Shown piece after piece: positions 1 to 42,907 of a stretch of DNA of 42,907 nt; the stretch's first letter is position 1, and every line of letters starts with the position of its first letter. The stretch spans positions 1 to 42,907 of the forward strand of contig CAJFJY010000006.1 of assembly GCA_904384205.1 (NCBI GenBank). Reading direction: 5' to 3'. Made by a program: the position numbers and the translations under genes. This stretch comes from an uncultured Clostridia bacterium (lineage in GTDB: Bacteria > Bacillota > Clostridia > TANB77 > CAG-508). The notes beneath the pieces were generated by a model, which saw nothing but the letters and a program-made list of their open reading frames with translations, was not told where the DNA came from and searched no databases.

Positions 1-316
1 ATAAGTCAACATATATTTTTGCATTTTCTAAATCTTTTTTACTTCCTCTAAAATTCAATATTGCATTCATTTCAGCATGACATACATAAGGATATTTTGT
101 ATCTAGATTTTCTCCTTCTCTTCCCCAAGGAAAGTCCTCGTCATTAAATCCATTCGGTGCTCCGTTATATCCAATTGATAATATTCTATTGTCATTACTT
201 ACTATACAAGCTCCAACTTGAGTTGATGGATCTTTACTCCTCATTGCTGATAGTTTAGCAATTGCCATAAAATATTCATCCCAACTTAAATAGTCTTTTC
301 TTTTTTCTCCACTCAT
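1..316 (-). CDS. dCMP deaminase (cytidine/deoxycytidylate deaminase family); 3' end runs off the window
   Basis: Not in the ORF track. Manual translation from ATG 316: [39 protein letters not shown]...GYNG...[14 protein letters not shown], with the HAE zinc motif; RBS AAAGGA upstream. Confidence 0.9.
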
Positions 317-389
317 TTTTAATTAATCCTTTCTCATTTTTCCTTACTATTTCAAATTTTTTCAAACTTTTTCTCACTTTTTTAAAGAT

Positions 390-443
390 CTGTCCCAAAA
401 ATCCCTATATGTAGGGATTTTGAGATACGTCCCTAAATCCCTA
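390..443. repeat. GGGAC/GTCCC palindromic intergenic element, copy 1
   Basis: Hairpin aaaatccctatatgtagggatttt plus gatacgtccctaaatccc; closely resembles the copy at 12542-12606. Confidence 0.75.
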
Positions 444-446
444 TTT

Positions 447-3400
447 CTATTCTACACTTTTCAAACTCGCTATCATATCTATTTTCTTTAATGCAAAATA
501 TGTTACTATACTTACTATTATTGAGAATGCTGCTGTTATTAATACTGCATATAAGTAACTTAGCGGATTTATTATTTTTACAAATCTTAGTATGTCTATT
601 TCACATGTTCCTAATATATATAAGTTTAAAAAATATCCTGCTACTAATCCTAATATTATTCCTATTATTGTAAGTAACACTGTTTCTCTTGATATATATG
701 TATATACTTCTTTATCATAAAATCCTAGTACTTTTATTGTTGCCAATTCTCTTATTCTTTCACTTATATTTACATTTGATAGGTTATATAGTACGACAAA
801 TGCCAATAATCCTGCTGAAATTATTAAGACTACTGCTACATAATTTAGAGAGCTCATTGTATCGTCTAATGCTCCCATAATTGTTGATGTTAGTGTTAAT
901 GTTGATACTTCATTTTGTGATACTAATTCTCTTGATAGTTCTTCTTCTTGTTCTTCGTTTAAGTTATTTTCTTTTACTAATACTACATTTGTGTTATATG
1001 TTTCTTGATATAGTTGTTCGTAAAATTCTCTAGACATATATACATAATGTGATATATAGTTTTCTGCTATATTTACTACTTTCACTTCTTTTTCTACATC
1101 GTTTGAGTCTGTTATTTTTATTGTATCTCCTACTTTTGCTCCTATTAATTCTGCTAGTTTATCTGTGATAACTATTCCTTCATTTCCTAGATTTAATTTT
1201 TCTTCTGTTTCTACATCTCTTAAATTGATTACTTTTTCTAGTTCGCTATTATCTTTTGGAACTATTAATTGGATATCTTCTTGTTTATCATCCTTACTTG
1301 CTGTTCCAGCCAACATATATCCTTCTGCTACTTCTGATATTTTATCATTGTTTTGTAAGTTTGTTATAAAGTTTTGTTTTTGAGTGTCATCTAATGATGT
1401 TTTTAATCCTATTTGCATATCATAATTGAATATGTTCTCATATTGTGCAGGAAGTATTGCTGAAATCGAATCTTTTAGTCCAAATCCTGCAAGTATTAGT
1501 GCTGTACATCCACATATTCCTATTATTGTCATCAAAAATCTCTTTTTATATCTGAATATATTTCTTATTGTTACTTTTTGTGAGAAGTTTAATCTTTTCC
1601 AAATTGGTGTTATTCTTTCTAATAAAACTCTTTTTCCTAGTTTTGGTGCTTTTGGTCTTAACAATATTGCTGGTTCTTCTTTTACTTCTCTTAGTATTGA
1701 ATATATTGTTGCTCCTACTATACAAATATATATTAATCCTAGTCCTATTGAAGAGAATTCATGGTTAAATGATACTATAAATTCTGGTAGTTCATACATC
1801 ATTGAATACATATCCCAAATTATTCTTGGTAATAGTTGGAATCCTATATTCATTCCAATTACTCCACCTATGATACATGCCAAACTTGAGTATATAATAT
1901 ATTTTAATGATATTTGGAATTTATTATATCCTAATGCTTTTAGTGTTCCTATTTCTTGTCTTTCTTCTTCTACCATTCTAGTCATTGATGTTAGTGATAC
2001 TAGTGCTGCTATTGCAAAAAATACTATTGGGAATACTATACTTAAATTTGCTATACTATCTGTATCTTGTATAAAACTACTATATCCTGAATTTTGGTTT
2101 CTATCTAATATGTACCATTCTGGATTTTCTATTTTTGATACTTCTTCTCTTGCATCTATTAGTTTCCCTTCTGCTTCATTTATTTTACTATTGAATTCTT
2201 CTCTTGCTGTTTGCAATTCAGCTTCTGCTTCTTGAATTTCTTGTTTTGATGATTCTAATTGTTGTTTTGCGTTATTTATTTCTCTATATGTTCTTGTTTT
2301 CTGTGCTTGTAGATTTGCTTCTTGTGTTGTTATTTCTCTTTTTGCTGATGCAATTTGTGTCTCTGCACTTGATATCTCTTGTTTTGCTGTATTTACTTGT
2401 GTTTCTATTTGTGCTATTCCATTTTCGATTGTTGTTTTATTTGTTTCTAATTCTTGCTTTTGCGTGTTTAATTGTCTTTTTGCTTCTTCTAAAATTAGCT
2501 TTTCCTGTTCTGTTAATTCTGGATCTTTTAGTTTTTCTTCTATTTGTGCATAATTTGTATTTATTTCGTTTAATCCTGCTGTTACTGTTGTTAAATTATT
2601 TTGTAATTCAGCTTTTTGCGTTTCTGCTTCTTTGAAACTTGTTTCAGCTTCTTGTTTTTTATTATTTAGTTCTAACTCGTTTGCTGTTATTTGTGCTTTT
2701 GCATTATTTATTTCTTCTTCAGCATTTGCAAATTCTCTATTTGCTTTGCTTTCATTTGCTTTTATTTCTGCTTCTCCTGAAACTATTTCATTTTTTCCTT
2801 CTTGCACTTTAGCTTCTGCATCACTTAGTTGTTGCTCTCCATTTTGTTTTTCTGTATTAAACTCATTTTCTGCTTCAGCTATTTTCTGATTTGCTTCATC
2901 TATTAATTCATTATATCTTGCTTGTTCTCTTTCTTCTTTAATTGCTTCTACATTTGTCTTTGTTTCATTTATTAGGTCTTCATATCTATTACTTGATGTT
3001 TGATATCTATCACTATTCTTTACTTTTATATATATTTCTGTGTATGCTTCACTATTTACATTGTCTTTACTTATGTAGATATAATAATTGATTGAGCCTG
3101 CCCCTAGTTTGCTTGTTCCTCTTTCTCTTGATATGTATAATGGACTTTTTACTGTTCCTACAATTTTTAAATTTTTTTCTTTTAAATACTCTGTATCTTC
3201 ATCGCCTTGTATTTCATTTTCTTCTGGTTCTATTTCTATATAATCTCCTATTTTTTTATCATTTAGTTTTAGGAAATTTTCCTCAACGACACATTCATTT
3301 GCATTTTGTGGCATTGTTCCTTCTACTAATATAGGTTTATTTATTTCATCAACGCATAGTATTTTTGCAACTACTTCTTTGTCATTTAATTTTATTAAAC

Positions 3401-3785
3401 CGTCTTTACTATATGTTCCAATGACTTCTTCTACATTTTCAACTTGTTTTAATGCTTCTATATCTTCATCTGTTAATCCTAATGTGGAAATTACTTCTAT
3501 ATCATATACATTTTGATTTTTATAATATGTATCTATACTATCTAACATATCTGGAGATGCTGCTCTTAGTCCTGAGAAGAATCCTACTCCTAATAATGCC
3601 ATAAGCAATATTGAGATGAATCTTTTATAGCTTGTTTTTATTTCTTTAAAACTATCTTTTAATAATGCTTTTTTTACTTTATATTTCTTCGTTTTTACTA
3701 CTTTCTTATTTTTATTTTCAACTTTTTCATTTCTTTCTTTCTTTTTCTGCTTTTCTTCTTTTTTGTCTTTTTCCATAATTTCCAC
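447..3785 (-). CDS. FtsX/MacB-like ABC transporter permease with a long coiled-coil extracellular region
   Basis: 1112 aa; two TM clusters, each with an ERxxE(I/L)xT(L/I)KxLG-type motif; central heptad-rich region; adjacent to an ABC ATPase. Confidence 0.85.
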   Translation of the reverse strand: MEIMEKDKKEEKQKKKERNEKVENKNKKVVKTKKYKVKKALLKDSFKEIKTSYKRFISILLMALLGVGFFSGLRAASPDMLDSIDTYYKNQNVYDIEVISTLGLTDEDIEALKQVENVEEVIGTYSKDGLIKLNDKEVVAKILCVDEINKPILVEGTMPQNANECVVEENFLKLNDKKIGDYIEIEPEENEIQGDEDTEYLKEKNLKIVGTVKSPLYISRERGTSKLGAGSINYYIYISKDNVNSEAYTEIYIKVKNSDRYQTSSNRYEDLINETKTNVEAIKEEREQARYNELIDEANQKIAEAENEFNTEKQNGEQQLSDAEAKVQEGKNEIVSGEAEIKANESKANREFANAEEEINNAKAQITANELELNNKKQEAETSFKEAETQKAELQNNLTTVTAGLNEINTNYAQIEEKLKDPELTEQEKLILEEAKRQLNTQKQELETNKTTIENGIAQIETQVNTAKQEISSAETQIASAKREITTQEANLQAQKTRTYREINNAKQQLESSKQEIQEAEAELQTAREEFNSKINEAEGKLIDAREEVSKIENPEWYILDRNQNSGYSSFIQDTDSIANLSIVFPIVFFAIAALVSLTSMTRMVEEERQEIGTLKALGYNKFQISLKYIIYSSLACIIGGVIGMNIGFQLLPRIIWDMYSMMYELPEFIVSFNHEFSSIGLGLIYICIVGATIYSILREVKEEPAILLRPKAPKLGKRVLLERITPIWKRLNFSQKVTIRNIFRYKKRFLMTIIGICGCTALILAGFGLKDSISAILPAQYENIFNYDMQIGLKTSLDDTQKQNFITNLQNNDKISEVAEGYMLAGTASKDDKQEDIQLIVPKDNSELEKVINLRDVETEEKLNLGNEGIVITDKLAELIGAKVGDTIKITDSNDVEKEVKVVNIAENYISHYVYMSREFYEQLYQETYNTNVVLVKENNLNEEQEEELSRELVSQNEVSTLTLTSTIMGALDDTMSSLNYVAVVLIISAGLLAFVVLYNLSNVNISERIRELATIKVLGFYDKEVYTYISRETVLLTIIGIILGLVAGYFLNLYILGTCEIDILRFVKIINPLSYLYAVLITAAFSIIVSIVTYFALKKIDMIASLKSVE

Positions 3786-3815
3786 CTCCTTAAGCTTTAG
3801 TATATTTTTGATGTT

Positions 3816-4517
3816 TTACCATTCTATTTGTTCTATAGGTAGCGGTTTTTCATTTATTTCTATGCTTTCTGCTGTTCCATTTTTAAATCTAATTATTTTA
3901 TCTGCCATTGGTGCTAGTGCTGCATTATGTGTTATTATTAAAACAGTCATTTTTTCTTTTCTTGCTGTATCTTGCAAAAGTTTTAGGATTTGCTTTCCTG
4001 TTTTATAGTCTAGCGCTCCTGTTGGCTCATCACATAATAATAATTTTGGATTTTTTGCCAATGCTCTTGCTATTGCCACTCTTTGTTGCTCTCCACCTGA
4101 TAATTGTGATGGAAAGTTTTTCATTCTATCTTTTAATCCTACTTTTTCTAACACTTCTTCTGGATCTAATGAATCTTTACATATTTGAGTTGCAAGCTCT
4201 ACATTTTCTATTGCTGTTAAGTTTTGAACTAGGTTATAAAATTGGAAAACAAATCCTATGTCTTCTCTTCTATATTTTATTAATGCTTTTCCTTTTAATT
4301 CTGAAATTTTTTTATCGTCTACTATAACTTCTCCTGATGTTACATGGTCCATTCCACCTAATATATTTAAAGCTGTTGTTTTTCCAGCTCCACTAGGTCC
4401 TACAATTACTACTAATTCTCCTTTTTCTATTGAAAAATTAGTGTTATTCAATGCTTTTATTATTATTTCTCCCATTTTATATTCTTTACATACATTTTTA
4501 AATTCTATATATGCCAT
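3816..4517 (-). CDS. ABC transporter ATP-binding protein (LolD/MacB type)
   Basis: Walker [23 protein letters not shown] signature, [12 protein letters not shown]-loop; start moved to ATG 4517 behind RBS GAGGTG. Confidence 0.92.
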
Positions 4518-4610
4518 AATTTTCACCTCTTTTGAATATTATATTTTTATAAAATTCAATTATCCCTATATACAAATTATAACATATTTGGAAAAAAAGT
4601 TAAAGTAAAA

Positions 4611-5609
4611 TCAAACGATATATGCAATTTTATTTTGCGGAAAATATTTTTTCATCAGATCCCTGAAAAATAGCTCTCCATCTTGTCTTATCTCATTTTT
4701 ATACATATATTTTCCTTTACCTCTACCTGTCATTATTTCTTTATTATATAAGTTTATTGCATTTGGAAAAGCCTCTTCATTTATTTTTGTATGAACATAG
4801 CTATATGTCATAAATATTATCTCAAAAAATGCTTCCTTTTTTATCTTATTCGAAAGCTCGCTTTCTAATCTTTGGACAAGTTCAGTATATTTTTCTTTCC
4901 AATTTTCTACTAGTATAACTGGTGCAATTAGTATCCCTACTTTATATCCTGCTTCCCCTAGCTTATTTATTGCTTCTATTCTTTCATTCAGTCTTGATGT
5001 TCCAAATTCTACTTTGTTTATTATTTCTTCTGGATTTACACTCATTCTTACAACTATTTTTCCTTTATGATCTAATGGCAAAATATTATCTACCATACTG
5101 AATTTTGTCGGAAATGTTAATTTTCCCTTAGTTGTATTTTTAAAATTTTCAATTGTCCATACTAAATTATTTGTAATTGTATTTTCTAGTATTAAATCAC
5201 TATTGCTTCCTATTTCAAATGTTAGTTCTTTTTCTGATTTTTCACTTGTTTTTATTATTTTGTTTAACATTTCTTCTCTATTCACAAACAGTCTTAAATA
5301 TGCACATTTGTTATAATTACATACTAAATAACAATATAAACATGATGCTGTACATCCTGAAGATGTATATGGCACCAAAAAATCTGATGTTTTATGATTT
5401 TCTACAAATTTATGTGTTTTTCTTGTTCCTATAATTAAATTTCTCTTCATATATGGAAATTCTTTATTTGATTTTTTTCTCATTTCTTCTATGTTGTTAT
5501 GGTTTTCTATTTCAAATTTTGGTATTTCTTTATATTTTTCTAACAATTCTTTTCCAAGTTCATAATTCTCAATATTTTTCTCAAAATAAATAGCTTCTGG
5601 TTTGAACAT
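4611..5609 (-). CDS. splB: Spore photoproduct lyase family radical SAM protein
   Basis: CTASCLYC radical-SAM motif; YLRLFVN, FEIGSNSD and FPTKF segments typical of SplB; RBS AGGAGG. Confidence 0.75.
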   Translation of the reverse strand: MFKPEAIYFEKNIENYELGKELLEKYKEIPKFEIENHNNIEEMRKKSNKEFPYMKRNLIIGTRKTHKFVENHKTSDFLVPYTSSGCTASCLYCYLVCNYNKCAYLRLFVNREEMLNKIIKTSEKSEKELTFEIGSNSDLILENTITNNLVWTIENFKNTTKGKLTFPTKFSMVDNILPLDHKGKIVVRMSVNPEEIINKVEFGTSRLNERIEAINKLGEAGYKVGILIAPVILVENWKEKYTELVQRLESELSNKIKKEAFFEIIFMTYSYVHTKINEEAFPNAINLYNKEIMTGRGKGKYMYKNEIRQDGELFFRDLMKKYFPQNKIAYIV

Positions 5610-5661
5610 AAAAAACTCCTCCTTGTTTTTCTATTCTTTCCAAAAGCTATTTTTATTATTC

Positions 5662-6156
5662 TTATTTATTTTTTCTCTCATATACTACAAAATCATATTC
5701 TAAGTCGTTTTGTTCTATATCTTCGCCTTTTTCTCTACTTACTTCTTTCCAAATATCTAAATTGATTTTTGGAAAAACTGTGTCACCTTCAAAATCTTTA
5801 TGTATTTCTGTTATATACATTTTGTTTACATATGGCATTAGCAAATTATATATCATTGCCCCACCAATCACAAAATTTTCTTCTTTATTTTCAATATATT
5901 CTTGTATTTCTAACATTGAGTGTACTATTTTTACATTTTCATCATTTACCTTAAAGTCTGAATTTTGTGTAAATACTATATGTTTTCTATTTGGTAATAC
6001 TCTTCCTAAAGATTCAAATGTTTTTCTTCCCATTATGATTGTATGTCCTGTTGTTATATCTTTAAATCTTTTTAAATCTTCTGGTATATGCCATAATAAC
6101 TTGTTATCTTTTCCAATTATATTATTTTGTGCTTTTGCTACTATTATACTTAACAT
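5662..6156 (-). CDS. folA: Dihydrofolate reductase
   Basis: IGKDNKLLWHIPEDLKRFK, MGRKTFES, LPNR, IGGAMIY, GDTVFP. Confidence 0.95.
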   Translation of the reverse strand: MLSIIVAKAQNNIIGKDNKLLWHIPEDLKRFKDITTGHTIIMGRKTFESLGRVLPNRKHIVFTQNSDFKVNDENVKIVHSMLEIQEYIENKEENFVIGGAMIYNLLMPYVNKMYITEIHKDFEGDTVFPKINLDIWKEVSREKGEDIEQNDLEYDFVVYERKNK

Positions 6157-6171
6157 TTTTTATCCTTTCTG

Positions 6172-6218
6172 GGGACGTATCAAATTGAACAAATTTTGAA
6201 CGATTTGATACGTCCCTA
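6172..6218. repeat. GGGAC/GTCCC palindromic element, copy 2; overlaps the thyA stop codon
   Basis: Perfect 14-bp inverted repeat gggacgtatcaaat (6172-6185) / atttgatacgtccc (6203-6216); thyA TAG at 6216-6218. Confidence 0.85.
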
Positions 6219-7073
6219 AATTGCAACTGGAATTTTCCCAATTTTAACTTCTTTGTTGTAATCGTAATTTTGTACTTCAAAGTCTTCTACTTTAAATTCA
6301 TAGAAGTCTTTTGTTGGATTTTTTATGACTAATTTTGGAACTACATCTACTGGTGTTGCTTCAAGTAATTGTTTTACCAAAGGTATATGTCTATCATATA
6401 TATGGCAATCTCCTATATTGTGTGTTAACGTTCCTACTTCTAGTCCTGACACTTGTGCAAACATACATTGTAATGCTGCATATTGCATTACATTCCAGCC
6501 ATTTGCTGTTAGCATATCTTGTGAACGTTGATTTAAAATAAGGTGTAACTTTCCGCCTTTTACTAGCCATTGTGTTCCATATGCACATGGTTCTAAGTTC
6601 ATATCCTTTAATTCTTCGTGATTAAATAGATTTGTCATAATTCTTCTGCTTGCTGGGTCATGTTTTAGAAGATATAAGCAGTAATCAACTTGGTCCATTA
6701 CTTTTATTCCTTCTTTTGTTTTGAATTCGTATTTTTTGCCTAGTTGATATCCATATGCTTTTCCTATTGTTCCGTCTTCTCCTGCCCATTGATCCCAGAT
6801 ATGTGAATGCAAGTCTTCTATTTTATTTGACTTTTTCTGCCATATCCATAAGATTTCATCAATGGCATTTTTTATTGTTTTTGAGTTGTTACGAAGTGTT
6901 ATCATAGGAAATTCTTTTCCTACATCATATTTGTTTTGTACTCCTACTATTGAATAGTAATTTGCTTCTGCTCCATCTTCCCATCTTGTTCTTACTCCTG
7001 TTCCTTCTGATGAGAATCCATGTTCAATTATTTCTTTACATGTTTTTATAAATTGTTCATCTGCTTGCGTCAT
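6216..7073 (-). CDS. thyA: Thymidylate synthase
   Basis: SRR, LEPC catalytic Cys, QRSQD, N..QYA, GDCHIYDRH; adjacent to folA. Confidence 0.95.
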   Translation of the reverse strand: MTQADEQFIKTCKEIIEHGFSSEGTGVRTRWEDGAEANYYSIVGVQNKYDVGKEFPMITLRNNSKTIKNAIDEILWIWQKKSNKIEDLHSHIWDQWAGEDGTIGKAYGYQLGKKYEFKTKEGIKVMDQVDYCLYLLKHDPASRRIMTNLFNHEELKDMNLEPCAYGTQWLVKGGKLHLILNQRSQDMLTANGWNVMQYAALQCMFAQVSGLEVGTLTHNIGDCHIYDRHIPLVKQLLEATPVDVVPKLVIKNPTKDFYEFKVEDFEVQNYDYNKEVKIGKIPVAI

Positions 7074-7128
7074 TTTATATTCCTCCCATTATTTTATTTT
7101 TTTCAATATATCAAACTTTATATTTTTT

Positions 7129-7221
7129 TGTCAACGGGGACGGAGATTTTTGACAACATATTAATTTAGCAAAAAGTTTAAAGTTAGAAGAAGTTGTCAA
7201 AAATCTCCGTCCCCATTGACA
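7129..7221. repeat. GGGAC/GTCCC element, copy 3; 29-bp inverted repeat
   Basis: tgtcaacggggacggagatttttgacaac (7129-7157) vs gttgtcaaaaatctccgtccccattgaca (7193-7221), 28/29 complementary; the right arm encodes the C-terminus and stop of the upstream gene. Confidence 0.88.
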
Positions 7222-8120
7222 TTCCATTTTGGTACATATTCTTCTTCATGTTCTCCTAGTTCTTGCATATATCCATTTTTTATATCTAATTCATAGACAA
7301 AATCTTCTATTTCTTTAAACTCTTTTTGTGTTAATTTTCTATTTAATTTTTCATCTTCCTTTGCTTTATATGTAGGAAAATATTGTGCCATTACATTTAT
7401 ATATACATCATTATTTATGTTTTCTTTAATCCATTTTAATATTTTTTTACTATTTTCTATATTATTTGGTAACACTAGATGTCTTATCATTAATCCTTTT
7501 TTTATTATTCCTCTTTCATCTAATAATGTTTTTCCAACTTGATTATACATTTCTAAAATTGCTTTTGTTGTAATTTCAAAATAGTTATCAATTTTAGAAT
7601 ATCTTTTTCCTATTTTGTTGTAGTAATATTTTAAATCTGGCAAATATACATCAATATATCCTTCTAATTTTTTTATTGTTTCTATACTTTCATATCCATT
7701 TGTGTTATATATTATTGGTATATGTAGTCCATTACTTTTTGCTATTTTAATTGCTTCAATTATTTGTACTGTATAACTTGTTGGAGTTACTAAGTTTATA
7801 TTTTCTACATCTTTTTCTTGTAATTCTAGCATTATTTCTGCTAATCTTTCTATTGATATTTCTTTGCCTTTTCCTAATTGACTTATTTCATAGTTTTGGC
7901 AATATATACGGTTTAAGTTACAGTTAGAAAAAAAGATCGTTCCAGATCCTTTTTCTCCGCTTATACATGGCTCTTCATATTTATGTATAGAATATAGGGC
8001 AATTTTTATTTTATCAGTTGCTTTGCATCTTCCTATTTTCCCTTTTATTCTATTTACTTTACATTTATGAGGACACATTTCGCATTTTTCTAGTTCTTTT
8101 AGGTAATTTGATTGTTCCAT
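7197..8120 (-). CDS. PflX-like radical SAM protein; CxxxCxxC motif altered to CxxxRxxC
   Basis: N-terminal CxxCPxxC, EEPCISG, GTIFFSNCNLNRIYCQN, NINLVTPT, YLPDLKY, IRHLVLP, MAQYFP. Confidence 0.85.
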   Translation of the reverse strand: MEQSNYLKELEKCEMCPHKCKVNRIKGKIGRCKATDKIKIALYSIHKYEEPCISGEKGSGTIFFSNCNLNRIYCQNYEISQLGKGKEISIERLAEIMLELQEKDVENINLVTPTSYTVQIIEAIKIAKSNGLHIPIIYNTNGYESIETIKKLEGYIDVYLPDLKYYYNKIGKRYSKIDNYFEITTKAILEMYNQVGKTLLDERGIIKKGLMIRHLVLPNNIENSKKILKWIKENINNDVYINVMAQYFPTYKAKEDEKLNRKLTQKEFKEIEDFVYELDIKNGYMQELGEHEEEYVPKWNVNGDGDF

Positions 8121-8133
8121 TTTTTCCCTTTCT

Positions 8134-8160
8134 TTGTCAAAAATCTACGTCCCATTGACA
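8134..8160. repeat. Single arm of the GGGAC element, a near-direct copy of 7194-7221
   Basis: ttgtcaaaaatctacgtcccattgaca; contains the TAG stop (8145-8147) of the 229-aa gene. Confidence 0.75.
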
Positions 8161-8834
8161 ACTTTTATTACATAAAAGTTATCATTGTCTCCTTTTTGCA
8201 ATGTTACTATTTTTTTTGAAAGTTTATCAATATTTTCCTTTATTGTATTTACTATTACTGTTTCTCCATCAGTATCTTTTACTGTTGCTATTTCTTCTCC
8301 ATTTAAATTTTCTATTTTGATATCATAACCATTATTACTTTCTTCTGTTTCATTTGAATAATCCTCTAAATATTCTGCAATTTCTACTTTATATTCATTT
8401 TGGCTTTTTTCTATGCTGTTTATATAAAATACATCTTCTTTATTGTCTGTTTGTACTTCTCCTGCTACATATAAGTTTAAAGATTCATCATATTTTAAAT
8501 TTTCTGTTCCTTCTTCCGGAAATTCTTTTGTGAAATTTGGTCCAAATATTTCTGTTGCTTTACTTTGTATTTGTTCTCGTGATACTGCATATTCTTCTAA
8601 ATTGTTTACTACTACTTGCCATAGCCATAAATCTGGTGCATTGTTTATGTCATCAAATGTGGGTAATGCTTCTCCTGTTACTTCTTTCCAAGCATAAATT
8701 TTTGTTATATATTCTTCTATTTGCCCTACTTCACTTGCTGTTACATTATTACTATTTATGTTACTTCTCCTATATATTACCATCCCCACAAATATTACTA
8801 ATAACACACATATTATAGCTATCAATTTCTTCAT
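8145..8834 (-). CDS. Hypothetical exported or membrane-anchored acidic protein
   Basis: MKK plus hydrophobic N-terminal helix; RBS AGGAGG; no family recognised. Confidence 0.75.
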   Translation of the reverse strand: MKKLIAIICVLLVIFVGMVIYRRSNINSNNVTASEVGQIEEYITKIYAWKEVTGEALPTFDDINNAPDLWLWQVVVNNLEEYAVSREQIQSKATEIFGPNFTKEFPEEGTENLKYDESLNLYVAGEVQTDNKEDVFYINSIEKSQNEYKVEIAEYLEDYSNETEESNNGYDIKIENLNGEEIATVKDTDGETVIVNTIKENIDKLSKKIVTLQKGDNDNFYVIKVVNGT

Positions 8835-8922
8835 GAATATGCCTCCTGCCTCTTTTGTTTTTTACATTCTATCACAGGCTATTTCTAAATTCAATATAAA
8901 TATTTCCTTTTTCACAAAATAT

Positions 8923-8948
8923 AGAGTAGAAACTTTTGTCTCTACTCT
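8923..8948 (-). terminator. Probable intrinsic terminator after the GH25-LysM gene
   Basis: agagtagaaac-tttt-gtctctactct stem, followed on the minus strand by ATATTTTG. Confidence 0.55.
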
Positions 8949-8955
8949 TACTAAT

Positions 8956-10458
8956 TTAAATTCTTAATTTTTGTCCTACATATATCATATTAGGATTTTC
9001 TATTTGATTTAATTCTGCTATTTCATTTACTATGGCTCCATACATTTCTGCAATTTCACTCAATGTATCTCCTCTTTGTACTGTATAGATGCAATGTCCA
9101 CAGTCATGTTCTACATTTGTATTTGATATTACTCTTGTGGTTATAGGAACTTTAATTATATTTCCAGCATATATCCTGTTTGGGTTTCTGATTCCATTTA
9201 GATTTGCTAATACATTTACTGTAGTTCCATACGTTGATGCTATTTCACTTAACGTGTCTCCTCTTTGTATTGTATAATTAATTGTAGATGTTATTGTATT
9301 ATTTGATGTGTTTGGTATTTGTAATATTTGACCAACATATATTAAGTTTGGATTTCTGATTCCATTTAGCCTTGCTATTGCATTTATTGTCGTTCCATAT
9401 TTTAAAGCTATTTTACTTAATGTATCTCCTTTTCTTACAACATAATTTTCATTATTGTTGTTATTGTTTCCTGAATTTGATGTATTATTTTTAGTTGGTA
9501 TTAATAATTGCTCTCCTGTATATATTAGATTTGGATTTACTATTCCGTTAATCCCTACAATTTCATTTACTGTTGTTCCATATCTTAATGCAAGTTCACT
9601 TAATGTATCTCCTCTTCTTACTGTATATGTTATATAGTTGTTGTTTCCAGAATTTTCGCCATTACCATCATCGCTTCCATTATTTCCGTTTCCTTCGTTT
9701 CCACTATTACCATTGCCGTTATTTCCTGGATTTATAGGTTCTGTACTTGATAAAAATATTTGCTCTGTGAATCTATCTCTATCTACATATCCATTTATTC
9801 CATCTACTACACCTCTATCTGTATATTGAAAACCTATCCATATATTCCATTTTCCGTTATTTTGAGGTTCATTTACTCCATATTCTGCTACCCATAAAGG
9901 ATATTGATTTGCGAGTTCTTGGCTAAAAACTGTTCTTGCACTATATGTATTGCTATATACTACCATTTCCTTTCCTGTTATTTCTTCTACTCTTCTTAAA
10001 AATGTAAATGATATTTCGTTTACTTCCTCATTTGTTAAATTCCCAAATACTTCAAAATCCATTACTAGTCTGCAATCTGCTGTCATTCCTGAAATAGCAT
10101 TTGCAAAATATTCAGCCTCTGCTACTGCCTGTGCATTATTTCTTGCTCTTACAAAATGATAAAATCCAATTCTTAGTCCATTTGCTCTTGCATTTTCATA
10201 ATTTTGTCTTAAATATGCATCTGTTATTGTTTGACCTTCTGTTGCTTTTATATACACGACTTCAATCCCTGCCGATCGTACTCTTGCATAATCAATGCTT
10301 CCTTGATAATTGCTTACATCTATTCCATTATATATATTGCTACTTGATGGCTCTATTGCTTTTACTTTTGTAATGGCTATGCTATTAAGTATTATTAGCA
10401 TAATTACTATTGTTGCATTTATTTTTGTTAGTATTCTTTTCAAAATAAATACCCCCAT
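8956..10458 (-). CDS. GH25 muramidase with four C-terminal LysM domains (autolysin)
   Basis: Signal peptide; GIDVSNYQG, KATEG, GFYHF, DFE, LWVAEY, FQYT, VDRD; Asn/Gly linker; four YxVxxGDTLSxIA-type LysM repeats. Confidence 0.9.
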   Translation of the reverse strand: MGVFILKRILTKINATIVIMLIILNSIAITKVKAIEPSSSNIYNGIDVSNYQGSIDYARVRSAGIEVVYIKATEGQTITDAYLRQNYENARANGLRIGFYHFVRARNNAQAVAEAEYFANAISGMTADCRLVMDFEVFGNLTNEEVNEISFTFLRRVEEITGKEMVVYSNTYSARTVFSQELANQYPLWVAEYGVNEPQNNGKWNIWIGFQYTDRGVVDGINGYVDRDRFTEQIFLSSTEPINPGNNGNGNSGNEGNGNNGSDDGNGENSGNNNYITYTVRRGDTLSELALRYGTTVNEIVGINGIVNPNLIYTGEQLLIPTKNNTSNSGNNNNNNENYVVRKGDTLSKIALKYGTTINAIARLNGIRNPNLIYVGQILQIPNTSNNTITSTINYTIQRGDTLSEIASTYGTTVNVLANLNGIRNPNRIYAGNIIKVPITTRVISNTNVEHDCGHCIYTVQRGDTLSEIAEMYGAIVNEIAELNQIENPNMIYVGQKLRI

Positions 10459-10495
10459 TCATATTACATAATATGAATAGAGGTTTTTGGTTGTG

Positions 10496-12514
10496 CTATT
10501 CCATATTCCATCTAAGTATAACTTTGAATAAATCTCCATCAATTGAAATTTTAAAAGTTCCTCCTTGAATTTCTGTTAAACTCTCTGCAATTGATAAACC
10601 TAAACCGCTTCCTTCTGTATATCTTGATTTATCTCCTCTTACAAATCTTTGCATCAATTCTTCAGCTGAAATATTTAGCCTTGTTGCAGAAATATTTTTT
10701 ATTTCTAGTTTTATTTCTTTTTGCGTTTTTTGTAAATTTATATATACTCTTGTATTTTCCATTGCATATTTTGAAATGTTGCTGAATAGATTATCAATTA
10801 TTCTATACATATATCTATTGTCAGCTTGTATTTTTACATCTTCGTTTGTTACATCTAAATCAATTTTTAATCCTTTTTCTTTAAACTTATCTTCAAACTC
10901 ACCAATTGCTTGATTTATTAATTCTTTTAAGTTTATTGTTTCCAAATTTAATTTTACATTTCCAGAAGATACTTTTGAGGCTTCTACTAAGTCTTCTATC
11001 AATTTTTTAAGTCTTTGTGATTTTTTATCCAATATTGCGATATATTGTTCAATTGTTGCATTATTTATATCTTCTTTCTTTAATAAATCCACATAATTTA
11101 TTATTGAAGTTAATGGTGTTTTGATATCATGTGATACATTTGTTATAAGTTCTGTTTTTAGTCTCTCTGATTTTAGACTTTGTTCTATTGCATTTGAAAA
11201 TCCTCCTGCTATATCATTGATATATTTTGCCATGCTTTTTAATACACCTGTTAATTCTTCTTCATTTAAGTGTACATCTGACTTTCCTTCATATATATCT
11301 TGCAATGCTGTTTGAATTTTATTCATTTTTTTGTTGTACTCTAATAATTTATATAAAGTCCAAAACCAAAGTGCTAATAGTAATATAACTGCTATAAATG
11401 AACCTACTCCTGCTAATATTATTGATGCTATTATGAATAGAACATATAATATTATTATCTTCCTACTTGTTTTTATTTTGTTATGTTTATCATCTCTAAA
11501 TGTTTTATTTAGTTGATTTTTGATCCATCTATATATTCTATATGTTGTAAATGTATGCCAAAATTCTTTTGCTTTTATTCTTTTTATTATTGTTGTTATA
11601 TATAAAGCTGTACTTGCATATGCAATAATATAACATATACTCATAATTGGTATTAATAGTTCCTGTGGCATATTATAATTTACTCCTGCAACAAATCCAC
11701 TACACATTATGCCAACTACCATAACTACAAAAAATGTTAAAACTTCAAATGAAAATTTGTCAATTCCATTTAAGCTTATTCCTTCTTTTCCCTTTTCATG
11801 TCCTATTGCCCATATTAGATATATTATCATTGCTACTATTAAAATTGATGTTATTGGTATTAAGTATGCTGGATAATTTTGGTGTCTTTCAAATAAATTA
11901 TATATAGTTTTTTGTATATAGAATGAGTTTGAATATGATATATCTTCTGGATTTAGGTTTGTATATATTTTAAATCCCTCTAATGCATTTGATGAATAAT
12001 ATGTTGATATAATATATTTTGCATTTTCTTGGTTTAAATTTTCTATGTTTGTATTTATTGTATCATTTTCATATGTCCAATATATTGGCTCATTTGCCAT
12101 TTCTTGTATTTCTAAGTTATAGTCTGACGTTTTTATATTAGTATATAAATTCCCTGTACTTTCATCTATTATAATGTAATTTATAAATCTACTTATAGAA
12201 TAATCATCATAATTTATGGATCTATAATATACTTTTCCTTCATAACTATTATCATTTATTTCTGTATAATAATATGGTTCATTATCAGGATTTGTCCTTT
12301 TTGCATTCTTTATAGTTCTTGTGTATGTGTAAATTGATGATAAATATTCATTTGAAAAACTTTCTGTTTCTATATATTCTTCTGGCTTTATGTTTGAGCC
12401 ATTTTCTGTAAATAACACTATATTTAATATGCTTGCTATCAATATTACTCCCATAATTGGTATTAAAATATAGCACAGCATTTTAGTTAATGTTGATTCT
12501 CTCAATTTTTCCAT
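10496..12514 (-). CDS. Membrane sensor histidine kinase
   Basis: H-box NVSHDIKTPLTSI, N-box NLFSNISKYA, FVRGDKSR, GSGLGLSIA; multiple TM segments; start placed at ATG 12514 behind RBS AAAGGA because the ORF-track extension runs into a repeat. Confidence 0.9.
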   Translation of the reverse strand: MEKLRESTLTKMLCYILIPIMGVILIASILNIVLFTENGSNIKPEEYIETESFSNEYLSSIYTYTRTIKNAKRTNPDNEPYYYTEINDNSYEGKVYYRSINYDDYSISRFINYIIIDESTGNLYTNIKTSDYNLEIQEMANEPIYWTYENDTINTNIENLNQENAKYIISTYYSSNALEGFKIYTNLNPEDISYSNSFYIQKTIYNLFERHQNYPAYLIPITSILIVAMIIYLIWAIGHEKGKEGISLNGIDKFSFEVLTFFVVMVVGIMCSGFVAGVNYNMPQELLIPIMSICYIIAYASTALYITTIIKRIKAKEFWHTFTTYRIYRWIKNQLNKTFRDDKHNKIKTSRKIIILYVLFIIASIILAGVGSFIAVILLLALWFWTLYKLLEYNKKMNKIQTALQDIYEGKSDVHLNEEELTGVLKSMAKYINDIAGGFSNAIEQSLKSERLKTELITNVSHDIKTPLTSIINYVDLLKKEDINNATIEQYIAILDKKSQRLKKLIEDLVEASKVSSGNVKLNLETINLKELINQAIGEFEDKFKEKGLKIDLDVTNEDVKIQADNRYMYRIIDNLFSNISKYAMENTRVYINLQKTQKEIKLEIKNISATRLNISAEELMQRFVRGDKSRYTEGSGLGLSIAESLTEIQGGTFKISIDGDLFKVILRWNME

Positions 12515-12541
12515 ATGCTCACATCCTTTCATAATAGATAA

Positions 12542-12606
12542 GGATTTGGGGACGTACCTCAAAATCCCTCTATTTAGGGATTTTAAGGTACGTCCCTAAA
12601 TCCCTA
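12542..12606. repeat. GGGAC/GTCCC element, copy 5; near-complete ~61-bp palindrome
   Basis: ggatttggggacgtacctcaaaatccct-ctattt-agggattttaaggtacgtccctaaatcc; abuts the response regulator TAG (12604-12606). Confidence 0.88.
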
Positions 12607-13302
12607 TTTGATATCTTCTATTTTATATCCTATTCCCCACATTACTTTTAAATATTTAGGCTCTTTTGGATTTATTTCAATTTTTTCTCTTATGTGTCTT
12701 ATATGTACTGCTATAATGTTTTCTGCACCATAGCTTTCTTCATTCCAAACATTTTCATATATTTGTGATATTGAAAATACTTTTCCTTTATTTTTAAGTA
12801 AAAATTTTAAAATATTATATTCAGTTGCTGTAAGTTTGATTTCTTTTCCATCAACAACTACTTTTTTACTTTCATCATCTATGCTTAAATCTCCAGATTT
12901 TAATACATTTTCATTCTTTTTAGGTGTTATATTTCCAAAATCTACATATCTTCTTATGTTAGACTTTACCCTTGCAATTAATTCTAATGGATTAAATGGT
13001 TTTGTTATATAATCATCTGCACCTAAATCTAACCCTGATATTTTATCATAATCTTCTGACTTTGCAGATAACATGATTACCGGAATTGTCTTGCTTTTTC
13101 TTATTTCTTCTAAAGTTTGTAACCCATCTTTTTTAGGCATCATTATGTCTAATATGATTAAATGAATTTCATTTTCATTAACTTTTTTAATAGCTTCCTC
13201 TCCATCATATGCTTTTATGATATTATATCCTTCTCTTGATAAATATATTTCAATCGCATTTGCTATTTCTTTGTCATCATCAACTACTAAAATATTGTAC
13301 AT
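12604..13302 (-). CDS. OmpR/PhoB-family response regulator
   Basis: ILVVDDD, LDIMMP, LSAK, GADDYITKPF; winged helix ending VHIRHIREKIE...WGIGYK; paired with the kinase. Confidence 0.93.
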   Translation of the reverse strand: MYNILVVDDDKEIANAIEIYLSREGYNIIKAYDGEEAIKKVNENEIHLIILDIMMPKKDGLQTLEEIRKSKTIPVIMLSAKSEDYDKISGLDLGADDYITKPFNPLELIARVKSNIRRYVDFGNITPKKNENVLKSGDLSIDDESKKVVVDGKEIKLTATEYNILKFLLKNKGKVFSISQIYENVWNEESYGAENIIAVHIRHIREKIEINPKEPKYLKVMWGIGYKIEDIK

Positions 13303-13324
13303 AATTAATCTCATCCTTTCCTAG

Positions 13325-13459
13325 AGGTACAGATCAGGTTGGAAAAGAATTAAATTTTGGCTAGGAAAACAAGTTTGAAATTTATGAGGCGTACTTTTTG
13401 TACGTTGATTAAATTTCAAGCGAAGTTTGACAACGCCAAAATTGTAATTATTTTTCAAC
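13325..13459. repeat. ~135-bp imperfect long-hairpin element (second copy at 35080-35220, inverted)
   Basis: 53-bp stretch 13343-13395 is identical to the reverse complement of the 35 kb copy; nested stems gttggaaaagaatta/taattatttttcaac, ttttggc/gccaaaa, ttgaaattta/taaatttcaa, cgtac/gtacg. Confidence 0.88.
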
Positions 13460-13555
13460 ATTCATCCCTTCTTATTAAACTAGTATTATAATACCACAGG
13501 TTTATTAACTTTGTATATAAAAAATATTAAGATTTTATTAAAAAACTAGCATTTT

Positions 13556-14569
13556 CTAGAATTTAGAAAATGCTAGTTCTTTTTGTTTTTCTTGTTCTTC
13601 TGCTACGCCTGTTGCTATTATTGTTACTTCTACTTCTCCATTCATGTTTGGGTCTATTACTGTTCCAAATATTACATTTGCGTTTTCGTTTATTCTGTCA
13701 TTTACTAGTCCTATTGCACTATTTATTTCTAGTAAGCTTAAGTCTTCATCTCCTTTAATGTTAAATATTACTCCTTGTGCTCCATCTATTTTGCTTTCTG
13801 TTAATGGGTTTGTTATTGCTTGTTTTACTGCACTTTCTACTTTTCTTTCTCCTGATGCTCTTCCTATTCCCATATATGCTTTTCCATTATATTTTATGGT
13901 TGTTCTGATATCGGCAAAATCCACATTTACTTCTCCAACTGATGTTAATAAGTCTGTAACGCCTGTGATTCCTTGCTCTAATATTTTATCTGCTATTGAA
14001 AATGCTGAATTTAATGTTATTCTATCACTTGTTGTTTTTAATAGGTTATCATTTAATACTACTATTAAATCGTCTACATTTTCTCTTAATTTTTTTATTC
14101 CATAGTCTGCTCTTATTTTTCTTGCTTTTCCTTCAAATAGGAATGGTTTTGTTACAACTCCTACTGTTAATATTCCCATTTCTTTTGCTATTTCTGCTAC
14201 TACTGGGGCTGCTCCTGTTCCTGTTCCGCCTCCCATTCCTGCTGTTATGAATACTAGGTCTGCTCCTTGCAATATTTGTTTTATTTCTTCTTTATTTTCT
14301 CTTGCTGCTCTTTCTCCTACGTTTTCATTTGCTCCTGCTCCTAGTCCTTTTGTTGTTTCTACTCCTATTTGTAATACATTGTTTGTTTTTGCTCTTTTTA
14401 GTGTTCCTGTTTCTGTGTTTAATAGATAAAATGATACTCCTTTTACATTGTCTTCTATCATTCTGTTTACTGCATTGTTTCCTGCTCCACCTACTCCTAT
14501 TACTTTGATTTTTGGTGTTTTGTTTTGTTCTTTTGGTTCCATGTTTATATTATACATTTTTATTTTCAT
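13556..14569 (-). CDS. ftsZ: FtsZ-family GTPase lacking the canonical C-terminal linker and peptide (probable paralog)
   Basis: GVGGAGNNAVNRM, GLGAGAN, GMGGGTGTGAAP, PFLFEG, T7 loop NVDFAD, VTIIATG; only 15 aa follow the core. Confidence 0.88.
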   Translation of the reverse strand: MKIKMYNINMEPKEQNKTPKIKVIGVGGAGNNAVNRMIEDNVKGVSFYLLNTETGTLKRAKTNNVLQIGVETTKGLGAGANENVGERAARENKEEIKQILQGADLVFITAGMGGGTGTGAAPVVAEIAKEMGILTVGVVTKPFLFEGKARKIRADYGIKKLRENVDDLIVVLNDNLLKTTSDRITLNSAFSIADKILEQGITGVTDLLTSVGEVNVDFADIRTTIKYNGKAYMGIGRASGERKVESAVKQAITNPLTESKIDGAQGVIFNIKGDEDLSLLEINSAIGLVNDRINENANVIFGTVIDPNMNGEVEVTIIATGVAEEQEKQKELAFSKF

Positions 14570-14592
14570 TCCTTTCTTCAGGTATAAATTTT

Positions 14593-14622
14593 GTTGGAAA
14601 AGAATAGATAATTATTTTCAAC
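14593..14622. repeat. Internally deleted mini-copy of the 135-bp hairpin element
   Basis: gttggaaaagaat equals 13338-13350; taattattttcaac matches 13445-13459 minus one T. Confidence 0.6.
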
Positions 14623-14715
14623 CTTTTTCCTCTTTATGCGTCATGTATATTTCTATCATAATTTAAGTTTAAATTCAATAGGGAAATTTAAAAATGTATA
14701 AAAAGTAAGATAACT

Positions 14716-16228
14716 TTATTTTAATATAGGATATCCTTTATTTATATTTTCGTTATCTAAACTAAAAGCATTGTTTTCTTTATTTAATAATTCTATAAAA
14801 GTTGTTGTTTCTCCATTTTCCAAATTAATATTACTTTTATTTTGCATTTGACTTTCTGTTAATTTCATGCAATTTTCCATTATTCCTGTATTTCCTCCTG
14901 ACATTTCATTTGTATTAATTGTATAACAATATTTAATGTTTCCTTTATTATTTCCAATAATTCCTCCTCTGTTGATTCCTCCTTGAATATTTCCTACATT
15001 ATATGAAAATTCTATACTTCCATTGGTTTCATTTCTTCCTGAAATTCCTCCTATGTCCCAATTATTAGAATATGCATCTACTTCTCCTATATTATAACAA
15101 TTTTTTATTGTTCCAGAATTGATTCCTACAATACCACCTTTAGCATATCTTACATAACTTGTCGGAGCTAGTATGTTTCCTATATTATAACTTTCTTCTA
15201 CTATTCCAGAATTACTACCTACAATACCACCTATTGTATGATCTCTTAGCATTAATTCATGAGTATTTATACATTTTTTTATAATTCCACTACTCATATT
15301 TTGTCCACATATTCCTCCTCCACTCGCATTTAAATCTAAATATCCTTTATTTTCACAGTTTTCAATTAATCCAATATTTCTTCCTACAAATGCTCCACCG
15401 TAATTGCCTGTTAAATGTATTTCTATCTGATTTTTACAGTTATATATTTTTCCGTTTTCATTATTTATACTTGCCATTCCTGCAATATAATTGCGTCCTT
15501 GAATATATCCATTTAATATTATATTTTGGATTGTACCACTATTAGAATAAAATATTGCTTTATTATCTCCTCCATTTATATATATTCCTTCTATTTTATT
15601 ATTTTTTCCGTCTAAAATTCCTCCAAAATGGCTAGAATATGTTCCTATTGGTTCCCATTGATTTTCTTCGCTACAATTTAAATCAATATCATTTTGTAAT
15701 ACATAGTGACTGTCCATATTAAATTTGTATTTTTCTCCTCCTGCTTCTTCTATTATTATTTCTTCTCCTGTCCCTATTTTCTTGAATTGTTCACCTGTAT
15801 ATATTGGTATTATGTTTTGCTTTGCGTGTATATCCATTTCCTCTAACCATTCTGCTTGCTGTTTACTTACTTTTTCTTCGGTGTACACTAATTCTCCATC
15901 TTCCATATATAACATTTCGTTATATTTATCATCTATTCCTACTAAATTTTTTAAAGTTCCGAATTGGAATTCTTCTCCATCATTTTTTACTTCTTCTATT
16001 TCTATTTTTTCTTTTATATCTTTTATTTCTGCCATAAATTTTGCTTTTCCTGCATTATTTAATATTCCATTGTCTCCGTGAAATTGTTCCGATTGTTATA
16101 CTTGCTAAAATTAATAAAACTATTATGGTTATAGCTAATGCTACTAATGTTATTCCTTCCTGTTTTCCTCTTATGTTGTTTTTTCCTGTTTTCTGGTAAA
16201 ATCTTCTGTTTTTGCTTTTCTTTTGCAT
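14716..16228 (-). CDS. Prepilin-type N-terminus fused to a GLUG-repeat surface protein; needs a +1 shift at 16078 (about 503 aa joined)
   Basis: RBS AGGAGG, ATG 16228: MQKKSKNRRFYQKTGKNNIRGKQEG-ITLVALAITIIVLLILASITIGTIS, then CGG and a stop at 16055-16057. Skipping one base gives GDNGILNNAGKAKF, in frame with the 439-aa ORF containing GGIVGxNxG (GLUG-like) repeats. Confidence 0.8.
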
Positions 16229-16282
16229 ATTTGCTCCTCCTTCTACTAATCATTAAGTAAGATACTTAATGATTCTGAAGGA

Positions 16283-16327
16283 AATAGGAATAGCTTGATT
16301 TTACTACTAAAATAAGCTATTCCTGTT
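16283..16327. terminator. Terminator-like hairpin inside the invertible segment
   Basis: aataggaatagctt (16283-16296) / aagctattcctgtt (16314-16327) plus inner atttta/taaaat. Confidence 0.55.
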
Positions 16328-16383
16328 CTTAATTTTATTATTTTGGTTATTCATTTTACTTCAAATTTTGTATTTTGTAACTA

Positions 16384-16412
16384 TTGACATTACTGCTTTT
16401 TATTGGTATTAT
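16384..16412 (+). promoter_or_regulatory. sigma-A-type promoter inside the invertible segment
   Basis: TTGACA (16384-16389), 17-bp spacer, TATTAT (16407-16412), with an extended TGn. Confidence 0.75.
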
Positions 16413-16569
16413 ATTTTTAGAATTTAATCATTAAGTATCTTACTTAATGACTTTTTTGTTCTCCACTTTTTAGTAAATTAGATAGAAATTTTGTATTTTT
16501 TTCTGTTTCTTTACATATATCTTATGCTATAATATTAATATATAAATTATTATAGAAAGTACGGTTGTT

Positions 16570-17430
16570 ATGTTTATTAAATATGTTATTAAAAATACAG
16601 ATTGTGAATTTACTATTAATGATTTGTTAAAAAACAAATTTAATATTTCTGCAAGATTACTTAATAAATTAATTAGAAATAAAAAAATACTTGTGAATGG
16701 TAATGTTTTTGATACTAGATTAAAATGCAATTCTGGAGATGAATTGCTTATTGATTTTTCTGCTGAAGAAGATAATAGTAATATTGTTCCTACTAAGATG
16801 GATCTATCAATTGTTTATGAAGATGACTGGATGTTAGTTGTTAATAAACCTGCTAATATGCCTGTTCATCCTTCTATGGAACATTTTACTGATTCTCTTG
16901 CAAATGGAATTAGATTTTATTTTGATTCTATAGGTTTGAAGAAAAAAATTAGGATAGTAAATAGACTTGATTTAAATACTTCTGGCTTGGTTATTGTTGC
17001 AAAGTGTGAGTATATTCAAGAATGTTTAATTAAAGAAATGTCTGATGGCTCTTTTAAAAAGAGTTATTTGGCTTTAGCTTCTGGCATTTTTAATAAAAAA
17101 GATGATGTTTTGATTTTTCCTATTGCTAGAAAACAGGGTAGCATTATTGAAAGATGTGTGGATTTTGAAAATGGTCAATTTTCTAGTACTCATTTTAGGG
17201 TTATAAAAGAAATTGATGGCAATTCTTTGATTTTATGTTCTTTGAAAACTGGCAGGACTCATCAGATTCGTGTTCATTTGTCTTATATTGGTCATCCTTT
17301 AATTGGAGATTCTTTATATGGAAATTGTTCTGCTTCTGAGTTTCCTAATGGGCAGAAATTACATTGCTATAGGCTCAAGTTTGTTCATCCTGTAACTAAG
17401 AAATTGCTTACATTAAAAAGCAAATTTTGA
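16570..17430 (+). CDS. RluA/RluD-family pseudouridine synthase
   Basis: S4-like N-terminus, VNKPANMPVHPS, NRLDLNTSG catalytic Asp, TGRTHQIRVH, GHPLIGDSLYG. Confidence 0.93.
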   Translation: MFIKYVIKNTDCEFTINDLLKNKFNISARLLNKLIRNKKILVNGNVFDTRLKCNSGDELLIDFSAEEDNSNIVPTKMDLSIVYEDDWMLVVNKPANMPVHPSMEHFTDSLANGIRFYFDSIGLKKKIRIVNRLDLNTSGLVIVAKCEYIQECLIKEMSDGSFKKSYLALASGIFNKKDDVLIFPIARKQGSIIERCVDFENGQFSSTHFRVIKEIDGNSLILCSLKTGRTHQIRVHLSYIGHPLIGDSLYGNCSASEFPNGQKLHCYRLKFVHPVTKKLLTLKSKF

Positions 17431-17459
17431 GATAGAAAATTTTAATTTTTCTATCTCAA
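17427..17459. terminator. Bidirectional terminator between the convergent rlu gene and addA
   Basis: 13-bp stem ttgagatagaaaa / ttttctatctcaa. Confidence 0.6.
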
Positions 17460-17483
17460 TTAGTTGGAAATTGTTAGCTATTT

Positions 17484-20400
17484 TTAAATTTCCAAAGCTT
17501 TTCCCAAATAAATCGAATAAATATATTTTTTATCAACTTTTCTGCTTAAAGCTTCTTCTAATGCTGTTTTATACAAACTTAACTGGCTGTTGTATTTACT
17601 AATTAGTTCATTTTCTTTTCCTTCTGGCACATAATCTGTTTTGTAATCTACTAGTATAAGATTATCATTTTTGTCTATGTAATATAAATCTATAATACCT
17701 TGAACCAAAATATTTTCATCTATATTTTCATCTTCATATATCTCTTTTGCAGGTATATTTAAATAAAAAGGTTTTTCTTTATAAATTTCTTTTGCTTCTT
17801 TTAAATCTTGACCTATTTGTGATTTTGTAAATTCAAGTATTTTATATGGATTTACACTTTTAGCTTCTTTTTCTGTTAATATATTTGTATTTTGTAATTC
17901 TATTATAAAGTTTTGTATTTCTTCTAAATTATATTCTTTTTTTGCATCTAATTTTTGTAAGCAAAGATGAGTTATAGTTCCTTTTTGTGCAGATGTTAAT
18001 TTTTCATCTTTGTTTTCTTTTAAGAATTCCGGTTTTCTAAATTCACTTTTTTCTTCTTTTGAAGATGTTTTGATATTTTCTGTTTCTTTTAATTTTTCTG
18101 TACTTTTTTCTATATTTTTTGTATGGCTTCGTTGTTGTGAAGTTATTTCTTCTAGACTTTGAATTTTCTCCTGCTCTAATTCTTTTATCTTAGTAACTGA
18201 TATTTTTGTTGGGATAACTGTGCTTGCTAAAAATGCGTATTTGTATTCCAATTCTTTTTGTATTGTTTTATATAAATTTTCTTGATGTTCAAATTCTGTT
18301 TCCTCTTGTATATTTTCAGGCACATTGTTTAGTAACTTGTTCCATTTATTCATTTCTTCTTTTTTATCTTTTATTTCTAATTTTAATGAATGGCTTTCTT
18401 TTGCATTTATATACACAAGAATTATCCAATCTAAATATGATTTTGCCTTCTTTATTAGCAAATGATTTATTTTTCCATTTTCTTTTGGATAAATTTTATT
18501 TAAGTTTTCCCATTTTTCAATCTTTTCTTGTATATCTTTTCCAATTCCTGTTATGTATAGTTTTTCTTTTGCTCTTGTCAATGCAACATAAAGTATTCTC
18601 ATTTCTTCAGATATATTTTCATTTTCAACTTGCTTTTTTAATGCTTCTCTTGAAAGTGTATCATATTGTATTTGTTCATCATAATTTATGTATTTTACAC
18701 CTATTCCTAAATCTTGATGTAGCAATACTGAATCTTTTCTGATATCCTGCATATTAAATTGTTTATTTGTATTTGCTAAAAATACTACCGGAAATTCCAA
18801 TCCTTTACTTTTGTGAATACTCATAATCCTAACTACATCATCATTTTCGCCAATTATTTTTGCTGTTCCCATGTCTCCGCTACTTAACTGCAACTTTTCC
18901 ATGAATTGTATAAAATTATATAATCCTTTAAAACTTGCACTTTCGTATTGCCTTGCTTTTTCAAATAGCATTTTTAAATTTGCTTGTCTCAATTCCCCAT
19001 TTGGCATAAGTCCGACATAATTATAGAATCCTGTTTCTATATATATTTTCCATATTAATTCATCTAATGCTAAATATTCTTTTTCTTTTCTCCATTTTTG
19101 CAAGTTCTCTAAAAAATTATTTATTTTTTCTTTTAGTTTTGAATTTACATTTGGAACTGCTTTTTGCATACAATTATAGAAATTATCATATTTATCACTT
19201 AATCTAATTTCTACTAATTCATTATCAGTAAATTTTCCGATATTAGATCTTAATACTGATACTAATGGTATATCTTGAATTGGATTATCTATTATTTTTA
19301 ATAAATTTAATATTGTTTGTATTTCAATTGTTTCTAAATATTGTTCTGAACTATCTGAGAATACAGGTATTCCTAGATTTATCATTTCTTGCTCATAAAT
19401 ATTTGCTTTTTCTTTAGTTGACCTTAATAAAATTACAATGTCTTTATATTTAATATCTCTAAAACTTTCAGCTTTTCTGTCATATATTTGATATTTGCTT
19501 TGTACTAATTCTTTTATCTTTTTTGCAATGTATTTAGCTTCGATTTCTATATCTTCAATTTTTTCTAAATCTTGTATTTCGTCATCATTATCGCTACTAA
19601 TTTCTATTTCTTCTGCATCTTCATTATGGGTTGATTCTATTATATCAATCTCTGTTTTCAATTCTTGATTTGTTTCTTTATAATCTGTTGCACCTAGATT
19701 AAGATATTCATTTTTGTTGTATTCTATTTCACCAATTTTTTCACTCATAATATTTTGAAAGACTAAATTCGTAAAATCTAATATGTTTCCTCTACTTCTG
19801 AAGTTTTTAAATAGTTGTATCTTTTTGCCTTTTTTCATATCTTGTATTGTTTCTAATTTTTCTGCTTCATCCTCTACAATTTCATATTCGTTATATTTTG
19901 ATAAAAATAGCTTTGGCATTGCTTGTCTGAATTTATATATACTTTGCTTTACATCTCCTACCATGAATAAATTGTTACCTCTTGATACAGATGTCAAAAT
20001 TGTTTCTTGTACTAAATTGCTATCTTGATATTCATCAATTGCAATTTCTTCAAACTTTTGAGTGTACTTTTCTGCCACTTCTGTTTTTACTAAATTTCCT
20101 TGCTCATCTTTCTTTACCAAAATTGATAATGCAAAATGCTCTATATCACTAAAATCTAATATGTTTTTCTCTCTTTTTTTCTTTGAAAATTGTTTGTCAA
20201 ATTCTATGATTAAGTCTTTCAATTTTGTTAATGTTTTGTACATATCATAGATATCTTGGTTTGATTGTTTTGAATCAGATACAAATGTATTGTTTAGTTT
20301 ATCATATAACTTTTTTCTAACTTGATCACGAATTGCTTTTGCTTCATCTTTTATATCTGAAGTAACCTTTTTTCGTGGCCAGTCTATAAATTTAAAATTT

Positions 20401-21227
20401 TGTGCTATATTATATGTATTGTCCCAATTATTTAAATTGTTTTGCAAATTTTTTAGTTGCTCTATATCACTTAAAATAGCATTTTTAAAATCTTCTAATT
20501 CTACATCGTATGACAAACTTGAAACTACATCCTTTAACATCGCCATATCATCTTGAACTTCTTCAGATACATCATTTAATAAGATTGTTCCCCATATAGT
20601 TTGGCTAAAATCTTCGTCTAGTTTATCTTTTAAATTGAACATCTCTACTTTTTCTTGTAACCATTCTAAAGGTGATGGATTAGATGATATAAAGTTATAT
20701 ATCTTTAATATTAAATCTTTTAGTGGTGTGTCATCTCGATAATTCGTATATGTTTTTATTAAATCAGTAAAATTCTCATCTTCATTAATGTATTTCTCTT
20801 CAAAAATTTCATCCAATGTTTCTTGTTTTAAAAGTTCAATCTCTGTTGTTTCTGCTATTCTGAAATTTGGAGATATATTTTCTAATTCATAAAAATGATT
20901 TTTGACTATATCTAGACAAAAAGAATCAATTGTACAAATTTGAGCCATATTTATTAATGTAATTTGTCTTTGTAAATCCTTATTTTCTGGATCTTCTTCT
21001 ATTTTCTTATATAAAGCATCTAATACTCTTTCTTTCATTTCTGCTGCAGCTGCATTTGTGAATGTCACTACTAATAGCTTGTCTATATCTATTTTTTCGT
21101 TTATAACTTTATTTATAATCCTCTCAACTAAAACTGCTGTCTTACCACTTCCAGCAGCCGCTGCAACTAATATGTTTGTTCCTTTTTTATAAATTGCTTG
21201 CTTTTGCTCTTTTGTCCAATTTGGCAT
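17484..21227 (-). CDS. addA: Helicase-nuclease AddAB subunit A
   Basis: AAAGSGKTAVLVERI, TFTNAAAAEM, IDEYQD, VGDVKQSIYKFRQA, SIHKSKGLEF, YVALTRAKE, C-terminal GIIDL...DYKTD nuclease. Confidence 0.93.
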   Translation of the reverse strand: MPNWTKEQKQAIYKKGTNILVAAAAGSGKTAVLVERIINKVINEKIDIDKLLVVTFTNAAAAEMKERVLDALYKKIEEDPENKDLQRQITLINMAQICTIDSFCLDIVKNHFYELENISPNFRIAETTEIELLKQETLDEIFEEKYINEDENFTDLIKTYTNYRDDTPLKDLILKIYNFISSNPSPLEWLQEKVEMFNLKDKLDEDFSQTIWGTILLNDVSEEVQDDMAMLKDVVSSLSYDVELEDFKNAILSDIEQLKNLQNNLNNWDNTYNIAQNFKFIDWPRKKVTSDIKDEAKAIRDQVRKKLYDKLNNTFVSDSKQSNQDIYDMYKTLTKLKDLIIEFDKQFSKKKREKNILDFSDIEHFALSILVKKDEQGNLVKTEVAEKYTQKFEEIAIDEYQDSNLVQETILTSVSRGNNLFMVGDVKQSIYKFRQAMPKLFLSKYNEYEIVEDEAEKLETIQDMKKGKKIQLFKNFRSRGNILDFTNLVFQNIMSEKIGEIEYNKNEYLNLGATDYKETNQELKTEIDIIESTHNEDAEEIEISSDNDDEIQDLEKIEDIEIEAKYIAKKIKELVQSKYQIYDRKAESFRDIKYKDIVILLRSTKEKANIYEQEMINLGIPVFSDSSEQYLETIEIQTILNLLKIIDNPIQDIPLVSVLRSNIGKFTDNELVEIRLSDKYDNFYNCMQKAVPNVNSKLKEKINNFLENLQKWRKEKEYLALDELIWKIYIETGFYNYVGLMPNGELRQANLKMLFEKARQYESASFKGLYNFIQFMEKLQLSSGDMGTAKIIGENDDVVRIMSIHKSKGLEFPVVFLANTNKQFNMQDIRKDSVLLHQDLGIGVKYINYDEQIQYDTLSREALKKQVENENISEEMRILYVALTRAKEKLYITGIGKDIQEKIEKWENLNKIYPKENGKINHLLIKKAKSYLDWIILVYINAKESHSLKLEIKDKKEEMNKWNKLLNNVPENIQEETEFEHQENLYKTIQKELEYKYAFLASTVIPTKISVTKIKELEQEKIQSLEEITSQQRSHTKNIEKSTEKLKETENIKTSSKEEKSEFRKPEFLKENKDEKLTSAQKGTITHLCLQKLDAKKEYNLEEIQNFIIELQNTNILTEKEAKSVNPYKILEFTKSQIGQDLKEAKEIYKEKPFYLNIPAKEIYEDENIDENILVQGIIDLYYIDKNDNLILVDYKTDYVPEGKENELISKYNSQLSLYKTALEEALSRKVDKKYIYSIYLGKALEI

Positions 21228-21247
21228 TTAATTTCCTCCTTTAACCA

Positions 21248-21386
21248 GGGATTTTGGGGACGGACTCATTTTTCCCTTTAATTTATTTAAATATTATTTT
21301 AAAAAACATATATATAATGAAGTGAATGCGCAGTTTGGAAGGATGTCATCAAGAAAAGGGAAAAATGAGTCCGTCCCCAAAATCCC
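21248..21386. repeat. GGGAC/GTCCC element, copy 6; perfect 32-bp inverted repeat with a 75-nt spacer
   Basis: gggattttggggacggactcatttttcccttt (21248-21279) / aaagggaaaaatgagtccgtccccaaaatccc (21355-21386); 1 bp from the obg TAG. Confidence 0.9.
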
Positions 21387-21387
21387 C

Positions 21388-23880
<2,493 letters not shown>

Positions 23881-23909
<29 letters not shown>

Positions 23910-25251
23910 TTAGGTCATATTCGTTCGTTTCTATGATTTTGCATTTCACAAATTGGTTTACTAAATCTTGATTTTTTTCGTTTTTAATGTATACTAATCC
24001 GTCTATTTCTGGCACATCTTGCATTGTTCTACCTATTAGATATTTTCCGTCAAATGATTTATCTTCTATTAGAACTTCATATTCTTTTCCTATTTTACTT
24101 TTTTGTATTTCTTCTGATATTCCTTTTTGTTCTTTCATTATTTGATTATATCTTGATTTTTTTGTATTTCCATGTATTTGATTAGGTAATTTTTCAGCTG
24201 GTGTTCCTTCTTCTTTTGAATACATGAATGTTCCTAGTTTATCAAATTTTGCTGTTTTTATAAATTGTTTTAATTCTTCAAATTCTTCTTCCGTTTCTCC
24301 TGGGAATCCTACTATTAGACTTGTTCTTAATGTTACATCTGGTATTTTGCTTCTGATTTTTTCTAATAGTTCTGTTATTTGTTTTTTACTTGTTTTTCTA
24401 TTCATTCTTTTTAATACATTATCAGATATATGTTGTATTGGTATATCAAAATATTTTGATATTTTTTTATTGCTAGCTACTGTTTCTATTAGTTCATCTG
24501 TTATTCCTTCTGGATAAGAATATAGAAAATGTATCCATTTTATTTCTTTTATTTTACTTATTTCTTGCAATAATTTTGCAAGTTTTGGTTCTCCATATAT
24601 ATCTATTCCATATTTGGTTGTATCTTGTGCTATTACTATTATTTCTTTTATTCCTTTTTTTGCAAGCATTTTGGCTTCATTTATGATATCTTCCATTTTT
24701 CTACTTACAAATGGTCCTCTTATATATGGTATTGCACAATATGTACATTTATTGCTACATCCTTCTCCTATTTTTAGATATGCATAATTTTTTCCTGTTG
24801 TTATTGTTCTATTTATATATTGTTCATAACTAAACATTGGCAATGGTTTTATTTCTGATATTTTTTTACTTGTTTTGTTTTTTGTTTTTGTTGCGATATC
24901 TCTTTTTACTAAATCTTCTATCATATTCCAAATTTTATCGTAGTCTTCTAGTTTGATAAATAAATCTACTTCTGGTAATAATTTTATTAGCTCATTATAA
25001 TATCTTTGTACTAGGCATCCCATCACTATTAGATATTTGCATTTCTCCTTTTTGTAATTTGCCATTTCTAAAATAGTATTTATAGCTTCTTCTTTTGCTT
25101 GGTCTATAAATCCACAAGTGTTGATTGCAATTATATCTGCTTCTTCTGGATTATTTACTATTTTATAATTGTTTTGTTTAAACATTCCTATTGTTATTTC
25201 TGTATCTATTAAATTTTTGCTACATCCTAGTGATACAAATCCTATTTTCAT
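23881..25251 (-). CDS. rimO: Ribosomal protein S12 methylthiotransferase
   Basis: SLGCSKNLID, NTCGFI, GCLVQRY, EGCSNKCTYCAIP, AQDTT.YG, IVGFPGET, C-terminal TRAM with PEIDG; start ATG 25251. Confidence 0.92.
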
Positions 25252-25290
25252 TTTGATTAGCTTTCCTTTCAATGTTTTTTACTTTTATTT

Positions 25291-26475
25291 TTAGCTATCT
25301 TTATGACTACATATATGTTTTCTGGTCATTTCTAGTAAGTCTAATTTTGTGAATCCTTCTACTTGTGTTTTGCTTCTATCTTTTTTTAGTTCTTCTTTTA
25401 ATAGTTCTTCTATTTTACTTTTATTGTTTTTATTTGTCATGTCTATATAGTCTATTATAATGATTCCACCAATATCTCTTAATCTAAGTTGTTTTGCTAT
25501 TTCTATTGTAGCTTCTTTATTTACATTATATATTGTGTCATCTAAATTTTTACTTCCTATGTACTTTCCTGTATTTACATCAATTGCTGTTAATGCTTCT
25601 GTTTTGTCTATTGTTATAAATCCTCCGCATTTTAGCCATATTTTTCTTTTTTCTAGTTTTTCAATTTGTTTTACTAAATCATATTTTTCAAATATATTAT
25701 CTTGTGATAATTCTAATTTTACATTTGATACTTCTGGATTTTCCTTTAAATATTCTTTTAAATTTTCATATTCTTTTGCACTATTTGTAATGATTTTTTC
25801 TAATTTCTTATTTTCTGATAAATCTATAAGCATTTTTTGTATTATTGATTCAGACTTATATATTAATTCACTTTTATTTTTGCTTTTTTCATACTTTTCC
25901 TTTATTTTATTCCATTTTTCTTCTGTTCTTTTTAGATCCTCAATGATTTCTTTTTCTTTTCCCTTAGCAGAAGTTCTTATAACTGCTCCATTTCCTTTGC
26001 TGATATTTTCTTTTACTAATTTTATCAATCTGTCTTGTTCATTTTTTTCTTCTATTTTTTGTGATATTGTTACAAATTCTGTATTTGGCATAAATACAAT
26101 GTATTTGCTTGGTAAACTTATATGTGTTGATACTCTAGCTCCTTTTTGCTCATTGCTATCCTTTTTTATTTGGACTAATATTTTTTGCCCTGGTTTTACT
26201 AATTCTTTTATACTAATATTTTTATTAATTTCGTTTTTTGTTTCATCTACTTTTGGTAATATATCTTTTATATGTATAAAACTATTTTTTTCAGTTCCGA
26301 TATCAATGAATGCTGATTGCATTCCTACTATTATATCTTTAACTGTTCCTACATATATATTTCCTTCTCTTCTATTTGATTCTTTATCTTCTTCATAGTA
26401 TTCTATTAGATTTCCATTTTCTACTAATGCTATTTTTTCTTCTTTGTTTTTTTCTTCTACTAATATCTCTAACAT
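25291..26475 (-). CDS. rng: Rne/Rng-family ribonuclease (RNase G/CafA-like)
   Basis: GNIYVG.V...GMQSAFIDIG S1 domain, TEALTAIDVNTG, LRLRDIGGIIIIDYIDM. Confidence 0.88.
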   Translation of the reverse strand: MLEILVEEKNKEEKIALVENGNLIEYYEEDKESNRREGNIYVGTVKDIIVGMQSAFIDIGTEKNSFIHIKDILPKVDETKNEINKNISIKELVKPGQKILVQIKKDSNEQKGARVSTHISLPSKYIVFMPNTEFVTISQKIEEKNEQDRLIKLVKENISKGNGAVIRTSAKGKEKEIIEDLKRTEEKWNKIKEKYEKSKNKSELIYKSESIIQKMLIDLSENKKLEKIITNSAKEYENLKEYLKENPEVSNVKLELSQDNIFEKYDLVKQIEKLEKRKIWLKCGGFITIDKTEALTAIDVNTGKYIGSKNLDDTIYNVNKEATIEIAKQLRLRDIGGIIIIDYIDMTNKNNKSKIEELLKEELKKDRSKTQVEGFTKLDLLEMTRKHICSHKDS

Positions 26476-26543
26476 TTTCTGCCTCTTTCTTTTCTCAAAT
26501 TTACTGATTTTTGTACAACAAATACTGCTTTTAGGAAATTTTT

Positions 26544-27101
26544 CTAATTAAATTTATTCATTGCTGTATCTACATCACTTTTTAATATTTCAATTACAGC
26601 ATCTGCTGCTTTTTTTACTCCTTCTTCTAATATTTCCATTTCTTCTTTGCTTACATATCCTATCACATAGTTTATTTTGTCATATTCATTATCAGGTTTT
26701 CCAATTCCTATTCTTATTCTTGGAAATTCTTTTGAACCTAGATTTTCTACAATTGATTTCATTCCATTATGCGATCCTGGTCCACCTTTTTTTCTTATTT
26801 TGATGGCTCCTTTTTCTATGTCCATGTCATCATATATTACTATAATATTTTCTATTGGGATATTATAGTATTCCACTATTTCTTTTATTGATTCTCCACT
26901 TAGATTCATAAATGTTTGGGGTTTTAATAAAATGACTTTTTGTCCTTCTATATTGCATATTTCATATAAACCTTTAAATTTCTTTTTTGTTACACTGATG
27001 TTATATCTTTTTGCTATTTCGTTAATTGTATCAAAACCCATATTATGTCTTGTATTTGAATAATCTTCCTCTGGATTTCCTAGTCCAACTATTAGATACA
27101 T
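26544..27101 (-). CDS. pth: Peptidyl-tRNA hydrolase
   Basis: LIVGLGNP..Y..TRHNMGF, KPQTFMNLSG, GSHNGMKS, RIRIGIG. Confidence 0.96.
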   Translation of the reverse strand: MYLIVGLGNPEEDYSNTRHNMGFDTINEIAKRYNISVTKKKFKGLYEICNIEGQKVILLKPQTFMNLSGESIKEIVEYYNIPIENIIVIYDDMDIEKGAIKIRKKGGPGSHNGMKSIVENLGSKEFPRIRIGIGKPDNEYDKINYVIGYVSKEEMEILEEGVKKAADAVIEILKSDVDTAMNKFN

Positions 27102-27156
27102 ATTATCGCTCCTTTTATACCCGTATATTTTACATTATTTTTGCGTTTTTTTCAAG

Positions 27157-27326
27157 TATTTTACTTTATAGAAAATTATATTTTCTATAAAGTAAAATAT
27201 AGATGCACAGAAAAATTGCTTTGCAATTTTTCGCGTCGACAAATCTTATACGCTTCTTGCTAGACCTTAAATTAATGTACCAAATATTAAAAATTAGAGA
27301 AAAGGTCTAGCGAAGCTAGATTTGTC
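27157..27326. other. Three-stem structured intergenic element, copy A (same architecture as 38580-38726)
   Basis: Perfect 20-bp hairpin 27157-27199; TGCACA-hairpin-GCG; bulged stem gacaaatct/agatttgtc, gcttc/gaagc, gctagacctt/aaggtctagc. Confidence 0.7.
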
Positions 27327-27332
27327 CTTATT

Positions 27333-27818
27333 TTATAATTTTTCTGCAAATCTTGCTGAATGTGCATGACATATTGCCATAGCCATACTATCAGTTATAT
27401 CATCAAGTTTTGGAAGCTTATCTACATTTAGAATCATTTTTACCATTCTTTGTACTTGTATTTTATCTGCTCTACCATATCCTGTTACCGCTTGTTTTAC
27501 TTGAAGTGGTGTATATTCATAAATGTCTAGATTATTTTGCCTTGCTGTAATTAATATTACTCCTCTTGCCTGTGCAACATTTATTGCCGTTTTTGCATTA
27601 TTGTTAAAAAACAACTCCTCTATAGCCATAGCATCTGGCTTATACATCTTTATTATATTATCCAGTTCTTTGTTTATTTTTTCTAATCTTAATGGAAAAG
27701 ATGTTTTCGCCTCTGTCAATATTGCCCCTGATGTTTCTAAATGAAATTTATTTCCAATGTAATCTATGATACTATATCCTGTTATTGCAAATCCTGGATC
27801 TACTCCTAATATTCTCAT
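27333..27818 (-). CDS. ruvC: Holliday junction resolvase RuvC
   Basis: MRILGVDPG, IEELFF, QARGV, EYTPLQVKQAVTGYGRADK, DDITDSMAMA. Confidence 0.95.
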   Translation of the reverse strand: MRILGVDPGFAITGYSIIDYIGNKFHLETSGAILTEAKTSFPLRLEKINKELDNIIKMYKPDAMAIEELFFNNNAKTAINVAQARGVILITARQNNLDIYEYTPLQVKQAVTGYGRADKIQVQRMVKMILNVDKLPKLDDITDSMAMAICHAHSARFAEKL

Positions 27819-27899
27819 TTTTATCACATTCCTTTTAACGTATTTTTCCTTTAGTTCGTCTTTTGTATTATATCATATCATTTTACAAATTCAAGCTTT

Positions 27900-28029
27900 T
27901 AGGGACATACCCAGCAAAACAAAATTGTCCAATTAGGAAGACCTTGTTTGGTCTGTCCCTTTTGGACAATTTTTGAACTTTTGGGACGTAGCATTTCGTG
28001 CAAATTTTGTTCAATTTGATACGTCCCTA
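27900..28029. repeat. GGGAC/GTCCC element, copy 9 (composite of two units)
   Basis: agggaca...tgtccct, then gggacgtagc...atttgatacgtccc; includes the TAG (28027-28029) of the upstream gene. Confidence 0.8.
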
Positions 28030-30051
28030 ATTGACAATTTTAATTATTGCTGCTACGCTCCATGCTTGTGATACTGCTCCTTTTGGTTCGAAAGGTTTTA
28101 TTGAATCATATATTTCTGCAATACTTCCTATACAGCCTCTTTCATTTATTTCTTTCTTGAATGTGTTTAATACATCCAATTTGAATTTTCCTATTTTTTC
28201 TTCTATTTCTTTTTTGTCTTTCTTTATTTTTGTTGCATTTGCCATGTTTACTAATGCATCATAATATATTTCAAGTAACCAAACCCAAGTTATTCCTTGG
28301 TGATAGCTCATATCTCTTTTTCTGGCTTCTCCTTCATATATTTCTACATAGTTATCTTCTCCTTTTGCCAATGTTTTTAGTCCATATTTATTTAATAGTT
28401 TTTTCTCTACTGTATTTATGATATTTTTTGCTATTTCTGAATTTGGCTCTATTACTGGATATGTTAAACTTAATGCAAATAGTTGGTTTGGTCTTATTTT
28501 ACTATCTCCTAACACATCATACAAAGATTTTCTTCTTGCATTATAGAATTTGTTATTAAATGATATTTTGCAGTTTTCTGCTAGTTCTTTATATTTTTTG
28601 ACTTCACTTTTTTTACCTATTTTAGATGTTAAGTTTGCCATTATCATTAGGCTATTATACCACATACTATTTATTTCAACTGCTTTTCCATTTCTTGGTG
28701 TTACTGCATAATCTCCTATCTTGACATCCATCCATGTATTTTGTGTACTTTCTGTTCCTGATACTAGCAAATAATCTGAATCTAGGTATATGTTGTTATT
28801 ATCGACATCTATTCCATTTATGTAGTTTTCTATTATATCTTCTAGTTTTTTATATACATTTTCTTTTATAAAATTATAATCTCCTGTATATTCTAAGTAT
28901 TTTTGTATTGCTTCAAATAAAAGTAATGATGCATCTACACTATTATATAATGGTCTATTGTCATATCCTGAGTATCCATTTGGTACTAATCCATATTTGA
29001 TATCTCTTATCATTGTTAAAATTACTTCTTTTGCTATTTCATATCTTTTTGGTATTAGTAATAAGCCTTCAAATGAGATTAGTGAGTCTCTGCCCCAATC
29101 CAAAAACCAGTGATATCCTGCAATTATTGTATGTAGATTAAATGATGTCCTTTTTACTATGAAATCGTCTGATGTTGCAATTAGTTCTTTTAATAATTCT
29201 TGCTTCTCTTTATTATATTTGCTTTCTTCCATTAATTTTGTGTCTTGTATTATTTTTTCTTTTCTTTCTTTTTCCCTTTTCATTAGTTCTTTAACATTTA
29301 TTTCATCAATATTTTCTTCAAATGAACATATGAATGATAATTCTCTTTCTTCATGAGGTCTTATTCCTACTTCATAACTACCTACTACTATATGATTTTC
29401 TTCTGGATAAAATCCTCTTTTTTCTTCTTCAATATAGAACATATTGTAGAATATGTCATTTTCATGTGGATGATATTTTCCTTCTGATAAATACATATAT
29501 ATTGGGTTTTGTTTATGATTATCTATTATTATTTTTACTTTATTTCTTTTTATATCTTGTCTTAATTCAAATTTAGAATTTGTATTTATTGAATGGAAAT
29601 CTCTGAAATTCATTATTGGTGATATTGTCAATTTTGCATCTTTTTCTCCGTTTTTTATTTTATAATATAGCCCTACTGTGTTTTTTCCATATTCCATACA
29701 TATTGATTTTGTTATTACTGTATCTTCTACTTTATATGTAAATGTAGGATAATATTCTTTCTCAAAACTTTCTTGATATTCAAAGCCTTTTGATATATAG
29801 TCATTTCCTATATTTGTAAACAAATCATATTTTTTATCATTTAGTTCTAGGCTTTCATCTAGTTTTGATAATATTAGGAATCTCATTGCTGGTGGAGATA
29901 TTGGTGCTATTAATAACCCATGATATTTTCTGGTATTTGCTCCAATTATGCTAGAACTTGCAAATCCTCCTAATCCATTTGTGATTATCCATTCTCTCTT
30001 TAGTCCTTTTTCTAGATTTAGATTTTCCTTTGTAATTTTCATTGCTTTCAT
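28027..30051 (-). CDS. Glycogen debranching enzyme (amylo-alpha-1,6-glucosidase family)
   Basis: EWIITNGLGGFASS, RKYHGLL, IIAGYHWFLDWGRD, TWMD, RPNQ, YHQG..W.WL, SQAWSVA. Confidence 0.9.
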   Translation of the reverse strand: MKAMKITKENLNLEKGLKREWIITNGLGGFASSSIIGANTRKYHGLLIAPISPPAMRFLILSKLDESLELNDKKYDLFTNIGNDYISKGFEYQESFEKEYYPTFTYKVEDTVITKSICMEYGKNTVGLYYKIKNGEKDAKLTISPIMNFRDFHSINTNSKFELRQDIKRNKVKIIIDNHKQNPIYMYLSEGKYHPHENDIFYNMFYIEEEKRGFYPEENHIVVGSYEVGIRPHEERELSFICSFEENIDEINVKELMKREKERKEKIIQDTKLMEESKYNKEKQELLKELIATSDDFIVKRTSFNLHTIIAGYHWFLDWGRDSLISFEGLLLIPKRYEIAKEVILTMIRDIKYGLVPNGYSGYDNRPLYNSVDASLLLFEAIQKYLEYTGDYNFIKENVYKKLEDIIENYINGIDVDNNNIYLDSDYLLVSGTESTQNTWMDVKIGDYAVTPRNGKAVEINSMWYNSLMIMANLTSKIGKKSEVKKYKELAENCKISFNNKFYNARRKSLYDVLGDSKIRPNQLFALSLTYPVIEPNSEIAKNIINTVEKKLLNKYGLKTLAKGEDNYVEIYEGEARKRDMSYHQGITWVWLLEIYYDALVNMANATKIKKDKKEIEEKIGKFKLDVLNTFKKEINERGCIGSIAEIYDSIKPFEPKGAVSQAWSVAAIIKIVN

Positions 30052-30087
30052 TCCTTTCTCTTATGAAATATCCAAAAATGATTTATT

Positions 30088-31761
30088 TTAACCTTTTAAT
30101 TTACTGTTTTCTAGTTCTTTAATCATTTCTTCTCTAATTTCTTGTGGTGTTTTACTTGTTTTTCTTCTTACTTCTGATGAATGTTTTCCTTTTTGCACTT
30201 TGTTTTTTGTTTCTACATTTGTTTTCAATGTTTTACTTCTTACTTTAGTTTGACTTGTTTTTCTTTGTTGATTTTTCTTTTTAGTCTTTTCGTCTGCTTC
30301 TTTTATTGATGCTATTCTTTCACTATATTTACTGCTAAATTTACTCTTTCCTCTTTTTGTTTCTTTAGCCTTACTTGGATTTTTTATGTTTTTCTTTTCT
30401 TTCTTTTCCATTTTTTTCTGTATTTTTTGTATTCTTTTATCTTCTCTTAATTTATTGCTTAACATCATGTATTGAGGATCATTTTGTTTATCTTGATATT
30501 TTAAGTCATCACATATTAACTCAATTATAGATGATGCAACTAAATTTGGATCATGTCTTATGTATCCATCTGTTACTGTTGCCAAATTTCGTTGTAAAAA
30601 TTTAATTCCTTTTATTTTATCTATATCTTGTTCTACTAAGTCTTGTCCATCTTTATTATATTTTTTGATTATTTCTGGAACAATTTCCCCTGTATCATAT
30701 ATACAATAATCAACTATTCCTTTTCCACAATGCTCTAGTATTGCGTTTATATGGTCTGATACTGTATAATTATCTGTTTGTCCTGGCTCTGTCATTATGT
30801 TACTTATATATATTTTTATTGCAACTGATTCCCTTATTGCTCTTGCAACATTATTTACTAATAAGTTTGGTATTACATTTGTATATAAACTTCCTGGTCC
30901 TATTATTATACAGTCAGCATTTTTTATTGCATCTAAAACTCCCGGAGCTGGTCTACAATTTGAAGGATTTAAATATATTCTATTTATTTTTGTTACTTTA
31001 TCATATACTACTTCTGCTAATCTTGATTTTTCTTTTACAACATATCCATTTTCTAATTCTGCTGTTATGTTCATTTCATCTAATGTTACAGGTATTACTC
31101 TTCCTGTTATATTTAATACTTCATTACTTTTCATAATGGAATCTGTAAAATCTCCATTTACTTTACTCATTGCTAGAAAATATATGTCAGAAAAAGATAA
31201 TCCTTTTAATTTTCCATCTTTGAATTTGTAATTAAATAATTTATCTAATTCTCCTTCTTCATTTTCTAATGATACTATACTATCTCTGATATCGTCTAAA
31301 GGTTTTGTTCCTAGTTCTTTTCTTGAAGTGCTTGCTTCTTCTCCATAATCAGATACTGTTACTATTGCTGTTAAATTATCTGTATATTTCTTTAATCCTG
31401 CTAAAACTGTATTTAATCCTGTTCCTCCACCTATGACAACTATATTTGGTCCTTGTTCATATACTTTTTTGTTGAATATTAATGATTTTATATTTACATT
31501 TTTTCTGTTTTCCATTCTATTGTCAGTTGATTCTACAAGTAACTCTAATGTTCTTTTATTTATATATATTAGCCCTATTACTATTGCTAGAAAACCTACT
31601 ACAAATATTACTATTATTTTACCAACTTCTTGGAATGATACTTCTTTTAAAACTAATATTTCTGCTATTCCATAACAAGCTAAAATTATTCCTACTAATA
31701 TTAAAAATATCCACCTTTTCATCTTTGTGCTAGATTTAAACCAATGCATAAATCCTTTCAT
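30088..31761 (-). CDS. YvcK/GlmR-family protein with N-terminal TM segments and a Lys-rich C-terminal tail
   Basis: VVIGGGTG, TAIVTVSD, IIGPGSLYTNVIPNLL, NIMTEPGQTD, RHDP. Confidence 0.88.
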   Translation of the reverse strand: MKGFMHWFKSSTKMKRWIFLILVGIILACYGIAEILVLKEVSFQEVGKIIVIFVVGFLAIVIGLIYINKRTLELLVESTDNRMENRKNVNIKSLIFNKKVYEQGPNIVVIGGGTGLNTVLAGLKKYTDNLTAIVTVSDYGEEASTSRKELGTKPLDDIRDSIVSLENEEGELDKLFNYKFKDGKLKGLSFSDIYFLAMSKVNGDFTDSIMKSNEVLNITGRVIPVTLDEMNITAELENGYVVKEKSRLAEVVYDKVTKINRIYLNPSNCRPAPGVLDAIKNADCIIIGPGSLYTNVIPNLLVNNVARAIRESVAIKIYISNIMTEPGQTDNYTVSDHINAILEHCGKGIVDYCIYDTGEIVPEIIKKYNKDGQDLVEQDIDKIKGIKFLQRNLATVTDGYIRHDPNLVASSIIELICDDLKYQDKQNDPQYMMLSNKLREDKRIQKIQKKMEKKEKKNIKNPSKAKETKRGKSKFSSKYSERIASIKEADEKTKKKNQQRKTSQTKVRSKTLKTNVETKNKVQKGKHSSEVRRKTSKTPQEIREEMIKELENSKLKG

Positions 31762-31793
31762 TTGATTTCCTTCCTTTCAGATATATAACTAAT

Positions 31794-32711
31794 TTATTCT
31801 CCTAAAACTTCTACTTCTAAGTTTATTTTTTCTCTATATTTATCATATATAGTTTTTTCTATATGCTCTATTAACTGTATTATATCTGTTGCTGTCGCAT
31901 TTCCTTTGTTTATTATAAATCCTGCATGTTTTTCTGAAACTTGTGCTCCTCCAATACTATATCCTTTTAATCCTGCTTCATCTATTAATTTTGCTGTTAT
32001 ATAGTTTTCTCCTCTTTTAAATGTACTTCCAGCACTTGGATATTCTAAAGGTTGTTTTTCTATTCTATATTTTTTGTATTCTTCCATCTTTTGTTTTATT
32101 TCTTCTTTTTTCCCTTTAGCTAATATAAAATTTGCTTCTAAAACTATGTATTTTTCATTTTTTAAGATACTGCTTCTATATGTAAATTTTAAATCCTTAT
32201 TTTCTAATTCTTTTATATTGCCTTTATAATCACATACAGTTACACTTTGTAAAATGTCTTTTATCTCTTTTCCATGTGCACCTGCATTCATTCTTATTGC
32301 TCCTCCTATTGTTCCTGGTATTCCTGACAATTCTTCAAGCCCACTGATTTCTTCATTAAGGAGCTTTTGTGCAATTTCTGTTAATTTATTTCCTGCTCCA
32401 ACATTTAATATTATTTTTCCTTCTTTTTCTTTTACATCATATTTTTTAATATTTATTTGTAAAACAATTCCTTTTATTCCGTTATCTTTTACTAGAATAT
32501 TACTTCCATTTCCTATTATTGTTATGTTTATATTATTTTCATTAGCAAAATCTAATATATCTTTAAGTTCTTTATAACTTTCTATTTTTATATAACATTC
32601 AGCTGGTCCACCTACTTTGAAACTAGTATGTAATTTCATCGGTTCATCATATTTTATTTTTTCTTTTGCTATTTTTAAGCTACTATGCTCTATTAAATGC
32701 TTTATGTCCAC
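31794..32711 (-). CDS. murB: UDP-N-acetylenolpyruvoylglucosamine reductase
   Basis: HTSFKVGGPA, GNGSN, GIPGTIGGAIRMNAGA, YRSS, QP..PSAGSTFK, SEKHAGF, LEVE. Confidence 0.95.
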   Translation of the reverse strand: MDIKHLIEHSSLKIAKEKIKYDEPMKLHTSFKVGGPAECYIKIESYKELKDILDFANENNINITIIGNGSNILVKDNGIKGIVLQINIKKYDVKEKEGKIILNVGAGNKLTEIAQKLLNEEISGLEELSGIPGTIGGAIRMNAGAHGKEIKDILQSVTVCDYKGNIKELENKDLKFTYRSSILKNEKYIVLEANFILAKGKKEEIKQKMEEYKKYRIEKQPLEYPSAGSTFKRGENYITAKLIDEAGLKGYSIGGAQVSEKHAGFIINKGNATATDIIQLIEHIEKTIYDKYREKINLEVEVLGE

Positions 32712-32728
32712 GAAAAAACCTCCTGATT

Positions 32729-33211
32729 CTAGTCTGTGCTATCTTTTGCATATACATATGCAGGTTCTCCTGATCCTGTTTTTTGATTTGTAATGTTTAT
32801 TGCTAATCCTAGTTTATAATTTATTATATATGAATCTTCTGTATTTGTTATTTGCAATTCTTCTAAATCTGTTGGTGTTAATAAATAATAGTCGCCTGGT
32901 GTTGAGTTATTATTTAATAATTGAGTTAATTTTTGATCACTACCTAATTCTGTAAGTTCATCTTTTATATCATCCATTGAACTATATGGTGTTCCTGGAT
33001 ATTGATTACTATTCATTATGCTTTCTTGTGTGTATCTTTCTAATGCTGCATGTTGTACCATTTCTACTTCTGATATTAATATATTTTCTTTTGCATCTTT
33101 TATGCTATCTGTTCCTGTATATACTGCAATTGATGCTAATATTAATAAAACTATTATTGTTATAACTAATGCTGCTAATGTTATTCCTTTATCATTTCTT
33201 ATTATTTTCAT
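32729..33211 (-). CDS. Small prepilin-type (class III signal) protein
   Basis: KG-ITLAALVITIIVLLILASIAV hydrophobic pilin N-terminus; intact frame. Confidence 0.78.
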   Translation of the reverse strand: MKIIRNDKGITLAALVITIIVLLILASIAVYTGTDSIKDAKENILISEVEMVQHAALERYTQESIMNSNQYPGTPYSSMDDIKDELTELGSDQKLTQLLNNNSTPGDYYLLTPTDLEELQITNTEDSYIINYKLGLAINITNQKTGSGEPAYVYAKDSTD

Positions 33212-33313
33212 TATAATATATCTCCCTTCATCTTTTCTTTTGATTACTATGTTCTTAATATATCATTTTTTTAATATAATTACAAGGTTTTAAAATAAAT
33301 TTAGTTACAGTTC

Positions 33314-33609
33314 GTTACTGGATAATGGTCTTTTAATTTATTTTATCAAAAACGTTGATATTATAATATTTTAAAGTTCTCCTGTTCATTTCATTCAAAA
33401 AGAATTCATAAGGCTTTCTCATGAGCCTCTTTCATTCAGGCTCAAAATCAAAGATTTTGCCCATGAACATTCCTCATTCGAAAGCCAAATGAATTCTAAT
33501 TTTCATTCCAATCAAGCGTATTTTCATTCCAATCAAGCGTCGAAGCTTTAAAATATTATAATAGCAACGTTTTCTTGTTTGAATTTGTTCATGATCATTA
33601 TCCAGCAAC
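33314..33609. other. ~296-bp nested imperfect palindrome (MITE-like or structured RNA) containing a 21-bp tandem duplication
   Basis: gttactggataatggtc/gatcattatccagcaac; aaaacgttg.tattataatattttaaag/ctttaaaatattataata.caacgtttt; gaattcat/atgaattc; ggctttc/gaaagcc; caaaatc/gattttg; attttcattccaatcaagcgt x2 (33499-33540). Confidence 0.75.
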
Positions 33610-33698
33610 AATATTTATGTAAATTTTTCCAAAACTATTTATTTTTTCTAAAATATATAGTATAATATAAGTGTGATGTTTATTTTAGGAGGATTATT

Positions 33699-34124
33699 AT
33701 GTGGCAAATTTGGTTAATAATTGCTGGAATCTTTTTTGTAGGTGAAATTTTTACAGTTGGCTTTTTACTTTTTTGGTTTGGAATTGGAGCTTTAATTGCT
33801 TTAATTACAAGTCTTATTACATCTAATGTGATTATTCAAACTGTCGTATTTTTAATTTCATCTGTTATTTTACTTTTTGCAACAAAACCATTAGTGAATA
33901 AATTTTTAAATACTGGAAAATCACTTAAAACTAATGCGTTTTCAATAGTTGGAAAAAATGCACTTGTAATTAAAGATATTGATTCTATGAAAGGTAAAGG
34001 TCAAATAAAAGTAGATTCTGAGGTTTGGTCTGCTGAAAGTGAAGATGGCGAACCTATTGAAAAAGACACTGAAGTTAATATTGTGAGAATAGATGGTGTA
34101 AAAGCTGTTGTTAGAAAAATTTAA
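33699..34124 (+). CDS. NfeD-family membrane protein
   Basis: TM N-terminus, C-terminal OB-like GQIKVDSEVWSA; upstream of an SPFH gene; RBS AGGAGG. Confidence 0.88.
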   Translation: MWQIWLIIAGIFFVGEIFTVGFLLFWFGIGALIALITSLITSNVIIQTVVFLISSVILLFATKPLVNKFLNTGKSLKTNAFSIVGKNALVIKDIDSMKGKGQIKVDSEVWSAESEDGEPIEKDTEVNIVRIDGVKAVVRKI

Positions 34125-34191
34125 TTTTACATAGTTATTAAAATTTATTTATATATATTGAAGTTTTACTTCAAAAAAGGAGGATATTTTT

Positions 34192-35091
34192 ATGTGGATT
34201 TTAATTGTTTTACTTGTTATTATCTTAATAATTGCATTTTTCTCTATTAAGATAGTTAAACAAGCAGAGGTGTATATTATAGAAAGATTAGGTAAATTCT
34301 ACAAAGTTGCAGATGCTGGTCTTACTGTAATTATTCCATTTTTTGATCATGTAAGAAGTGTTGTAAGCTTAAAACAACAAACAATGGATATTCCACCTCA
34401 AGGTGTTATTACAAAGGATAATGTTACAATTACTATAGATACAGTTGTTTTCTATCAAATAACTGACCCTGCAAAAGCTGTATATGAGATTCAAAGCTTG
34501 AAAAAAGGTATTGAATATTTAGCTATTACAACTATTCGTGATATTATCGGTAAAATGGATTTAGACGAAACATTTAGTTCAAGAGATGGTATCAATACTC
34601 AATTAAGAGTTGTATTAGATGAAGCAACTGATAGATGGGGATGTAAAATAGACAGAGTTGAAATTAAAGACATTACACCTCCTGCTGATATCAGAGATGC
34701 AATGGAAAAAGAAATGAATGCAGAAAGAAATAAAAGAGCTATGATCTTAGAAGCTGAAGCTCAAAGACAATCTGCAATTACTATTGCTGAAGGTAAAAAA
34801 CAAGCTTCAATATTAGAGGCTGATGCTGATAGAGAAGCTCAAATTAGAAGAGCTGCCGGTGAAGCTCAAGCTATTAAAGAAGTTGCAGAAGCTAAGGCAA
34901 AAGAAATTCAAATGGTTTATGATGCAATTAAAAAAGCAAACCCAGATGATAAATTAGTTCAATTAAAATCTCTTGAAGCTCTTGAAAAAGTTGCTGATGG
35001 AGAAGCTAACAAAGTATTTATTCCTTTTGAAGCAACTGGTGCTTTAGCTGGTCTTGGTAGTTTATCAGAAGTTGTTAAGGCTGAAAAATAA
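34192..35091 (+). CDS. SPFH/band-7 (stomatin/QmcA-like) protein
   Basis: IERLGKF, VITKDNV, TTIRDIIG, WGCKIDRVEIKDI, AER.KRA..LEAE coiled coil. Confidence 0.92.
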   Translation: MWILIVLLVIILIIAFFSIKIVKQAEVYIIERLGKFYKVADAGLTVIIPFFDHVRSVVSLKQQTMDIPPQGVITKDNVTITIDTVVFYQITDPAKAVYEIQSLKKGIEYLAITTIRDIIGKMDLDETFSSRDGINTQLRVVLDEATDRWGCKIDRVEIKDITPPADIRDAMEKEMNAERNKRAMILEAEAQRQSAITIAEGKKQASILEADADREAQIRRAAGEAQAIKEVAEAKAKEIQMVYDAIKKANPDDKLVQLKSLEALEKVADGEANKVFIPFEATGALAGLGSLSEVVKAEK

Positions 35092-35220
35092 TTACAATTT
35101 TGGCGTCGCACAGTGGCGAACTTCATTTGAAATTTAATCAACGTACATGAGTACGCCTCATAAATTTCAAACTTGTTTTCCTAGCCAAAATTTAATTCTT
35201 TTTCACCCAGATTAGTGCCT
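35080..35220. repeat. Second copy of the ~135-bp hairpin element; overlaps the SPFH stop
   Basis: Reverse complement aligns with 13325-13459; differences cluster in the apical loop and one internal loop. Confidence 0.88.
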
Positions 35221-35246
35221 TAAGAATAATATCAAATGATATTTTT

Positions 35247-35279
35247 AAAACGAAGGATTTAAATTTCCTTCGTTTTTTT
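35247..35279. terminator. Intrinsic terminator between the convergent SPFH and spoIIQ-like genes
   Basis: aaaacgaagga / tccttcgtttt stem with a T-tract. Confidence 0.75.
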
Positions 35280-35302
35280 GTTTTTTATGTTACATTATTA
35301 AT

Positions 35303-36184
35303 CTATTTTATATATATTGATGGATCTATTGCTACAGAATCTTTTAATATTTCAAAGTGTAAGTGTGATTCATCTGCTATTTCGAAAGCAGCTGTATTTC
35401 CAACAGTTCCTAAAGCCTGTCCTTTTTCTACTTTTTCTCCTTCAACAACAAATTCAGAAGTTAATAAATTTGAATAAACTGTTTCATATCCTCCTGTATG
35501 TTCAACAACAATAGTTAATCCATATCTAGGATCATTTTTTATTGATTTTACTGTTCCTGCTTCTGCAGAATTTACAACTGTAGTTTTATCTGCTTTTATA
35601 TCTATTCCTGTATGAGTAGTCCATTCCTCTAATGTGTTTGAATAAATTAAATTATCTTTTGCGAATTCTTTTACAATTTCTCCCTCTACTGGTTTTTGAA
35701 AAGATAATTCTTGATTTTCTTCACTTTTTGCAGATGTTTCCTGAGAGTAATTAGTTGTTTGTTTATTGGCATTATTAACTTGCTCATTTACAGTAGATGT
35801 CTTTGTTGTATTGTTTGTGCTTGTATTATTTGTATTTACCTCATTTGTGCTTTCTGAACTGCTATTTGTATTAGCTGTGGTATTTGTCTCATTGCTATTT
35901 ACAGTATTTGCATTATTTAATTCATTTGCAACTTCATTAATACTTCTTCCTATTTCTGAACTTGCACTTTCTGTTGTCTCATTATTTTCGTTATTGTTTA
36001 CTATATTTGCAATTTGCTCACTACTTAAAGATTCACTCCTTACTTTATCATTTAAGCTTTTACTATATGCCAAAAGACCTATTACGATAACAGCTAAAAC
36101 TCCAATTCCTATTGTAATATACTTGATGATTTTTGCCCCTATGTCATCATCTATAACACTTTTTTCTCTTCTTCCTCTATTCAT
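35303..36184 (-). CDS. spoIIQ: M23/LytM-domain membrane protein, SpoIIQ-like
   Basis: N-terminal TM, Asn/Thr linker, YSNTLEEW, HTGID and HLH zinc motifs; directly downstream of spoIID. Confidence 0.72.
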   Translation of the reverse strand: MNRGRREKSVIDDDIGAKIIKYITIGIGVLAVIVIGLLAYSKSLNDKVRSESLSSEQIANIVNNNENNETTESASSEIGRSINEVANELNNANTVNSNETNTTANTNSSSESTNEVNTNNTSTNNTTKTSTVNEQVNNANKQTTNYSQETSAKSEENQELSFQKPVEGEIVKEFAKDNLIYSNTLEEWTTHTGIDIKADKTTVVNSAEAGTVKSIKNDPRYGLTIVVEHTGGYETVYSNLLTSEFVVEGEKVEKGQALGTVGNTAAFEIADESHLHFEILKDSVAIDPSIYIK

Positions 36185-36261
36185 AAAATCCTCCTTTGAA
36201 ATAATTTATTATAATTATTTCCTAATTTTAGAAATTTATACATTAATTTGTAAAAAAGGAT

Positions 36262-37299
36262 TTATATTGAATTCACTTCTTTTATTTCAACATTAGTATA
36301 AAAATGATGAATTATATCTTCATAGGTGCTCCCCTGTTTAGCCATACTATCGGCTCCTGTTTGACTCATCCCTACTCCATGACCATATCCTTTAACTGTA
36401 AACTTTACATTTCCATTTTCTTGAGTTATTTCAAAATTTGTTGACCTTAATCCAAAAATACTTCTTGTTTCTACTCCTGAAATTTCATGATTACCAAATT
36501 TCACTGTTTTTACTCTTCCACTTTCTGTATGTTCTTTTATTTGTATATCCTCTGGATTTGAAAAATCTATTGAAATGTCAGAATATTTTTGTTTTAATTT
36601 TTCAATTAAATCAGCTTGTGACAAAGTTACTTCAGATGCATATTGTGTATATCCTTCTTCTCCTGCAGTTTCTACTGTTTGTAAATATGGATATCCTGTG
36701 CCTCCCCATACATTTACAGGAATTTCCGTTGTTCCTCCACTATTTGAGTGAAAAAATGCATTAATTGGTTCATTGTTATATGTTATTATGAGTCCTTGTG
36801 TGCTATTTACAGCTTCAACAATTTTATTCCAATTGCTTTCTCTTAAATTCTCATCCCATCTTGCTAATCTATTTGCTTTTGAAATCCATGCTTGACAACA
36901 CGCTGAATCATCACATATATCAGCATTATCATGTTTCTTATTATTTACTTTATATATAGTATATGTCCTTGCAACAACTGCTTGTGCTTTTAATGCTTCT
37001 AACTCAAAATCTGCTGGCATTTCAGCTGATACGACATTACATAAATAATCATCTAGGTTTACTTCCTCTACTTGCCCAGTATCTTTATGCAATAATTTGA
37101 TTGTTCCATATTTATTATAATTATATTTTTCAATTGTTGATGTGGCAGTCTGGTTTTGAGTTTCTCCTGATGAATTTGCACTATTTTGATTTCCTTCACT
37201 TGTTCCTGCAGAAACTTCTTTTCCGTTTTTTGTAAATAATGCTGGAAGAATGAAACATAGTAATATAAAACAGATTATGTATAAACTAATTTTTTTCAT
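36262..37299 (-). CDS. spoIID: Stage II sporulation protein D
   Basis: YLCNVVSAEMPA.F..EALKAQAVVARTY, CQAW, FFHSNSGG.T, LRST.F, GYGHGVGMSQ.GA. Confidence 0.93.
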   Translation of the reverse strand: MKKISLYIICFILLCFILPALFTKNGKEVSAGTSEGNQNSANSSGETQNQTATSTIEKYNYNKYGTIKLLHKDTGQVEEVNLDDYLCNVVSAEMPADFELEALKAQAVVARTYTIYKVNNKKHDNADICDDSACCQAWISKANRLARWDENLRESNWNKIVEAVNSTQGLIITYNNEPINAFFHSNSGGTTEIPVNVWGGTGYPYLQTVETAGEEGYTQYASEVTLSQADLIEKLKQKYSDISIDFSNPEDIQIKEHTESGRVKTVKFGNHEISGVETRSIFGLRSTNFEITQENGNVKFTVKGYGHGVGMSQTGADSMAKQGSTYEDIIHHFYTNVEIKEVNSI

Positions 37300-37321
37300 C
37301 TACTCAAAAATCCTTTCTAGC

Positions 37322-38056
37322 CTAAATCCCTTTTTGTACTAATTTGTTTCTCATTTTTTCTAGTACTTTCTTTTCTATTCTTGACACTTGTACTTGGCTG
37401 ATTCCCAAAATTTTTGCTATTTGTGATTGGGTTTTTTCTTTATAATATCGAAGCAATATTACTTCTTTATCTTTATCTTCTAATCCTTTTATTAAGTCTT
37501 TTATTACTATTTTATTTGTTATTAATTCTTGTTCATCTTTTTGTGTTGAAATTTTGTCTACAATACTTATTGTTTTTTCTCCTTTATCAGCAAATACTTT
37601 ATTTTCTATAGATTCTACTGGTCTTGCTGATTCTATCGCTATATTTATATCTTCTTTTGATACCTTTAATATTTTTGACATTTCTTCTATTGTTATTTCT
37701 TTCCCTTTTTTTATTAAATATTCTTTTTGCAATTCTCTGATTTTTATATACAATTCTTTTATGCTTCTACTTACTTTTACTGGTCCATCATCTCTTATAT
37801 GCTTTTTTATTTCTCCTAATATATATGGTACTGTGTATGTTGATAATTTAACATCAAAGCTTGTGTCAAATCTTTTTATTGATTTTATAAAGCCTATACA
37901 ACCTATTTGATATAAATCTTCTAACTCATATCCTCTATTGGCAAATCTTTTTACTATACTCCATATTAGACCATTGTTTTGTCTAATTAGTCTATCTAAT
38001 TCAAATCGGTCTCCTTCTTGCGCTCTTTTTATCGAATTATTATCATTTTCAAACAT
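37322..38056 (-). CDS. sigF: Sporulation sigma factor F
   Basis: RGYELEDLYQIGCIG.IK..RFD, STY.VPYILGEIK, RDDGPVKVSRS, TQSQIA..LGISQVQVSRIEK; third gene of the spoIIA operon. Confidence 0.9.
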   Translation of the reverse strand: MFENDNNSIKRAQEGDRFELDRLIRQNNGLIWSIVKRFANRGYELEDLYQIGCIGFIKSIKRFDTSFDVKLSTYTVPYILGEIKKHIRDDGPVKVSRSIKELYIKIRELQKEYLIKKGKEITIEEMSKILKVSKEDINIAIESARPVESIENKVFADKGEKTISIVDKISTQKDEQELITNKIVIKDLIKGLEDKDKEVILLRYYKEKTQSQIAKILGISQVQVSRIEKKVLEKMRNKLVQKGI

Positions 38057-38070
38057 AACTTTACCCCTGT

Positions 38071-38553
38071 TTATTCTTTAGTAAGAAATTCGAAACTTTC
38101 TTCTTTTTCTGTATTTTCATCTTCTTTCTTTATCTTTTTTGACATTGTAACTCTTGTTCCTAATCCTACAATTGATTCAACTTTTACATTATCCATAAAG
38201 CTTTCCATAATCGTGAATCCCATTCCTGATCTTTCTAAGTTTGGTTTTGTTGTATATAGTGGTTCTTTTGCTGCTTCTATATTTTCTATTCCTTTTCCGT
38301 GATCTGAAATTTCAATTATAATTTCATTTTCTTTTAGTTGTGCAGACATTCTTACTATTCCTATTCTATTTTCATATGCATGTATTATGCAGTTTGTGAC
38401 AGCTTCTGATACTGCTGTTTTTATGTCTGCAAGTTCTTCAATTGTTGGGTCTAATTGTGAAGCAAATGCCGCTATTGTGATTCTTGCAAATGCTTCATTA
38501 GATGATTTACTTATAAATTCTAGTTTCATCTCATTTTCAAATTGTTCTTTCAT
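38071..38553 (-). CDS. spoIIAB: Anti-sigma-F factor
   Basis: [47 protein letters not shown]. Confidence 0.96.
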
Positions 38554-38579
38554 AATTGTTTTCTTCCTCCCTTTTTATT

Positions 38580-38726
38580 TATCTATTAGGAAAGTCATAC
38601 TGACTTTCTTAATAGATATATAATGCACATAAATTTATTTCATAAATTTAGCGCAGAACAAATTCACGGAAAGCCAAAAATAGATGTTAAAGTCCATTAT
38701 AATCTTAAGGCTTTCCTATTTGTTCT
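38580..38726. other. Three-stem structured element, copy B, between spoIIAA and spoIIAB
   Basis: 18-bp hairpin 38580-38618; TGCACA-hairpin-GCG; bulged stem agaacaaat/atttgttct and ggaaagcc/ggctttcc; right arm overlaps the spoIIAA 3' end. Confidence 0.7.
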
Positions 38727-39046
38727 CTATTTTCATTTATTTCGACTACAGGTATTATTTTCAAAATTCCGCTCATTTCAAATATTTTTTTAACATTTTG
38801 AGTTAAGTTTGTTAATTCTAATTTTCCTCCTAACATATTGACAAATTTATACCTGCCTATGATTAGTCCTATTCCTGCACTATCCATGAAAGTAACACTA
38901 TCAAAATCAAATACAACTCTTTTAGGCATATATCTTTCAATTTCATAATCAGCCCTCCTTCTTATCTTTCGTACTGTATAATCATCAATTTCTTCTGAGA
39001 TTTTAAATATTAACAGTTTGTCCTTTTCATAAAATTTTGTTTCCAT
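38705..39046 (-). CDS. spoIIAA: Anti-anti-sigma-F factor (STAS domain)
   Basis: VTFMDSAGIGLIIGRYK phosphorylatable Ser motif; operon position. Confidence 0.93.
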   Translation of the reverse strand: METKFYEKDKLLIFKISEEIDDYTVRKIRRRADYEIERYMPKRVVFDFDSVTFMDSAGIGLIIGRYKFVNMLGGKLELTNLTQNVKKIFEMSGILKIIPVVEINENREQIGKP

Positions 39047-39207
39047 TTTATTATCATTCCTTTCTTTTTGTTGTTGTTTAACGAAACAAATTTAAAGCTT
39101 TTTTAATAGATATTTTAATTTGATGATATTTAAATTTCTCTTCTCTTTTATGGTATTTATTATAAAACTTTTTCCAATATTTTCCAAGAGTAAAAAATAA
39201 GAAGTTT

Positions 39208-39233
39208 TGTCGAAATTGAAGAAGTTTTCGACA
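39208..39233. promoter_or_regulatory. Two Spo0A boxes upstream of spoIIAA
   Basis: TGTCGAA (39208-39214) and TTCGACA (39227-39233, the reverse complement); both match the 0A-box consensus TGNCGAA, and spoIIA is a known Spo0A target. Confidence 0.75.
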
Positions 39234-39279
39234 AATAATTATTTTTGATTTAAAATTATTCAAATATTTATACAAAAAA

Positions 39280-39324
39280 AATAACCCCCAATTATTAAAC
39301 TTCTGTATAATAATTGGAGTTATT
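39280..39324 (-). terminator. Probable intrinsic terminator after the flavodoxin-like gene
   Basis: aataac..ccaattatta / taataattgg.gttatt stem with an A-run at 39274-39281 (U-tail on the minus strand). Confidence 0.6.
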
Positions 39325-39343
39325 CTTACTTGTCTTATGCATA

Positions 39344-39817
39344 TTATTTAATTTTTTCTAACATTGGTTTTATATTTTCCTCTGAAACATAATTTGCACC
39401 ATTTTTAAATAATTCAATTAGTTCGGTATTATTTGGATTTTGCTTTTCTAAAACTTTGCCTACCATTTGTACTATTTTTTTCTTTATACCTTTCAACTTT
39501 GCATAGTCGATTCCACCTCTTAAATAAAATAATGGTATATTAACATTATTTGCTGTTTTTAGTTCTTCAATATATTTTGAATCTGGAGGATAAGCACCTA
39601 CTACACCACAATATTTTATATTGTATTTATTCTTTACTTTTTTAAATCCCGATATTATTCCTGCACATATCCATCCTAAATAAATAATTTCATCATTATT
39701 ATTTAAATTATGCTTAGCTTCTTTTTCTGAATAGCATGGAATATTCAATTTTTCTGATAACATTTTTGCATATTGAAATGTATGACCAGTATTTGTTTTA
39801 TAAATTATCGCCTTCAT
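39344..39817 (-). CDS. Flavodoxin-like protein (long-chain/HemG-like fold)
   Basis: IIYKTNTGHTFQYA FMN-loop-like motif, YLGW..AG.I, FYLRGGID. Confidence 0.7.
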   Translation of the reverse strand: MKAIIYKTNTGHTFQYAKMLSEKLNIPCYSEKEAKHNLNNNDEIIYLGWICAGIISGFKKVKNKYNIKYCGVVGAYPPDSKYIEELKTANNVNIPLFYLRGGIDYAKLKGIKKKIVQMVGKVLEKQNPNNTELIELFKNGANYVSEENIKPMLEKIK

Positions 39818-39899
39818 TTTATCCCCTCCAAATTCATTATTAAATTTTTTCTTTATAATATCAAACTAATTATTTTTTTGCAACACAATAATTTTTCTT

Positions 39900-40595
39900 T
39901 TAGTTTTCTTGCAAAATTTTGTCAGCTTCGTTTTTTGTTAAATATTCATATTTTATCATTTTTTCAATTACTTGTTTTTGTCTTTGTTTTGCTAAATCCG
40001 CATTTACATTTGGTGCATATACAGATGGTGCATTTGGTATTCCTGCAAGCATAATCCATTCACCATCTGTAAGCTCATCTAAATCTTTCTCAAAATACCC
40101 TTTTGCTGCATCTTTTATGTTATAATACCCATCTCCAAAATATAATGTATTTATGTATATTTCTAAAATTTCGTCTTTATTATAATTCTTTTCGATTTCA
40201 AATGCTATAAATACTTCTGCGATTTTCCTTGTTATTTTCTTTTCTTGTGTAAAATACTCATTTTTGGCTATTTGTTGAGTTATTGTACTTCCTCCTTCTA
40301 CAAAACTCATTGCTTTAATATCATTTATCAAAGCTCTTCCTATTGCTATTATATCTATTCCATTATGTTTATAAAATCTATGATCCTCTACTGAAATCAC
40401 TGCATTTAAATATATTTGTGGCAATTCTGATAAACTAACATAGTTTTCTTTTGATTTTATTTCTTCTACTTTTTGATCTAATGGTATTTCTTCTATTGCC
40501 TCTTTATACATATTATAGCCATTACCTACTGCTAATAATCCTATACTAATTATTACTAATGATACTAATAACATTATTTTTAAAAAAGTTTTCAT
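39900..40595 (-). CDS. Monofunctional peptidoglycan glycosyltransferase (GT51)
   Basis: EDHRFYKHNG, GGSTITQQIAKN, RKIAE, KDEILEIYIN, LAGIPNAPS; no transpeptidase domain. Confidence 0.9.
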   Translation of the reverse strand: MKTFLKIMLLVSLVIISIGLLAVGNGYNMYKEAIEEIPLDQKVEEIKSKENYVSLSELPQIYLNAVISVEDHRFYKHNGIDIIAIGRALINDIKAMSFVEGGSTITQQIAKNEYFTQEKKITRKIAEVFIAFEIEKNYNKDEILEIYINTLYFGDGYYNIKDAAKGYFEKDLDELTDGEWIMLAGIPNAPSVYAPNVNADLAKQRQKQVIEKMIKYEYLTKNEADKILQEN

Positions 40596-40667
40596 CTATT
40601 GCCACCTCTTTTCCTATACATTTTTTGCTATTTTTCATGCTTTGATTATATATCGCAATTATTTTAA

Positions 40668-42740
40668 TCATCTAATATCCTCTTTGATTATATTTTTACT
40701 TCCGAAATATGTTGCTAGGAAATATGCTCCATATACTACTCCCATTACTATTATTGTAGCTATTATTGATGGTATTAAATCTTCTTCAGATGCTAAACCT
40801 GCCATCATTGAAATTAAGAATTTAATTCCAAATATTGAATGTATTATTGCAAGTATTAAAGGCATTAAAAAGAATATTCCTATTTGTCTAAATAATGATT
40901 GATTTATCATCTTTTCATCTACGCCTATTTTTCTTAATATCATATATCTTTGTCTATTATCTGAACTTTCTGTTAATTGTTTTAGAGCTAAAATTGCTGA
41001 GCTTGCAATTAAGAATATTATTCCTAAATATATTGCTATAAATGTTACTATTGTTGCTAATCCAACACTAGATTCTATAATTGACGTTCTTGTCATTCCA
41101 TCTAAAGTTATTCCTTTTGCAATTAAATTTTTATAAAGCTCTGAGTTTTGGGAATCTTTAAACTCATTTTCTATTCTTTCTTTTTCTTCTTCTGTATTTG
41201 CATTATAGTTTGCTGCCAAGAATTTTTCTTCAATCATATTGTCTGTAAGATTACAATTGTCTGGTACTAAAATTATTCCTGCATTTACATGACTTGTTGA
41301 CATATATATAAATCCGCTTTTACATTCTTGATATTTAGGAGAATATTCTTTACCTCCAATATTTATTTTTGTATTCAACTTCAATGCTTCATTTCTGATT
41401 TCTGTCATACTATCAAAATCACACAACATGATGTATTCATCATCATTTAAAGAATATTGTTCTTCTCCATATAATCTTGCTATTTTATTATAATCAGAAA
41501 CTTTCACTATCATTTCAGCAGATTCATAATTTAACATTGAAAACATTGATTTTGCTTTATCAATATATTCTCCTAATGTTTTTTCCATTGTAAGTTCATT
41601 TGTTGCATATATTGGTATTTCTATTACATCTTTTAAATTATTCATATTAAATCCATTATTTGTTAAGGTCTCTTGTAATGAAATTTTAGAATCTGCAATT
41701 GCTTCATCTGTCAATTTTTCAATATCTGGCAAATTTGCTGTTTTGTATAAATTCAAATCTACTGGTGTCATCTCTAATAAATCTTTTTGCATTGTATTTC
41801 TTAATGATAATGCAAATGATAATATTGTAATTGTCATAAATAGCATTAAACATATTACACTCATACTTATTACTGTTGTATTTATTTTGTTGTTTAATTG
41901 CCTTAAGACAAACATATTTGTTCCTTTTAAATAAATCTTTTTACTTGATTGTACCATTCTTAATACAAATCCAGATAGTGACCAAAATACTAATATTGTT
42001 CCTATTATTCCCATTATGATGATTGGTAACATATCTGCCGCTTCTCTTATTGTATTTGCCCCTGTTGTTACTTTATAATATGCATATCCTAAGATTACTA
42101 CTGCAATTATAAATATTATTATTGATAATACTGGATTTTTTATTTTTACTTTTTCATTTTTCTTTGTTGCATTTATTAGATTTATTAATTTGTATCTTGA
42201 AATTGTAAATGTATTAAGTATTATTACTGCTATGTACATTATTGCAAAATATATAATTGTTTTTACACATGCTTCACTTGAAAATACAAATTGATAATTA
42301 GTCATGTCTGCTTCAAATAATTTGGCAACTAATACTGACATAAATTGCGAACCAAATACACCTACAACTAGACCTACAATAAGTGATATGATTCCTACAA
42401 ATATAGTTTCTATTACGATTATTTTTGATACTTGTCTTCTTCCCATTCCTAGTGTCATATATATACCAAATTCTCTTTTTCTTCTATTTATCAAGAAATT
42501 ATTTGCATAAACTATTAATATTCCCAAAATTACTGCTACAAATACAGATACCATACCAAGCATACTTACCATAAGTTCAATCATGTCTCTTGTTGATTGT
42601 GATACTTCTAACATTGCTTCTTGACTATCAATCGAATTAAACATATAAAATATGCTGACTCCTAAAACTAATGTTAAAAAATATATTGCATAATCTTTAA
42701 AGCTTTTTTTCATATTTTTTAAAGCTAATTTAAATAACAT
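40668..42740 (-). CDS. BceB-like peptide-resistance ABC permease
   Basis: LALKNMKKSFKDYAIYF, RRKREFGIYMTLGM, about 10 TM with a large extracellular loop, LKQLTES..RY.ILRKIG. Confidence 0.88.
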   Translation of the reverse strand: MLFKLALKNMKKSFKDYAIYFLTLVLGVSIFYMFNSIDSQEAMLEVSQSTRDMIELMVSMLGMVSVFVAVILGILIVYANNFLINRRKREFGIYMTLGMGRRQVSKIIVIETIFVGIISLIVGLVVGVFGSQFMSVLVAKLFEADMTNYQFVFSSEACVKTIIYFAIMYIAVIILNTFTISRYKLINLINATKKNEKVKIKNPVLSIIIFIIAVVILGYAYYKVTTGANTIREAADMLPIIIMGIIGTILVFWSLSGFVLRMVQSSKKIYLKGTNMFVLRQLNNKINTTVISMSVICLMLFMTITILSFALSLRNTMQKDLLEMTPVDLNLYKTANLPDIEKLTDEAIADSKISLQETLTNNGFNMNNLKDVIEIPIYATNELTMEKTLGEYIDKAKSMFSMLNYESAEMIVKVSDYNKIARLYGEEQYSLNDDEYIMLCDFDSMTEIRNEALKLNTKINIGGKEYSPKYQECKSGFIYMSTSHVNAGIILVPDNCNLTDNMIEEKFLAANYNANTEEEKERIENEFKDSQNSELYKNLIAKGITLDGMTRTSIIESSVGLATIVTFIAIYLGIIFLIASSAILALKQLTESSDNRQRYMILRKIGVDEKMINQSLFRQIGIFFLMPLILAIIHSIFGIKFLISMMAGLASEEDLIPSIIATIIVMGVVYGAYFLATYFGSKNIIKEDIR

Positions 42741-42819
42741 CTCCTAGCTCACCTCCAAGTAAAGTTTGGACTTCTATTATTTTCTCGAAAAATTCTTTTC
42801 TTGTGCTATCTCCTCGTAT
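42730..42819 (-). pseudogene. 3' remnant of a BceA-like ABC ATPase
   Basis: IRGDSTRKEFFEKIIEVQTLLGGELGDVI* overlaps the permease start as bceA does; upstream in-frame codons show no ATPase H-loop or similarity. Confidence 0.6.
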
Positions 42820-42907
42820 AATATATTTACAATCAATTTTAAAAGTTAAAATTACATTAAATAAATGATTGTAAAGAAAATTTAATGTAAAGTAGTAAAG
42901 GATTATT

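Follow-up and report, generated by a model that had tools for sequence, protein, structure and literature searches.

A probable promoter inverton, assembled in the OFF state before a pilin-like gene, and its family of lox-like switches in a small uncultured Clostridia genome

The RecV-dependent switches of Clostridioides difficile, which include cwpV, flgB, cmrRST, pdcB and others, are bounded by inverted repeats. Two papers describe the inversion of the C. difficile flagellar switch by RecV (PMC7446863, PMC8890394). The locus analyzed here and its relatives resemble these switches in their setting, a Firmicute in which a tyrosine-type recombinase would act in trans on several short invertible segments upstream of surface or motility genes. 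The comparison is one of function, and our family differs from the RecV switches in its uniform palindromic arm sequence, in serving one paralogous gene family and in a recombinase flanked by sites.

In Bacteroides fragilis the global invertase Mpi is a serine recombinase, and Tsr tyrosine recombinases act for outer surface proteins. The promoter inversions of this species are similar to those described below in that invertible promoters of about 200 nt occur genome-wide, share a consensus repeat, are mostly OFF and lead to alternative surface structures. Tyrosine recombinases lying beside their switch are also described for B. fragilis (Weinacht et al., 2004, as listed among the references of PMC11602134). 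Unlike the Mpi system, with its serine enzyme, ours has a linked tyrosine recombinase; it belongs to another phylum and carries pilin-like cargo rather than capsule loci. In Escherichia coli the fim system occupies one locus, where repeats of 9 bp bound a segment of 314 bp. Its fimS element with FimB and FimE shares with our locus an invertible promoter before a pilus subunit gene and adjoining genes for tyrosine-type invertases.

Two further comparisons concern the site and the gene family. Cre/loxP and Flp/FRT sites likewise consist of inverted binding arms around a short asymmetric core, whose sequence is free as long as the partners match; the resemblance is of the site only, and in our family 3 nt at the centre vary and at most 7 nt are under the matching constraint. 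The vsa, vsp and vpma systems of Mycoplasma use Xer-like recombinases and move one promoter between silent genes in a single cluster. They share with our system a small low-GC genome, a variable surface-protein family and a tyrosine recombinase at the locus, whereas here each of the dispersed genes has its own invertible promoter. Functionally, the system described below belongs with the inverton regulons known from Bacteroides and C. difficile (RecV). It is distinguished by lox-like sites that are uniform except for cores that are free but matched within each pair, by a recombinase gene with its own sites on both sides, by pilin-headed cargo and by a very small genome. A literature search at the level of article text returned no description of this site, recombinase clade or gene family, and the words ‘Clostridia’, ‘pilin’ and ‘pili’ are absent from the main text of PMC11602134.

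The window is the whole stretch of DNA that was analyzed, 42,907 nucleotides, and forms contig C6 of a 1.49-Mb genome of an uncultured Clostridia bacterium (27% GC, 86 contigs, 93.7% completeness; its other contigs are cited below by their C numbers). The window DNA is contained in sequencing runs of 10 studies, which sampled chicken gut and dust as metagenomes. We put the probability that positions 16248–16450 are a promoter inverton assembled in the OFF state at about 80%. The parts of the proposed switch and its flanks are as follows.

14716–16035, minus strand: 439-aa open reading frame, a surface-protein body with a GLUG motif (PF07581, E = 4.3e-08)
16055–16228, minus strand: 57-aa open reading frame with the pilin-like N-terminus ..EGITLVALAITIIVLLILA.., ended early by an extra C at 16078
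16234–16240, minus strand: ribosome-binding site GGAGGAG of the pilin-like gene, between the left site and the ATG at 16228–16226
16248–16274, no strand: left recombination site, a 27-nt palindrome with 12-nt arms and the centre AGA at 16260–16262, 21 nt from the ATG
16275–16425, no strand: proposed invertible segment of 151 nt, the DNA between both sites
16279–16330, plus strand: hairpin followed by T-rich sequence, on the promoter’s strand and upstream of the promoter, −21.9 kcal/mol
16384–16412, plus strand: outward promoter with −35 TTGACA at 16384–16389, a 17-nt spacer, TG at 16404–16405 and −10 TATTAT at 16407–16412
16426–16450, no strand: right recombination site with the same arms and the centre TCT at 16438–16440, the reverse complement of the left centre
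16452–16457, plus strand: run of six T directly 3' of the right site, a predicted weak terminator together with the site’s own hairpin
16570–17430, plus strand: pseudouridine synthase gene (RluA/RluD-type; PF00849, E = 2.4e-28), faced by the current promoter

A preliminary description of this locus had spoken of perfect 25-bp inverted repeats, the left one about 20 bp from the ATG, of a TTGACA-N17-TATTAT promoter facing away from the gene in an assembly caught in the OFF orientation, and of a strong hairpin beside the left repeat, and all of these elements were recovered. The inverted repeats (16250–16274 and 16426–16450) are 25 nt long, 100% complementary and 151 nt apart. The left site is itself palindromic, its arms at 16248–16259 and 16263–16274 enclosing 3 nt, and the asymmetry of the two sites lies in the centre letters only (AGA versus TCT). 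Aligned as a direct repeat the sites are still 88% alike, and the centre alone separates the inverted from the direct sense. The division into 10-bp arms and a 7-bp core given in the preliminary description held in part: this copy shows 12-nt arms around 3 nt, yet a 7-bp crossover core is still compatible with it, because the positions that are matched but variable in the family stay inside the central 7 nt (for example CAATAGA at locus L170). When searched with up to 3 mismatches, the site pattern TCATTAAGTANNNTACTTAATGA matched twice in the window against 0.02 matches expected, and none of 100 shuffles reached two.

The promoter has 11 of 12 matches together with the TG of an extended −10 element, which ranks it first among the 8 promoter-like sites of the kilobase that was scanned. 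Its distance to the right site is 15 nt, and its direction, facing away from the pilin-like gene, corresponds to the OFF state. The hairpin at 16279–16330 folds with a z-score of −4.6, and 0 of 200 shuffles folded equally well; it would act as an insulating terminator shielding the promoter from incoming transcription. Comparable hairpins were found in three of the eight complete switches of the genome (C6, C24 and C33) and are lacking in the other five, so that a strong hairpin was rejected as a general feature and stands outside the family definition. Two sub-threshold matches to mir-31 in Rfam fell on this hairpin and were taken as chance. On the other side, the RNA hairpin of the right site (−8.5 kcal/mol) and the six T that follow look like a weak terminator for OFF-state transcripts. 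By our reading of the flanks, 6 of 8 loci have a T run or terminator after the site on the far side from the gene, in a genome where T runs are common at 27% GC.

The preliminary description had pointed to further copies of the site near pilin genes, and to a tyrosine recombinase, as things to look for in the genome, and the search was productive on both counts. At up to 2 mismatches the genome holds 18 sites, compared with 0 for a reversed control pattern. Eight complete pairs, spanning 190–212 nt, lie on C6, C7, C24, C25, C33, C55, C69 and C76. All eight contain a promoter of the form TTGAC[AT]-N17(TG)-TAT[TC]AT that points outward and has the end of its −10 element 15–16 nt before the repeat; when the eight were aligned in promoter orientation, their interiors were poorly conserved apart from this promoter. 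A ninth switch is divided over two contigs, with one part at the end of C72 and the other at the start of C71, which in turn overlaps C33. Contig breaks fall inside some switches, as at C72/C71, at the end of C17 and at several contig ends in the related genome G055. In addition there are four solo half-switches, each with a promoter and a single site (C11:4479, C26:812, C48:1130 and C17:34139).

Of the 14 pilin-like N-termini encoded in the genome, nine are 62–255 nt away from a site, and the five without a nearby site are distributed as two on C9 and one each on C29, C37 and C45. The bodies of the gated proteins vary, with GLUG in the window, DUF285/BspA-type LRR in C71, an M26-N-like region in C25 and others that had no Pfam match. 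DUF285, which the switch-gated C71 protein carries, is a domain named after Mycoplasma proteins. Very likely, this 1.49-Mb genome contains a regulon of at least nine such switches (about ten), each gating one pilin-like surface protein; as each switch gates one large protein with a varied ectodomain, a cell population can vary its surface.

Both orientations occur among the paralogs. The promoter is OFF at C6, C7, C24, C25, C33 and C69 and ON at C55, C76 and C72/C71. The gene-side flank of the C6 switch agrees with that of C72 at 83/100 positions in the same sense and at 37/100 inverted, whereas the right half of the C6 interior agrees with C72 at 45/74 in the same sense and at 67/74 inverted, and the left half with C71 at 52/76 and 66/76, respectively. 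The BLAST pieces of C6 against C72/C71 overlap inside the repeat, which places the breakpoints in the repeats. Read toward its gene, C72 consists of the promoter, 15 nt, the site and then TAGTAAAAGGAGGAGCAAATATG, which contains the GGAGGAG ribosome-binding site and the ATG. Judged by its sequence, the C72/C71 paralog shows the ON form predicted for C6. The expectation that inversion sets the promoter before the pilin ribosome-binding site is therefore realized in this paralog, as distinct from C6 itself. C7 and C55, which belong to a second subfamily, stand in the same inverted-interior relation.

Orthologs of one switch, which adjoins the recombinase gene, also occur in both states, OFF in four other species (L163–L166) and ON in the metagenome locus L110. 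The L163–L166 recombinases are 94–95% identical, and the two flanks are alike to those of L110 at 105–106/120 and 92–95/120 positions. Between L110 and L163–L166 both inner arms, the promoter-proximal TCGTTAAGTA and the distal CCATTAAGTA, swap sides together with the promoter. The interior of L110, too diverged for a clear score, gave 33.5 versus 24.0 against L163 and 38.5 versus 22.0 against L165.

The centres of the sites were compared in 32 repeat pairs taken from the genomes G000 (8), G055 (6), G005 (5) and G024 (3), from L110 and L163–L166 and from five further recombinase loci, several of the pairs being paralogs or orthologs and hence non-independent. Positions −3 to +8 were matched in the inverted sense within the pair in 32/32 cases. 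The three centre positions were at the same time the least conserved between loci (commonest base 0.50–0.69). Arm positions −9 and +9 are as variable (commonest base 0.38 and 0.36) and were matched in just 14/32 and 19/32 pairs, so that recent duplication cannot account for the matched centres. Changes beside the centre triplet (C24, C76, L034, L152 and L170) were mirrored too, all within the central 7 nt. Many tyrosine recombinase sites have an overlap region of about 7 bp, and the matched central 7 nt fits such a region.

As the preliminary description had it, no recombinase is encoded nearby; neither PF00589 nor PF00239 had a match on the contig of the window. In the whole genome there are 5 PF00589 and 13 PF00239 matches. 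None of the 13 serine recombinases is near a site, and the only one that shares a contig with a site (C17) is about 28 kb away from it. A 298-aa tyrosine recombinase is encoded on the same contig at C17:34265–35161 (PF00589, 101.9 bits against a cut-off of 27.1; PF14659, 42.4 bits against 22.6), and in it RIGE, HTLRH, LGHS and NKY are visible, which we take to be the catalytic-residue motifs. An exact copy of the left site of the window, with the centre AGA, lies 104 nt upstream of this gene, and the contig ends inside a further site, with the centre TTT, 6 nt past the recombinase stop codon.

This linkage recurs elsewhere. Among 32 recombinase loci from other genomes, 11 (L151, L153, L156, L163–L166, L170, L175, L178 and L181) carry a site no more than about 12 nt past the stop codon; the layout of recombinase stop, switch and pilin gene recurs in these 11 of the 32 as well as in L110. 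Of the further loci, L162 has a site 156 nt after the stop and L152 a pair just upstream. The repeat sequence differs by recombinase locus (for example TTAAGCAATAGACTTAA in L170) and co-varies with it, so that enzyme and site appear to travel together. Across 61 genomes of the genus, four have at least three sites (G000 16, G055 19, G005 8 and G024 3), 53 have none and four have one or two, numbers within the control range. Homologs of the recombinase (E ≤ 1e-30) occur in 15/61, including all four of the site-rich genomes; in G055 (19 sites, about 80% complete) the only homolog found is broken by stops. The relatives carrying the recombinase include several animal and human gut assemblies.

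C17:34265–35161 is our best candidate for the enzyme, on the basis of linkage. A paralog on C37, 57% identical to it and lacking an adjoining site, is possible as well. In a tree of 24 recombinases switch adjacency was scattered, with 5 changes; we therefore rejected the idea that switch-adjacent recombinases form one clade, and linkage does not favor C17 over C37. The C17 protein scored below the NCBIfam equivalog cut-offs, XerA being best with 94.8 bits against 220, and reached 23.6 bits against 221 (E = 3.3e-05) and 18.2 against 222 with the tyrosine-type DNA invertase models. Since it is far below the family cut-offs, it is not a member of FimB/FimE. Among proteins of solved structure, the Tn1549 integrase (6en0, E = 2e-19) is its best relative by sequence.

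We surveyed the orientation of the window locus in consensus contigs (Logan) from four runs of four studies, a type of assembly in which minority forms drop out. The locus was OFF in every assembly seen, namely the window, the metagenome locus L036 and contigs of X1, X5 and X8, X1 being possibly the window’s own source run. In X1, X5 and X8 single contigs bridge both repeats, from 16215 to beyond 17400, in the sense of the window; X3 gave fragments only, at a depth of 2.6–6.7. None of the 8 joints listed in the consensus contigs is a strand-change joint. A metagenome scan with a 17-nt core pattern returned at least 80 loci, nearly all of them single chance matches in unrelated DNA, and the informative loci among the matches listed were L036 (this locus, OFF), L110 and L056. 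In four close relatives the rlu gene was found, with neither a switch nor a pilin gene beside it; the rlu-side locus is thus unconserved in these four.

The gene behind the switch carries a frameshift, which the preliminary description had overlooked. The frame of the 439-aa reading frame is open from about 16095 and continues with ..GDNGILNNAGKAK.. as in intact paralogs; on the upstream side it is open to ..FHGDNGILNNAGKAK... Set beside these paralogs codon by codon, the gene has a single additional C at 16078 (TCA-C-GGA-GAC versus TCA-GGA-GAT), which makes CGG, the rarest codon of the genome (0.07 per 1000, 20 occurrences, counted over open reading frames of at least 300 aa). The identical insertion is present in the paralogs C33/C71 and C72, whose bodies are open for 685 and 303 aa, and the extra C is present in contigs from 4 of the 4 metagenome runs examined. 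The frameshift motif occurred in none of 60 other genus genomes searched, which leaves this genome alone among 61; a programmed frameshift conserved across species is thus unsupported. A +1 shift at the hungry codon CGG would restore ..TIS-GDNGIL..; such a shift, at the rarest codon, may form a second layer in three paralogs including this one. The plainer reading is a defective 5' module that has spread recently. The same frameshift in two paralogs with open bodies suggests that the bodies are still expressed.

As to the character of the gene product, the 57-aa reading frame of the window had no match in Pfam or NCBIfam. The paralogs scored 16.6–17.8 bits with the type IV pilin N_methyl model (PF07963), below its cut-off of 21.2, and the motif G|ITLIAL of the pilin-like N-termini is without Glu at +5. 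The same N-terminus heads two genes on C9 (C9:16939 and C9:17435), which are separated by about 3 kb from ATPase genes of the PilB/PilT type (C9:20489–22533), and C3 carries a gene for a prepilin peptidase. ‘Pilin-like’ is reasonable as a description, in that the functional resemblance stands and formal membership of the pilin family fails.

The sole serious rival to a working inverton is a former inverton that is now locked, either because it no longer flips here or because flipping has no effect on a gated gene that is a frameshifted pseudogene, and we consider this unlikely while giving it real weight. It would account for the finding of the OFF form only in the window, in L036 and in X1 (perhaps the source itself), X5 and X8, and for the extra C at 16078 that ends the N-terminal reading frame after 57 aa, which means that the switch may gate a dead gene. 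The solo half-switches at C11:4479, C26:812, C48:1130 and C17:34139 show, moreover, that members of the family do decay. Yet both sites of the window are intact and match perfectly over 25 nt, the promoter keeps 11 of 12 matches, and the downstream frame is open for 439 aa in spite of the frequent stop codons expected at 27% GC. The same frameshift is also present in two paralogs with bodies open for 685 and 303 aa, and the uniform OFF form comes from consensus contigs, which are blind to a minority ON form. We infer that this copy probably continues to flip.

Two readings that do away with inversion altogether are much less probable. The cassette could be a MITE-like element, with terminal inverted repeats and an outward promoter, that was spread by a transposase and never turned in place; its multiple copies of about 200 nt, their AT-richness and 23–27-nt terminal inverted repeats, the solo ends in contexts without a pilin gene and the IS30-like transposase gene adjoining the C76 copy would all suit this, but we regard it as very improbable. 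The copies keep a constant position ahead of paralogous genes with homologous flanks and are not at scattered targets, their borders have no target-site duplication or direct repeat, the interiors are poorly conserved outside the promoter, and the linked enzyme is a tyrosine recombinase. The ends are moreover palindromic, with locus-variable centres matched in 32/32 pairs, a match that mutation would not keep. That same regularity weighs against the least probable reading, in which the near-perfect palindromes, well suited to a dimeric helix-turn-helix protein, are two operators of a dimeric repressor around a fixed promoter that serves the rlu side, and no rearrangement takes place. Operators could explain the single orientation observed at this locus, but they have no need of a centre that is the reverse complement of the partner’s, which is found in 32/32 pairs while the centres differ between loci. 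Seen from homologous gene starts, the same cassette also exists in either orientation, and the sites are linked to a recombinase gene. Finally, the flank away from the gene differs per locus (rlu here, other sequence at C7, C25 and the rest), so that a fixed promoter would have no common target on the far side.

For the promoter inverton that we prefer, the parts suggest the following course of events. Two lox-like minimal sites, each with recombinase-binding arms around a short crossover core, would flank a 151-nt cassette in which a strong promoter of the sigma-70 type lies 15 nt inside one site, with a putative terminator hairpin behind it. A tyrosine recombinase acting in trans would exchange strands in the central core and flip the cassette: a recombinase dimer would occupy each site, the two sites would synapse, and exchange within the matched core would give the 151-nt inversion. 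After inversion, transcription from the promoter would pass the left site and run into the ribosome-binding site and the ATG, as in C72. The ON transcript would start about 7 nt after the −10 element and, if the layout follows that of C72, traverse the site and arrive at the ribosome-binding site after about 55 nt. The OFF transcript would head toward rlu, which the preliminary description supposed it might feed, but after crossing the right site it may stop short of that gene at the site hairpin and the six T.

A wider proposal, which we put forward tentatively and consider doubtful in its full form, is that this lineage of uncultured gut Clostridia with reduced genomes carries a self-contained, ‘address-coded’ inverton regulon that combines four features. 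One small tyrosine recombinase would flip at least ten cassettes. The sites would have their arms in common and a core particular to each locus, which would match the two partners of one locus and seldom those of different loci. The cargo would be giant pilin-headed proteins, maybe alternative tip adhesins of a single type IV-like pilus without Glu5. The recombinase would adjoin its own switch, where the OFF promoter, running antisense into the gene, would provide feedback on the switching rate.

On the reading we favor, phase variation by promoter inversion extends beyond Bacteroides and a few pathogens to the surface of tiny uncultured gut Clostridia. The sites are unusually clean, being short palindromes with a free but pair-matched core, and they therefore lend themselves well to studying, in a natural setting, how a tyrosine recombinase keeps its many loci separate. 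The site family is also a possible source of compact orthogonal recombination sites.

The candidate tyrosine recombinase of the window's own genome (G000; contigs are numbered C) is encoded between two sites, the palindromic repeats that bound the switches.

G000 C17:34139-35186 (loci L003 and L151), candidate recombinase gene with sites on both sides
G000 C76:26-1935 (locus L188), IS30-like transposase gene and truncated pilin-like gene

The solo site 5' of the recombinase gene is identical to the window's left site, and its accompanying promoter is shortened and points outward. At the 3' side lies the first repeat of another switch, where the contig stops. At four recombinase loci of other species (L163-L166) a switch also lies downstream of the recombinase gene, with an OFF-state promoter that reads antisense into that gene and could act as feedback on switching. 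Approximately 135 nt flanking the solo site (C17:34005-34138), including a terminator hairpin, have a homologous counterpart on C76 (C76:2122-2260), on the far side of that contig's switch. The C76 switch is in the ON orientation, in front of a pilin-like gene that is shortened to 60 aa and neighbors the IS30-like transposase gene.

The window's own pilin-like gene is frameshifted, its ORF being cut to 57 aa by a single added C.

window 16071-16081, minus strand, frameshift site, extra C at 16078 (TCA-GGA-GAC to TCA-CGG-AGA)

The extra C is also found in the C33/C71 and C72 paralogs, and the frames downstream of it are open for 439 aa in the window, 685 aa in C33/C71 and 303 aa in C72. The resulting CGG is the least used codon in G000 (0.07 per 1000). 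The insertion was present in G000 only, with no example elsewhere among 61 genomes of the genus searched. It represents either a programmed +1 shift or a defective 5' module that is spreading.

Switches of a second subfamily are separated from their genes by a conserved leader of approximately 140-200 nt, and one of them has mixed arms.

G000 C7:29611-29815, C25:3903-4041 and C55:2708-2847, leaders between switch and gene
G000 C55:2848-3057, pair with mixed arm types

All three leaders contain a fixed second promoter-like motif (TTGACT-N17-TAAAAT or TAGAAT), and therefore, judging from sequence, some expression of these genes may persist in the OFF orientation. In the C55 pair the left arms are TCC..GGA and the right arms TCA..TGA, while both sites have the same centre, AGT/ACT, which is common to four other loci; it looks as if switches at separate loci once exchanged sequence.

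Single sites, each alongside a conserved promoter, were found at three further positions.

G000 C11:4479, C26:812 and C48:1130, solo half-switches

No partner site was found within 320 nt of any of them even when 7 substitutions were allowed, and none adjoins a pilin-like gene. Deletions or inter-locus recombination probably left them behind.

In a relative of the same genus with 19 sites (G055), the sole recombinase homolog found is broken by stops and a frame change.

G055 C53:1697-2588 (loci L162 and L023), interrupted recombinase homolog

Either the switches of G055 are locked, or the gene is misassembled, or a second copy is absent from the 80%-complete genome. Assemblies break inside switches: in G055, lone sites that share a centre triplet lie at the ends of different contigs (L017/L024, L018/L023 and L019/L025; triplets CTA, GGA and TCT).

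G000 also encodes pilus-type genes.

G000 C9:16939 and C9:17435, short pilin-like genes
G000 C9:20489-22533, PilB- and PilT-type ATPase genes
G000 C3:3482-3820, prepilin peptidase gene

Both short genes encode the same N-terminus lacking Glu5 (RGITLVALVITII..) and lie approximately 3 kb from the ATPase genes. Together the C9 and C3 genes may specify a pilus of type IV-like form, built from pilins of an unusual class.
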